From contig OX597835.1 in assembly GCA_951406725.2 (NCBI GenBank), positions 8,246,001 to 8,310,000 of the forward strand: a stretch of 64,000 nt of DNA, written 5' to 3'. Source of the DNA: Octopus vulgaris. Taxonomy: Eukaryota. A program made the position numbers and the translations under genes. Shown here one piece after another: positions 1 through 64,000 of the stretch; within the stretch, counting starts at the first letter, position 1; each line of letters opens with the position of its first letter. The notes under the pieces are model-generated. The model did not search any database. It was given only the letters and a program-made list of their open reading frames with translations, and was not told where the DNA came from.

Positions 1-171
1 TCAGGTACCAAACAAGGATTCTAGATCATTATTTCGATTCTTTTTACTTAATTTCTGAGAGCGGTCAGATTCATTTTTAGCATTCGCGTTTTAAACATTT
101 TCTTTGAGTAATCTTTGAGATAACGTTGGCGTTGCTTTGGCGGAGGTTTGCGCTCTCTGCATGCTCTTGTT
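1..171 (+). mobile_element. 3' end of a Helentron/HINE-like non-autonomous element (window-truncated)
   Basis: Ends in ttggcggaggtttgcgctctctgcatgctcttgtt, resembling termini of Helentron-associated elements; recognised by resemblance only. Confidence 0.4.
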
Positions 172-228
172 ATTATTATTATTATTATTATTATTGAGTG
201 AGAGAGCAGTGCATGCCATCAAAGTGAC

Positions 229-303
<75 letters not shown>
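168..303. repeat. (TTA)n microsatellite with a 35-bp insert at about 195-229
   Basis: Direct reading. Confidence 0.95.
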
Positions 304-307
<4 letters not shown>

Positions 308-566
308 TAGTTTTCTTTTTATAGCGTGCTTTCACTTCACAACCGAGCGCAGCTCTGTGTGCCTTGGGTATGTGCTGTGATTTGTTGTGATGCTCTGATG
401 GTTATTGTATGGAAAGTGTTCTGCGTAGGATGTGTGCAGTGCCTAGTAGTGCAATTTTCTGTATGTTATATGTGTTTGTAAGTCCTGGTGTTTTTGTTAT
501 GTATTTGTCTGAATATTTTTTTATCATGCCTAATGCACCTATGATTGGAATTGTTTCCGTTTTTAA
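304..566 (-). mobile_element. 5'-truncated R4/Dong-like non-LTR retrotransposon (RLE C-terminus plus 3' UTR) inside (TAA)n
   Basis: Minus strand reads LKTETIPIIGALGMIKKYSDKYITKTPGLTNTYNIQKIALLGTAHILRRTLSIQ*, a typical R4/Dong ORF end; TAA repeats on both sides. Confidence 0.8.

Positions 567-648
<82 letters not shown>
567..648. repeat. (ATT)n microsatellite
   Basis: Direct reading. Confidence 0.95.
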
Positions 649-649
<1 letters not shown>

Positions 650-1380
650 GCTGTCAAAATAGGTTTATGCATATCTCTGTATGAATGTCGTATTGTGTAG
701 TTTCTGTAATAACGTGATAATTCGTCTGTTATTCATAAGGAAGTGAAATGGAAGATGTTTTTTTTAATATTAATATGCCTGTTTAAAAAAGGGTAAAATA
801 ACATATCTAACAAGGGGCTTGCCTTTTTTGAATTTAACTAAGATGGCGTCAAGAGATTGAGGCGAAAGACTAACTCAAATACAATCACAAAGAAATATAA
901 AGAATAGCATGAAAACAATTTTCAACAAGGCAATCATATTTTGGAGAAAGAACATTGTAATATTTCTGTAGGCGTTACCAATTGCTGAGTGGACTTTTGC
1001 GGTTCTTTTGGCAATAACAACAATATTCATACAAATAATATTTTTACGAGTGAGAAGGTTTATAAAATCGGATGCAATTTTACTGATTTTTCACAGAAAA
1101 ATGTCGACATGAATAAAATACAGCAGAAGATGGAATTGCTACAGTGGTGTGTCACAAACTAAATACCTTTGTTGCCTGAAGAATTTGTGAGAAGACAGGC
1201 GAAAAGAAAACATTATGTGCAACTGACAGGTAAAGACAAAAATGTGGTGTGTGTGAAGTGTGAAGCGTTAGTGCAATTGTGAGGCGGAGTGGCCGGAACA
1301 CTAACCCAGCCAGCTCTGAGTAGCGGGGTCGATAAATGTACTGGGCGCATAATATAATGGTTTAGACATATGGAGAGATA

Positions 1381-1740
1381 CCAGGTGGTATGAAAATGTT
1401 CTGTATCGCCCCAACAGATGGCAGCACATGATTGCGTGCACATTGAGAGCTAGCAGTGACCTTCATGAGGCAGTGTTTCAAGTGACATCACTCTATTTAC
1501 TTCGTAAGTTATGAAATTCGTGTTTTAATGATCACCTGTATAATATAGTCTGCAGTTTGTCTTGGGCAGGAACAAAGAACCAGCGTGACATCTTGCATTA
1601 AACTTGGGAAGTCTGCTACAGAGATATTGAGCATGCTTTGGTAAGTTTACGGCGATGAGGCTATGGGTCATACGCAATGATTCGAGTGGCACACGCCGCA
1701 GCTCAGTGAAAAGCATGCTTATAATTTTTCGACATCCGCA
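1381..1740 (+). mobile_element. Internally deleted mariner relic (5' TIR region plus transposase N-terminus)
   Basis: TA|CCAGGTGGTATGAAAA start; 1570-1698 reads EQRTSVTSCIKLGKSATEILSMLW*VYGDEAMGHTQ*FEWH (mariner HTH), followed by a KSMLIIF motif. Confidence 0.75.
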
Positions 1741-1752
1741 GCAGTTTGTGAC

Positions 1753-1985
1753 ATACCTATTTCTTTACTACCCACAAAGGGCTAAACATAGAGTGGACAA
1801 ACAAGGACAGACAAACGGATTAAGTCGATTATATCGACCCCAGTATGTAACTGGTACTTAATTTATCGACCCCGAAAGGATGAAAGGCAAAGTCGACCTC
1901 AGCGGAATTTGAACTCAGAACGTAGCGGCAGACGAAATACCACTAAGCATTTCGTCCGACGTGCTAACGTCTCTGCCAGCTCGCC
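1753..1985 (-). mobile_element. SINE family B (tRNA-like head, Meta-domain-like centre), full length
   Basis: Matches copies at 4943, 45967 and 62446; TSD gtgacatacc at 1748-1757 and 1986-1995. Confidence 0.92.
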
Positions 1986-2287
1986 GTGACATACCGCTGT
2001 AGCAATTTCATCTCCGCAGTATTATGAACGGAAAATTCGACCTCCAGGGCCAGGGACAAATATATCCCGCCCTATAGAATATAAATATATCCAGCCTTAT
2101 AGAAATAGTAGATATGGGTGTGAGCTGTGCTCTATAGAAACATATGAAATTTTTAAGCATAAAGATAAAGGCAACTTGATTAATAAAAGATTAGACTTTA
2201 GGGTATCATGTGTACATAGTTTAACTCGTACTTTTAATTACTTTTGAAAGTTGCACTTTATAGGTCTTGTGATTGTACTGATCTTGA

Positions 2288-2520
2288 AGGATACTAACTT
2301 TTAATATTTTTAGTCTGAAATTAAAGCACAATACATATATTACAAAATAATAAAAGTATAGTTAGTGTGTTAATCAAAGTAGAATGGAATGATCAGGTAG
2401 GGTAGCAGTGATTTTGATGGATACTTACTTTTAAATATATTTAGTCTGAAATTAAAGCACATTGCCTATATCACAATAAAATAATAGCTATATAGAGTAG
2501 TTAGTTAGTGTGCTAAACAT
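2288..2520. repeat. Imperfect tandem duplication, period about 130 bp
   Basis: ggatact.acttttaa..tatt(t)tagtctgaaattaaagcaca...gttagtgtg occurs twice. Confidence 0.8.
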
Positions 2521-3366
2521 AATATACTATCCATAGAAAGATTTTCCTACTTAGTTGATCAAATGTTATCATTGTTTTAGTAATTACTTCATTTATCCCT
2601 CTCTTAAAGTGTTTCACCCTCCTGATCTTAGTATTTATAAGAGCCTTTCTAAAAGTAGCCCCTCTAATTAAGTACTCCCAAGAAACTACAATATCAGGTA
2701 TGGATTAACACACAAACTTTAAAGACCTATAATATACCTCTTAGTATATAACTAGTATATAGTTAGCATGTCCTATAACATCAATATTCCTTTAGTTAAT
2801 ACCAGGTATCATTCTTTATAGATATAAGCTAAATAAGTAAATAAACAATTTTTGGCTTAAATACTTGAATTATTATACATTTTTTATAAGTCTCCTCTAT
2901 TGATGTTACTAAGGTGTACATATACTTCAGTATGGTCTTTAATGATTAAGCTATTTTATTCCGTTTCTATGGAGTTCTACCCTACCAGATCCTTTTAATA
3001 CCTTTTAATTGTCTTTATGAAACAAACCTAATTTTCGTACCCCTATATATTCATACTTAGCTTATATAAAACTATATCAGTATCTTCACAACTTAAAATA
3101 AATTGCTTAGATTATAATTTAATTAATATATAAATTAAACATGTTCTTTCGCCTCAGTGCTCCTTTATTCAATACCAGTAAATGCCAATTGATCAATCTC
3201 CATAGATACCATCTAAGAAGTTAATATTTAAGTATATAATATGTATAAATATTAAACTATTTCTATCCTTGTTGTTGCTTATTTTGATTTAATTCACCTT
3301 ATTTTGAAACTGTAGTCTATAGAGAAATGGTTAAATTAGCTCTGTTTATAAAGTTACTGTACAGGT

Positions 3367-3410
<44 letters not shown>

Positions 3411-3573
3411 TATTCTTTATATGTGGATTGAAAAGGCAACCAATGGTTTCATGCGAAGATATCTTCACAATTGCTAAAGTGAGTCACATGGCAATGTTGG
3501 TACTCTATTTTGTATGGGAATACACTAGTTTATACGAAACTGAACGCCATTAGTGTATATGTATGTGTATGTA

Positions 3574-3627
<54 letters not shown>

Positions 3628-3916
3628 TCAATAAATGGTAGGGTTAGGAACTGAAGAACTACAATTACTACTACTTCCTGTTTTGCCAACACCCTTAATT
3701 AAACTAAACAACACATGGCTTCAATCCCATTGGATCCTAATACTTCAAGGTAATTTTTTCGTGAACAATCATTAAACTCAAGATACACAAAGACTTCACA
3801 ATGTATCGGAGTACTTATTTTTTAATTTTTGTACATATTTATCATTATTTTTTTGCAAAAAACAATGCAATTTTCTTTTTTCCCTTTCTCACTTTAAAAA
3901 AAAAATTTTCCTTTAC

Positions 3917-3958
3917 AATTCTTGAAAAGTCACATTATGACGAAAACCGGTTTGAATT
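3917..3958 (+). ncRNA. Minimal type I hammerhead ribozyme, U3-A8 core variant
   Basis: AATTC|TTGAAAA|GTCA-catta-TGAC|GAAA|ACCGGT|TT|GAATT; perfect stems I and II, palindromic stem III AACCGGTT; lies in a (TA)n-flanked insert at 3625-4070. Confidence 0.8.
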
Positions 3959-4067
3959 AATATATATTTATATATTTTATCAATTTAAAAAAAAATTTTT
4001 CCATACACCCATTTACATTAAAATTTTCTTTCAATTTAGCATTCTGCATTTTTACAATTTTTCCTTG

Positions 4068-4131
<64 letters not shown>

Positions 4132-4559
4132 ATATTCATATTTCATTTGCTTCAAGTCGAGAATGTAAATATCAGTGGTATATTGGAACAGTTTCACTTG
4201 ACAACGTAAGTTAACATTCCATTCCCTTTGTCAAATTTAATGGAAAAACTCAATAAAGCCTCATTAATACCTCCCCCAACTCATTAGGCAAATTATCTTC
4301 ATCAATACCCATGTTGCAATGTTATCATAAGGCCGAGGTGGTCGTGGTATGGAAGAGAAATATAATCCTCGTCGTATTCTCAATCAATTCTTGTCTCAAG
4401 TGATTATATTTAATTAGCATCATTATCATTACAACGTCCTTAATGACTGTCGCCATCACCGACCTCGCAAGCTGCCTCTCTTTCATATTTCTGCCTGCTC
4501 CGCCTACACTTACAACACCGATATGGCTACCCTCGAGCCGACATCATTACACCATCCAA

Positions 4560-4613
4560 CCACCCCCACTACTACAACTACTACTACTACTACTACTACT
4601 ACGACTACTACTG

Positions 4614-4675
<62 letters not shown>
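4560..4675. repeat. (CTA)n/(CTG)n compound microsatellite
   Basis: Direct reading. Confidence 0.95.
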
Positions 4676-4677
<2 letters not shown>

Positions 4678-4942
4678 CACCAACGCCATCAACATTTACA
4701 CCATCGACAATAATTAAAACAACTGTGTTTAACGTTGAAAGCTTCAAGACACCACCACCGCCGTCATCACTGTCACAGTTCCTACCACAGCCACCACAGC
4801 CACCACCGCCATCTCAATGTTCTTACCATCTCCACTACCATTTCGCAATTATTTATCGGCACCATAATTACCACAACCAGCATCTACACCGGCATCACCA
4901 CCTCCATTACAAGAGCCTCAATCGTCCCCACCGACACGAAGA

Positions 4943-5178
4943 ATACTTATTTCTTTATTACCCACAAGGGGCTAAACATAGAGGGGACAAACAAGGACAG
5001 ACATAGGTATTAAGTTGATTACATCGACCCCAGTGCGTAACTGGTACTTAATTTATCGACCCCGAAAGGATGAAAGGCAAAGTCGACCTCGGCGGAATTT
5101 GAACTCAGAACGTAGCGGCAGACGAAATACCGCTAAATATTTCGTCTGGCGCGCTAACGTTTCTGCCAGCTCACCGCC
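4943..5178 (-). mobile_element. SINE family B, full length
   Basis: TSD ccgacacgaagaatac at 4931-4946 and 5177-5192. Confidence 0.92.
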
Positions 5179-6071
5179 GACACGAAGAATACCATTTCTG
5201 ACATGACCACCACATTTGATCGTTTTCAGGTACATTGAAACTCAAAATACAAAACAGATGGGTAGGTCATAGATGGAATGTTGTTTATCGAAGTATAGGA
5301 CTTAAATTTGCTCGACTTACTAGAAATCACAACCAAATTTTCCACATCACCTTTTAAAGAATAGCATGTATTGATGGTTCAATGCTGTTCCATCTGAAGT
5401 AGCTGGTCAGTAAAAGGGGACCTGTGGTTATAAAACAATGACATAGCCATGATTGTAATATCTTTGGTCATAAGAACGTGGCGCTAAAGGACATAGAAAA
5501 GAAATACCTTTGATCGTAAAGCTGGTTGGTTAAGGCTGACTCGGGGTTAAACAAACACGACCGTCGTTGAAATAACTTTGATCGTCCTACTTGATCAGAA
5601 TTAGTTCCAGGGTGTACAAGAAGAACAAAGAATATGACCAAGTCAAGAAAGCAAATTCCTAAAGAAATATTACTACCACCACTGCCACAACCAGCACCAC
5701 CGAAGCCACCACCACCATCACCACCATCACCACCACCACCACTACCACTATCATGCTTAGCCCTTGGCAAAACAATAACCAAAATTAATACCACTTCTTA
5801 AAATCTGCAGTCATCAAAGCATTTACAGCTACTCTCATAGCTACAGCTACTACCACCCTTTAAACCACCACCACCACCACCACCACCACTACCACTATAC
5901 CTACCTCTTGGCAAAGCAATTACCACCATCACCACCATCATCACCACCAGAGGGCATCTAAGTATCATCATCAGGGTTAACATCATCCTCTAATTATGCG
6001 CTATTAATGCATCAAGCATCATGTCAATCACCGTAGCACTACCAAGAGCACTGACACGACAAACAACTAAA

Positions 6072-6072
<1 letters not shown>

Positions 6073-6136
<64 letters not shown>
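6073..6136. repeat. (CTA)n microsatellite
   Basis: Direct reading. Confidence 0.95.
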
Positions 6137-6238
6137 TTTCAAACACAACAATCTGCAACCATCGTCAAAAAGTACCTCTGATACTATAATCACTCTTTAC
6201 TAACGACATTACCACATTTCAAACATCGACAAATATGC

Positions 6239-6725
<487 letters not shown>

Positions 6726-7309
6726 TCGCCAACAACAATAAAACGGTATCTGTCAAAATATCAAATGACAAATAGGCCGGGAAAGATTAGAAAAAAATCC
6801 ACCATTTTAAAAAAAAATATTTTCTATAAATGGAAGCAAGGTTTTCCTAACGGAAAAAAAAAACATGACTTTTTATATTCATCCTTTCTTTTTTTCCTTT
6901 TTTTACCTCATTTTCAATCTGAAACATTAGACGTGTCGCTTCTTTATATGATTTGACTCTTTCATTATTTCTTTCTAATTTCATATTTTGTGTCATTTTT
7001 TTTTTTCCTTTTTCTTTACATTTCAAAAATTATTTTATTTTCCAAAGAAAAAAAAAAATTTTTTTTTTTTCTTTTGGATATGATTTTTTTTAAAGATTCG
7101 AGAAATAAAAAGCTAGAATCAAAAAAAAAAAAAAAATAGAAACTGTAAAAAAAAAAAAAATGGATATTTTTTCAGATTAAGAATTGAAATATAACTTTCT
7201 AATTTAAAAGATTAATAAATACAGGAATGAATAAACGAAATCATTGAAACTATTTTTAATTTTATTAAAAAAATGTTTATGGAGATTAAAAAAGATCATA
7301 GTCATCAAA

Positions 7310-7556
7310 CACACACACGGACACTCTTGTACTTCATACACAGATACAGACACACGCACGCCCAAACACACACACACACACACACTCATGTACTTCATAC
7401 ACAGATACAGACACACGCACGCCCAAACACACACACACACTCTTGTACTTCATACACAGATACAAACACACGCACGCCCAAACACACACACACAGAGACA
7501 CACACACACACACTTGTACTTCATACACAGATACAGACACACGCACGCCCAAACAC

Positions 7557-7590
<34 letters not shown>

Positions 7591-7895
7591 TCTTGTACTT
7601 CATACACAGACTCAAACACACGCACGCCCAAACAACACACACACACACACACACACTCTAGTACTTCATACACAATTACAGACACACGCACGCTCAAACA
7701 CACACACACAGACACACACACAGACACACACACACACACACACACACTCTTGTACTTCATACACAGATACTGACACGCACGCCCAAACACACACACACAC
7801 AAACACACACACACACTATTGTACTTCATACACATATACAGACACACGCACGCTCAAACAAACATACACACACAAACACACACACACACACACAT
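7310..7895. repeat. Minisatellite, 8 units of ctcttgtacttcatacacagatacagacacacgcacgcccaaa+(CA)n
   Basis: Units start near 7324, 7385, 7440, 7512, 7590, 7656, 7747, 7816. Confidence 0.9.
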
Positions 7896-8108
7896 ATATT
7901 TATATATATACACATATATAAACATGATCACACATCATAAACACATAAGCAAGTATGTATGTATGTGTATATATATATATATATGTGTGTCCGTGAGTAT
8001 GTATGTGTGTGTATTTATCTATCAGTCTGTCTGTTTTTCTCCCTCTCTCTCTCTCCTTCTCTCTCTCTCTCTATATATATATATACACACACACTCATAT
8101 ATACATAC

Positions 8109-8155
<47 letters not shown>

Positions 8156-8959
8156 CATATATATATATATGTATATACACATACACACACACACACACAT
8201 ATATATATGTCTGCATCTATTTACAAACACATACACACATGTATATACACGCGCACCCAACCTCACACAAACCCTTACTTAAATGGCGGATACGTTAGAT
8301 TGATAAAGATATTTTGGAGAATCCTACGAGAAAACGTTGGTTAGGGCTGGAATTCTGTATATTAATAGATCTTTGCAACGAGTTCTTTCCAGAACCTACA
8401 AAAACTAGTTAAACAGAAACAGAGACAGCAACAGTAACAAGAAGAACAAAACGATGTTAGTTAATTAATTAATTAATGATGTAAACATATTGATCGCTCG
8501 GTGTTGTATTATGTATCAATGAATGGATGTGAAATATCATTTGTATGAATGATATTGGAAATTGGAAGAAAGAGAGAGAGAGAGAGGGAAATATATATAG
8601 AGAAAGCGAGAGGGGAAAAAGCATGAAAGAGAGGGAAAGAGCGGTTGAGAATGGATGGAACAGAGGGAAATGAAAGAGACTACAGCAGAGAGAGATGGTG
8701 AAGGTTACTGCCACAGACTACAGAGAGCTAAAGAAAGTCAATATTGGACAGTCGATTCCAAAGTGTTGGTGAAAGTTTAATTCTAGAGACCATCGCACAT
8801 CTGAGGACCAGAGGATACTCTAACATGGAATTAGTGAATGTTACTGAGAAAACACGTAGATGGAGCTGGAGACGTTTACAGCTACAAACGGTCAGAAAAT
8901 GTTAGACTGTGCGAGGTAGAGATCAATACTGATAGACAGGTCCATTGTCAGAGAAGCTC

Positions 8960-9123
8960 CAGTGGCTGTGTGGTAAGTAGCTTGCTAACCAACCACATGG
9001 TTCCGGGTTCAGTCCCACTGCGTGGCACCTTGGGCAAGTGTCTTCTGCTATAGCCCCGGGCCGACCAATGCCTTGTGAGTGGATTTGGTAGACGGAAACT
9101 GAAAGAAGCCTGTCGTATATATG

Positions 9124-9156
<33 letters not shown>

Positions 9157-9370
9157 TTGTGTGTCTGTGTTTGTCACCCTAGCATTGCCTGACAACCGAT
9201 GCTGGTGTGTTTACGTCTCCGTCACTTAGCGGTTCGGCAAAAAGAGACCGATAGAATAAGTACTGGGCTTACAAAGAATAAGTCTCGGGGTCGATTTGAT
9301 CGATTAAAGGTGGTGCTCCAGCATGGCCGCAGTCAAAATGACTGAAACAAGTAAAAGAGAAAAAAGAGAG
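8960..9370 (+). mobile_element. SINE family A (tRNA-derived head, CORE-like ccttgggcaagt, internal (TA)n(TG)n, LINE-like tail); possibly octopus OR2-like
   Basis: A-box-like tggctgtgtggt and B-box ggttcagtccc; tail ggtgctccagcatggccgcagtcaaatgactgaaacaagtaaaaga; more than 15 copies in window. Confidence 0.92.
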
Positions 9371-10019
9371 ATATGAATATCTAGTTATTTAGCACTCTTC
9401 CTTGTTTTAAAGCGGGATATATTATTTGAGGAAAATTTACCTGGTATTTCTAGACGTAAGGGCTCTCTCTTACAGGTACCTTTGTCTCCCGCATTGCCTT
9501 TGTAGAAACTGTCCATGTATTGATCTGACAATGAACCTGTAATAAATACCAAACAAAGATGATAAAAATAAGTAAAAATATTTAAAAAAAAAAAAACGAA
9601 AAGAAGATTTTGAAAAAGAAAATAAAATGCAAAAAAAAAAGGTAACTGTGAAATATCAATATCGAGTTTGGTGGAGATATTGGAATTGCATTTGGTATTT
9701 CAGTTGATCTCACACCTGGAGACAGAAATAATTACTAATATATTATGAACGGAACATCTACTGTTATCGCAAACATATTGATTTCTAGCGAAGACAAACA
9801 CGACAGAGTCAAAATAAGAGAAAAAAGGCAGGAAGGGAGAAAAAGAGGGAGGGGGAGAGATGGGAGAGAAGGAGAGGGGGGGGGGAGAGAAGGAGGGAGA
9901 GAGAGAAAGATAGGAAAGAATTAATGTAACACATTTTCATACAAGAGTGGAAATTGGAATATGAGGAAAACACGGGTGTTTGGTTTTGAGAAATTACAGA
10001 ACGGCTAACACTGACTGCC

Positions 10020-10050
<31 letters not shown>

Positions 10051-10077
10051 AAATATTTACTTGAGTATCATATGTAC

Positions 10078-10111
<34 letters not shown>

Positions 10112-10320
10112 TATAAGTGTATCTACATGGCTCTTTGCACAGGAACATATAAGTGAGATTATGCGTGCAGATGGATGCGTGTTCTCTGTTCCCATGTATT
10201 TTAGCGAAAATTGCAAAATCAATGTAATCCTGGTTACGACACACAAAGATCGCCGTCTAAATCCGAAGCAATGTCATGTTAAAGAATTATTATTGTGTTG
10301 AAGGTGCAACTAATAATATA

Positions 10321-10362
<42 letters not shown>

Positions 10363-10526
10363 CGCGCGCTTGTGTGAGTGGGTTTGCGCGTATGTATATA
10401 TATATATATACATGCATATATAGTATAGTTACACTGCAAAAATGGTATGATTCAAATATATTAAGCTTTCTTCCCTCATCTCGAGGCCCTTTTGTATTTC
10501 TGTTTCATTTTATGTATTTTTCTTCA

Positions 10527-10639
10527 CTCTGATGAAGCTCCATGTACCAGATTGGGTGTACTATAGAATATGACGAATATTATTCTCAGAATTTTCTTTG
10601 GCAGCGTTGAGGGATATTGGAAGCAGAAACGGCTGTTAG
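10527..10639 (+). ncRNA. Degenerate hammerhead-like motif with long stem II loop
   Basis: CTGATGA|AGCTCCA...TGGAAGCA|GAAA|CGGCTG|TT|AG; stem I only 2 bp; in TA-flanked insert 10427-10730. Confidence 0.5.
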
Positions 10640-11093
10640 AAATAATAATATTTTGTATTAAAACATAATAATTGATGGTAGTCAGTTTGTTGATCAAGAA
10701 TTTTCTCCATTTTCTGCTTAATTTATATATATAAACACACTTACATATAATATTGCTTGTTTACACTTTTTTGAGATGACTTTTTGTCACTACAAAAAGA
10801 TATATAATTGCATTGGAAGCCACTTCACATTGACAACCGGTGATTATCACACGCTAACACTCGGGTCCGTGTGTATCCCGTCAGGTTGGAGATGCGAAGG
10901 ATGGCTTCCCTTTGCAAACAGTGATAGGGCACAGAAAGTGTGTCAATAGCCAGGTAGAGGTAGTGTCTTCTAAGGGTTACAAGCTACAGTAGCATCCACC
11001 CTTAAGAGTTAGATACATTTAAGTGGCAAATATGCTTCAAGATATATATATATATATATACTTTATTTAAAAGCAATAAAAATATAACAAAAG

Positions 11094-11130
11094 CTGTTAC
11101 TCAGAGTTTCACGTTCGGTTCGTCGGACAG
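11094..11130 (-). ncRNA. Minimal hammerhead, U4C core
   Basis: Minus: CTGT|CCGACGA|ACCGAACGT|GAAA|CTCTGAG|TA|ACAG; stem I 4 bp, stem III ACTC-T-GAGT, stem II weak. Confidence 0.6.
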
Positions 11131-11227
11131 TTTTCCACCTTTGTTTCACATTTATGTCCTTACTCTGGCATATATATATATATATTATATTAAATAGAAA
11201 AAACCACTATAATAAACAAAGAAGATT

Positions 11228-11270
<43 letters not shown>

Positions 11271-11329
11271 AAGTCATTCTTTGTTTGATTTGCCATGATT
11301 CAATCCTAAATCTGACCGCTAATTTTTAT

Positions 11330-11679
<350 letters not shown>

Positions 11680-12184
11680 GTATACATGTATGTATACATG
11701 GATATATACATACGCGCACACCCACTCACACACGCAGAAGCGCACACAGCACACACACACACACGTACCTACTAGCCATTGTCTCTTGATTAAAAAGCAG
11801 AAGCTATGACCTTTGCTGCTCCTCAATTTGCTTTTTCCTTTGTTACACTGTCATCTTCCTTTTAAACAGTTACAAACAACGCTGTTGCGGTAAACATTAG
11901 CTGGGTGAAGATTCTAAAGAATTGATGTTCTGTGGAAGATAGCCAGGGTATGTGGGGATTCAAGTGGCGTTGGTGTGTCGTGGATACAACAAAACTGACT
12001 AGAACAACATATTCGAATGGATTAACTGTGAATAAATGGAGGAGGAGATATAAGACCAGGCAGCTCCAACAGACTATTCAAGTAATGATAGAAATTACCG
12101 GAGAAGACATCGCAATGATCAGAAGCCTGAAAAGTCAGCAAGCAACTTAACACCGATCGATTAAGTAACATTTCACTGCATACC

Positions 12185-12342
12185 CAGGAGTGGCTGTGTG
12201 GTAAGTAGCTTGTCTACCAACCACATGGTTCCGGGTTCAGTCCCACTGCGTGGCACTTTGGGCAAGTGTCTTCTACTATAGCCTCGGGCCGACCAAAGCC
12301 TTGTGTGTGGATTTGGTAGACGGAAACTGAAAGAAGCCCGTC

Positions 12343-12381
<39 letters not shown>

Positions 12382-12603
12382 TGTGTGTGTTTGTGTGTCT
12401 GTGTTTGTCCCCCTAGCATTGCTTGACAACCGATGCTGGTGTAATTATGTCCCCGTTACTTATCGGTTCTGCAAAAGAGACCGATAGAATAAGTACTGGG
12501 CTTACAAAAGAATAAGTCCCGAGGTCGAGTTGCTGGATTAAAGGCGATGCTCCAGCATGGCCGCAGTCAAATCACTGAAACAAGTAAAAGAGAGTAAAAG
12601 AGA
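12185..12603 (+). mobile_element. SINE family A, full length
   Basis: TSD ataccca at 12180-12186 and 12604-12610. Confidence 0.92.
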
Positions 12604-12759
12604 ATACCCACTGGGTTATGTGTGCGTGATAACAGCAGTATCATCGCGTATCGTAGATGCCCACCATGGGTCGCAGTTGAGGTTTGCAGTTGTTAGGGGA
12701 GATTAAAAAGTTTTCTGCAGCTGATGTGATTCATGCTATGTAAGCTATAATATTTGATC

Positions 12760-12925
12760 GTGGAGGCGCAATGGCCAAGTGGTTAGGGCAGCGGACTCGC
12801 GGTCGTAGGATCGCGGTTTCGATTCCCAGACCGGGCGTTGTGAGTGTTTATTGAGCGAAAACACCTAAAACTCCACGAGGCTCCAGCAAGGGATGGTGGT
12901 GATCCCTGCTGTACTCTTTCACCAC

Positions 12926-12962
<37 letters not shown>

Positions 12963-13165
12963 TTCCTGTTTCTATTGTACCTGTATTTTAAAGGGCCGGC
13001 CTTGTCACTCTCTGTGTCACGCTGAATATCCTCGAGAACTACGTTAACGGTACACGTGTCTGTGGAGTGCTCAGCCACTTACACGTTAATTTCACGAGCA
13101 GGCTGTTTTGTTGATTCGGATCAACCGGAACCCCCGTCGTCGTAACCGACGGAGTGCTTCCATCC
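12760..13165 (+). mobile_element. SINE family C (tRNA head, internal (CT)n)
   Basis: A box tggccaagtgg and B box gtttcgattcc; 11-bp TSD aatatttgatc at 12749-12759 and 13166-13176; partial copy near 58690. Confidence 0.9.
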
Positions 13166-13765
13166 AATATTTGATCAGAAGAGATCTCGGATAATGACGT
13201 ACATTATGCGCCGCTCATGTTTAAGGGTGTGTTTCAGTAGTAATTTCTGGAGACAATGTGAAATTCAACTCTTCCAAATGCATTTTTCCTTTTTTAAACC
13301 TGCAATCTTCATTTTGCTGATTCGCACGTGTCTTGGAATCTTCCATCTTCTTTTGCATCGTTTTCATCATCCAACACAACCATTATTCCAAATATTTCTC
13401 TCTGAACCTCTCGCCGGTTAAAATCATTGGCAGATCTATTAGCTAAAAGAACGAAGATGACTTAGGGAACACTGAATTCCATTGTTTCTAATTTTTTGAT
13501 ATTGGAACGAGAAGGTCAGGTTTAAGGAACAAAAATCTTCAGCGCAGCTGTCAGGACCCACCTCACCACAAGAGAGACTGAAAGAGTCGGAGATGAGATG
13601 AAGATGTCCTTTAGCTACACAAATCAAATTTGATTAAGTCCAGTACACACACACAGACACACGCACACATACACTCACAAACGCATACACACATGCACAC
13701 TCATTCGCACGTACGTACACACACATACACGCAGACAGACAGACAGATACATACACACACACCCA

Positions 13766-13810
<45 letters not shown>

Positions 13811-14164
13811 TTCCAATTTAATCTTGCAGGACAGTTGCTAAACCGAAAGCAGAGAAGGGAGCACCTATACTATCTTTTTACATGCCAGAAATTGCAGCAA
13901 ATTTCCCCCTGAACCCAAACATAACGTTAAAAATACAACACATTGATGTTTTTAAAATATGGGATGGCATAACTGGAATGTCGATGGTGTGTCTCCTACT
14001 CTACTGCATCGATGAATCGGTAACTTCATCAAAATTTCTCTATAGACTTCTAAGGCTCTGATCCTTTTTGAATTATCTTACAGCATTTTGCTCCTTTCAA
14101 TCACTGGAATGAAATAATAATAAAGTACAAACTTTTCACAACGAAACAGATCTAAGCATAACAA

Positions 14165-14603
14165 CAGGAGTGGCTGTGTGGCACAGGAGTGGCTGTGTGG
14201 CGCAGGAGTGGCTGTGTGGTAAGTAGCTTGCTAACCAACCACATGGTTCCGGGTTCAGTCCCACTGCGTGGCACCTTGGGCAACTGTCTTCTATTATAGC
14301 CTTGGGGCCGACCAATGCCTTGTGAGTGGATTTGGTAGACGGAGACTGAAAGAAGCCTGTCGTATGTATGTATATATGTGTATGTGTGTCAGTGTTTGTC
14401 CCCCTAGCATTGCTTGACAACCGATGCTGGTGTGTTTACGTTCCCATCACCTAGCGGTTCGGCAAAAGAGACCGATAGAATAAGTACTGGGCTTACAAAA
14501 GAATAAGTCCCGGGGTCGATTTGCTCGACTAAAGGCGGTGCTCCAGCATGGCCGCAGTCAAATGACTGAAACAATTAAAAGTAAAGTAAAGTAAAGTAAA
14601 GTA
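14165..14603 (+). mobile_element. SINE family A with triplicated 5' head
   Basis: caggagtggctgtgtgg at 14165, 14184 and 14203; (GTAAA)n tail. Confidence 0.92.
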
Positions 14604-15180
14604 ACAAAGACCCAATGGAAAAGATGCTGGCCATCAAAGTTGAAGCAACTCGAATTTGATAAAGAGAAACGAATACATTAATAAAGAGCGCCCTCTCTCA
14701 GCCCATAGCCATTCAGAAGCTTTCACTTTCTTCTTTCCACGGACCTTCTTTCTCTATCTAAAACTCGATCTCTTTCATACCAATATTCATCCATTCTTGA
14801 TTACGTCAGTCATTCTTAAAAATGTTTGCAAACCACTTCAGCAATATTTCTCGTTTTCTTTTATATATTTTTTTGTCTTCCTCATTCTTGCAGAGAATTT
14901 ATGCTTCGTTTTCTCTGACCTGTTATATTACGCACTCGACCAGAAGTTCCTTTTCCTGTGTTCTATGCCTCTTCTTCAGAAAAATGCTTAAAATCCGTTC
15001 AATAATGTTCCGTTAAATCAAGGGTTTACTGTATGTACGTATGTGTGTGCATTTGTGTATGTGTGTGTGTGTGTCTGTGCGTGTCTCTGAGAAGGAGTTG
15101 AACATTACATCATTAAAGAACTCATTCATAACAACGAGGCTAAACGAAAGAAAATTCTACTCAAATATATATATATATAT

Positions 15181-15390
15181 GTGACTTCGTGAGCACCGCC
15201 AGCAATTTTTTTTCCTCTGTCTTCCCTTCTCGGGATCTTTCCTTCTCCTTTGTTTCCGACGAAGAGCTCCGCTCGAAACGTTAAACCCTCCTTCTTCCCT
15301 TCTTTCCTGAGCGTCCAATAATACTTTATTTGTTCCACATCCTCGCGTTGCTGTGTGTTTTTTTTTGTGTTTTCTTGTTTGGATTAACTA
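15181..15390 (+). mobile_element. (TA)n-embedded mini-element family H1
   Basis: Homologous to 36987-37190, 42920-43039, 46724-46817 and 59793-60010; all flanked by (TA)n. Confidence 0.85.
15252..15286 (+). ncRNA. Minimal hammerhead, U4C core (family H1)
   Basis: GTTT|CCGACGA|A|GAGC-tcc-GCTC|GAAA|CG|TT|AAAC. Confidence 0.7.
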
Positions 15391-15406
15391 TATATATATA
15401 TATCTT

Positions 15407-15465
15407 GGCGGTGCCCCAGCATGGCCACAGCTTGTGAGCTGAAACTAAATAAATAAATAAAAAAA
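15407..15465 (+). mobile_element. Short LINE/SINE 3'-tail fragment
   Basis: ggcggtgccccagcatggccacagc...gctgaaactaaataaataaa resembles the SINE A tail. Confidence 0.6.
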
Positions 15466-16009
15466 ATAATAAAATCTTACAATTATACTGAACTTTCAAA
15501 CGTTGCATTCAATGCGAGTTCGCACTGCGTGTGCATACAGCTCTGTATACATATCGACATCTGTATCTAGAAGGACGGAGAATTATACGTCATTAAAACT
15601 TGTTTATTATAGTATTATTATCATCATTAAATTCATATTGGTATCTCGTCCGAAACGTGTTTCCACTTCACAGTAGACCTAATGCCCTTTCATATAGTAT
15701 TTTTGTGTCACCCACACGCATGGGTAAAATCTTGAACCAAGCTACATAAGAAGATCTAGTCTTGATGAATATATACTGCAAACTAAATACTACATAAAAG
15801 GACACCAGGACAAGGGATACACAGCCAGGACTGGAATCTGTTGGGAATTTCATGAAAAAAATCTGTAATAAGCAAAGTTTGAAGATAATTTCTCCTTCTT
15901 CTTTACGATGTTTTGAATATTTATTCTTTCTCTTATACAAAATCCAATGAAGCAAATGCAAGATTAACTTCTTGAATGAAATACAAAGGAATTCTGTATC
16001 TTAAACATT

Positions 16010-16015
16010 CTATAC

Positions 16016-16098
<83 letters not shown>

Positions 16099-16123
16099 CC
16101 TACCTATCTATCTATATACCTAC

Positions 16124-16172
<49 letters not shown>

Positions 16173-16173
16173 C
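16010..16173. repeat. (TATC)n microsatellite
   Basis: Direct reading. Confidence 0.95.
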
Positions 16174-16844
16174 ATATACACACATAGACACACATATATA
16201 TGTGCGTGTATGTACACAAATATGTATATATATTCATATATATATATATATATATACTGAATGCCTTGGAAACCAATTCCTGGATTTTTACACCTACGGA
16301 TTACTGTTACCATTCTTATATATAAACACACATATATATAAACACACATATGCAATATACAGATATACCTATATACATCTGTATATTTCAATTATAGATA
16401 TGTACAGGTAAAAGCACACATGTAAATGTGTACGTATGTACACACGTATGTATGTAGATGTGTGTGTGTGTGTTTGTGTGTTCGTGTGGGTGTGTGTGTT
16501 CGTGTGGGTGTGTGTATGCCTAACGTCATTCCACTTCATTGGTCCCAATTACAGAAATATAATAAACACTGAAAAGGAATCTCGAAAACGAGATTTGGAA
16601 GTAAAATTCGATGCAGAAGAAAAACTCAACGAAAACATAAAACCGCGGCAAAGAGGAGAAAAATAAAAGAGAATAGCAATATTTTAGCGTTGCTATGGTT
16701 ACAACAGGATGGCATTGAGAATGATGCAGCTTCTTTGGTAGAATCTTCGTGTCATAATCAAATAAATTGAAGATGTTACATATTTGAAGATGTGTGGTAT
16801 ACGTAAGAGATGACAGGGATAAGACACACAGATGCTGGCGTCGG

Positions 16845-17815
16845 TGGCAGCGGTGTTGTTGTTGTTGGTGGTGATGGTATTGATGATGATGGTGGTGGTG
16901 ATAGTGGCAGTGATGGTGATAGTGGTGGTGGTGGTGATGGTGGTAGTGATGGTGATGGTAGTGGTGATGATGGTGGTGGTGATAGTGGCAGTGATGGTGA
17001 TAGTGGTGGTGGTGGTGGTGATGGTGGTAATGATTGTGATGGTGGTGATAGTGGTGTAAGTGTTGGTGTTGTTGTTGGTGGTCGTGTTGATGGTAGTGGT
17101 GATGATGGTGGTGGTGATAGTGGCAGTGATGGTGATAGTAGTGGAGGTGGTGATGATGGTGGTAGTGATGGTGTATTGATGGTGATGGTGGTGATAGTGA
17201 TGTAAGTCTTGGGTTGCTGTTGGTGGTGGTAGTGATAGTGGCAGTGATTGTGATAGTGGTGGTAGTGGTGATGGTGGTGATAGTGGTGTAAGTGTTGGTG
17301 TTGTTGTTGGTGGTGGTGTTGATGGTAGTGGTGATAGTAAAGGTGATGACGCTGATGGTGCCGATGGTGGTGGTGATGTTGGTTGCGGTGGTTGTAGAGA
17401 TGGTGGTGATGATAGTGACGGTGTTGGTGACGGTAGTGCGGGGGATGATGATGGTGTTGGTAGTAGTGTTGGTGGTGGAGGTGGTGGTGGCTTTCGTTCT
17501 GTCGACAGCTGCTGGTAGTAGTTTTGCTGATAGCAGTTGTGATAGTATAGGCGGTAGTAGTAATGGCTCTGCTAGCTGTGGTTGTCGTAGTATTTGTAGT
17601 AGCGTTGATGTTACTAATGATGATAATGATGTGCCGGTAGTGGCGGTAGTAGTTTTAGAAGTGGCAGTTGCAGAGGCGATCATACTGATGATGATGATAA
17701 CGGGCAGTATTTTGTGCAGTGGTGGTGGTGTTTGTAGTAGTGGTAGTTGTGGGAGTGGTGTTTTTAGTAGCGGTGGTGGTAGTAGGAGCGGCAGTTGTAG
17801 AGGTGGTAGTGTTGC
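16845..17815. repeat. GGT/GAT/GTA low-complexity tract with higher-order repeats (gatgatggtggtggtgatagtggcagtgatggtgatagt)
   Basis: Direct reading; generates the 480-aa Thr/His-rich pseudo-ORF. Confidence 0.85.
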
Positions 17816-17901
17816 TGTGTGCGAGAAATGATCATTATTAAATAAACCTACAGGTCGATTTATACTGATAATAACGAGAGGAAATAACGCATTCATCCCT
17901 A

Positions 17902-17970
<69 letters not shown>

Positions 17971-18226
17971 GAACTCACACACAGAGATATTCATGCACAT
18001 ACGATACCTGCAAGCATGCACACAGAGATATGCATATTCCTATACATAAATTAATAATTAGGTGTTTGTGTATGTGTGTGCGTGTGCATGTGTGTGTGTG
18101 TGTGCGTGTGCTATATAAATAATTTGTATCAATAGAAAATAGACGCATATATGCATCAATACAAACATATACATGTTCAATCTTGTATACATACAATTTC
18201 AAATATAAATACATACACATGTTTTT

Positions 18227-18310
<84 letters not shown>

Positions 18311-18981
18311 TGTGTGTGTACTTATATATGTATTTCTATATGTAAGTACAATGGAAAGCAATGTCGAAACGTGTTGGAAGATATGAAAGCCACAACACTT
18401 GAATGTAAATTCATGATCGTGAAAGAGGAGTTGGTTGAAAGCTGTCAGTTGAGATGCATCTTCATCAGTGAAAGAGATGCTGAAAAGAAAACTAATTCAG
18501 ATTTACAGTCAAAATCAATGAACAATTGAGAGAGAGAGAGAGGGGTGGAGGAGAAAGAGAGAGAGAGTTGAGCGTTGGTTTAAGAAATTTACTGAAGCTT
18601 TTCAAATAGATGAAAATTTATTTTTGCGTAAAATCCCGTGTGCGAAAAATGTGTGTAACCAAGACGTAATGAGGCGAGATCAAATTCAAAGGAAGAATTA
18701 TCATTATTTTACGTAAAATGTTTTGGACGTTATAATCTTAGAGTAGAAATGAGAAATTCCATGAAAGAACAAAGCAGCCGACTACTAGTGCAGAAAAATG
18801 CGATTCAGTTTAAAATGAGATTTCCTTTTCTAAATGTTATGTAAATATATTCCGGGTGAGACAATTGTATTTTTATCATTTCTTGAAAAATGATTTCGTC
18901 TTTTCAATGACACTAGCTAGAGACATATCAGGGTATATCCTACGATCAGGAGAAACCTCTAACAAGCATAAATTGTAAGGA

Positions 18982-19330
18982 TGTGGCATCTTGGGCAAGT
19001 GTCTTCTACTATAGCCTCGGGCCGACCAATGCCTTGTGAGTGGATTCGGTAGACGGAAACTGAAAGAAGCCTGTCGTATATATGTATATATATATATGTG
19101 TGTATGTGTATATGTTTGTGTGTCTGTGTTTGTCCCCGTAGCATTGCTTGACAACCGATGCTGGTGTGTTTACGTCCCCGTCACTTAGCGGTTCGGCAAA
19201 AGTTACCGATAGAATAAGTACTGGGCTCACAAAGAATAAGTCCCGGGGTCGATTTTCCCGACTAAAGGCGGTGCTCCAGCATGGCCGTAGTCAAATGACT
19301 GAAACAAGTAAAAGAGGAAAGAGTAAGAGA
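18982..19330 (+). mobile_element. SINE family A, 5'-truncated
   Basis: Similarity to other copies from gtggcatcttgggcaag onward. Confidence 0.9.
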
Positions 19331-20166
19331 ATATGCTTCTTAGGGCTCTTGAAAACAATAAACCAGTGACCACCCAACAACTGATGAAGCAGTAGTCACC
19401 ACCAGTATTTAGGCTATTGGATTGTAATTCCATGCCTTTTATATTGAAGACCCCCACCAAATTACTAACCAAAACTAGAAATTATTACGACTAAAGTGAT
19501 ATTCACTATGTCTAGCTGAAATGAAACAAAGATGTATCATCGATTCAAGCAGCCTTTTCAGTGTAGCATCCTAGGAGCAATATCTAATAATCATCAATAG
19601 TCGAAATGTCATCATCGATCAAGTCTGCTGCATAATAATATGAGATTTCAAAATCCGTTTCTTGGAAAATATTCTTTTGATAAATGACTAAAACCTTTAC
19701 ACTAACTTTGGACAGTTTTGCAGCAACCGAACAGCAAACTATCAACTTATTTCCATAAATTCACATCTAGTTACATTGTCAGAAAGCATCGTGAGTAAAT
19801 GTTTAAACATATAGTCGCCATTATATTTACATTTGAGCAAAAGTGTAACGATCGGAACGATGTGCATTAGAACGAATAGTCCTGAAAATAAAACTCTGTC
19901 ATTATAGTGATGTAGAGGTTTTCATTCCCCACCCGCCATCATATTAAATATGAGTGATAGAAATTCTTAAATACCCTGTAAAATACAACCAAAAGAGACA
20001 TTGTTTTTTTGGGGGAAAATTGTGGACAGGGAAGGAGAAAGATTTATAGCGGCTAATTGAAACCAAATATTCATGTTAGATAAAATTTCTAATTAGCATT
20101 AAAAAAATGTAGGCATACATACATGCGTTATATGAATGTATGCATCCACACAAATATATGTATGTA

Positions 20167-20223
<57 letters not shown>

Positions 20224-20260
20224 GGGGGGAGAGAGCGAGTGTGTATTATGTTTTATATGT

Positions 20261-20582
20261 GAGACTCCCTTCGGTCACAAAACAGACCATGGGATTGCAT
20301 CTAGAAAGTTACCCTCCCACACACAAGTCCGGGCAAGGTTGTTTATGGAAGACCAGCAGCCGCCCATGCATACCGGCCTCCCCAGTGTTACCCAAGGGAA
20401 AGACAAAGGGGCTGATACAGTTTGGCACCAGTGACGTCGCAGCTCATTTTTACAGCTGAGTTAACTGGAGCAATGTGAAATAAAGTGTCTTGCTCAAGAA
20501 GACAACACGCAGCCCAGTCCGGGAATCGAACTCAACCTCACGATTGTAAGCTCGACGCTCTAACCACTGAGTCATGCGCTTT
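20261..20582 (-). mobile_element. SINE family D (tRNA head, CORE-like ttgagcaagacacttt)
   Basis: Minus head gcgcatgactcagtggttagagcg...gttcgattcccgg; second copy at 45858-46440. Confidence 0.85.
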
Positions 20583-20600
20583 CATATATTTTTATATATA

Positions 20601-20635
<35 letters not shown>

Positions 20636-20800
20636 AAATAGAAAGATGAATAATCTTGTAGTAGATTAATCAAAAGTTTAACCGATACCTTAGTAGCAAA
20701 AATCACAGCAGTAAACAGTTTCGCCATGGGCTCTTAGGAGCATAGTTCGATTTGTTTTTGCTCCGCCTCTGTTCTGTTTTTGTTTTTCCAACGGATTTCC

Positions 20801-20894
20801 TATTTTCTTCCTGAAGAGAAAGACACAATATGGTCCCATTATTCAATCGGAATTTGGTAATTTGTGCCTTTCGAAACACGTGTAGAATGAAATA
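20801..20894 (+). ncRNA. Type I hammerhead ribozyme, canonical core
   Basis: tattttcttc|CTGAAGA|GAAAGACACAA...TTGTGCCTTTC|GAAA|CACGTG|TA|gaatgaaata; GUA site after 20884; palindromic stem III ACACGTGT; in TA-flanked insert 20634-20950. Confidence 0.85.
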
Positions 20895-20948
20895 AAACGA
20901 TTTCTGTTCAATCTGCGTTCAGCTCCATTTCTTCAATTCACCAATAAT

Positions 20949-20995
<47 letters not shown>

Positions 20996-21204
20996 AATGT
21001 ATAATATGTGTGTGTTTGTGTGTGTGTGAGTGTGTGTGTTGGTGTGTGTATGTCAGTGTATGTGTGTATGTCAGTGTATGCATTATATTTTATATATACA
21101 TACATAAACTCATATGTGAATGAAGGATGTAAATTTTTAGTTAAATTCATTCGGCTTTTCATTAGCGAAATTCTACGCTATACACTCTAATGTGTATATA
21201 TAGT

Positions 21205-21281
<77 letters not shown>

Positions 21282-21695
21282 AAAATAGAGAGAGTTTATG
21301 TGTATCTTTCTCTTACCCTGGTGCGTGTTCGCTCTCCATCACTAAGCTTATATACAGAACTATACACATTGATAGATGCATACATCTGATTATAATCGTA
21401 TGTCTGTATATGCATAAAGGGCCGTGCCAATAGTGCGTGTGTGCATGCATATATTTTCGATGTAGAGTATACGCGACCTGTGTTCATTAATCATGCATTA
21501 CTTTCTTATAGACCACTTCACGTTAATTGCAACACAGAAAGACTTGTATCTGTCCTATGTAGCAGCAGAAGTAAGATCAAATATCTGAGATAAGTCGGTT
21601 GATTGATTACCTGACTGAGTGATTGGGTAGCTGCTCAGGCGGTTGGTCGACTAGATGTACCATACGATAGAACTGACAGCGCCAACAATATGAAG

Positions 21696-22028
21696 CAGTG
21701 GTTTTCAATCAGGGTTCCGCGGTACATTAAGGTTCCGCCAGTACAGTTCAGGGCTTCCGCAAGAAGTTACAAAACTGCTAAAATCGGCAGTAATTTTTAA
21801 GTCTCCTGTGCAGATATACTCTTTTGCTCTTTTACTTGTTTCAGTCATTTGACTGCGGCCATGCTGGAGCACCGCCTTTAGTCGAGCAAATCGACCCCGG
21901 GACTTATTCTTTGTAAGCCCAGTACTTATTCTATCGGTCTCTTTTTGCCGAACCGCTAAGTGACGGGGACGTAACCACACCAGCATTGGTTGTCAAGCAA
22001 TGCTAGGGGGACAAACACAGACACACAA

Positions 22029-22076
<48 letters not shown>

Positions 22077-22331
22077 GACAGGCTTCTTTCAGTTTCCGTC
22101 TACCAAATCCACTCACAAGGCATTGGTCGGCCCGGGGCTATAGCAGAAGACACTTGCCCAAGATGCCACGCAGTGGGACTGAACCCGGAACCATGAGGCT
22201 GGTTAGCAAGCTACTTACCACACAGCCACTCCTGTGTGCAAAAGACTATTAAATTATTGCACAGGGTTTCCTCGAGCCAGTGGAATGTTTCCTTGGGGTT
22301 CCGCTCCAGTAAAAAGTTTGAAAAATCACTG
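21696..22331. mobile_element. hAT-superfamily MITE interrupted by a SINE A
   Basis: TIRs CAGTGGTTTTCAA / TTGAAAAATCACTG; perfect 8-bp TSD atatgaag at 21688-21695 and 22332-22339. Confidence 0.9.
21819..22233 (-). mobile_element. SINE family A nested in hAT MITE
   Basis: Full reverse-complement copy. Confidence 0.92.
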
Positions 22332-22973
22332 ATATGAAGGATCTAGGTAGGCTTTCCATGATGGAATATTGTGACATAAAGATATTCAATCAAGTGAATT
22401 GATCAAAGCAATTACTAGACAACGTCTTCTCTCCAGGTATAACAACCTACGCAAAATATATAACAAAATATAACAACCTACGCATAAACACACATGAAGT
22501 AAGTTCTGTCCACTAATTGCTCGGATGGCCTTACTGGTTGGTTGTGTTTTTAATCAATTTGTAACATTTGTGGCGCTGAACTCCATCGCTATTTATTATA
22601 CCCGAGTCTTGTCTGAAGAACTTTCCTTCGGTCATATTGTGAATATTCATAATCTGCATCACCATGCCTACCCACATACTGACCCACCACCCTCACTACA
22701 TAAATACACATCTACCTACCAATGTACACACACGCACTCACATACACACATATCCATATATATGTATATGCTCACACACAAATACACACACATACATGCA
22801 CACACATGCACACACACACACATATATATAAACATAAATAATATTAGGGTAATAAGAATTATAGAAACTATTATTCGAAAATAATAATTTATATATATAT
22901 ACAATCACACACAAATACACACACACACATGCACACGCACACATACACACACGCACACATACACATACACACA

Positions 22974-23071
<98 letters not shown>

Positions 23072-23536
23072 AAACAATATTAGGGTAATAAGATTTATAG
23101 AAAATTTGTTCGAAAATAATTTATATATATATATACATACACAAACACACCACACAAACTCACACTCACACAAACATACGCGCTCCTATATATTATTTGT
23201 ATACTTACACAGTAAAATGCATTCAACTGAAAAGTTTTATTAAGACTGAACATGAATTGGGGTTTCTGACTGAACGTTTCGCCTCATGAATACCGATGAA
23301 TTACGTTATTCATATTAAAGACAAGAATAGAGCTAACATTTATAGAGATCCATTATGAAATAATATTTGGTTTCGAATCTTTACACCTTTGTCTTTTATC
23401 AGAATGATGATATATTTGCGATATTCTGCTGAACATCTAAAGAAATAAATGAAAACCTCCATCAGTGTGGGGCGATGAAAGTCATTTTATCTTTGCAAAC
23501 AGTGTTTGCCAAATCAATATTAAAATATAGAACGTT

Positions 23537-23700
23537 GGCGCAGGTGTGGCTGTGTGGTGAGAGGGTCGCTTGCCAACAACATGGTTCCGAGTTCAGTCTA
23601 ACTGCGTGGTATCTTGAGCGAGTGTCTTCTACTATAGTCTCGAATCGACAAAGCGTTGGGATTGGTTTTGGTAGACGGAAACCGAAAATCACCCAAGAAG
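23537..23700 (+). mobile_element. Old SINE A 5' fragment
   Basis: Diverged ggcgcaggtgtggctgtgtgg...ggtagacggaaac. Confidence 0.8.
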
Positions 23701-23787
23701 TTCCCCACCGAGACACAATGTGTTAACAACAAATAAGATGAAGACAAATACCCATCAATTGTAAATAATGTAAATAATGTATATATA

Positions 23788-23843
<56 letters not shown>

Positions 23844-23982
23844 TTATATATATATATATATATTACGGAGATGTACTTGCATAGCAAGTGACCTGGTCTG
23901 AGATCGTTGCAGCGTGGAAGGTGTTTATAAGCCATTTAATAAACACACAAAATCCGTTAGATTCACTTCAGCATTTAAACGT

Positions 23983-24038
23983 AATTTGTCAAAATATTTT
24001 CGTCGCTTTGAGACCGCGACCTGTTCACTGACAAAATT
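23983..24038 (-). ncRNA. Minimal hammerhead, G3-C8 swapped core
   Basis: Minus: AATTTTGTCA|GTGAACA|G|GTCGC-ggtctcaaa-GCGAC|GAAA|ATAT|TT|TGACAAATT; 7-bp stem I, 5-bp stem II, palindromic AATATT. Confidence 0.72.
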
Positions 24039-24911
24039 CCGTGCATCACGGAATTTTGTCAATGAACAGGTCGCGGTCTGACGTGTCGGAATATACTGGC
24101 TGTTTTAATTAAGAAATTCGCATCGTCAAACATTGGATTGTAAAAAGAGTATATAAAAACAGGCGTTATTAATTCATATCTTAATATTTTCCAGTCGCAC
24201 ATATTAGAAATATTAATTACCATATCCTATCGTAAATATGCTAAACATTTCAAAACATACTTTTCACTGATATTATGCATTTCAACAATTATAAATATGT
24301 TTATATTTTCTCCGATAAAACCAATATCGGATTAGAAATAAACAATAGCGGTTACACGTAATTTCTTAATATGTTGATCAATACTAATTATAGAAACAGT
24401 TGATGCACCAATATAAATATTCCGGCAACAATGTAATTCACGAACTGAAAGAAGACAATAGAATGTCCAGTTAGGTGTGAGCCGTGGCTCAAATTGAAAG
24501 TACAAAAATTAATATATTATTTCATTACAGGATATAGGTTAATTTATTGCAACAGAAATAGAACGAAGCAACATGAAAATCTTTGGTAAAATTAACAATT
24601 AGCTCAGAAAATTAATCAGTCTACACCTGAACATGAACAATAGGAAAACAATCAGTTGGCTGAAAAATAGGCACACTAGGAACGATTCTAAGTTTACTCT
24701 GTTTTTTATTGTTTATATTTTGTGTACACAAATTCTACCTAAAGCAACACAACGGATGTTTCAGATACAGAAGTATTGCGGGTATATACATACATACATA
24801 CATACATACATACATACATACATACATACATACATACATACATACATACATTCATACATACATACATACGTACATACATGCATGCATGTATATATATATA
24901 TATATATACAT

Positions 24912-25320
24912 ACAGTAAAAGCAATTAAGATTCAAGTGAGTTCTATTGAATTCACATGAATGCGGTACTTAACTTAGATGCACCAGAAATCTATATGGTA
25001 TTAACCATAAGATAAGGCGGGGTGATTATAAACAAGTAAAAAGCAACAAAAATGGATCAATATTTCGGTACAATTGTTTCGTACGAAGACCAGCTTTATT
25101 AAGACTGCAAATATTGCAGCAAATACAAGTGACCCGTACTCATCAGCCGAAAAAACATCTGAGTTCTCCAAACATCTAAGGGAATGAGGCTAAACTCCTG
25201 AAACATCAGGGATGGTTCTACAAAAATCAGATTTAGATAATAAATGGACTTCCGAAGTTCTTTAATGTTGCACAGTCATATAACAGGTTTTAAAAAAGTA
25301 TTTTAAAAAACCTCTCTATA
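24912..25320 (-). mobile_element. (TA)n-embedded mini-element family H3 (Penelope pLTR-like)
   Basis: Shares agattcaagtga...ggtactta...agatgcaccagaa...ggtgattata with 26060-26158, 40354-40490 and 43078-43195. Confidence 0.75.
25063..25152 (-). ncRNA. Type I hammerhead ribozyme, canonical core
   Basis: Minus: TTTCGG|CTGATGA|GTACG...CGTAC|GAAA|CAATTG|TA|CCGAAA; perfect stems, GUA cleavage between 25069 and 25068. Confidence 0.9.
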
Positions 25321-25329
25321 TATATATAC

Positions 25330-25407
<78 letters not shown>

Positions 25408-25710
25408 GTATATATATCCATTGTAGAAAAACATAAATCCGGAGACGAAACACTCTGAGATGTAGATCAGTTAATATTATAATGGGGGAGGCCGGTTTAT
25501 GGGGTTACACAGGATGATCCGTCTATAACGGTTTTGACTTTATGACGTATCCTCAGACCACAAACCTGTTGGCCTAAGACTTCATCAAAATGGTTTGATG
25601 ATACGCCATAAAACCAAACCCCTTATGGATGAGAAACTGAGAGTAACCCCATAAACCGGCCTCCCCATTATAAAATATATATTTGTATATATATATATAT
25701 ATATATATAT

Positions 25711-26158
25711 GATCAAAATAAGCAACAAGAATATCCAGAGGTTTCACGCTACTCCATTCAATTGAACAATGCAAATATTACATCAATTTAAAATGTAGAG
25801 CAATCTTCAGCTGCATAAAAATATAGAATTTTGTTAAATTGGAAGGACATATTTATACAAATGAGTCCTTCCAATTTAACCAAATTCTATATTTTTATAC
25901 AATGAGTCCTTCGAATTTACCTAAATTCTATATCTTTATGCAGCTGAAGATTGCTCTACATTTTAAATTGATGTAATGTTTGCATTGTTCAATTAAATGG
26001 ACTCGCATGAAACGATCGTACTGCATTACCTCTTGATATCCTTGTTGTTTATTTTGATTAGAATCACCTTATTTTGAATTATATGGATAATACGATACTA
26101 AATTCTGGTGCCTTTAACTTAAGTACCATATTCATCTTAATCTAAATTTCACTGAACT
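25711..26158 (+). mobile_element. Family H3 element arranged as a long fold-back palindrome
   Basis: Arms at about 25712-25848 and 25905-26059 are reverse complements; (TA)n on both sides. Confidence 0.85.
25938..26026 (+). ncRNA. Type I hammerhead ribozyme, canonical core
   Basis: ATGCAG|CTGAAGA|TTGC...GCAT|GAAA|CGATCG|TA|CTGCAT; 6-bp stem I, palindromic ACGATCGT. Confidence 0.85.
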
Positions 26159-26246
26159 TATATATATATATATATGAGTGTGTGTGTGTGTATGTGTGCA
26201 TGTGTGTGCGTGTGGTATGTGCGCGCGAACACATACACACACAAGA

Positions 26247-26277
<31 letters not shown>

Positions 26278-26308
26278 TATATATACATATACATATGTAT
26301 ATATATAT

Positions 26309-26377
<69 letters not shown>

Positions 26378-27005
26378 CAAATACATAGATGGTCCCTTAT
26401 GCTGGTGCATTTTTTAATTACCATCTTCAGCTTATTTCCTTAGAAACACCATTTTCTATTGACGGCACGGATATACTACTGCCACAATAATTTTTTTTTT
26501 TAAATTGTTTCTTCCATTTTCCTATTTATCAGACCTTCGAGTTTCGCCAATAATCGTAAAGAATTCAAATTTCAATGACACTAATTCATTATCGCATTAA
26601 TAAATATCAAATACTGCTCAGGTATAGAATTGATTTCTCTGTTTGACTTGTGGTCAATTTCTTCTGTACGTATGAACATTTTCTAAAGTGTAAAAGTGTA
26701 CGTATGAGGATATGTTTGTGTATGTATATATATGTATATATACGTTTATATTATATATATATAGATAGTAAGATAGATGAATACATACATACACACACAC
26801 AAGCACACACGTATATATATATTTATGTTTATATACTTATAAGCACATGCACACAATACTCTATTCCCCATAGAGTATGATGAATAGATCCATTAATATA
26901 ATTCTCAGCATTCAACAGTGAGATCTTTTATAATTGCGGAATTACACGATAACTAAGTCAGAAGCGGCCATACACACACACACTCACGGGCACACAGAAG
27001 CACAC

Positions 27006-27036
<31 letters not shown>

Positions 27037-27220
27037 AACATACACACACACAAATGTATATGTTGTATGTATGTATGTCTGTATAAATATATCTATTTAT
27101 ATGTATATGATGTATGTATGTATGTATGTATGTATGTATGTATAAATATATCTATTTATTCATGTATGTATACTAGCGGAAGAGAGATGAAGGAGAGTAA
27201 ACAGTAATGAAACAGACGAC

Positions 27221-27740
27221 CATACGTACATACATATATACATACATACATACATACATACATACATACATACATACATACATACATACATACACACATA
27301 CATACATCCATACATACATACATACATACATACATACATACATACATACATACATACACACACACACATACATACATACATACATACATACATACATACA
27401 CACATACATACATACACACATACATACATCCATACACACATACATGCATGCATACATACATACATACACACATACATACATACACACATATATATATACA
27501 TACATACATACACACATACATACATACATACATACACACATACATACATACACACATACATACAAACATACATACATACATACATACATACACACACATA
27601 CATACATACATACATACATACATACATACATACATACATACATACGTACGTACGTACATACATACATACATACATACATACATACATACATACATACATA
27701 CATACATACATACATACACACATACATACATACATACATA
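27221..27740. repeat. (TACA)n microsatellite
   Basis: Direct reading. Confidence 0.95.
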
Positions 27741-28055
27741 TGCATCATTCCCAAACCGAAATATGCTGTGTCTTTTGTCTGGAGTTCTAATCACGAATCT
27801 GATCACAATGGCGCCATAATAGGAGAATTGCTTTATTACGAAGAATTGGAGTCTTGCAAAGCAATAATTTATTGATGAAGATGTATTTTATGGGGATAGG
27901 AAGGGTTTTTGAAGGTCGATGCGAATCATTCGGCATAGAATATGGGATTGAAGGAAATAGTGACGAACGTGTGAGTATATATGTGCGTGGGTGTGAGTGG
28001 ATACATATGTCTGTCTGTCTATCTAGCTATCTATATATGTATATATGGAGAGACG

Positions 28056-28087
<32 letters not shown>

Positions 28088-28680
28088 CATATGTATATTT
28101 TAGACACACACATACACACACACACATATATATATATACATTCATACATAAATACGTATATATACACGCAAACACACATACAACACACACACACATATAT
28201 ATATATACATATGTATACTTATATATATGCATATATATATATTTAGACACACACATATACACACAAATATATATATACATCCATACATGAATACGTATAT
28301 ATGTATGTGCATATATATATATATTTATATGTATGTGTTTATGTATGTATGTAGTTATGTATGTATGTTTGTTTGTATGCATGCATGCATGTATGCATGT
28401 ATGCATATATGTATGTATGTGTGTGTGTATGTATGTATATATTACGTTTATAACATCTTTTGTTATAGATCCAGTAATGCTTATTGACAATGCGATGTTA
28501 TGAAGCGTCGCTACATTGAAATGAACTATAAAAGGGTTTCAGGTGATCGCAAAATTATGGTGAGAAATGGATTAATGTTTCCACGCATAATTCTATTATG
28601 TCCATCAACATCTACATGTTGTCATTCTTGTCGTCAGCTTCAGTTTCGCTGATCCAACCTCACGTATATTTTAGTCCTGA

Positions 28681-28756
<76 letters not shown>

Positions 28757-28849
28757 AATCTATCTATCTATCTATCTTTCTCTCTCTCTCTCTCTCTTTC
28801 TCTATCTCTCTCTGTCTCTCTCCCTCTCTGTATGTATGTATGTATAGAT

Positions 28850-29011
28850 TTGCCTGCGGTAATGCTGGAGCACCGCCTTTAGTCGAGAAAATCGACCCCA
28901 GGACTTATTCTTTGTAAGCCTGGTACTTATTCTATCGAATTCTTTTGCCGAACCGCTAAGTTATATTGACGTAAACACACCAGCATCGGTTGTCAAGCGA
29001 TGCTTGTGGGA

Positions 29012-29059
<48 letters not shown>

Positions 29060-29158
29060 CATATACACGACGGGCTTCTTTTAGTTTCTCTCTACCAAAT
29101 CGAATCAAAACTTTTTCTTGTCGGCCTGAGGCTATAATAAAAGACACTTGCCCAAGTA
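28850..29158 (-). mobile_element. SINE A, diverged and truncated
   Basis: Similarity to other copies. Confidence 0.85.
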
Positions 29159-29220
29159 TAAGAAAAAGGGTGCTGCATGTTAGCAAATTTTTAAACATAA
29201 CAAAGAATTAATATTGGTTT

Positions 29221-29776
29221 GTTTAATAAAATAAATTGAAGCCGAAGTTTCTCCTTCTTTTTACAAACATCGTAAAGATCTTGAAGTCTCTTGATTGCCA
29301 TTTCCTGCACTCTGATTTGCACTGCAAATTTCCAGTTTTGATGATTCTCGACTCCAAAATTTCAATACTTTTTTATGAACTTGCAGGTTACCAAATAATA
29401 TCTGATAATCATGTGCGTTGAATATTTGATTTGTAAACCAAAAATCTGCCCAGCTCTAAGAAATAAATCGACAAACATTGAGAAATAAAACTCTTTTCTC
29501 TGGCAGAGGAATAAATGCCAAAAGAGCAAGTATTGCCCAAGAATTTCATTTTCCATTACTTACGTTAGGTATTTTTTGAAAGTTTACAATAGGAAATTTG
29601 CCGGTTTCTTCAAAGAAACGAAAAACTCTGGTCAAATGGAATAGAAATTTTGCGACATCTCGTCATCCTGCTGATTCAGTAATTTTTTCTTTAGCATTGT
29701 TGAAATTAGTCTGGAGTTTCTCGTAATTACTTAGAAGCTCTGGGGTGAATGTATATTCAATATTGCGAGTTGACAT
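29221..29776 (-). pseudogene. DNA transposase C-terminal relic (hAT-like)
   Basis: With stops and frameshifts: ...ESAG*RDVAKFLFHLTRVFRF/EETGKFPIVNFQKIPNVSNGK*NSWAILALLAFI...CRFIS*SWADFWF...NQSA/MAIKRLQDLYDVCKKKEKLRLQFILLN; resembles ARW...N.cAErAiK transposase motifs. Confidence 0.55.
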
Positions 29777-29900
29777 TTTTCGTTATCCATTACAGTTCGT
29801 TATCCATTACAACACGAGGATATGATGCCGACAACCAATAAATTACGATTCTTTAAAACCCTTCTTTGCAAATAAATGACAAAACCGTTGCTTTTCTCTA

Positions 29901-30165
29901 TCGAAGTTACGGACTCAATATTGTAATAGCCTGGGATTCAAGGGACCACAACATTTTAATGCTCTACCACAGAAGATCAGGGATCAGGAAGGTGTAGGTA
30001 TAGAAGTCTTCAAAAAAAGGTAGGAGGGACAAAGAAGAGCAGTAATGTACAACTCGCTACTTCACCAAAAGCAATACTGGAAAAATCCCTGGACGCTGGA
30101 AAAGCAGTGCACCAGCATGGTCACGGCCACTGGCTGAACCCATATAAGATAAACGATAAAGAAAG
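29901..30165 (+). mobile_element. CR1/L2-group LINE 3' end (ORF2 C-terminus plus tail)
   Basis: 29901-30023 reads [40 protein letters not shown]; tail gcagtgcaccagcatggtcacggcc...ctgaa. Confidence 0.7.
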
Positions 30166-30233
30166 ATATATATATATATATACACACACACATATATATA
30201 TACACACATATATATGTATTTATATGTGTGTGC

Positions 30234-30266
<33 letters not shown>

Positions 30267-30355
30267 CACCCACATATATATACACAAGTATACTTACATA
30301 CATATATATATACACAGACATATATACATATATACATACATACATACATGCATAC

Positions 30356-30424
<69 letters not shown>

Positions 30425-30426
<2 letters not shown>

Positions 30427-30560
30427 AATAATTGAATGAATTATCTTGTTATGGATAATTCGGTTAACCGATACCTGGGTAGCAAATTCACATCAGACAA
30501 GACACGTTTGAAGTTACGTGCTTAATAAAGGAATTTTGTTAGCTCAACTCCATTCTTTCA
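30425..30560. mobile_element. (TA)n-embedded mini-element fragment related to 20634-20950
   Basis: Shared ttaaccgatacct..gtagcaaa and ctccatt.cttca ends. Confidence 0.55.
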
Positions 30561-30908
30561 TATATATATATATATATATATACGCATGTATGTATGCATA
30601 AAATCGAGCAGGGAGAAGATCTGATATTTTTGAGGTATGTGTTTACCATGTCTAACCCAAAGTCTTAGACACATTATGGAATCCAGGGATATATCCGATA
30701 GACATCTTACATTTACCACCCTCACATTTTAATTGAAAATGAGTAGAACGATGAAACCCATAGAAAATGACACTCAACCACGATGTCACGTATGGAATCC
30801 AAAGCAGGGTAGTCTCTCACCTACACACGCGTGAATAGACGTCTATACATCCATCTATGCAATCAGGTATACAAACCGCAAGACATATATAGACACACAA
30901 TACATGCG

Positions 30909-30991
30909 TATCTATCTATCTAACTAACTATCTATCTATCTATCTATCTATCTATCCATCTATCTATCTATCTATCTAACTATCTAACTAA

Positions 30992-31055
<64 letters not shown>

Positions 31056-31060
31056 ATGTA

Positions 31061-31122
<62 letters not shown>
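30909..31122. repeat. (TATC)n microsatellite
   Basis: Direct reading. Confidence 0.95.
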
Positions 31123-31123
<1 letters not shown>

Positions 31124-31152
31124 ACATACATACATGTGTGCGTGTATGAATT

Positions 31153-31235
<83 letters not shown>

Positions 31236-31362
31236 CTTACATACTCAATCAGATTGTGAAGTGGATGTTTGTGTCTGCGTGCATAATGATCAATCGGTAT
31301 CATTGTAATTATGTGTCCACATACAATGTCCTATACAACGTAAGAAAATCTACGTAAGTCCA

Positions 31363-31413
<51 letters not shown>

Positions 31414-31896
31414 AACACGTTTATATAGGCGTACCTTTACACATACATACGTAGCTTGACTTCCTATTTCACCTACACACAGGCAGCATTCAGACGTGGC
31501 TTGTAATATGAGATTCAACGTAAGTGGACAAGGTGGACAAGTGCGCTATGCTATAACTCGATGCTAAGTAGTAATTGAGAAGGAGAGAGGGAGAGAGAGA
31601 AATAATAGAGAGAGAGAGGGAGATGACGTATAGGTGGGGATGAACAAACATATACATATCTACAAAGATATACTTACAAATATATACGTATATGTATGTA
31701 TGTATGCATGTATGTATGTATGTATGTTTGTATGTATGTATGTGTGTATGCATGTATGTCTGTGGGGTGACCGAGTGAATAGTTCCTTGCTGCATGGCTT
31801 GAAGTCTTGTGTCATTTTAGGAGATAGAGACATGACGTAAATTGTTAATGTAACTCTGCTGTATCCCCTTCACTGACTTACATGAGAGATGGCGTC

Positions 31897-31973
<77 letters not shown>

Positions 31974-34337
31974 GGTGTGTATGTGTGTGTGTTCATATAT
32001 ATATATATATATATATATGTTTGTGTTTGTATATATATAGGTGTATATATATATATATGTGTGTGTGTGTGTATGTGTGTGTATGTTTGTGTCTGTGTGT
32101 ATATAAATATACGTATATATATACTTCTACATATATATTTAACACTTGGAGAATTCCAAGCCTATATGTATATAGGCGCACTCTCTTCTCATGCACAGGT
32201 ACACAAATATACACACACACGCACACACACATACAGACGTTTGCGCACACACACACATACACATACGCACAAATACACACACACACACACACACACACTC
32301 TAGGTAAGATGATGGAATTTTGAATTGAAGAATGACAGTTTGAGGATTTTAAGTGTCTGCCAGAAGCTAGAGTACTCTGCTGAGATGGATGAAGCAAAGA
32401 AAAAAAATATTGATTTTTACCTCAAGTCTACCTTAAGTGCTTATTAAAAATTGAAATCGGAACGGATTGAAAATGCAGTATAGCAAACTTCCTAATTGGT
32501 AGAAGAGAACTGGATGTGAGGGCATTCATTATAGGCAATTTTAAATGAAAAAGCTATACACAATAACAAATTTTGCAATTATTATCGAGATGACAAGTCA
32601 ATGAGAAGTTTTCTTTCTTCAAGAATGATCAATCTTTACCTGACCATATTACATATCAGTAACATGCATAACTATTGTGTATATTGTTAGAATACAAGGA
32701 AATGAGGCAAGTTGTGTTTACATAATGGATCCACTAATTAGTGTGGCAGTCTCCTGTTTTTTTTTTCTTAACCGCGTAAGCCCCCATCATATTTTCATTG
32801 AAGCGACAACGCCCTCTCCCCTCACTGTAGTCGCCAGATCTGCAATACGTATTAGCCAAATCTCTGTTAAGTCATTTGCAACCATTTTACAAAAATATAT
32901 AAAAAGTAGTTGCTTTTGACAATATCTTCGTAGAAAGGATATAACTAAACAGTTGTTACACGATAGCAATAGAGCGCTTTCAATCACAGAACTATACAAT
33001 CGGGGATGGCCTAGAGCCCTTACAACTGCAACTACATCGGCAAGGGCTTCATATATTAAAAAAAAGCTCGAAACATGTACTCCCACCACTGCAGTTTTAT
33101 TTTATTTACATGTCAGCCTTCAACCTGATAGAAATAACAGCCAAATATAACTGAAAATGCATCCCATTTTGTCTTAGAAAATGAGATGTCGCGAGCGACA
33201 ACCAAGTCATAGGTAAACAAGAATACAAAATAGTTATGATGGGAACAGAATTTATCATCGATCTTGGTGTTTAGGGCTAAGTTGGTGTTAAAAGATGAAA
33301 TTATTCGAAACAGTACAACGCAAAAACCACAAACTCAGCAATATTTGAATTATAGAAGTAGAAAAAAATCAATATTAAAAATGTTTTTGATAGAAAGAGA
33401 AATTCAATCATTTTAAGAAAGGAACCACTCAATTATATTAACTCGAGAAGTTTCCTGATACTGTATTTTATGGACCCCAGAAATACGAAAGGCAAGGATG
33501 CTTTCGACAGGATTTGAAGTGAAAGGTAGAATTCTGGTACAATATCTTACGATTCTATCAGTAATATTGTATAATAGACTACATTAGAACATCTTAATGA
33601 TTTGTTTTTGACATGTTATCATGCTGTCAAGTCATACACAGATGAGCTGATTACAACTTTAAATGTTCATCTTTCTTTCATCTGATAAAATCTCACAAAT
33701 AGACGATAACATCTAAGGAATTTCTGATTTGAATTACGGAGATCGTCTCTATTGCTTCCCTTGGCAAGAATTATTCATTAAGTTAATGATTGGTTCTTCA
33801 CATCAAAGTCCTTCATGTACTGCTTTCATTAAGTATCTTAAAACCTGTTTTGAAAATATCCAAAGGAATTCCAAAATCTTCAGTATTTGCTCATATTAAG
33901 TTGACATATCCGCTGCGGTGAAGCGCAATGGCTGACTGTGAAGATATTTTAGCAGAAAATCAAAACGGACACATGACGACATAACAGTAAGTCTTGCACT
34001 TTTACATCTATTGGGCAGTGTTGAAGTTGTACATATGGAGCTCACGGTTCACCTTCCTCTAGATATGTGTAAAGAACAGAGAAAACTCATAGATACATGC
34101 AGCTGTGAAGAGTTCAAATATGGAGTGTTTAACTTTCACTCAATAATTATGTGAAATATGGAAGAACAACACGTAAAATGTCGCAAGTTTCATAAACTTC
34201 ATTTTCTATCGCTAAAAGAAGCGCACTGCAGAACATCCTTGAAATAATGGATATTGAGAATAAGTCAAAGGAGTACATTTAGTGCTACCAGTTTGCTCTC
34301 TTAAATATTACGAAGAAAGCAGAAGCAGTTTAGCGAA

Positions 34338-34454
34338 AGCTGGCAGAAGCGTTAGCACGCCGGGCGAAATGCGTAGCCGTATTTCGTCTGCCGTTACGTT
34401 CTGAGTTCAAATTCCGCCGAGATCTACTTTGCCTTTCATCCTTTCAGGGTCGAT
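34338..34454 (+). mobile_element. SINE B, 3'-truncated
   Basis: agctggcagaagcgttagcacgccgggcgaaat...catcctttcagggtcgat. Confidence 0.88.
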
Positions 34455-35469
34455 CGAAAAATATTATTTTGATTCTGGAGAATTACAATCAATGTTTCTC
34501 GCTAAATTTTTGGGAATAGAGATAGAAGCGGGGAAAAAATTAAAACGAATACAAAATACATATATAAATAAGATTTGAGTTGGACCCCAAGAGAAGGGCC
34601 CCCACATATGCTGGTTTTATCAAACAGATATATGAGACTAAGTACATCTGGTGCCCAAAGAATGCGGGTCGAATGTGCGCGAGTTGAAGAGTGTAACTGT
34701 GTGTGTATTAATTTGAGATTGTGATGTTAGTATTTAGCTTGTGTGTGTATATATATTTTTAATCCAAAACGAAGTCTTTCTGTCATAAATATTCCTACCC
34801 ACACTCCTTCTCTAGATAGACCAGTCCATAATGTCACATATATTCGACCCAATACCACAATCCCATCCTCTATCTCTAAATGTCGAATACTTTACTGATG
34901 AAACCGGCTTTGCCATAAATATTTGGGGTTTAAGCATTTCACCTCAAGATGAAAGCCATGAGAGTAAGGAGTACTTCGACATCCTACTCCCTACATGAAT
35001 GACTTTCACTGTGAACCAAAAAGTACTCCAGCTCCTATTGTTTTTGTTTTTTTTCTACCACACTCAGTTCCATCTCACTCAACATATAGAATTATTTATC
35101 GTTTCTATAAAGCAACAAATTACCAATGTTAGATACACCACTGCATAAAATGAAACGGAAAGCGTTCAATTTCGATCTACTTCTTTCGTAAACAGGAATT
35201 TATTATTCGCAAAATGATCGCAATCCCACCATTCATACCTTCCGTTACACATACGACCCCGCCCCACTAAGGTAAAAATACACCGACCTGCACATCGCAA
35301 ATATCTCAAAGCTAAATCTATGAAAACGACATGAATTTCTTGAGAAATTTCAGTTGGTGAAAGATTCTCATGACGTCGCTGGAGGACATTGAAATTTTCT
35401 ATTCTCACGACGAAACATGACTTTTCCGTTTCTTGAAGGTATGCCTTAATTATATATGTACTTGAGTGT

Positions 35470-35512
<43 letters not shown>

Positions 35513-35699
35513 ATCACCACCACCACCACCACCACCACCACAACCACCACCACCACCACACCACCACACACTCGTACACGCTCACACGCACGAATACACA
35601 CGCACACATACGCACACACATACACACATCGTTGACGTCATAGCAATTGAAACACTTCGAGATGAACATGAAATGATTCATTGTTCCCAAAAACTGGAG

Positions 35700-35905
35700 C
35701 GGCACGTTTGTATTGTGGAGCAAAATACTGCGTCACACATTGCTCCAGTTCACTCAACTGTAAATGGGTCGCCCTGCGGCGCACCAACCTTACCATTCAC
35801 TGGATTGGTCGCCTGCTTGCCTAGTCAACCTGGCGAAGATCTTTCTAGAGCATGCAAAGCGCAATGTGACCAGCGATGTATGACGTCTGATTGATCGCAT
35901 GATCA
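35700..35905 (+). mobile_element. Old SINE related to the family D core, with a different tail
   Basis: cacattgctccagttcactcaactgtaaatg is shared with family D. Confidence 0.55.
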
Positions 35906-36986
35906 ACTTATACACACACACACGCACACCCAAATATAGGGTCCTCGATGCGCGGCAAATTTGCCCTGAGTCCACCGTTGGGGGTTTCCTGCTGCGTTTG
36001 AGTGGGGCTTGCCTCGAAAATACCTTGCACACGGGAGCGGCCAAGCGTCAGGGAGCACCGAGTTCGATCGACCTCTCCTTGTGGACCCTTGATATCCTGT
36101 TGCTTATTCTGATACATACATATGTAATATAAACATATATTTATAGATGTGTATATAAATATATATGTGGCTGTGTGTATGTTTACGGGGGATATACATA
36201 AAGATAGAAATATAGAGAGATACAGAAAGAAACCAGAGAGACTATAAAATGATTATAAGAAGGTGACACCAGATCCTTTCATGGTAATATGATCTCAGAG
36301 AGTATTTATGATCACGTGCTTAAGAAAGTTGTTTTGCTATTCTGTGGTTTAAAGTAGAATCTCTCTGCATGCATTTTGCCACAGCATCGGGTTGTCCATA
36401 TGATTCACCACTGAAATTGAATTGACGAAACTCGTCAAATCCTCAGGAAGTGACAGTAAATGTTTTTCGGTGATAGTTTTAGTCCCTCACCGGTTTCAAC
36501 TCTACAACATCATCACACTCATCGGAATCCTTTCATTTATAATCATTCTGACCTGGTCATCCTTTAGACAATATATGACTTGTGGGTTATTTCCCGATTT
36601 TAGTTTCAAAACCATTCTCTCAGACCCACCAAAGGACATCATGGAAGCTGAATATTCTGTTCTGAATAAACGATATTAACTATATAATTAAACTATATAA
36701 TTAAACTATATAATTAAAGTGTCTATATTTCTGCATCAGAAGCAACAAGCTTTATTTACCAACCTGCCTTTAATATTTCATTTATAAGATTTAAAGTTCA
36801 AAGGCATTTTACTCTAAACCTCAATTTACATTAACCGGGTTAATTAGGATGTATTTCACAGAATTATTGATATGGAATAAGCGGAGGCTAAGCTGATGTA
36901 GGTTTATTTTTATTTACATTTTCAAATAATCTAGTGGATTGAATTTCATGACAGGAACTTATAATAAATAAATAAATAAATATATG

Positions 36987-37184
36987 ACCCCGTGTGTACC
37001 ATTGGCGATTTTTTCCCTCTGTCTTCCCTTCTCTGGATCTTTCCTTCTCCTATGTTTCCGACGAAGAGCTCCGCTCGAAACGTTAAACCCTCCTTCTTTC
37101 CTTCTTTCCTGAGCGCCCAATAATACTATATTTGTTCCACGTCCTCGCGTTGTTGTGTTTTTTTGTGCTTTCTTGTTTGGATTA

Positions 37185-37190
<6 letters not shown>
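36987..37190 (+). mobile_element. Mini-element family H1 with hammerhead at 37054-37088
   Basis: GTTT|CCGACGA|A|GAGCtccGCTC|GAAA|CG|TT|AAAC, identical to the 15252 copy. Confidence 0.85.
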
Positions 37191-37247
<57 letters not shown>

Positions 37248-37425
37248 ATATATATATATTATCTTATATATATAAGATTGAAGTTTTCTCTGTGTGTGTG
37301 TGTGTGTGGTATGTGTGTACAAAAATTTTATGTACTTCAATAGCTCGAAGCGCCACCTACCAGACTGGAAGATGTTAACATTTCCCATTAGTTATCTCCT
37401 CATCAGTCACACACACATACAAACA

Positions 37426-37468
<43 letters not shown>

Positions 37469-37508
37469 ATACACACACACACAAACACACACACACACTC
37501 ACACACAC

Positions 37509-37578
<70 letters not shown>

Positions 37579-38072
37579 CTGTGTGTGCGTGTGTGTGTGT
37601 GCATGCATACACATATGGTAAGTCTTGTAAGTGCAATATTTGTGTTAAGATTTAATAACAGCGAGATTTAATAACAGTGGCTGTTTCGGACGTATTTGCT
37701 TATCCTTCGCCGTGTTTTCCTTCTACATCCAAATAAGAACATTACACTAGACTACTTCTATTGCTTCTATTTCTCTATCACGAAATGATTGTTTCGATAT
37801 TTAACTTCTAGATCATATATCTATTAATACTTAAATGATATCATTTTAGAAATTCTTATGCCAGTATTTATTTTGTGGAAATTATTTAAAGGATATGATT
37901 TCGTTGTGATTCAAAATCTTCACACAAATAAACCATCAAAGTTTAGATTTTTTCCCCTCAATGAGTGGAAGTTATGTCGATACCAACTTGCCCAAATCGG
38001 CAAAGCTGGCAAAGGCTTTAATCCGACGTTTTATGCAATTTCTAGAAAAAAAATTTTTGTAATCTTTACTGA

Positions 38073-38158
<86 letters not shown>

Positions 38159-38499
38159 TATATATATAATATATTATATATATAATATATATATATATAT
38201 GTGTGTGTGTGTTCGATGTGAATTGGATTAATAAAGTTATCTATATATTCTTTTATGGTGATACAGAATTTGAAAGGATATTCTTTTGATTTTCAGCGGA
38301 ATTTGTTCCATCGTTTTCCTTTTGTGCTTGACTTATGAGAAACAATCTGCAGGATAATTCGTCTCAATCAAGGCGAAACTTTCAGAATAAATCAACGAAG
38401 GTCAACAGTGGTTTAGATGTTGCCACAAATGTTTCTATGAAAGGGAAAGCGCGGGACGAAAAGCGAAAATTAAAATATTTTGGGTTCCAATTTTGACAC

Positions 38500-38672
38500 A
38501 AGGAGAGCAGCTTCGTGAAGTGCTAAGTTAATTGTATCGATCGCAATGCTCAACTAGTACCCACTTGTATCGACTACGAATGAATGAAAGTCAAAGTCGA
38601 CCTCGGTGGAATTTGAACATAAAGACAGACGACATTTTGCTTGGAGTTCTAACGATTCTGCCATCTCACGGC
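38500..38672 (-). mobile_element. Old SINE B-related fragment
   Basis: atgaaagtcaaagtcgacctcggtggaatttgaac. Confidence 0.7.
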
Positions 38673-38976
38673 GTTACTGAAGATTAAAATATATTAATAG
38701 CTCTCAGCGTTACGGATTTTCCCAAAATCTTTCTTTCTGTGTTAATCCTCTCATTAAGAAGGTCATATATCCCTCGTGATATCCCACTCGATCCAAAGTC
38801 GACCGTCACAAGCATCAACTATTTTAAAATGAGGTCTTTAAACATTCCAATCGAGTTTGTGAATTAATTATCAAGCAATCAACTTAATTGAAACAAAACT
38901 CACAAAACACATGAATTAAATCTGCACGTGTACGATATATGTAAGAGACGATTCGATCCATTTCGAAGTAAGTTTG

Positions 38977-39049
<73 letters not shown>

Positions 39050-39133
39050 ATATCTATCTATCTATCGATCTATCTATCTATCTCTGTATCTATGTATCTA
39101 TATGTCTATCCATCTCTTTCTCTCTCCTCCTGT

Positions 39134-39200
<67 letters not shown>

Positions 39201-39381
39201 TATCGAAATGGGGAGTAGGTAGACAGCCGACAACTGATAAAGAGCCGTTCTTTGTATTCTTTGTATTACTTATCCCGTTTTAAATTTTTTACTCTCGTTA
39301 TTTGCGCATTTCCCTCATTTGTTTTCGTATTTCATGTTGTTTACTGTTGGTGACGTTTTCTACCGTTATATGCTTATATAC

Positions 39382-39443
<62 letters not shown>

Positions 39444-39536
39444 ATATATATCTATATATATCTATATATATATATATATATATATATCTATATATATATA
39501 TGTATACATTTATATATATATATATACACACATATA

Positions 39537-39581
<45 letters not shown>

Positions 39582-39741
39582 CAACATTTGTATATGCGTT
39601 CTTGTATGAATGCGCGTGCATGTATATGCGTGAGTGAATATATACGCATATACATATATATAATATCTGTAGCTTTCTGCATCTCTCTCCTAACTCTCTC
39701 TTTCGCGCCATCTGTGTCTGTATATTAATGGCTGTATAAAT

Positions 39742-39824
<83 letters not shown>

Positions 39825-40318
39825 GTACGTATATAAATGTATGTGTGTGCGTGTGTATGCATATACACGTACACACATTTATAAATTGGCAGTTGTACAA
39901 ATGTCTTCATGCTTATTCATTTTATTAAAGTTTTTCCGCTTAATTGGAACAAATGTATCATAAACTGGTTATATACAAATATATTTATTTAGATATATTT
40001 TCAATAACGAAATCTGTCTCTCATAGATATATTTCTTTCCGCCTGTGTGATGTTTCGCCAAATATATTTCTGAGATAAATTTGTAGTGTTTTTTTTTCAT
40101 TGAAATTTTCAAATGCCTTTACTTCGATGTATTATTTCTAGGTCCCCATCTCCAACATTTACAATTCTACATGACTTGTATAAATTCAGTTACTCATAAA
40201 CATAACACTGAATAGGCTTTCGCTATTTCAGTCATTTCAGAAAAGAAAATGCTTTCAAATATTTGTATATTTCTCAAGTGTTCATTTATACATGCTTCTT
40301 CTCCGAGCCTATTGATGT

Positions 40319-40353
<35 letters not shown>

Positions 40354-40356
<3 letters not shown>

Positions 40357-40523
40357 TTCAGCCAAAAATTAGATTCAAATGAATATGGTACTTAGTTTAG
40401 ATGCACCAGAATTTTGTATGGTGTTATACATAGAAATCCGTGGGGTGATTATAATCAAAATAAGTAACAAGAATGATCCGTAATTTGGTACGAGTACCAA
40501 ATTCTTGTTGTCATTCTTGCTTA
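40354..40523 (-). mobile_element. Family H3 fragment with terminal fold-back
   Basis: aatttggtac (40482-40491) / gtaccaaatt (40494-40503); (TA)n flanks. Confidence 0.75.
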
Positions 40524-40525
40524 TA

Positions 40526-40587
<62 letters not shown>

Positions 40588-40973
40588 CATACATACATAT
40601 GTATGTCTAGTTGCATACATCCGTGTCCAAATATTATAGGAATATACTTTTAAGCATATGCATGTGTATATATATATATATATATATGTGATATGCTTGT
40701 ACATAAGTACGTATGCACTTACATCCGATTATATGGCACTGCCATACTTAAATTTTAACTGAGAAAGTTTAATATAAGAAGAACATAGGGAGAGTAAACA
40801 GCCATCATGCCAGGTCCCTATCTGGCGTGAATTGTACGAAAATACGACAATGCTCACAACGTATATTACCCATGTTTCCAATAAACTTCAAGCATAGGTA
40901 TACCCGTGATAATATATAGGTTCTTTCTTGTATGGAGCTACACAAAAACTCATGCACACGGATATATCTATGC

Positions 40974-41012
<39 letters not shown>

Positions 41013-41014
41013 CA

Positions 41015-41189
41015 GGCACAGGAGTGGCTTGTGGTAAGTTGCTTGCTAACCAACCACATGGTTCCGGGTTCAGTCCCACTGCGTGGCATCTTGGGCAAGT
41101 GTCTTCTGCTATAGCCCCGAGCCGACCAATGCCTTGTGAGTGGATTTGGTAGACGGAAACTGAAAGAAGCCTGTCGTATATATGTATAC

Positions 41190-41225
<36 letters not shown>

Positions 41226-41448
41226 ATGTGTTTGTTTGTCTGTGTTTGACCCCCTAGCATTGCTTGACAACCGATGCTGGTGTGTTTACTTCCCGTCACT
41301 TAGCGGTTCGGCAAAAGAGACCGATAGAATAAGTACTAGGCTTACAAAGAATAAGTCCTGGGGTCGATTTGCTCGACTAAAGGTGGTGCTCTAGCATGGC
41401 CACAGTCAAAATGACTGAAACAAGTAAAAGAGTAAAGAGTAAAGAGAG
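41015..41448 (+). mobile_element. SINE family A, full length
   Basis: Flanked by tatacag on both sides. Confidence 0.92.
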
Positions 41449-41696
41449 TATACAGTTCTGTATATACTTCTATCTATAGGTATATGCAAATTTCCATATA
41501 CGTATGTTCCGATATCTTAAGAAGAGAGAAACTGAGGCAAATATTGCGTTGTGAACGTGAATATTCAACCCCAAAAGAGAAGGTATTTAATTTTATTAAG
41601 GTACCATTCAGTGATAGCTTGACTTCACGCAGATAAATTTTATTCTTCGCTGATATTCTTCCAACGTTTTTCACTCTTCTGATTCTAGTTACTGTC

Positions 41697-41794
41697 GTTG
41701 CTGCTGCTGCTGCTGCTGTTGTTGTTGTTGTTCTTCTTCTTCTTCTTCTTCTTCTTCATCTTCTTCTTCTTCTTCTTCTTCTTCTTCTTCTTCG

Positions 41795-41825
<31 letters not shown>

Positions 41826-42462
41826 CTTCGTCTTCTCCTCCTCCTCCTTCTTCTTCTCCTCCTTCTTCTTCGTCTTCTCCTTCTTCTTCTTCTTCTTCTT
41901 CTTCGTCTTCTTCTTCTCCTTCTTCTTCTCCTCCTTCTTCTCCTTCTTCTTCTTCTCCTTCTTCTTCTTCTTCTTCTTCTTCCTTTCCTTCTTCTTCTGT
42001 TTGCTTTTCCCTTCTCTAAATTCTCTTGCCTTTTTTTGCTTCTTCTTCGTCTTCTTCTTCTTCTTCTTCTTCTTCTTCTTCTTCTTCTTCTTCTTTTCCT
42101 TCTTCTTCTGTTTGCTTTTCCCTTCTCTAAATTCTCATGCCTTTTTTTTGCTTCTTCTTCTTCTTCTTCTTCTTCTTCGTCTTCTTCTTCTTCTTCTTCT
42201 TCTTCTTCTCCTCCTTCTCCTTCTTCTTCTCCTCCTTCTTCTTCGTCTTCTCCTTCTTCTTCTTCTTCTTCTTCTTCTTCGTCTTCTTCGTCTCCTTCTT
42301 CTTCTTTTTCTTCTCCTTCTCCTTCTTCTTCTTCTTCTTCTTCTTCTTCTTCTTCTTCTTCTTCTTCTTCTTCTTCTTCTTCTTCTTCTTCTTCTTTTCC
42401 TTCTTCTTCTGTTTGCTTTTCCCTTCTCAAATTCTCTTACCTTTTTCTTTTTTGCTTCTTCA
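41697..42462. repeat. (CTG)(TTG)(CTT)n tract with three copies of ctgtttgcttttcccttctc(t)aaattctc
   Basis: Direct reading. Confidence 0.93.
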
Positions 42463-42654
42463 GGTGATATTTCAAACTATTTCAGCAGCTTACTTTTCGC
42501 TAATTATCTTCATTAATGGCTGACACAGATGTCACGTAAATAGTGGATGCGTTGTTTTGAGATGATATTGGTTTCGTTATTGATTGATGTCTGTTACATA
42601 ATACAATCGAAAAATAGGCGCTGCAGTAGTAACAGTGCATGTGACGGTACTGCG

Positions 42655-42670
42655 AGTAGTGGTAGTAGTG

Positions 42671-42738
<68 letters not shown>

Positions 42739-42740
42739 TA
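42655..42740. repeat. (AGT)n microsatellite
   Basis: Direct reading. Confidence 0.95.
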
Positions 42741-42881
42741 TAATGGTATTGATGTAGAAAATAGTGAGGGTTATGTAGAGTAAGAGATGTAAATAGCTGT
42801 TAAAGATTGTGTGTGTGTATATATAGTATATATACATACATATATACGTATATACATACACACATATATATATACATATAC

Positions 42882-42918
<37 letters not shown>

Positions 42919-42919
42919 A

Positions 42920-43036
42920 AGTTAATCCAAACAAGATAACAAAAAGACAACAACGCAAGGATGTGGAACAAAAAAAGGATTATTGGACGCTCAGGAAAGA
43001 AGGGAAGAAGGAAGGTTTGACGTTTCGAGCGGAGCT

Positions 43037-43039
<3 letters not shown>
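42920..43039 (-). mobile_element. Family H1 fragment truncated within the hammerhead
   Basis: Ends ...cgtttcgagcggagctctt then (TA)n. Confidence 0.8.
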
Positions 43040-43077
<38 letters not shown>

Positions 43078-43080
<3 letters not shown>

Positions 43081-43258
43081 TTCAGCAAAATTTAGATTCA
43101 AGTGAATATGGTACTTAAGTCAGACGCACCAGAATTTTGTATGGTATTATCCATATAAATGATTATAATCAAAATAAGCAACAAGTATATCTTCATTAGT
43201 AGCATGAAACGATCGTACCAAATTACCGAAGATATACTTGTTGCTCATTTTGATTATA
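43078..43258. mobile_element. Family H3 fragment with fold-back; loop holds the HHR 3' half
   Basis: Arms 43164-43194 / 43228-43258; GAAA-CGATCG-TA-CCAAATT at 43206-43224. Confidence 0.78.
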
Positions 43259-43554
43259 TATATATATATATGTATGTATAAACCTTATCGATCACACACA
43301 CCCATTGTACGTGCTTTGCTTGTTCGCCGGTACTCTACGAAATAGCGCTTTGGAGCGGACTCCCTCATAGTATTGGGTATTAAAACAATTTCAGGCGTTT
43401 TAACACCAAGCATGGTGAGGGAGTCATCCCCACTGCGCCATTCCGAACTGGCAAACGCCAGTGTGCACGGTTAATGATGCTTATTACACCAACGCTGCTT
43501 TTAGGACGTAATTCAATATATACATATGTATATATGTATATATGTATATATGTA

Positions 43555-43633
<79 letters not shown>

Positions 43634-43661
43634 CTGATTTTCCTGAAAATTGATTTATATT

Positions 43662-43708
<47 letters not shown>

Positions 43709-43768
43709 CACACACATTTATTTAAATACATATATCCCAATAAGCACATATACATTAATACATACAAA

Positions 43769-43806
<38 letters not shown>

Positions 43807-43876
43807 CATACATACATACATACATACATGAAGGATTTTGGTCCTTCTTTTTCATAAATATATATAAATATATATA

Positions 43877-44067
43877 GCCACTACACACATTTTGTTTTCC
43901 CTCCTTGTTTCTCTCCTTGTTTTTTCTGTGTCCCTTTCTGTAGAAGAGCGTAGGCTCGAAACGTAAAAGACTTTTTCTATTCCTAATACTATTCCTATTT
44001 CTAATACATCTGTTTGTTTTGTACACCACCTGTCTTCGTCTTTTGTGTTTTTTCGTAAACTTTCCCT
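43877..44067 (+). mobile_element. Mini-element family H2 with hammerhead at 43934-43969 (A6U core)
   Basis: CTTT|CTGTAGA|A|GAGC-gtag-GCTC|GAAA|CG|TA|AAAG; (TA)n flanks. Confidence 0.8.
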
Positions 44068-44082
44068 ATATATATATATATA

Positions 44083-44338
44083 GGCGCAGGAGTGGCTGTG
44101 TTGTAAGTAGCTTGCTAACCAACCACATGGTTCCGGGTTCAGTCGCACTGCGTGGCATCTTGGGCAAGTGTCTTCTGCTATAGCCCCGGGCCGACCAATG
44201 CCTTGTGAGTGGATTTGGTAGACGGATACTGAAAGAAGCCTGTCGTATATATGTATATATATATAAGTGTGTGTGTATATGTTTGTATATCTGTGTTTGT
44301 CCCCCTAGCATTGCTTGACAACCGATGCTGGTGTGTTT
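44083..44338 (+). mobile_element. SINE A, 3' part missing
   Basis: Similarity to other copies; ends in (TA)n. Confidence 0.9.
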
Positions 44339-45059
44339 ATATATATATATATACAAACATATATGCACATATACTCACACTAAAACATAAGCACACATAC
44401 ACACACATATATATATGCAAATACATACACAAATACATACACTGATGCATTTCCTCCTGTGGGTTAAAACGATAGTAACGTCGGTTGCTACGGAACAGCC
44501 ATTCCATCTCAGTATAGTTACCACTTTCATCTCGAATAGAGATTTTCTAAGAAGCTAATTTGTTTGATACATGTATCAATACAGAAATAAATACATGCAT
44601 GCATGAATACATACATGTATACACACACACAATCACGCGCATACATGTGCGTATAAGTGATTATACATATATGCGTATATACACACAAACACACACACAC
44701 ACACACACACAAATATATGTATATATATACAGAGAGAGAGGAAGATTTTGTAGTTGAAGAGATTATGAGATTTTAGCAGGGAGGGGCATATAAGTGAAGT
44801 GATGAGATTTGTTATAATGTAGGAGTCACTAGTTGTTGCTGTGTTAGTAGTTATTTGTAATAGTGGTGATGATGAAGAAGCCGTATTGGAGTCGTTATTG
44901 AAATAATTTGCAAGAGGAAACTCGTATATACGTGCATGGAATTTTAACTGTATTTAAGGGAATCAAAGTCAACTTCGTTCCAAAGTCAACTTCGTTCTAA
45001 CCGTTTCATGTAACACAACCTAAGTTATACCTAACCACCAGAGATGGTTAGACTATGTA

Positions 45060-45480
45060 TTTGGCGTCAAAGTTTGGCATAAGGCCAATAATTTCGGTAG
45101 AGGACGTGGTTTGTTTATATCGACCCCAGTACCCAAGTGGTTCTTAATTTATAAACCACAACAGGATGAAATCCAAGGTGAACTTTGAACTCGGAAAGAA
45201 AAGACGGACGAAATGCTGCTAAGCATTTTGTCCGGCATGCTAATGAACCTGCCAGGTCACCATCTAATTTAGAATATTTATTTGTTTCAAATTTTGATTC
45301 AAAGCGAGGAATTTTGAGGTTGGGAGTGCGTCCATTACATCGACCCCACTGCTTAACTGGCACCTAGGTTATCGACCCGGAAATGATGAAAGGCAAAGTC
45401 AAGCTCGGCGGAGTTCGAACTCAGAACCTAAAAATGGAGGAAATACCTCTAAGCATTTTGCCTGGTGTGCTAACGAGTCA
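45060..45480 (-). mobile_element. Two old SINE B-related copies in tandem
   Basis: atcgacccc...gatgaaa...aaagtc...gaactc...ctaagcattttg occurs twice. Confidence 0.7.
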
Positions 45481-45857
45481 GAAGTGAATGAATCTTCATA
45501 ATTACGAAACTACAAGCAAATCCCAGGACGCAATAGGGACAAACAATAAAACATAAAAAATATAAACGTAAGCATAACCATGCTAAGATTCAGGAGTCAG
45601 ATCGTTGTACAATACATTTACATGGATGCACCATGTATTTGCAATAAGGAGGCATTTCGTTTCAATGCACGAATTATATTTGCAAAGATAACGCTATTGA
45701 ACTTGACAACCCCATAACATTTTAAAGAATTCCATAAAAATGAGAAATACGTAACGTTTTTATTGGGAGTAAAAGTGAAACCTGAATTAAACACAGAGAC
45801 ACATCACACATAAGAAGTACTTCAGGAATAACATTCACATAGTTGGAAAGAGTTATA

Positions 45858-46440
45858 AAGACGCGCTTCAGTCATAAATGGCCATGGGATTGCATCTAGA
45901 AGATTACCCTCCGAGACATAAGTCCGGGTAAGGTTGCTTTTGTAGAAGACCAGCAGTCGTCTGTGCATACCTATTTCTTTACTACCCACAAGGGGCTAAA
46001 CACAGAGAGGACAAACAAGGACAGACAAACGGATTAAGTCGATTATATCGACCCCAGTGCGTAACTGGTACTTATTTAATCGACCCCGAAAGGATGAAAG
46101 GCAAAGTCGACCTCGGCGAAATTTGAACTCAGAACGTAGCGGCAGACGAAATACTGCTAAGCATTTCGCCCGGCGTGCTAACGTTTCTGCCAGCTCACCG
46201 CCCTCGTCTGTGCATACCAACCTCCCCGCTCCACGCCACCGATGTTATCCAAGGAAAGGCCGATACGGCTTGGCACCAGTGGTGTCGCAAACCAGTTCTA
46301 CAGATGAAGGAAAGGGAGCAAGATTAAATAAAGTGTCTGGTTCGAGAACACAACACAACACACACAGCCCGATCCGGTAATCGAACTCACTTCCTCGTGA
46401 TTGAGAGCACAACGCTCTAACAACTGAACCATGCGCTTTC
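45858..46440 (-). mobile_element. SINE family D interrupted by SINE B
   Basis: Colinear with 20261-20582 once the insert is removed. Confidence 0.85.
45967..46203 (-). mobile_element. SINE B nested in SINE D
   Basis: 15-bp TSD tcgtctgtgcatacc at 45957-45971 and 46204-46218. Confidence 0.93.
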
Positions 46441-46723
46441 GGTTATAAAATGATCATCTGATCATCTTATAAGTTTTCTTTTGATTTAACATTGAACCCG
46501 TGGACATTACAAAGATTTATATTGTAAATGAGTTTTTTGAAAAATTTCAGATCGTCAGGCTTGTTGGATTTAGAAACATCATTAGAGCAAGCAACAGAAA
46601 AGGATTAATAAGGAAATTTGAAAAGTGTTTAACGAGCATTATCCACTGTGAGCGTATTCATGCACACACAGACGCACACGCTGAGACATACGCACTCACA
46701 CACGCGTATATATATATATATAT

Positions 46724-46814
46724 AGTTAATCCAAACAAGAAAACACAAAAAAACATAGCAACGCGAGGACGTGGAACAAATAAAGTATTATTGGACGCTC
46801 TGGAAAGAAGGGAA

Positions 46815-46817
<3 letters not shown>
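46724..46817 (-). mobile_element. Family H1 fragment lacking the hammerhead
   Basis: gttaatccaaacaag...ttggacgctc; (TA)n flanks. Confidence 0.8.
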
Positions 46818-46864
<47 letters not shown>

Positions 46865-46866
<2 letters not shown>

Positions 46867-47255
46867 CTTGTTTCAGTCATTTGACTGCGGCCATGCTGGA
46901 GCATCACCTTTAGTCGAGCAAATCGACCCCGGGACTTATTCTTTGTAAGCCCAGTACTTCTATCGGTCTCTTTTGCCAAACCGCTAAGTGACGGTGACGT
47001 AAACACACCAGCATCGGTTGTCAAGCAATGCTAGAGGGACAAACACAGACACACAAACACACACACACACATACATACATATACATATATACGACAGGCT
47101 TCTTTCAGTTTCCGTCTACCAAATCCACTCACAAGGCATTGGTCGGCCCGGGGCTATAGCAGAAGACACTTGCCCAAGATACCACGCAGTTGAACTGAAC
47201 CCGGAACCATGTGGTTGGTTAGCAAGCTACTTACCACACAGCCACTCCTGCACCT
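46865..47255 (-). mobile_element. SINE family A
   Basis: Near full-length copy. Confidence 0.92.
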
Positions 47256-47274
47256 ATATATATATATATATATT

Positions 47275-47480
47275 CTTTTATTCTTTTGTTTCAGTCATTT
47301 GACTGCGGCCATGCTGGAGCACCGCCTTTAGTAGAACAAAGTGTCCCACGATTTATTATTTGTAAGCTGCTTAGTACTTGTTCTATCGATCTCTTTACCG
47401 AACTGCTAAGTTACGGGGACGTTCACACACCAACATCGGTTGCCAAGCGATGGCGGTGGAACAAATAAAGACAGAGAAAC
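47275..47480 (-). mobile_element. SINE A 3' portion, diverged
   Basis: Similarity to other copies. Confidence 0.82.
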
Positions 47481-47538
47481 ACACGCACGGACGCGCACAT
47501 GCACACATATACATATACATACACACACACACACACAC

Positions 47539-47577
<39 letters not shown>

Positions 47578-47581
<4 letters not shown>

Positions 47582-47807
47582 AGATAAGAAAATGGAGAAA
47601 CACATCTAAATCAAATATCAATTACCAGATAATACTCAATCACATAAGTTATTGAACCACCACATAAGAGACTGTAGGGTTAAATATAAAAAGCAGAACA
47701 AATCAGTGTACAGTCTCTTATGTGGTGGTTCAATAAAGTATGTGATTGAGTATTATCTGGTAATTGATATTTGATTTAGATGTGTTTCTCCATTTTCTTA
47801 TCTTGTA
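47578..47807. repeat. 99-bp inverted repeat with 32-nt loop in a (TA)n-flanked insert (47578-47978)
   Basis: Arms 47578-47676 / 47709-47807, about 2 mismatches. Confidence 0.92.
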
Positions 47808-47974
47808 TTAGTAATTTATGGTAAATCATTTTACCTTTGCCCAAATAATACAGTAAATGAATTGATTGCTGCGCAATCATTAACATTTATGTATTAACTT
47901 TGTTGGGTACTTCACTAGCAGTATATTGGATATACTTTATCCCACAGAGGGTTGCATTTACAACCCCTATCTCA

Positions 47975-48027
<53 letters not shown>

Positions 48028-48034
48028 TATATAC

Positions 48035-48079
<45 letters not shown>

Positions 48080-48139
48080 TGCGTGCATGCATATGTTTGT
48101 GCGTATAAACATATCTATTTATTTATATACCAACGTTTG

Positions 48140-48355
48140 TGCGTATGTCTGTGTGTGTGTGCTTGTTCCCCACCCCCGCTTGACAGTTGGTGGTCGCATG
48201 TTTATGCCCCGCAACTTATCGGTTCGACCAAATATACCGATAAAATAAGTATAAGTCTTTTAAAAATATCAGTACTAGGGTAGATTTGTTTGACTAAACC
48301 CTTCGAATCGAAACAGTGCCTCTGTAATAACTGAAACAAGTAAAAGTGTTAAAGA
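48140..48355 (+). mobile_element. Old SINE A 3' portion
   Basis: Diverged; ends actgaaacaagtaaaag. Confidence 0.75.
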
Positions 48356-49767
48356 GAATCAAAAGTTGGGAGTGTCCCTCTCCGAAGAGCCCCTACACAG
48401 AACACGCCTGCTAAGTTTTCGCTCCTCAGTTCTTCGTTCGACCCAGAACTATAATACAAAAAAAAAATTCAATTCCTTAATATGGTGCCTTGTAGTAGGA
48501 TCAATCACTAAAGTATAGAATTACGAACAGAGATTCTTTACCACGCACTCATTGAAAATGAAGATGAGGATTTCAAAATAAAACACAATCCATCCTTTAC
48601 CCCACAAGAATTAATACATCTTCGAATCCATTAACTGCAAAATCCTCAATTACATTTTCTATTGCTCTGCTTTCAAATGCTCATTAGTAGCGACATCTAA
48701 AGTGTTCTTGAACAAATTATCTTCATTTATCGCTGTTTTTCTCCTTTGTCTCCCACTCTGATTAGTCGTTTCTACTTTCCTTTATTTCCACCTTCCCAAC
48801 TAAACCTAGTTTAGCATGGAGGAGTCTAGAAAGCTATTAGATTTCCTCAGAAAACAAAACTGAATATTGATTTCTTTGAGAGAAGGATTTTTCTCCATCC
48901 CTCACATCCTCTAATTCTTCCATTCTACTTCTTTGTTGTTTTCCTTTCATTTTTCTTTTTATTTCCTCTTCACGCGTTGATTACGCGACCTATTATTAAA
49001 TTTGAAAGGTTTAAATATCTTGATGTTGCATACAGACCTTAAAGTCTCAAGAACAATGCTCCAACGGAATATTTAGTAATTCTATTTCATAAGAAAGACA
49101 TCTCATCTTCGTTGGCCTTTGGAGTAATCATTGCACAATAATAAACCGAATTTACTAAACCATCTGCGCCAATAGAAAATTCTCCTCGATTCAAAAGCTT
49201 TTATTCTGGTCTTCAAAGAAACACAACGTCGTCTATTTTTAAATTGACTTAAATTAGAAGCTTTTAGACGTTGGATCCAGGGACAGGAAATCCGTTTAGG
49301 TTTAAATAAATAGATCGGCCGAACAACCCTCTTAACAACGGAAAGGTCTCTTGAAATATCAAACCATTTATAGAAATATAAATTTACTTGAAGTAGATGG
49401 CGAACAATTTCAATTGTCGGGTTAATAATAACATTTAATCAGGAAAGATGTGGAGCAGACAGCAAAACCCAGGAATAAAATACATCTAAGTATTTTAGGT
49501 TGTTCTTGTACGTCCCTAGTTCAATTTCAGTTCAGAGAATAAACTTTACTTTCCTTACTTGTAAAATTGTTGTAGTATTACACTGTAGAAATGACGATCC
49601 ATCGAGTTCGAATCACACTAAAATTACATTCCACTGACAAAAGATTGATACATTGCGATTGAAGAAAAGAAGCGTTTCATCAAAGGGTTGCTCGAGTAAA
49701 GTTCATTTAGCGATGGCCCATCAAAATCGACAGCAGTGATAACAATCAACTCAGAACTGGGGTTTAA

Positions 49768-49988
49768 CCCTTTAGTGTTTAAACTGGCCAAATCCGGCCC
49801 AATATATTCTACATGTTTTATATTCAAACTGGCGATGTCTAGCCTCTCACACCTAACCTACAATGCCATTCTAAAAATAAGTAATCACATCATTGAAACC
49901 TCAAAGCTGTAAGATGATCCAGGATTAATTCAAAACAATTTGAGTGAAAAAGTATTACATTTAACAGAGTAATCTGAACACTAAAGGG
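49768..49988. mobile_element. piggyBac-like MITE
   Basis: TTAA|CCCTTTAGTGTT ... AACACTAAAGGG|TAAA; 12-bp TIRs, one TTAA degenerate. Confidence 0.75.
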
Positions 49989-50734
49989 TAAAAGTGCTTT
50001 GCAATGATGGAGGGCTTCGTGTATGTGGAGGACGGAGAGTTCATAATTTTGACACAACTGTAACTCATTGAGCTGCAGTAAAGAGTACGGAATGTAAGAA
50101 AGATCAGACATCTGTCAACAGCGAATAGTTTTCATGAATCTTTGCTTGATAAATAGTGTCCGAATGTTTAAAAAAAATGTGTGATAAGGCTAAAAGCATA
50201 CACTTCATATTACCGTTTAGCATTCAACAAGCTCAAGTTACAGCTTGTTTCCCTGGAACCACTTGTTAATGGACGTAATTAACACTTTTAACTCTCTGCC
50301 TTTTCTCTTATTACATATTTAAATGCAATTTATTAAAAGTTGATATCAGTTCCGTGTATTAATTTCAGTACATTGTCTATAGTTGTTTATGGGTCTAACT
50401 CTATCTTCTACAAACATAACTGTACCTTTCATTTATTGCTGTTTTTGTACTGCTTAAAGGCACGTCTTTTCCTGCCAAGCTTGCTGTTGAAACCATGTTT
50501 GTGTTCTCCCAGTCAACAGCCTTATCATTACTGGTACTTTAAACTCTTCGGCTGCATATTTGTGTGAATAAAATCGTTTTTCTTTGGAATAGAAAAAAAG
50601 TCTATTTTTATTTCTTCTTTTGCTGGTGTCAGAAATTTAGGTTAAATCAGTGTTTCTCAAAAGGTTTAAACAGTAAGTTTGGCAGGAAAGAAACGTACTT
50701 TTAAGCAGTACAAAAACAGCAAAAAACGGAAGGT

Positions 50735-50940
50735 GCAGTTATGTACAGGCTAACAGAAGAAAAGCGGGACAAAAACGGCTTTATCGACGGCATTCTCACC
50801 TGGAATCGATATTTGTAATACACGTCGGTATCTACATATCAAATTTGAGCGCAGTCGGATGGAGGATGCCCGAGATCCTAGAAGACACACACACAGAGAC
50901 AGACAGACAGAACGGATTTCATATACGAGAAATGTATTCA
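50735..50940 (-). mobile_element. Helitron-like non-autonomous element, 5' part
   Basis: Minus starts tctcgtatatgaaa...tctgtctgtctgtc, like the 5' end of the 63576 element; 3' end not located. Confidence 0.45.
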
Positions 50941-51357
50941 AGTTTGTATGTATGTGTGTGTATGCGTGTGTATTCGTGCGTGTGTGCGTGTGTGTGTAGA
51001 TATGCATATGCATATCTATGTATATAGGGGGCACGAGGACCATTTAGTGCAAGAATATCAACGAATCCGTTCTTGCTCTGAAATATTAATCGAACCCGAA
51101 GGCGGATTTACAGGATAATCTAAAACGAGAGCGTATCAAAACCATATAACAAATTTTTATTAACATACACGATTTTGGCAGATGAGAATTGCTTTATGAA
51201 ATTACCAAATCCTCCTCTCAAAAACCTCTCACGGCCTGCATATTAATTGTCTTTTAACACGCTATGTTCAAATATGACTGATGTGAGGCAGTTATTTCAA
51301 ACGCGGAGAATAGAAACACTTCGTTCGCCTGCAAATGTTGTTCTTTTTTTTTTTTTT

Positions 51358-51580
51358 TCTTTTACTTGTTTCAGTCATTTGACTGCGGCCATGCTGGAGC
51401 ACCGCCTTTAGTCGAGCAAATCGACCCCGGGACATATTCTTTATAAGCCCCAGTATTCTTATTCTATCGGTCTCTTTTGCCGAACCGCTAAGTGACGGGG
51501 ACGTAAACACACCAGCATCGGTTGTCAAGCAATGCTAGAGGGACAAACACAGACACACAAACACACACACACATACATAC

Positions 51581-51615
<35 letters not shown>

Positions 51616-51997
51616 TATACATATATACCACAGGCTTCTTTCAGTTTCCGTCTAGCAAATCCACTCACAAGGCATTGGTCGGCCCGGGGCTATAGCAGAA
51701 GGTCTCTTTTGCCGAACCGCTAAGTGTCGGTGACGTAAACACACCAGCATCGGTTGTCAAGCAATGCTAGGGGGACAAACACAAACACACAAACACATAC
51801 ACACACACACACACATATATATATACATATATACGACAGGCTTCTTTCAGTTTCCGTCTACCAAATCCACTCACAAGGCATTGGTCGGCCCGGGGCTATA
51901 GCAGAAGACACTTGCCCAAGATGCCACGCAGTGGGACTGAACCCGGAACCATGTGGTTGGTTAGCAAGATACTTACCACACAGCCACTCCTGCGCCT
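51358..51997 (-). mobile_element. SINE A with an internal tandem duplication of about 230 bp
   Basis: ggtctcttttgccgaacc...ctatagcagaag at about 51469-51701 and 51701-51908. Confidence 0.9.
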
Positions 51998-52424
51998 ATG
52001 TCGGTGATTAATTGTTAAACATTTTATTCAGTCGCCATACTTTTACTGTTATTGTTGTTGTTGTTGTTGTTCACTAGTAACAATGATAACTAGAATATTG
52101 ATAGAAAAGCATTACCACCAGTGGTTTTCTTGCTCATTTAACACCCACCATCGCTCTTTCTTCCCCGTCACTCCAGCCATAGCCTTCACTAACTACCTTC
52201 AATCTGTTAATTATCACTTCACTAATGAACACCGCAGTTTAGTAATGGCATTTTCTCTTAGTTAAACCATGTTTTTCTACTTTCATTCACCTGTCATTTT
52301 GCTCTTCCATCCAAATTATTCTTTCTCTGGCGTACAAGCGTTACCAAGGCAACCTGGCTCCCTGTCACTCTTTATCTCTACCAACCGTCACAACTTCATA
52401 ACAACAATATATATCTATTCCAAT

Positions 52425-52625
52425 TGCTTCTTCTTCTGCTGCTGCTGCTGCTGCTGCTTCTTCTTCTTCTTCTTCTTCTTCTTCTTCTTCTTCTTCTTCT
52501 TCTTCTTCTTCTTTTTCTTCTTCTTTCTTCTTCTTTTCTTCTTTTTTCTTCTTCTTCTTCTTCTTCTTCTTCTTCTCTTCTTCTTCTTTTTCTTCTTCTT
52601 CTTCTTCTTCTTCTTCTTCAATTCT

Positions 52626-52657
<32 letters not shown>

Positions 52658-53085
52658 TTCTTCTTCTTCTTCTTCTTCTTCTTCTTTTCTTCTTCTCTTT
52701 TTCTTCTCCTTCTTCTTCTTCTTCTTCTTCTTCTTCTTCTTTCTTCTTCTTCTTCTCTTCTTCTTCTTCTTCTTCTTCTTCTCTTCTTCTTCTCTTCTTC
52801 TTCTTCTTCTTCTTCTTCTTCTTCTTCTTCTTCTTCTACTACTTCTTATTATTATTATTCCTCTTCTCCTCTTCTTCTTCTTCTTCTTCTTCTCCTCCTT
52901 ATTTTTCTTCTTCTTCTTCTTCTCCTCCTCCTCCTTCTTCTTCTTCTTCTCCTCCTCCTCCTTCTTCTTCTTCTTCTTCTCTCCTCCTCCTCCTCCTCCT
53001 CCTCCTCCTCCTCCTTCTTCTTCTTCTTCTTCCTGTCTACATTCTCCCCCACCTCCCACCACCACCACCACCACCACCACCACTT
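52425..53085. repeat. (CTT)n/(CCT)n/(CCA)n compound microsatellite
   Basis: Direct reading. Confidence 0.95.
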
Positions 53086-53164
53086 GTGACTAAGGACGAC
53101 TTCAACCGAATTAGACTCCAAAAGTTACGTTGGCATTGAATCCTGATCATAAGATAATTCGCTG

Positions 53165-53490
53165 TAAAGACTGACCAAACTATTGAGGCAAAAGACCAGA
53201 CATGATTATAGAGGCCAAATAAAGAAAAATTCCAAGATCATAGGTTTTGGTCCAGCAGAGAGATAGGTTGCTGAACCAGAAATGTGGTTGGAAATACCAG
53301 TTCAGACACAAAGTTTGGGAAGACCAGGCAATAATCATTCCAGGAGTAATAGGTGTGTGTGTGGTAAAACACCAAAAATTTAAACGACTGAAAGAAACTG
53401 GAATTGAGCGTTGCATTCTGGGACTGCAGAAAAATAGCATCCTATGTTCTGCAAGAATCCGGAGAAAAATTTCTTGAGATCTGAGATCAA
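53165..53490 (+). mobile_element. Decayed R4/Dong-like LINE RLE region
   Basis: TDQTIEA/KRPDMII motif, then ...VWEDQAIIIPGVIG...GI...LQKNSILCSARIRRK. Confidence 0.65.
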
Positions 53491-53713
53491 AGACAAGAGA
53501 GTGCAAGAGAAGGAGGTATGTGTGTTTATGTGTAGGTGTGTGCATGCGCACAGCTCTGTGTGTGTATGTGTGTGTGTGTGGTTGTGGCTGTTAATCTATG
53601 TCTGTGGTTGGGCTTAGTATTGTTTAAAGTCAAAGGAGGAATATATAGTAGGAGTGGTTCCTGTTGCGTCTTTACCTACACATGTGCGTAGGGGAAGGTA
53701 CTGGTAGTCTGAA

Positions 53714-54560
53714 GTGTGTGTGTGTATGCGTGTATGTATATGTAGTGTGTGTTTTGTTTGCAGTGTGTGTGTGTGTGTGTGCGGTTTTATATGTATGTAT
53801 GTGTGTGTTCGTGTGTGTATGTGTGTATGCGTAGGGATTTTGTGTGTGGGGAATAACTGTGCTTTACTTTGTGTGTGTGTCTGTGTGCGTGTGTGCTTGT
53901 AAGTGCGTATGTGTGTATACATGTCTGTATAATTGTGTGCGTGTATGTATGAGTGTCTGCTGTGTGTATTGAAGGTGCGTGTGGGTTCATTTGCGTGTGC
54001 GTGTGTGTGTATGTGTGTTCGTGTCGTATGTGCATGTAGTTGTGTGTGCGTATGTGAGTGTATATACGTTTTCGGGTGGGCTTGTGAGTGTTAGGTATGT
54101 GTGCGCATGTTTGTGTGCGTATGTGTGTGTGTGTCTGTGTCTATATGTGTATGCATATGTGCATGTGTGTGTGTATGTATATGTATAGGTGTGTATGCGT
54201 GTGTATGCGTGTGTGAGGTTGTGGGGTTTGTGTTGGCGTAATATGCGTACCTGTGTGTATGTGCGTGCGTGAGTATATGTGTGTGTGAACGTGAAGATGT
54301 GTGTCGGGTTATGCGTGCATTTTGCTCTGTGTACGCGCGTGTTTGCGTATGTGTGTACATTTATGTGTGTGTGTGTGTCTAAAGGATCGTGTGTCTGTGT
54401 GCGTGGGTGTATGTGGGTGTGCGTGTGCGTGTATGTGTATGTATGCGTGTGTGTATTTGTGTGGAAGTATGTGTGTATATATGCATGTATATATATTGCA
54501 TGTGTGTGGTGTATGAGAGGTATATGTGCGTTCGTGGATACGTAAGTATGTGTGCGTGTG
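53714..54560. repeat. Degenerate (TG)n-rich tract
   Basis: Direct reading. Confidence 0.9.
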
Positions 54561-54652
54561 AATGGAAATAAAAACAATAATTTATAAACAATAAAAAACA
54601 AAAAATTATAAAATCAATTAAATTATATATATGTATATATATATATATATAT

Positions 54653-54859
54653 AACGGGAAGCTTTATGAAAATAAACAAAAGACGAAGGCAGGTGGAAAA
54701 CAAACGAACAATTGTATTAGTATGGCGCTCAGGAAATATAAATAAAACAAGTCTTTAACGTTTCGAGCCTACGCTCTTCAACAGAAAGATACACAGAGAG
54801 AAAAAACACAGAAAGAAGGAGAGAAAAAAATGCGTGCAGTAGCTAACGAATCAACATGG

Positions 54860-54861
<2 letters not shown>
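54653..54861 (-). mobile_element. Mini-element family H2 with hammerhead at 54753-54788 (A6U core)
   Basis: Minus: CTTT|CTGTTGA|A|GAGCgtagGCTC|GAAA|CG|TT|AAAG. Confidence 0.8.
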
Positions 54862-54919
<58 letters not shown>

Positions 54920-55222
54920 ACAGCTGATGAAGGGGAATATTCCTTGTATTGTTTGTCTTCTAATTTTTTTTTTGCCTTGTTAAAAAAAGTCCGTTCCCTT
55001 GTTTTTATGTTTTCGTTTCTCGTTGAGTTCTACGTCTATTTGTGGTGTCCTGTACTCACATATATATATATTTATATATGCATGTATATATACATGTAGA
55101 TGTAGGTACGTACATATATGTATGTATGTATGCATATATTTTATTTATTACATTATTGTATGACTGAGCGCCCTCGCGTCGTTTCGTTTCGTTTCTTTCC
55201 TTTCTCCCAGTATGCTATATAT

Positions 55223-55263
<41 letters not shown>

Positions 55264-55264
55264 A

Positions 55265-55317
<53 letters not shown>

Positions 55318-55668
55318 GTATCTTTACACACATACGTGTGTGTGTTTCTCTGCGTGTATGTGTCTGGTTGTGTGTATGTGTGAGTGTGTCCGTGATTTTT
55401 TTGCGCCTTCTTATATATACATCTACATATTCAAAGGCAAAAATCTGTCGTTTGTTACGACAGCGTTGCACTCCTGAAAAGTTTGTCGTACCGTGGGGTT
55501 TCGTAACACGAAATCTATTTTAAAATTTATTACCATCTCACATGATTTTCAAAAGCAAAATACGGCCTACGGTGTTGAACTTCATCACATTTTTTGTGTA
55601 TACGCACGCTCATGCTCTTATATATATATATAAACATATTTACTTGCATGCACACACACAAACTCATG

Positions 55669-55711
<43 letters not shown>

Positions 55712-55738
55712 GTATATATATTTATGTATATATATATG

Positions 55739-55845
<107 letters not shown>

Positions 55846-55849
55846 ATAA

Positions 55850-55887
<38 letters not shown>

Positions 55888-56630
55888 TTATGTACATAAA
55901 TATTTTTCATTATTATTATTGTTGATGTTGTTGCTGTTATTAGAGAGGGAGGGAGAGAGAGAGAGAAAGGGAGAGAGAGAGAGAGAAATGAGCTATGGAA
56001 TTCAAAAGAATTATCGGAAGGTTTTAAAATGTAATTTTTGAAATTGGAAGCGTGCACTTTCTTTCTAAATATAACCTCGCTTAGTCGAAGGGTCTCCGAG
56101 GACATGCTTACAGAATGGTGAACGGCAATAATCGGAATTGGATAAAATAATAACTATTTTCAGTTATCTCAACACTATTGTCTCAGCCTTTTTAACATTT
56201 CAGTAGCGAAGTGTAATTTTCTATTCGCAGAAAACTTTATAAATCATAAATCGTATCATTCGTAATGCATTTTGTTAATGTAAATGTTTTAAGGAGAGTG
56301 GATATTATTTCGGGTTAGAACAGAAAATGTATGTCTAATAATGGCCGAATAATTTGCCAAATACATATACAATATAGCATTTTGTTAGAGTTACATTAAG
56401 CATGATAATGGTGGTTGACTGGGATTCTATTCTGGTTTATATATTCATTACAATCAATAGGAAGATTTTGGTAGATTTTCGATTATTCTGCCAGAAATGG
56501 GAATCGCATTGTCGTAACACGAAAAAGATGTGTATTAAAAAGAACGCATTGCATAGCGCAAATTTGATTCAAATTTAGGCAGGTAAACCTTTGATTAAAT
56601 GTCTCCGAAACCACGGTAACCGAAGCACAA

Positions 56631-56765
<135 letters not shown>

Positions 56766-56770
56766 AAGAA

Positions 56771-56808
<38 letters not shown>

Positions 56809-57890
56809 GAAGAAGAAATGATGATGATGATGATGAAGGAAGAGGTGAAGGAAGAGGAAGGAGGAGAGAGAAGAAGAGAAGAAGAAGAGGAGAAGAAAGA
56901 TAAAGAAGAAGAAGCGAAACAAAAGAAGAAAGTAAAGGAGGAGAGGAGAAAGAAAGGAAAAGGAGGAAAGGAGAAGAAAATGAGGAGAAGAAGAAGAAGA
57001 ATGCCGAGAAGAATGCCAACAAAGAAAAGCGAAATGTCAACAAATATAATGAAAACACACAAACGTACAGATATATTGTATGTTTTCAATAAATAGAATA
57101 AAACAAAAAACAAAACAAAGATTGAAACGAGAGAGTGGAAAAAACAAAACGAAAACATACAAAAACAAAACAAAGAAACAAAAAACAAAACAAAGTCAAA
57201 ATAACAAACAAACAACAAACACACACACACACATATAAAATATAAAATAATATGAATGATGATGATGATGATGATGATGAAGGAAAGGGCAAGAGGCGTC
57301 CTCAGCATCGGGAAGAAGAAGAAGAAACAGACACACGACGACGAAAGAAGAAGAAGAAGAAGAAGAAGAAGAAGAAGAAGAAGAAGAAGAAGAAGAAGAA
57401 GAAGAAGAAGGAAGAAGAAAAGAAGCTTTTAGTCGAAAAAAACAACAAAAAGACAAAAAAAAAAAAAAAAACATATATACGACAAGTTCTTTCTTGGAAG
57501 CGAAGAAAGGGCGGGGATAGTAGAAGAAGAAGGAAAGCTAGGGGAAGGGGAAAGAAGAAGAAGAACCACAAGAGATATATCAAATAAGAACGAACAGTGT
57601 GGTTTGTAAGGAAATAACTTAAAGCATTTAACACACAACGTACAGATATTTGTATGTTTTCAATAAAAATAACACAAAAATGAAAACATTTCTGCAACGG
57701 GGGACAAGTATTTTGTCAGAGAAAATTTCTTTTCGAGCAGATTTATCGATTTTACGCTTCATTTATCATGGAAATTCGGTTCGACCGATTATCGAACTCG
57801 GACATTAGTACTTTTCTATCGCATCACAGACACTCTTGAAGTGCGGGGTCGGTCACACGAGTTGTCAAGCACGAAAACAGACACACAGAA

Positions 57891-57946
<56 letters not shown>

Positions 57947-58057
57947 TTTTAAGCCCAGTACTTATTTTATCGTATCTCTGAAATGTGACGGAGTTAAACA
58001 CACTCGTTAAGCAATGCTAGGGGGACAAACACAGACACACAAACACCCAACACAACA

Positions 58058-58099
<42 letters not shown>

Positions 58100-58563
58100 T
58101 ATATATATACTTATATAGGTTATCTTTTGCCGAACCGCTTTACGAAAACACAAGCATTTCAGCAATGCTAGGCGACACCAGACACAAGAACAAGACATAT
58201 TATATATAAAACTTATATACAAAACGACAAGCTTTTTCACGTAATCATTCAAGGCATGTGGTTAGTAAGCAACTATGTACCACACACATATATATATAAT
58301 ATATATTATATATAAATATTACGACAAGATTTAGGTCTATACATATATTTTTGTGGGTTTTGTGTTGTATATTAAAAGCACAAGATATATTTTGAAGCAA
58401 CAGTGATCAAGGAAATATATTGATATATATATATATATATATATAACACAAAAACTGATATATATTTCTGTATTATTAGAAGATTACTCAGAAAATCGTT
58501 TTATATTTACAGATATTTATTTGTATATTACATTTTTTATACATCATATAACTTAGATCATGT

Positions 58564-58600
58564 ATTAGCGCTTTCTCCCATTCTAGTGGGGTTTTCAAAT
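58564..58600 (-). ncRNA. Hammerhead-like motif, U3-A8 core (family H4; copies at about 58475-58680, 59192-59395 and 60054-60318)
   Basis: Minus: AT|TTGAAAA|CCCCA-ctagaa-TGGGA|GAAA|GCGC|TA|AT; palindromic AGCGCT; stem I short. Confidence 0.55.
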
Positions 58601-58689
58601 TGAGAAATAAGCCTGTGTGAAAAGTTTTGACCAATAGTGGCATTGAGTTTGTAGTGTGAGGAATATAAGACAGTAAGTGGCTGGATAGA

Positions 58690-58780
58690 AGTATATATTA
58701 ACGTAGTTCTGGGATATTCAGCGTAACACACAGAGTGACAAGGAGAAAAATACACAACAACAGAAACAGGAAGTAAGAGC
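58690..58780 (-). mobile_element. SINE C fragment
   Basis: ttaacgtagttct.gggatattcagcgt.acaca.agagtgacaagg. Confidence 0.7.
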
Positions 58781-59107
58781 AACAAAAGAAAAAACGGCTG
58801 TAGACCGAAGAAGCAGGAATTCAAGACTTTGCAACGCGTTTAATCATTCAAGGAAATGAAGGTCTTTTATTTTTAACATTTTGTTTTCGAACTCAGATGT
58901 ACAACGTAGCAGCTGTGTTCAGTCTTAACATTATTTATATAAATATCACGAACAGAGGCAGCTGATTACGTGTGCCTATACATATGTGCCTGTGTGTGAG
59001 TGTGTATTCGTGTTAATGTATATTAAATAGCTACATATAGATGTTGATGTATATGCATAGCGAAAGAGAAATAAAATGACATACGTAAATGTGCATGTGT
59101 GTGTATA

Positions 59108-59184
<77 letters not shown>

Positions 59185-59405
59185 ATGTATATATTAGAAG
59201 AAATGAGGTACTCAGAAAATCGGATGGTTTATATTTACAGATATTTATTTGTATATTTTTTTTATATATATATATTTTTATTATTATTTTTTTATTTTTA
59301 AAAAATAAAAAAAAATTTTTTTTATTTTATTTTATAGTGGTATTGAGTTTGTAGTGGTAGGGAGGAATATAAGACAGTACAAGAGGGTGATGGATATGTA
59401 TATAT

Positions 59406-59490
<85 letters not shown>

Positions 59491-59713
59491 TATATGCATA
59501 TATATGTATATATATATATGGTTATACATTCATATAAATTTACTAGAATTTACCCTACATTATTCTACATCGGTATAAGCGGGAACACATATACACACGC
59601 ATGGACACATATCATCTAGTGTTTTTGCGTAGATACCTTTTGGTTTTTTAGAGATGAAAATCAATGTTCGTTGGTATATGTTGTGTGAACAGCAGGAGAA
59701 ACAGTTGGACTGA

Positions 59714-59759
<46 letters not shown>

Positions 59760-59760
59760 C

Positions 59761-59792
<32 letters not shown>

Positions 59793-59793
<1 letters not shown>

Positions 59794-60007
59794 GTTAATC
59801 CAAACAAGAAAACAAAAAAAAAAAACACAGAAATGCGAGGACGTGGAACAATTAAAGTATTATTTGACGCTCAGGAAAGAAGGGAAGGAGGGTTTAACGT
59901 TTCGAGCGGAGCTCTTCGTCGGAAACAAAGGAGAAGGAAAGATCCCGAGAAGGAAGACAGAGGAAAAAAAATTTTTTGCTGGTGGTGCTCAAGAGATCAC
60001 ATGTTGA

Positions 60008-60010
<3 letters not shown>
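59793..60010 (-). mobile_element. Mini-element family H1 with hammerhead at 59892-59926
   Basis: Reverse complement of the 15252 motif, identical. Confidence 0.85.
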
Positions 60011-60053
<43 letters not shown>

Positions 60054-60060
<7 letters not shown>

Positions 60061-60313
60061 GGTTTGGAGATGATGTACAGGTATTTTATATTAGAAGAAA
60101 TGATGTACACAGAAATTCGGATGGTTTTATATTTACAGATATTTATTTGTATATTACATGTTTTTATATATCATATATCATACATCATATATGATATATT
60201 AGCGCATTCCCCCATTCTAGTGGAGTTTTCAAATTAAACTAAATTCTTGGGGGAAAATTTGAACATTTTTATAATGTTATTGAGTGTGTAGTGGTGGGGA
60301 GGGATATAAGATA

Positions 60314-60318
<5 letters not shown>
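60054..60318 (-). mobile_element. Mini-element family H4; decayed HHR at 60198-60234
   Basis: Minus: TTGAAAA|CTCCA-ctagaa-TGGGG|GAAT|GCGC|TA. Confidence 0.65.
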
Positions 60319-60371
<53 letters not shown>

Positions 60372-60856
60372 ATGTATATCTATATATTTATATATGAATA
60401 AATAAATAAAAATGACCTTTCTGGCAGTTTTTGCACTTTAATAGTTAGATGTTCATAAATTATTAAGTGTTGCCGGAATATGACTATGATAGGTGTTACT
60501 CGCTGAAAAGCGATTTTCAAATAGATATTTTAGAGTTTGTTTGTCACTGTGTATATATGTATAAATATATATATATGAATGAATACATGTATACGTGTAT
60601 CTGTGTTTCTCTGCGCATGTACATGTGTATGGTCCCCGCGGTTTTGTCTGTGAGTGCGTGTGTATATATATATGTGTATACAACTCTGTATACATGTGTT
60701 TTATGTATTCGTATATGTATGTGTTTGCGTGTGTGTGTGTGTGTGCGTACGTGATTGCGTGTGTGTGTGGGGGGGTTGGAGTTCGGTTGGTATGTAAGTA
60801 TGCCTGTAATACCACTTTTAAGCGAGAAACACCAATCGGAGTCACCATATATATAT

Positions 60857-60903
<47 letters not shown>

Positions 60904-60919
60904 ATTTGTATGTATTTGT

Positions 60920-61125
60920 GTCTCTCTGTTTATCACTCCACCATCGCTTGACGACCTATGCTAATGTGTTTACATACCCGTAACTTAACGGCTCGGCCAA
61001 AGAGACCGATAAAATAAGTACGAGGCTTACAAAGAATAAGTCCTGGAATTGATTTGTTCCACTAAAGGCGGTGCTTTAGTATGAACCCAGTCAAATGACT
61101 GAAACAATTAAAAGATTAAAAGATT
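60920..61125 (+). mobile_element. SINE A 3' portion, diverged
   Basis: Similarity to other copies. Confidence 0.82.
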
Positions 61126-61650
61126 AATTAACCAATTAACCAATCGATTACTCGCCCAAAGGTGTCTGTAATCAATCTACCACTAGGTCTTTCGCAGTCC
61201 TTCCAGAGCAATCACCATTTCGTGAATAATGTGTATGCATATTCCTAATGTAACATACAAACGCCTGCGCTACAAAGCTTTTTAGAAGGAAAATATTTGT
61301 TGATAGGATAAATATTTCTGAAAATATGACCAAAATGTTTTGAGTAATCTTACTTTTAGTTATACTAAAAAGAAACAAGAAATTAAGCCAGAAACACACA
61401 CACACAGAATCTTCTTGTATACTGCAGCTCTTAACAACAAACTAATATCAAACATCATATCAGAAAACTTATCCGAGATGTGGTCGAAAAATTTAAATTC
61501 CTCCCAGTGAAGAATATGAATCAATCTCATCAACATTCCCTTAATTCTTCGATGCTGCAAAGATGGTAACTGTCCAAATACCCGATTGCTCACCCCTTTC
61601 TTTTTAACCTCCGCCGCCTTGACCTTCCAAATCGTACGCAGATTCCATGA

Positions 61651-62058
61651 TTTTACTCTTTTACTCTTTTACTTGTTTCAGTCATTTGACTGCGGCCATG
61701 CTGGAGCACCGCCTTTAATCGAGCAACTCGACCCCGGGACTTATTCTTTTTGTAAGCCCAGTACCTATTCTATCAGTCTCTTTTGCCGAACCGCTAAGTA
61801 ACGGGGACATAAACACACCAGCATCGGTTGTCAAGCAATGCTAGGGGGACAAACACACTCACACAAACACACACACGCATATATATATATATACATATAT
61901 ACGACGGGCTTCTTTCAGTTTCCGTCTACCAAATCCACTCACAAGGCTTTGGTCGGCCCGAGGCTATAGTAGAAGACACTTGCCCAAGGTGCCACGCAGT
62001 GGGACTGAACCCAGAACCATGTGGTTGGTAAACAAGCTACTTACCACACAGCCACTCT
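61651..62058 (-). mobile_element. SINE family A
   Basis: Near full-length copy. Confidence 0.92.
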
Positions 62059-62445
62059 TACTGACTATCCTTAACGAATTAGACCAATATTACGTCAAGT
62101 TATTAAAAACGTGTCTCAAAAGTAGCTACAATTCGAGATTGTTTATCTCATTAGATTGCTTCTTTCCAGCTGCTCTGAAAAAAATCAGAGATTCGTCCAT
62201 CCTCATATCTACTAATATAAATATATATGCACGAGCTGTGTGTCTGTTACACAAACAAAGAGGTTATCTAGTACAATCAATCAATCATCCTTCTCGCCAA
62301 CGTAACAAATATAACCAGAGACTGGAATGTCGAGTGGTTATCCTTTTCCACCAACCAGAATCAAAACATATTTAACCTCGAGCGATTTATCGTATTCGGG
62401 TCCCCGGGTGGCAAACAAAATGCGAAGTAACTGGTTACGATAGAA

Positions 62446-62863
62446 GGCGTCGAGCTGGCAGAAACGTTAGCGCGCCATGCGAAATGCTTAGCGGTATTTC
62501 GTCTGTCGCAACGTTCTGAGTTCAAATTCCGCCGAAGTCGACTTTGCCTTTCATCCTTTCGAGGTCGATAAATTAAGTACCAGTTACGCACTGAGGTCGA
62601 TGTAATCGACTTAATACCTATGTCTGTCCTTGTTTGTCCCCTCTATGTTTAGCTCCTTGTAGGTAATAAAGAAATAGGTATTTCGTCTGTCGCAACGTTC
62701 TGAGTTCAAATTCCGCCGAAGTCGACCTTGCCTTTCATCCTTTCGGGGTCGATAAATTAAGTACCAGTTACGCACTGGGGTCGATGTAATTGACTTAATA
62801 CCTATGTCTGTCCTTGTTTGTCCACTCTATGTTTAGCCCCTTGTGGGCAATAAGGAAATAGGT
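62446..62863 (+). mobile_element. SINE B head-to-tail dimer
   Basis: Junction GGTAT at 62677-62681; single TSD ggttacgata at 62433-62442 and 62861-62870. Confidence 0.92.
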
Positions 62864-63012
62864 TACGATAATTTCGAAGTGAGACACGAATTGCCGACTG
62901 AAAATTTTTCAATGGTGACCCTTTCAGTTTGAAGCTTTGTAAATAGTCGTTGATCCCTTTCCCAGTTAATCTGCCCTTTGTACTGACATTATGTTTCATT
63001 CTGCTTCCATGC

Positions 63013-63420
63013 ACTCTCTCTTTTACTCTCTCTTTTAGTTGTTTCAGTCATTTGATTGCGGCCATGCTGGAGCACCGCCTTTAATCGAGCTAATCGACCC
63101 CGGGACTTATTCTTTTGTAAACCCAGTACTTATTCTATCGGTCTCTTTTGCCCAAACGCTAAGTAACGGGGACATAATCACACCTGCATCGGTTGTCAAG
63201 CAATGCTAGGGGGACAAACACAGACACACAAACACACACGCACGTATATATACATATATACGACGGGCTTCTTTCAGTTTCCATCTACCAAATCCACTCA
63301 CAAGGCTTTGGTCGGCTCGAGGCTATAGTAGAAGACACTTGCCCAAGGTGCCAGGCAGTGGGACTGAACCCTGAACCATGTGGTTGGTTAGCAAGCTACT
63401 TACCACACAGCCACTCCTGC
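63013..63420 (-). mobile_element. SINE family A
   Basis: Flanked by tgcact on both sides. Confidence 0.92.
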
Positions 63421-63575
63421 ACTATGCAGAATATTTTTGGCCCTTGTTGCACTGGCACCAACAGTTAAAAGTACGAAGAGGATTTGGAAAGATATGAAAC
63501 AAGAACGAATAACTGAAAGCCATATACATAGAAATAGATACGTAGCAGGAAAAGCAAACATAAAGAAAACTGTTA

Positions 63576-63872
63576 TCTTTATATATAAAGAGAGGCTATG
63601 TGTCTGTCTCCTACGATTTAGATTCCTAACTACTCCCACATTTTGCGGTGCAGTTTAGCCAAAACCGGGTATCTTATAGTCGTGATTCATATCAAGCTCT
63701 TCTGCGTATTAGCGCGCGTCTACGATGAGTCTACGATTAAAAAAAAAAAATTACCATCATTTTTTTTCCATTTTTAATGCATTCTTTTGCTATTTTTTGG
63801 CTATAACTCTCTAAAAATGCTTATATAGTTATTTCCCTTACAAACCCGAGCAACGCCGGGCGATACTGCTAG
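63576..63872 (+). mobile_element. Non-autonomous Helitron
   Basis: A|TC 5' end, subterminal hairpin cccgagcaacgccggg (63845-63860), CTAG|T 3' end, no TSD. Confidence 0.85.
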
Positions 63873-64000
63873 TTACTAATAAAATGTTGTTGTTGTTGTT
63901 GTTGTTGGATTTTTCACAATTTTAATCTTATCAAAGGCGGTAAAAAAAAAGTTATTAGCAGTTCGTATTTTTCTCGAAAATTCAAAATCTCTAATGAATT

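Follow-up and report, generated by a model that had tools for sequence, protein, structure and literature searches.

A hammerhead-like motif with an inverted 3–8 pair

Can a natural hammerhead ribozyme carry a G3-C8 pair in its core, and is such a core the accident of a single copy or the property of a family? The question is raised by a short minus-strand motif in the window analysed here, a 64-kb stretch (64,000 nt) of the 2.8-Gb genome of Octopus vulgaris (Table 1). A first-pass annotation had described it as a hammerhead with a swapped core; motif, stem lengths and coordinates were correct, and we regard it as a homologue of hammerheads in which the 3–8 pair is swapped to G3-C8. An extra G next to A9 and the palindromic stem III (AAUAUU) had been overlooked. 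With the minimal hammerheads of Penelope-like elements (PLEs), the motif has stems I and II, a nucleotide at 9b and a palindrome at 15.2–16.2 in common. It departs from the PLE consensus core, CUGANGAH, reading GUGAACAG at this locus, where the 3–8 pair is kept by inversion and 9b is G. A strict descriptor scan found one match in the window vs none in 30 shuffles, while the Rfam hammerhead models, searched against 23862–24100, gave no match at E values up to 10.

Folding places position 3 opposite position 17, with a pair probability of 0.67 for G3-U17 and 0.98 for G3-C17; a dimer duplex through AAUAUU is predicted to be marginal (−0.2 kcal/mol). Three raw RNA runs from one study (approximately 6% of each; libraries not of the end-mapping kind) contained 1,637, 1,258 and 1,186 family reads, equally in both directions; 81–84% of these continue into unlike sequence and their ends do not pile up.

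Table 1. Features of the Penelope-like insertion and of other hammerhead-like motifs in the window
Feature	Position	Strand	Remark
U3-A8 hammerhead-like motif, palindromic AACCGGUU, without 9b base	about 3917–3958	+	
Candidate C3-G8 hammerhead, palindromic ACACGUGU, long loop II, 3-bp stem I	about 20808–20890	+	descriptor scan
(TA)n microsatellite, insertion target at element 3′ end	23790–23862	.	many family copies finish in (TA)n
Long arm of PLE insertion: pseudo-LTR 5′ region and tail, 19-nt internal deletion	23862–24044	-	86% to natural copy, positions 7–215
Remnant of first ~30 codons of PLE ORF; holds the tail; disrupted by deletion	23862–23935	-	L159: same sequence runs in frame into ORF
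Minimal type I hammerhead motif	23985–24035	-	motif layout and folding
Stem I, 7 bp	24035–24029 / 23991–23985	-	
Palindromic stem III AAUAUU (23998–23993) and U17 (23992)	23992–23998	-	predicted cut 23992/23991
GAA	24001–23999	-	
Stem II, 5 bp	24020–24016 / 24006–24002	-	
Extra nucleotide 9b = G, between A9 and stem II	24021	-	common to 14/14 aligned rows
Core strand GUGAACA (G3 = 24028, C8 = 24023)	24022–24028	-	
Head-to-head arm junction at self-complementary TGCA near element 5′ end	24042–24047	.	junction recurs in paralogues
Inverted second arm, stops inside loop II, G3→A at 24062	24042–24079	+	92% to family positions 3–40

The swapped core is the consensus of an abundant repeat family

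The window carries one copy of a multi-thousand-copy repeat. Its paralogues keep G3 and C8 together, the point on which the first-pass annotation had proposed to judge the swap: of the 1,209 exact matches to a 34-mer in which positions 3, 7 and 8 may be any base, the first 100 listed include 95 with both bases. An 18-mer with any base other than G at position 8 has 7,405 matches (among the first 100 listed, C8 in 100 and G3 in 97), and the 18-mer with G8 has 244, with C3 in none of the first 100 listed. These counts refer to arms (see below), not to insertions, and amount to at least 7,405 + 244 exact matches; the genome holds at least 7,400 arm copies. A Watson–Crick 3–8 pair also prevails among 169 arms from loci that were not chosen by core patterns, some of them having been chosen by overall similarity to the copy in the window: 158 retain G3 and 155 retain C8. 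The G3-C8 core noted in the first pass is thus genuine, and what had looked like a rare, single oddity is the consensus of an abundant PLE family.

An ancestral G3-G8 intermediate subfamily was considered and rejected in favour of recurrent mutation, as the 244 G8 matches are scattered over several subfamily backgrounds. Three loci (L232, L244 and L252) have G8 in one arm only. A retrozyme or satellite unit was likewise rejected, since a 425-bp tandem array on C27 includes unrelated flank; each unit of this array (L073–L077; G000:C27, ~32.596–32.599 Mb) consists of one family copy with damaged stems plus flanking repeat DNA. On C1, one and the same inverted insertion occurs with identical flanks in many places (L033, L040–L042, L048, L053–L056, L058–L060), and is therefore carried within a larger repeat or duplication.

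The parent is a C-terminal-endonuclease Penelope-like element

RNA reads disclosed an upstream extension shared by the family, of which the genome holds 473 exact copies; upstream of such copies lies a microsatellite-rich 3′ UTR and the end of an ORF with a CxxxCxxC linker and a GIY-YIG domain. At locus L146, the frame spans 1,025 amino acids, and its GIY-YIG domain scores 25.4 bits (Pfam cut-off 22.6). The Pfam search of this frame gave no reverse transcriptase (RT) family match; the RT motifs DKSG and YVDD were read directly. One related ORF matches, at 98% identity, a protein whose named source is Octopus vulgaris. Locus L159 is a tandem unit in which a G3-C8 motif is followed by the ORF and by a second G3-C8 motif 4,261 nt later; here, the sequence of the element's 3′ end reads through in frame to the ORF, which identifies the tail as the start of the ORF. 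The pseudo-LTR arrangement is direct and tandem in L159, and inverted in L146 and others. With a single ORF combining RT and C-terminal GIY-YIG, and a tail extension on one end only, the family is a C-terminal-endonuclease (EN+) PLE.

The linker before the endonuclease (CQSNCAVC in L146) has the form CX2-5CxxC and fits the Neptune or Nematis clades, a placement by linker motif rather than by tree. The Neptune/Nematis-type C-terminal EN+ PLEs (Craig et al. 2021, PMC8557442) share with the octopus family the RT, the linker and the C-terminal GIY-YIG, as well as an inverted 5′-truncated copy, a tail at one end and (TA)n targeting; the swapped core and the untemplated G described below are not mentioned for them in the available portions of that paper.

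The fold-back is a standard inverted insertion

The fold-back seen in the first pass (24011–24043 / 24047–24079, 3-nt loop) is correct and pairs at 32 of 33 positions. It had been described as capping the hammerhead; the paralogues identify it instead as the standard inverted insertion of a PLE, a two-arm layout that Craig et al. describe as typical of these elements (PMC8557442). Among 110 loci chosen by similarity, pattern or tail, a few of them segmental duplicates, we found 60 inverted pairs: 47 join a long arm (ending near +207) to a short one (near +147), nine, like the pair in the window, include an arm with a different end point, and four are symmetric. The arm junctions often lie at a self-complementary TGCA, that of the window copy included. 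The A3 and the truncation reported for the mirrored copy are both there, the arm ending in loop II; the A3 is ordinary post-insertion decay, because it recurs in seven of the 169 arms and because the retention of G3 and C8 resembles that of neighbouring G and C positions.

With a folding energy of −63.6 kcal/mol (z = −12), the hairpin dominates the fold. In a transcript of the minus strand, the second arm precedes the ribozyme and is predicted to tie up its stem I, its core and half of its stem II; for this reason, the ribozyme of the window copy is probably silent, buried by the hairpin.

Related hammerheads and the origin of the swap

A same-frame pattern search gave 1,630 matches, mostly from a very young family with C3-G8, C9 and U17, and the same-frame pattern Y3-R8-A9 gave 653, mostly canonical CUGAUGA with C17; in the related families, homologous ORF starts lie within the downstream sequence. 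Among the families seen, G3-C8 is confined to one, and homologous relatives keep C3-G8, U3-G8 or U3-A8, so that the swap is derived. In an alignment of 14 rows (two from the family, 12 from relatives), the 3–8 pair is C-G in five, U-G in four, G-C in two, U-A in one and unpaired in two. Double changes occur in stems I, II and III, and the covariation score of 0.226 (vs 0.137 shuffled; 1 in 500 shuffles) is supportive without being a clean test, because the patterns by which the rows were chosen fix the majority of letters in stem II and the core, and the rows are mostly single copies.

The sister PLE at L147 (G000:C15, ~42.993–42.998 Mb) is very young, with many copies at 99–100% protein identity and several intact ORFs of 1,310–1,312 amino acids. 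In its hammerhead, C replaces the normally invariant A9 and position 17 is U; A9 and C17 are found in its older subfamily. A host protein model (P0053, “dynein regulatory complex subunit 6-like”) contains a 97% identical piece of the sister ORF, by either annotation artefact or exonisation. Canonical minimal hammerheads of other repeats (CUGACGA or CUGAUGA, A9b, ACGU palindrome) were found at L163 and at L072 and L193.

As to the first-pass claim that three of the possible 3–8 pairs coexist in the window, the U3-A8 motif is present, probably from a different PLE group, and other loci have comparable motifs, their palindromes 6 to 8 nt long. The only C3-G8 candidate found, near 20811, has a 3-bp stem I and a long loop II. 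The pairs stem from unrelated insertions.

The PLE hammerheads of Cervera and de la Peña (2014, PMC4209133) resemble the octopus motif in their type I layout, the extra nucleotide after A9, G10.1-C11.1, a short palindromic stem III, location in the pseudo-LTR, frequent U17 and copies on opposite strands. They differ in the core, as G3-C8 occurs in none of the 56 representatives in their Fig. S3, which have C3-G8 and U3-A8, and in 9b, which is G in one of the 56 (published consensus H). Natural covariation at positions 3 and 8 is also on record from Perreault et al. (2011, PMC3088659), theirs being U3-A8, with no G3-C8 in the available portions of that paper; both papers name U3-A8 as natural. 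Among the papers searched, G3-C8 and C3G/G8C were encountered as engineered variants only, and a natural G3-C8 may be described elsewhere.

Position 17 bears on how the swap could be tolerated. The first-pass annotation had called the UUU triplet normally a poor site; among PLE hammerheads it is not unusual, with U17 in 24 of the 56 of Fig. S3 and a UUU site in an oyster PLE (PMC4209133). Kalweit and Hammann describe the mirror trap, C3-G17, and report that G3-C8 fares better without C17 (PMC3884650). Because G3 would pair with C17, a U at this position would make the swap tolerable, and U17 may have allowed it.

Whether the fold still serves catalysis is a separate matter. The family could descend from a hammerhead that is now catalytically dead, its fold kept for protein binding, for promoter or translation control, or by drift, with G3-C8 incidental. 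The copied templates appear uncut (see below), the insertion of a lizard PLE in vitro was unaffected by hammerhead mutants (PMC11167929), and the active sister subfamily has A9C; that it has spread shows that a perfect core is unnecessary. Moreover, the conservation of structured positions is not significant by count: subfamily changes above 10% affect 13 of 71 flank and loop positions vs two of 35 structured ones, both of them pairing-preserving (p = 0.07). Against this reading, a double transversion that exactly restores the 3–8 pair is improbable by drift, and the core and stems are intact while five of nine loop II positions differ between subfamilies. We hold a dead descendant to be unlikely.

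The 5′ ends of copies suggest a capped, uncut template

The 5′ ends of family copies cluster approximately 60 nt upstream of the cut site. Of 167 arms, 70 start at −2 to +2 of ATGCAG and a further 38 occupy two bins produced in part by alignment artefacts; two have their start no more than 3 nt from the cut site (+59), in a sample biased against such arms. The ATG is preceded by AG in 45 of the first 100 of 342 copies in which the upstream template does not continue, and 27 of these 45 show G at −3 instead of the template's C (the others: nine C, six T, three A; hand count; p = 5e-9 against 0.2). In L1, the additional G found at full-length junctions is a trace of the mRNA cap (PMC11702581), and the untemplated G of the octopus copies is probably a copied cap as well. 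A search of the PLE literature for extra G or capped 5′ ends listed nothing clearly relevant. The capped RNA would start 24 nt before G3, and the copied RNA would thus have held an uncut hammerhead. The idea that G3 is a promoter base, belonging to a downstream promoter element (+28 to +32), was dropped, as the sequence at these positions is unlike the consensus.

These 5′ ends could instead mark a 3′ splice site, the extra letters deriving from an upstream exon. The sequence upstream (that of the 473 exact copies) does resemble a branch point, a pyrimidine tract and CAG, and the Drosophila Penelope has an intron in the corresponding region (PMC2377424). However, the base at −4 of the 27 GAG junctions is not conserved (13 T, 11 A, two G, one C), the GAG directly abuts the target duplication or follows it by 1–2 bases (L320, L240, L321), and the one spliced junction that we guessed had no genomic match. 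For the 5′ ends, splicing therefore seems a rather improbable source.

That the locus is a MITE or a hairpin-RNA gene resembling a hammerhead by chance, as its long inverted arms and weak miRNA-model matches (far below gathering scores) could suggest, is hardly credible, as the head-to-head arms differ in length, some copies consist of one arm with a target duplication, and the reading is refuted by the physically linked PLE ORF and the relatives with canonical cores.

A model for the insertions and its implications

The locus is, in our judgement, probably a short insertion with two arms, derived from an abundant octopus PLE whose end repeat carries a minimal hammerhead motif with a family-wide G3-C8; this is likely a weak ribozyme, which would need dimerisation or the help of a protein to cut. 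In the mechanism that we propose, transcription would start approximately 24 nt upstream of G3, yielding a capped RNA; the element's enzyme would nick both strands of AT-rich DNA, and reverse transcription would begin at two internal sites within the first 30 codons. Each cDNA would extend to the 5′ end of the uncut RNA, and the two would be joined head to head as one long and one short arm. The swap would have persisted because the 3–8 pair was kept, tolerably with U17.

PAc, a Poseidon element of Anolis (Frangieh et al. 2024, PMC11167929), offers a parallel: its tail likewise occupies the beginning of the ORF, flanked by two sites of RT initiation, its targets are AT-rich and its insertion template is uncut RNA. 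It differs in its tail of 30–40 nt (approximately 60 nt in octopus) and in the Cys linker, which the octopus element has, unlike PAc. The G3-C8 of PAc is a laboratory double mutant, that of octopus is natural; the mutant (C3G/G8C) is partially active and needs the PLE protein.

We more tentatively entertain that the G3-C8 hammerhead of this successful family is catalytically active in nature, its fixation made possible by U17, and that the thousands of insertions are an in vivo record of reverse transcription from two internal sites to a capped, uncut 5′ end. Activity is favoured by the partly active laboratory mutant and by the exact restoration of the 3–8 pair; it is made doubtful by the rarity of G at 9b, the marginal dimer duplex, the competition of G3-U17 with G3-C8 and the spread of the A9C sister. 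If this is true, the pool of transcripts would be the ribozyme's substrate, rather than the copied template.

G3-C8 cores escape the standard descriptors (CUGANGA, UUGANAA), and hammerhead counts are consequently underestimates. The related PLE families of this one genome (C3-G8/C17, C3-G8/C9/U17, U3-A8 and G3-C8/U17) form a natural series for core tolerance. The insertion footprints bear on the role of the PLE hammerhead: the copied RNA seems to have been capped and uncut, in agreement with the in vitro behaviour of the lizard PLE.

Follow-up and report, generated by a model that had tools for sequence, protein, structure and literature searches.

Known hammerheads of Penelope-like elements

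Canonical hammerheads have been described in Hydra elements, a clade of Penelope-like elements (PLEs), including Hydra-1_Obim of Octopus bimaculoides (Craig et al. 2021, PMC8557442, section 11 of which gives the diagnostic features of the clade). Of the dimer-type hammerheads of metazoan PLEs (Cervera and De la Pena 2014, PMC4209133), single motifs gave no cleavage and dimers little in the assays reported there. The PLE hammerhead of the green anole is described as cutting only in the presence of the element's protein and as dispensable for insertion in vitro (Frangieh et al. 2024, PMC11167929). Our literature search, with most subscription journals outside its scope, found no paper on the element family described below. 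A recent octopus repeat annotation (PMC13282606) counts Penelope-like families, with neither ribozymes nor Hydra in its main text, and its supplements may already name this family. Hydra-clade hammerheads, including that of an octopus family, are therefore not new in themselves; the hammerhead of the present family differs in sequence from that of Hydra-1_Obim.

We analyzed a 64,000-nt stretch of the Octopus vulgaris genome (contig OX597835.1, positions 8,246,001 to 8,310,000; hereafter the window, whose own numbering is used throughout). Its best-formed hammerhead, at 25152-25063, very likely derives from the pLTR of a Hydra-type PLE and lies in a 401-bp, 5'-truncated copy; efficient cutting would then be expected only with a second copy or a protein, the lone copy probably being a near-silent relic. 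The motif is not a host ribozyme.

The hammerhead motif at 25152-25063

The type I motif spans 90 nt of the minus strand (25063..25152) and is supported by sequence, descriptor scan, folding, and covariation. Read 5' to 3' on that strand, it consists of the helix I 5' strand UUUCGG (25147..25152), the core CUGAUGA (C3-A9; 25140..25146), the helix II 5' strand GUACG(GG) (25133..25139), a distal hairpin that caps an extended helix II (25105..25119), the helix II 3' strand (UU)CGUAC (25081..25087), the core GAA (G12-A14; 25078..25080), the 8-nt palindrome ACAAUUGU (25070..25077), and, after A17, the helix I 3' strand CCGAAA (25063..25068). This strand order is the canonical one: CUGANGA, GAAA, and NUH follow each other, and helix I closes. 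Hammerhead numbering places the predicted cleavage site after GUA, with A17 at 25069 (25068..25069). Both strands of helices I and II and both core segments were located by the descriptor scan; the core segments were further supported by comparison of copies, the helix II 5' strand and distal hairpin by folding, and both helix II strands by covariation. A C-G pair of helix I is changed to U-A in one sister lineage, and two pairs of the distal hairpin are changed on both sides in sister lineages.

When both strands of the window were searched with the descriptor, two matches were returned: this motif and a weak one with a variant core at 19787-19693. Dinucleotide shuffles (n = 30) gave a strict match in 0/30 and a loose match in 5/30. 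A relaxed scan returned six matches, among which 25938-26026 (plus strand) is also a convincing hammerhead, of another family. Rfam had no match at its gathering score, and none of its 57 E-value matches was a hammerhead, a miss that is probably due to the 59-nt helix II domain.

These results largely bear out the first-pass annotation of this DNA, which had proposed from the letters a minus-strand hammerhead with an intact core and had singled it out as the best candidate for an active ribozyme; the descriptor and relaxed scans both rank it as the best formed. The 6-bp stem I is present (UUUCGG/CCGAAA), stem II, put at 5 bp or longer, comprises five Watson-Crick and two G-U pairs and extends further to the distal hairpin, and the cut foreseen at 25069/25068 agrees with a GUA triplet at 25071-25069. 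The structured loop hairpin is likewise real and forms on both strands, although the letters quoted for it were those of the plus strand.

A 5'-truncated element copy between microsatellites

Copy alignments place the motif within a 401-bp minus-strand piece (24915..25315), the 5'-truncated pLTR/end piece of a Hydra-type PLE. A first look for this repeat yielded 3,187 candidates, and the 40 that were scored were 91-95% identical. The base corresponding to 24915 is the last one in 29 of 30 fetched copies, which then pass into (TA)n. Most copies go on in shared sequence beyond 25315, and so the window copy is truncated at its 5' end; the 5' ends of other copies vary, and none has 25315 as a fixed boundary. 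Upstream, longer copies carry about 1.1 kb of 3' UTR and then a frame with reverse transcriptase (RT; YRDD) and GIY-YIG domains. Against the majority of the 30 copies, the window copy differs at 11/401 positions (about 3% divergence), one of them in the hammerhead.

The window is rich in microsatellites. A repeat scan found (TA)n at the truncated 5' end (25317..25417, no strand assigned) and (TA)n/(ATAC)n at the 3' end (24786..24914, likewise without strand), the latter being the insertion target, as copies also indicate; since both flanks are microsatellites, a target-site duplication is unreadable at 24915-25315. Downstream of the hammerhead, the minus strand holds the family's short end site at 25027 (about +36 to +42 from the cut), which may be the first start of reverse transcription, and then a 112-nt tail (24915..25026) that runs to the long end site (+154), where this copy ends. 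Two hairpins are predicted in the tail; in a sister lineage the distal hairpin forms a perfect inverted repeat, and its predicted fold makes it a candidate site for protein binding, located between the two starts.

Full-length relatives and clade placement

Full-length copies are laid out as a pLTR with hammerhead, about 210 nt, an ATG, the ORF, the 3' UTR, and a second pLTR that again bears the hammerhead, with unit lengths of 4,199 and 4,722 bp. Two copies (L064 and L065) have open frames of 1,071/1,072 amino acids (aa) with YRDD that are 99% identical, and their lineage is young and possibly still active. The family has the features of EN+ PLEs: a single ORF with RT and C-terminal GIY-YIG, pLTRs in tandem/inverted arrangement, 5' truncation, a one-sided tail, and a pLTR hammerhead. 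Profile searches saw little of this, with GIY-YIG remaining below threshold in Pfam (19.8 and 20.8 bits against a cut-off of 22.6; E 5e-4 to 1e-3), no Pfam RT match on the element protein or RT family on five homologues, and no match to the RT part in a PDB sequence search. The nearest relative among named proteins is an octopus one.

The placement follows sequence motifs. The protein has RWR in L064/L065 (RWK in L043/L047/L057), lacks GxK[FY], has DKT in place of DKG (DKTGN at residue 124), and carries a CxCX5C linker as well as CxxC and CxH around the conserved E and N (residues 931, 1028, and 1059). An endonuclease CCHH motif is absent: read by eye, the stretch from the IYK to the YVG strand has a single Cys and lacks CxxC. 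CxCX5C was present in 48 and DKT in 43 of 50 database homologues of at least 650 aa, and the published Hydra alignment rows agree by eye with the element protein motif by motif. Together with insertion into (TA)n, a Hydra-clade trait (29/30 copies), this suggests a Hydra-clade PLE, a placement drawn from motifs rather than from a tree with named references. Neptune, the clade label used at first, was rejected: its CX2-5CxxC linker is absent from the 1,071/1,072-aa protein, as is DKG.

The features shared with the Hydra clade as set out in PMC8557442 are the C-terminal GIY-YIG, the motifs RW[KR], DKT, CxCX5C, CxxC, and CxH without GxKF/Y, the (TA)n target, a type I hammerhead situated some 100-200 nt before the 3' end, and inverted 5'-truncated partners. 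The family is nonetheless separate from Hydra-1_Obim, whose hammerhead sequence differs and whose length is given as 2,507 bp as opposed to 4.2-4.7 kb here. Moreover, unlike Hydra-1_Obim and the Hydra clade as described there, the 1,071-aa protein has its RT and endonuclease separated by an Asn-rich insert (residues 470-930 are 26% Asn). The helix II domain has 59 nt here against some 12-35 nt for the Hydra rows in File S2; helix III is an even 8-nt palindrome, whereas most Hydra motifs listed have 3-4 bp and a 1-3-nt loop; and the tail has about 112 nt rather than 30-40. The unit of 4.2-4.7 kb likewise exceeds the "generally <3 kb" of Hydra elements, a length that is typical rather than diagnostic, because of the Asn-rich insert and the 3' UTR of about 1.1 kb.

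Three further observations concern these relatives. The Asn-rich insert of L064/L065 resembles that described for rotifer Penelope elements. Branch-point-like and 3'-splice-like sequences lie directly before the ATG (L068, L064, and L066); neither a donor nor a spliced joint was found in contigs of presumed-RNA runs covering the family. These contigs, which carry no information on RNA ends, strand, or level, also showed no pile-up. In a chimera (L074:102-2904; also L009 and L037), the family's long end is joined without TA to a 5'-truncated 806-aa frame of a different Hydra-type family (RT 49% identical), a tandem whose sequence suggests a template jump between families.

Conservation of the motif across the genome

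The exact core with the ACAAUUGU palindrome occurs in at least 267 genomic copies (control, 0), and sister lineages with ACGATCGT account for 490 copies genome-wide (control, 0), the counts covering 2.8 Gb. A generic short-loop hammerhead pattern matched 10,163 times versus 582 in controls, an excess of about 9,600 hammerhead-like motifs, among which at least 8 distinct loop 3 palindromes occur. Among the first 100 of 1,019 helix III loops listed for the family, a hand count gave 47 CAATTG and 49 CGATCG perfect palindromes, the remaining 4 being G-U compatible (3) or broken (1). The same count for the first 100 generic motifs gave 72 perfect palindromes of 8 kinds, 17 G-U compatible loops, and 11 that were neither; by chance, about 1/16 of such loops would be perfect palindromes.

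In nine chosen aligned copies, 92% of cells pair, compared with 32-44% in slid controls. Of the 29 pairs, 7 have both partners replaced; these lie in helix I, helix II, the distal hairpin, and the palindrome. Covariation thus supports helices I, II, and III, with the helix III pairs being formal (dimer) pairs that reflect few independent events. A shuffle control returned 0/500 for paired cells, 30/500 for pairs changed on both sides, and 312/500 for further pair types, values that overstate significance because the nine copies are related. Of 30 close copies, 27 retain the complete core. Between lineages the palindrome, which is of the dimer type, persists through paired substitutions; the AATT/GATC change amounts to a single lineage event or very few, and two CpG decays can produce it.

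Folding alone and in pairs

Folded as a monomer, the palindrome gives a helix III of only two pairs (A-U and C-G) with a 4-nt loop, a hairpin of +2.4 kcal/mol, whereas the self-duplex of two palindromes has a predicted 8-bp helix III at -6.4 kcal/mol. The lowest-energy fold of the monomer is not the hammerhead (-22.9 versus -20.5 kcal/mol), which takes about 2% of the predicted ensemble in a 96-nt RNA and about 0.05% in the 25040-25175 construct that had been proposed for a cleavage assay. A rough energy sum favored the dimer fold in 5/5 copies. At the level of predicted secondary structure, then, the stable helix III and active single-RNA fold of a canonical monomer hammerhead appear to be lacking, and helix II is much longer than the canonical 4 bp. 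Neither Mg2+ nor tertiary contacts enter the folding model, and a tertiary contact made by the long helix II could rescue the monomer. The relaxed scan found no second copy with the same palindrome inside the window. Of the "palindromic stem III" claimed at first, the palindrome stands, while the stem is a 2-bp one in the monomer; with its dimer-type helix III and predicted misfolding, the motif was described too strongly as "textbook" and "active".

The predicted misfolding is consistent with what PMC4209133 and PMC11167929 report: as the metazoan PLE hammerheads described there show little or no cleavage as monomers, or need a protein, a monomer cleavage test could fail despite a real ribozyme. 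Like the dimer-type hammerheads of PMC4209133, the motif is of type I, sits in pLTRs, and has a short palindromic helix III, an enlarged helix II, and G10.1-C11.1, and its copies are mostly solo, from truncated elements. It differs from those described there in having a full helix III/loop 3 instead of the minimal form, a far longer helix II, and no extra nucleotide between A9 and G10.1.

Read-through of the cut site and paired insertions

Of 619 copies with the 26 bases after the cut, 588 also have the 7 bases before it (a pattern that misses the window copy itself by one base), and no pile-up of 5' ends was found at the cut site, where at most 31/619 copies could end, point mutations included. 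Cut RNA is therefore not the main template, which we infer to be uncut or re-ligated RNA.

The family has two fixed ends; counted from the cut, the short one is at about +36 to +42 and the long one at about +154. One-sided tails are already published (PMC3846280; PMC8557442, Fig. 2 legend); here, both ends recur together in inverted insertions. On one contig (C1) with 97 hits, every divergent pair no more than 5 kb apart was taken, 22 in all. A script assigned 20 of these as one long and one short, and the other two, one of which over-ran into TA while the other had a (TA)n run inside its long arm, were read by eye as long/short, for a total of 22/22. For 21/22 long/short pairs against a coin flip, p = 5.5e-6. 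Among unpaired hits, 18 of 53 were fetched: 11 were short, 6 were long, and 1 ended at +29. The pairs suggest that one integration event primes both target strands at different fixed sites; PMC3846280 offers a rival source of inversions, self-priming on an antisense template.

Poseidon PAc of the green anole, as described in PMC11167929, shares with this family a hammerhead at the pLTR-ORF junction, two fixed downstream ends bounding a tail, an AT-rich target, and insertions that include an uncut hammerhead. The two differ in clade, in the cut site (26 nt inside the ORF in PAc; about 210 nt before the ATG here), and in the start sites, which are adjacent in PAc and about 112-120 nt apart here.

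Proposed mechanism and alternatives

For the Hydra-type element, we propose that in a tandem pLTR-ORF-pLTR transcript two hammerheads would pair via the 8-nt palindrome and could shorten the precursor by cutting it some 210 nt ahead of the ATG, the element's protein being an alternative folding aid for cleavage. The RT-GIY-YIG protein would nick (TA)n DNA and copy uncut or re-ligated RNA, with reverse transcription beginning at one of the two fixed sites downstream of the hammerhead; for the window copy, synthesis would have begun at the long site and broken off 401 nt later. A bolder extension, possible but doubtful, is that the palindrome and long helix II form a dimerization switch, in which two uncut pLTR RNAs pair in an RT-endonuclease dimer, one nicked strand of the (TA)n target is primed at +42 and the other at +154, and cleavage occurs only after copying. 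If true, this would link the hammerhead to the one-short/one-long rule of the inverted insertions (22/22) and give a role to a ribozyme that seems dispensable in vitro.

The reading closest to the first impression of this locus is an efficient monomeric ribozyme whose extended helix II docks on helix I and stabilizes the core, so that any minus-strand transcript through the copy would be cut, host pre-mRNA included if the site is intronic. The intact core letters here and in 27/30 close copies and the compensatory changes that conserve the long helix II would suit it, and fungal PLE hammerheads do act as monomers, but these have a long helix III (PMC4209133). A helix III at +2.4 kcal/mol and an active fold predicted at no more than 2% of the ensemble speak against it, as do a loop 3 whose palindrome persists across families although a monomer has no use for it, the tolerance of hundreds of intact copies, and the 300/300 window frames without a Pfam family above cut-off; we regard it as unlikely. 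Should lone copies nevertheless prove to cut as monomers, the thousands of them dispersed in the genome could influence host transcripts. The conserved palindrome and the copies that extend through the cut site would also fit a motif that serves mainly in pLTR RNA-RNA pairing (palindrome dimerization) or protein binding, with cleavage incidental, and anole hammerhead mutants are reported not to alter insertion in vitro (PMC11167929). Yet the catalytic core and NUH triplet are fixed across lineages whose loop II has strongly diverged, which points to selection on catalysis and makes such a purely structural role very unlikely.

Two other readings concern the copy itself. Its length of about 400 nt, non-coding nature, and type I hammerhead would suit a non-autonomous retrozyme monomer, a unit of short hammerhead repeats in tandem, in place of a truncated autonomous element. 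Non-LTR retrozymes (bioRxiv 10.64898/2026.07.22.740005) are likewise described as short and non-coding with a type I hammerhead, and their origin from PLE pLTRs is proposed there. But those are tandem, while there is no tandem repeat at 24915-25315 and the family is continuous with a coding element: other copies continue into the 3' UTR and ORF, with variable 5' ends and no fixed boundary at 25315. A retrozyme is accordingly highly improbable. That the copy was domesticated as a host regulatory ribozyme is scarcely credible. In its favor, the 90-nt hammerhead holds just 1 of the 11 differences private to this copy, where about 2.5 are expected by length, but this deficit is not significant. 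Against it, the copy is young (about 3% from the family majority), has microsatellite flanks, and shows no gene evidence.

The host context was assessed from frames. In 300/300 unmasked window frames of at least 45 aa, Pfam found no family above cut-off (one weak match, E 0.0096), and hence no host exon was found among frames of that length. Because Pfam also missed a Hydra endonuclease fragment at 2092-2244 that tblastn detected, this negative does not show the window to be intergenic and does not exclude a long intron. Xenopus retrozymes are reported to be depleted from introns (bioRxiv 10.64898/2026.07.22.740005).

The single locus at 25152-25063 matters little, as one dead fragment among hundreds in a genome with some 10,000 hammerhead-like motifs. 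The family as a whole is test material for the open question of what hammerheads do in PLEs, for it combines covariation of a dimer palindrome, a very long helix II, young copies with open frames, and two spaced ends in strict pairs.

Other elements in the window

Several further elements lie in the window. A head-to-head inverted pair of another hammerhead-bearing family occupies 25712-26058: its plus arm (25938-26026) has an intact type I motif with a CUGAAGA core, a U-U at the helix II base, and a ACGAUCGU palindrome, while helix III is gone from its minus arm. Another fragment of that family lies near 43062-43256. By tblastn (42% identity, E 3e-10), the fragment at 2092-2244 (plus strand) is the C-terminal endonuclease part of a different Hydra-type element. 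A tail fragment of a related family at 40373-40475, 77-78% identical to the tail region, adjoins (TA)n and apparently lies within a tiny inverted insertion.

Between (TA)n runs, 25420-25680 contains an imperfect inverted repeat of about 200 bp (25474-25676) with near-perfect terminal arms and, upstream of it, a GAAAC-containing stretch; this region is a candidate MITE-like or decayed hammerhead element. A 69-bp near-perfect palindrome is found at 24011-24079, and a SINE-like repeat of about 150 bp at 23537-23687 has more than 10 copies in the window.

Follow-up and report, generated by a model that had tools for sequence, protein, structure and literature searches.

The palindrome at positions 25711 to 26158 of the 64-kb window (the whole stretch of octopus DNA that was analyzed) raises the question of how two mirrored arms came to differ at a ribozyme, one carrying a hammerhead with its cleavage site and the other a copy without it. 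Aligning the inverted arms, 25712-25853(-) and 25901-26058(+), gave 142 columns with 14 substitutions (7 of them transitions; 90.1% identity) and a sole gap of 16 nt, opposite right-arm positions 26012-26027. As RNA, the 350-nt palindrome had a predicted fold of -180.1 kcal/mol (z = -28.5), a stability that none of 100 shuffled sequences equaled, and on both measures the palindromic element described in an earlier note is real. The full 448-nt element is asymmetric, in that the tail at 26059-26158 (100 nt) has no mirror counterpart, and (TA)n lies at both of its ends. The features are collected in Table 1.

Table 1 Features of the palindromic element and of related or neighboring repeats in the window
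Feature	Position	Strand	Details
(TA)n microsatellite	25684..25710	.	Left insertion boundary
Short inverted arm	25711..25853	-	Without tail; internal end point shared with short arm of the 43256 sister copy
Left-arm hammerhead remnant	25741..25816	-	5' strand of stem I, 25811-25816; first half of the core, 25804-25810; a long stem II; GAA
16-nt deletion junction	25742..25743	-	2-nt microhomology
Inversion center	25852..25859	.	Near-perfect fold-back, loop of 4 nt
41-nt direct tandem duplication	25852..25939	+	2.1 copies; the "third copy" of the earlier note is the first unit, 25860-25900 in register
Long arm, mirrored portion	25901..26058	+	
Type I hammerhead	25938..26026	+	Stem I 25938-25943/26021-26026; core 25944-25950 and 26009-26012; stem III 26012-26019; predicted cut after 26020
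One-sided 100-nt tail	26059..26158	+	3' end shared with sister copies whose ends lie at 43079 and 40355
(TA)n microsatellite	26159..26176	.	Right insertion boundary
Sister copy (unmirrored)	24946..25189	-	75% identical in 3' part; intact type I hammerhead 25063-25152
Sister palindrome, 40 kb	40355..40520	.	Long arm minus; inversion center within palindromic stem III; short arm rearranged; neither arm with core
Sister palindrome, 43 kb	43079..43258	.	Short (plus) arm retains stem III, the cut site and the 3' strand of stem I; long (minus) arm without 22-nt segment; neither arm with first core half
Family fragments	3265-3301; 36090-36113		
Neighbor palindrome, different hammerhead family	25474..25676	.	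Arms 25474-25560(-) and 25591-25676(+)

Inverted structures of Penelope-like elements (PLEs) are known to disturb assemblies (PMC8557442), and a fold-back generated during assembly or library preparation would account for a palindrome without any biology. Here an assembly artefact is unlikely, because the arms are 10% divergent, with an indel besides, and because end points are shared with sister copies, the mirror ending at a family-specific point that is common to another copy. Fold-back artefacts yield near-identical arms, which the 14 substitutions and the gap contradict, and we regard an artefact as the maker of this palindrome as scarcely conceivable. Gene conversion between the arms was considered and rejected, as the 43-nt identical run was not significant (P = 0.07).

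The element is quite likely a non-coding, heavily 5'-truncated PLE insertion in (TA)n, consisting only of the 3' terminal repeat in head-to-head inverted arrangement. Since the coding parent was not found in the window, membership is judged from structure, by which the element probably belongs with the PLEs. A hammerhead lies in the terminal repeat near the 3' end, both here (25938-26026, 132 nt from the end of the element) and in the unmirrored sister (25063-25152), and a 5'-truncated inverted copy adjoins head to head at a palindromic junction, likewise in the 40-kb and 43-kb copies. The tail is one-sided with fixed ends, though at 100 nt it exceeds the 30-40 bp of described families, and the target is (TA)n at both ends in all three palindromes, microsatellite flanks that would hide any target-site duplication. 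In each of the three palindromic copies the long arm stops at one and the same base, beyond which lies (TA)n, while the internal end point of the short arm is shared by two of the three (this copy and 43 kb), the 40-kb short arm being rearranged there.

Each of these traits has a published counterpart. PLEs have been described with an inverted 5'-truncated copy beside the insertion, a tail on one end, and a (TA)n bias (PMC8557442); the tail has been explained as the gap between two internal reverse transcription start sites, with both target strands nicked and extended (PMC11167929). Palindromes at head-to-head PLE junctions have been read as self-priming, and many copies as disabled by microhomology deletions (PMC3846280), and hammerhead pairs have been reported on opposite strands 100-700 bp apart, together with evidence that dimerization is necessary for motifs whose helix III is short and palindromic (PMC4209133). 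For the present element, the parent PLE endonuclease would have nicked a (TA)n tract, reverse transcription would have started at two internal sites, giving products with and without the tail, and the cDNA ends would have been joined at the center by fold-back or palindromic annealing.

Coding sequence was sought both in the element and around it. The 448-nt copy holds no ORF, as expected if it is truncated. Among 269 ORFs of the window (stop-to-stop, with at least 45 unmasked residues and less than 35% masked, a set that short exons may escape), there was no Pfam match to a reverse transcriptase or GIY-YIG domain and no recognizable gene, so that no transcribed strand was assigned; two weak sub-cutoff matches (DUF2721 and YgjP-like) were treated as noise. 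A 58-aa frame upstream of the sister ribozyme, which may resemble a PLE C-terminus, returned one candidate and none at E ≤ 10 in a protein search that covered longer proteins only. In the tail (26084-26140) and in the sister tails, an ATG opens a frame of ~18 codons, with several inter-copy differences at third positions; this frame may be an upstream ORF or the beginning of the parent's ORF. Six family motifs had no match in the PLE consensus supplement of PMC8557442, where line wrapping can mask matches, and a degenerate tail motif had none in bacterial and archaeal genomes, as expected. No published account of this family was located in the literature searched, which covered few subscription papers.

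Comparison with described systems placed the element in a known class, as a new family member with the modest variations of a long tail and a long stem II. EN+ PLEs (Penelope/Poseidon, Neptune, Nematis, and Hydra clades) share the inverted truncated copy, palindromic junction, one-sided tail, 3'-near hammerhead, (TA)n, and microhomology deletions (PMC8557442, PMC3846280, PMC11167929); the element differs from them in having no ORF and a tail of ~100 nt rather than the usual 30-40. Its stem II, with 58 nt separating the core halves, is long compared with the 7-8 bp helix II of PLE minimal hammerheads, and its ribozyme is distinct from that of Hydra-1_Obim (File S2 of PMC8557442). Non-LTR retrozymes are likewise non-coding, hammerhead-bearing, and probably PLE-derived (10.64898/2026.07.22.740005), but in these, units of 150-450 bp are repeated head to tail with their ribozymes on the same strand, whereas the element is a single inverted pair; a retrozyme was rejected because the sole tandem unit is 41 nt and without ribozyme. 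A MITE or foldback DNA transposon was also rejected, given the one-sided 100-nt tail and copies that vary at the center and not at the ends.

The third, short copy of the center (~25866-25896), which had been described as inverted and ascribed to repeated snap-back priming, proved to be an extra copy indeed, but one in direct plus-strand tandem (period 41) that is inverted only relative to the left arm. The three 41-mers differ pairwise by 4, 6, and 5 bases, and because they are near-equally diverged the duplication is of roughly the same age as the insertion. This equal divergence would also suit repeated snap-back, and self-priming has been proposed for PLEs (PMC3846280). A second snap-back, however, would have re-inverted the orientation, and there is no intervening inverted unit: the copies run minus, plus, plus, and a 7-nt near-repeat marks the boundaries of the units, which fits slippage. 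One fold-back and one slippage event, by reverse transcriptase or DNA polymerase, suffice for the third copy, which makes repeated snap-back improbable. A single fold-back in the making of the palindrome is plausible, and the 41-nt duplication may be reverse transcriptase slippage.

The right-arm hammerhead has a 6-bp stem I, an intact core whose halves are 58 nt apart, a palindromic stem III, and GUA at 26018-26020, and its core agrees with the positions C3 U4 G5 A6 N7 G8 A9, G12 A13 A14 A15, and U16 H17 listed in PMC3088659. It was one of three strict-descriptor matches in the 64-kb window, compared with none in any of 5 shuffled windows, and one of five matches to a second descriptor, for which 20 shuffles gave 1 in total. 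Stems I and III are paired, but stem II is weak, with U.U at 10.1/11.1 and three of the first five pairs formed. No Rfam hammerhead reached its gathering score anywhere in the window, nor was there a hammerhead among the 29 Rfam matches at E ≤ 10 in 25400-26200, which were generic hairpins only; the long stem II probably defeats the Rfam hammerhead models. Thus, of the "full" ribozyme claimed for 25938-26026, the motif stands on its descriptor matches, and "full" does not, in view of the U.U, the 3/5 stem II pairs, and the Rfam result. We consider the motif hammerhead-derived, with doubtful activity as predicted from these stem II defects, though U10.1-U11.1 is found naturally in hammerheads and such variants can be active (PMC3088659, PMC7229834). 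A miRNA precursor was rejected (best Rfam miRNA score of 45 bits against a threshold of 100, from generic hairpin matches). Descriptor matches at 48767-48856(-) and 24501-24625(-) were dismissed as probable chance matches, with non-palindromic stem III and weak pairs; the relaxed descriptor gave 20 candidates, of which 5 were listed. In all four copies (26014-26034, 43210-43230, 40478-40494, and 25056-25076), the three bases that directly follow stem I could base-pair with the cleavage triplet (3-4 bp, 6-nt loop), possibly as a conserved inhibitory hairpin.

Folding of the transcripts indicated how the two arms would behave together. These figures are equilibrium secondary-structure estimates: the active fold of the right-arm ribozyme cost +73.2 kcal/mol in the full plus transcript compared with +5.1 alone, and in the minus transcript stem I and core of the left arm were paired at P = 1.0. 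Type I hammerheads of metazoans whose helix III is short and palindromic (PLE min-HHRs and axolotl HHR_Amex2) share the 6-bp stem I, the intact core, the 2-bp stem III with palindromic tetraloop, and the U.U at the base of stem II; HHR_Amex2, which has both the palindromic stem III loop and the U.U, shows 22% cleavage of the monomer in 1 h and much more efficient cleavage of the dimer (PMC7229834). Unlike those, the sole nearby partner in the element is antisense, so that no dimer would be possible and the motif would be sequestered. Because the arms pair into a long duplex and this ribozyme type normally requires a same-strand partner, the hairpin likely blocks both ribozymes in any read-through RNA, and neither is likely to cut today. 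Of the hammerheads in the window, the one best suited to an assay of activity is the unmirrored minus-strand hammerhead at 25063-25152(-), in a copy ~560 nt from the element, with predicted stems that are fully compensated (stem I 6/6, stem II 5/5 with G10.1-C11.1, a palindromic stem III, and a long stem II).

The asymmetry itself was verified: missing from the left arm, within the single 16-nt gap, are stem III, the GUA triplet, and the stem I 3' strand. This exact deletion is not a family-wide trait, as the segment is retained in the 43-kb short arm and in the 25-kb copy (24946-25189), and the 40-kb arms retain the triplet and the 3' strand of stem I. For this loss, the earlier note had raised, as a speculation, purifying selection against cleavage of a minus-strand transcript, by which the cut site on that strand would have been removed. 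In its favor, the three one-arm lesions among the palindromes of the window are all in minus-strand arms (after the first case, 2/2 has a chance of 0.25), and hammerhead repeats are depleted from Xenopus genic regions (10.64898/2026.07.22.740005). However, an intact left arm would be fully paired to the antisense right arm (P = 1.0) and so already silenced by the duplex, unless transcription starts inside the element, and only ~560 nt away the unmirrored hammerhead persists intact on the minus strand, where in the same read-through its active fold costs just +8.6 kcal/mol compared with +73 for a mirrored one. Intact-core hammerheads occur on both strands of the window (4 plus and 2 minus), the 43-kb lesion sits in a copy without a core, the plus arm of the neighbor palindrome is also broken (C3U), and the window yielded neither a gene nor a transcribed strand. 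Selection of this kind is therefore very doubtful.

Nor was the right arm spared. When the 14 arm differences were polarized, 6 were right-derived, 4 left-derived, and 4 without a call, with 5 of the 10 polarized calls depending on the duplicated 41-mer alone, which is not a true outgroup. The right-arm change at 26004 breaks a stem II pair, and substitutions were no more or less frequent inside the ribozyme than outside (5/74 versus 9/68, p = 0.26); both arms are decaying to a similar degree. Of the 143 possible placements of a random 16-nt deletion, 18 would hit the GUA and 61 an essential part; microhomology of at least 2 nt accompanies 27% of the 132 possible 16-nt deletions in the arm, and the tail of a sister copy carries an 11-nt deletion outside any ribozyme. 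Most likely, the left cut site was lost by a copying or repair error and not by selection. As to its timing, a later, unselected deletion of the microhomology type comes close to an even chance, and an unselected lesion made at integration, where the ribozyme interrupts copying, is possible.

This last reading can be carried further. A folded or self-cleaved hammerhead could interrupt reverse transcription, with the stalled cDNA end rejoined by microhomology or fold-back, so that one arm would lose its GAAA/stem III/cut-site segment at insertion, a tentative explanation that several breakpoints recommend. All 4 hammerhead-bearing palindromes in the window are broken within ~16 nt of the cut, a count that leaves aside the inverted repeats at 24011-24079, 47582-47803, 50425-50733, and 60942-61840, which gave no hammerhead match. 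In the element, the 16-nt deletion spans -9 to +7 relative to the cut, with 2-nt microhomology; in the 43-kb copy, the long arm lacks 22 nt from the same stem III boundary, with 3-nt microhomology, and because the first core half is absent from that copy, selection on catalysis is no explanation there; in the 40-kb copy, the inversion center lies inside stem III. In the neighbor palindrome, the GAAA/stem III of the left (minus) arm is replaced by a short inverted filler, with 9 mismatches in 12 positions over 25629-25640 versus 9 in 60 elsewhere (P = 0.003). Pure random decay fits poorly with four cut-site breaks out of four and three minus-strand one-arm lesions. Separately, the left arm of the neighbor palindrome runs ~55 nt further, and a GAAAC-type half motif lies near 25444-25466(+).

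Against interruption of copying by the ribozyme stands, above all, that the pattern is post hoc with n = 4. The positional chance is 20/143 = 0.14 for this element and 17/61 = 0.28 for the neighbor, the 43-kb copy may be a plain 5' truncation with filler (the chance of an extra 2-nt match is 0.095), and the cut site is only ~35 nt from the short-arm end, so that short truncations land nearby regardless. In a minimal-hammerhead family of the window, only two of the five clear copies have their start 20 nt or less from the site, and a sixth, weak match starts at -29. In PMC11167929, uncut RNA was the main substrate in vitro, RNA-seq reads did not end at the site, and cleavage was not needed. Moreover, a cut in the RNA could not leave its mark on the short arm alone if that arm was copied from DNA by fold-back. 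We thus consider it rather unlikely, though worth stating, that PLE palindromes bear a recurrent hammerhead scar, for which the ribozyme would cut or block the template at integration and the arms would be independent cDNAs from two reverse transcription start sites. Clustering of breakpoints at PLE hammerheads was not found reported in the literature searched, of which subscription papers formed a small part.

Whatever the ribozyme does, asymmetry could also arise if a perfect palindrome in DNA were prone to mutation or selected against, since instability as a hairpin or cruciform is established behavior of long inverted repeats. Both the 41-nt extra unit and the 16-nt gap interrupt the hairpin, as such instability would favor, but a 98%-identical palindrome with 100-nt arms persists at 47577-47803, and instability gives no reason for lesions at the cut site; we consider it an unlikely cause.

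As a single locus, the palindrome has little weight, being a dead copy of a known retroelement class whose inverted form, tail, and deletions are already published. What it offers is a reusable method, since a mirror insertion provides two same-age copies of one ribozyme and thus an arm-versus-arm comparison of lesions with an internal control. If breaks were concentrated at the cut site genome-wide, breakpoint maps would provide evidence from genomes for an in vivo role of PLE hammerheads in retrotransposition, a function that PMC8557442 calls unclear. If the locus is transcribed, its probable effect is as a double-stranded RNA substrate. Octopus has a high load of double-stranded RNA and A-to-I editing (PMC5625713), to which such palindromes could contribute: a survey of the window found 7 local inverted repeats in 64 kb, the 40-kb palindrome lying below its cutoff and having been found by separate comparison. 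Palindromic ADAR substrates (Xenopus Harbinger and lizard Penelope; PMC5625713) likewise form a self-folding duplex, ~140 bp in the element; Harbinger, unlike the element, is a DNA transposon.

The window is AT-rich and ~31% microsatellite (19,838 masked bases), and three other hammerhead families occur in it: one at 20805-20890(+), minimal motifs at 15250(+), 37052(+), and 59890(-), and the neighbor palindrome at 25474-25676. The first belongs to a (TA)n-flanked element at 20636-20950(+), whose type I hammerhead has 55 nt between core halves and a palindromic stem III, with a partial relative at 30436-30496. At 47577-47980, the 98%-identical palindrome with 100-nt arms has a ~170-nt one-sided extension in (TA)n, a similar layout with no hammerhead match, and both arms possibly, if speculatively, begin at a cut-site-like triplet. 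Further inverted repeats without a hammerhead lie at 24011-24079, 50425-50733, and 60942-61840, the last resembling two opposed copies of a common SINE-like repeat. The region 48300-49500, ~1.2 kb outside the microsatellites, contains broken protein-like frames that gave no Pfam match, and the weak hammerhead-like match 48767-48856(-). The minimal-hammerhead family, at 15180-15390(+), 37009-37187(+), 59792-60001(-), 42920-43039(-), and 46723-46815(-), with a weak match at 54706-54787(-), is young (87-93% identical), and its ribozyme has U4C, an additional base after A9, and a loopless stem III. Its final four bases before (TA)n are those of the family of the element.
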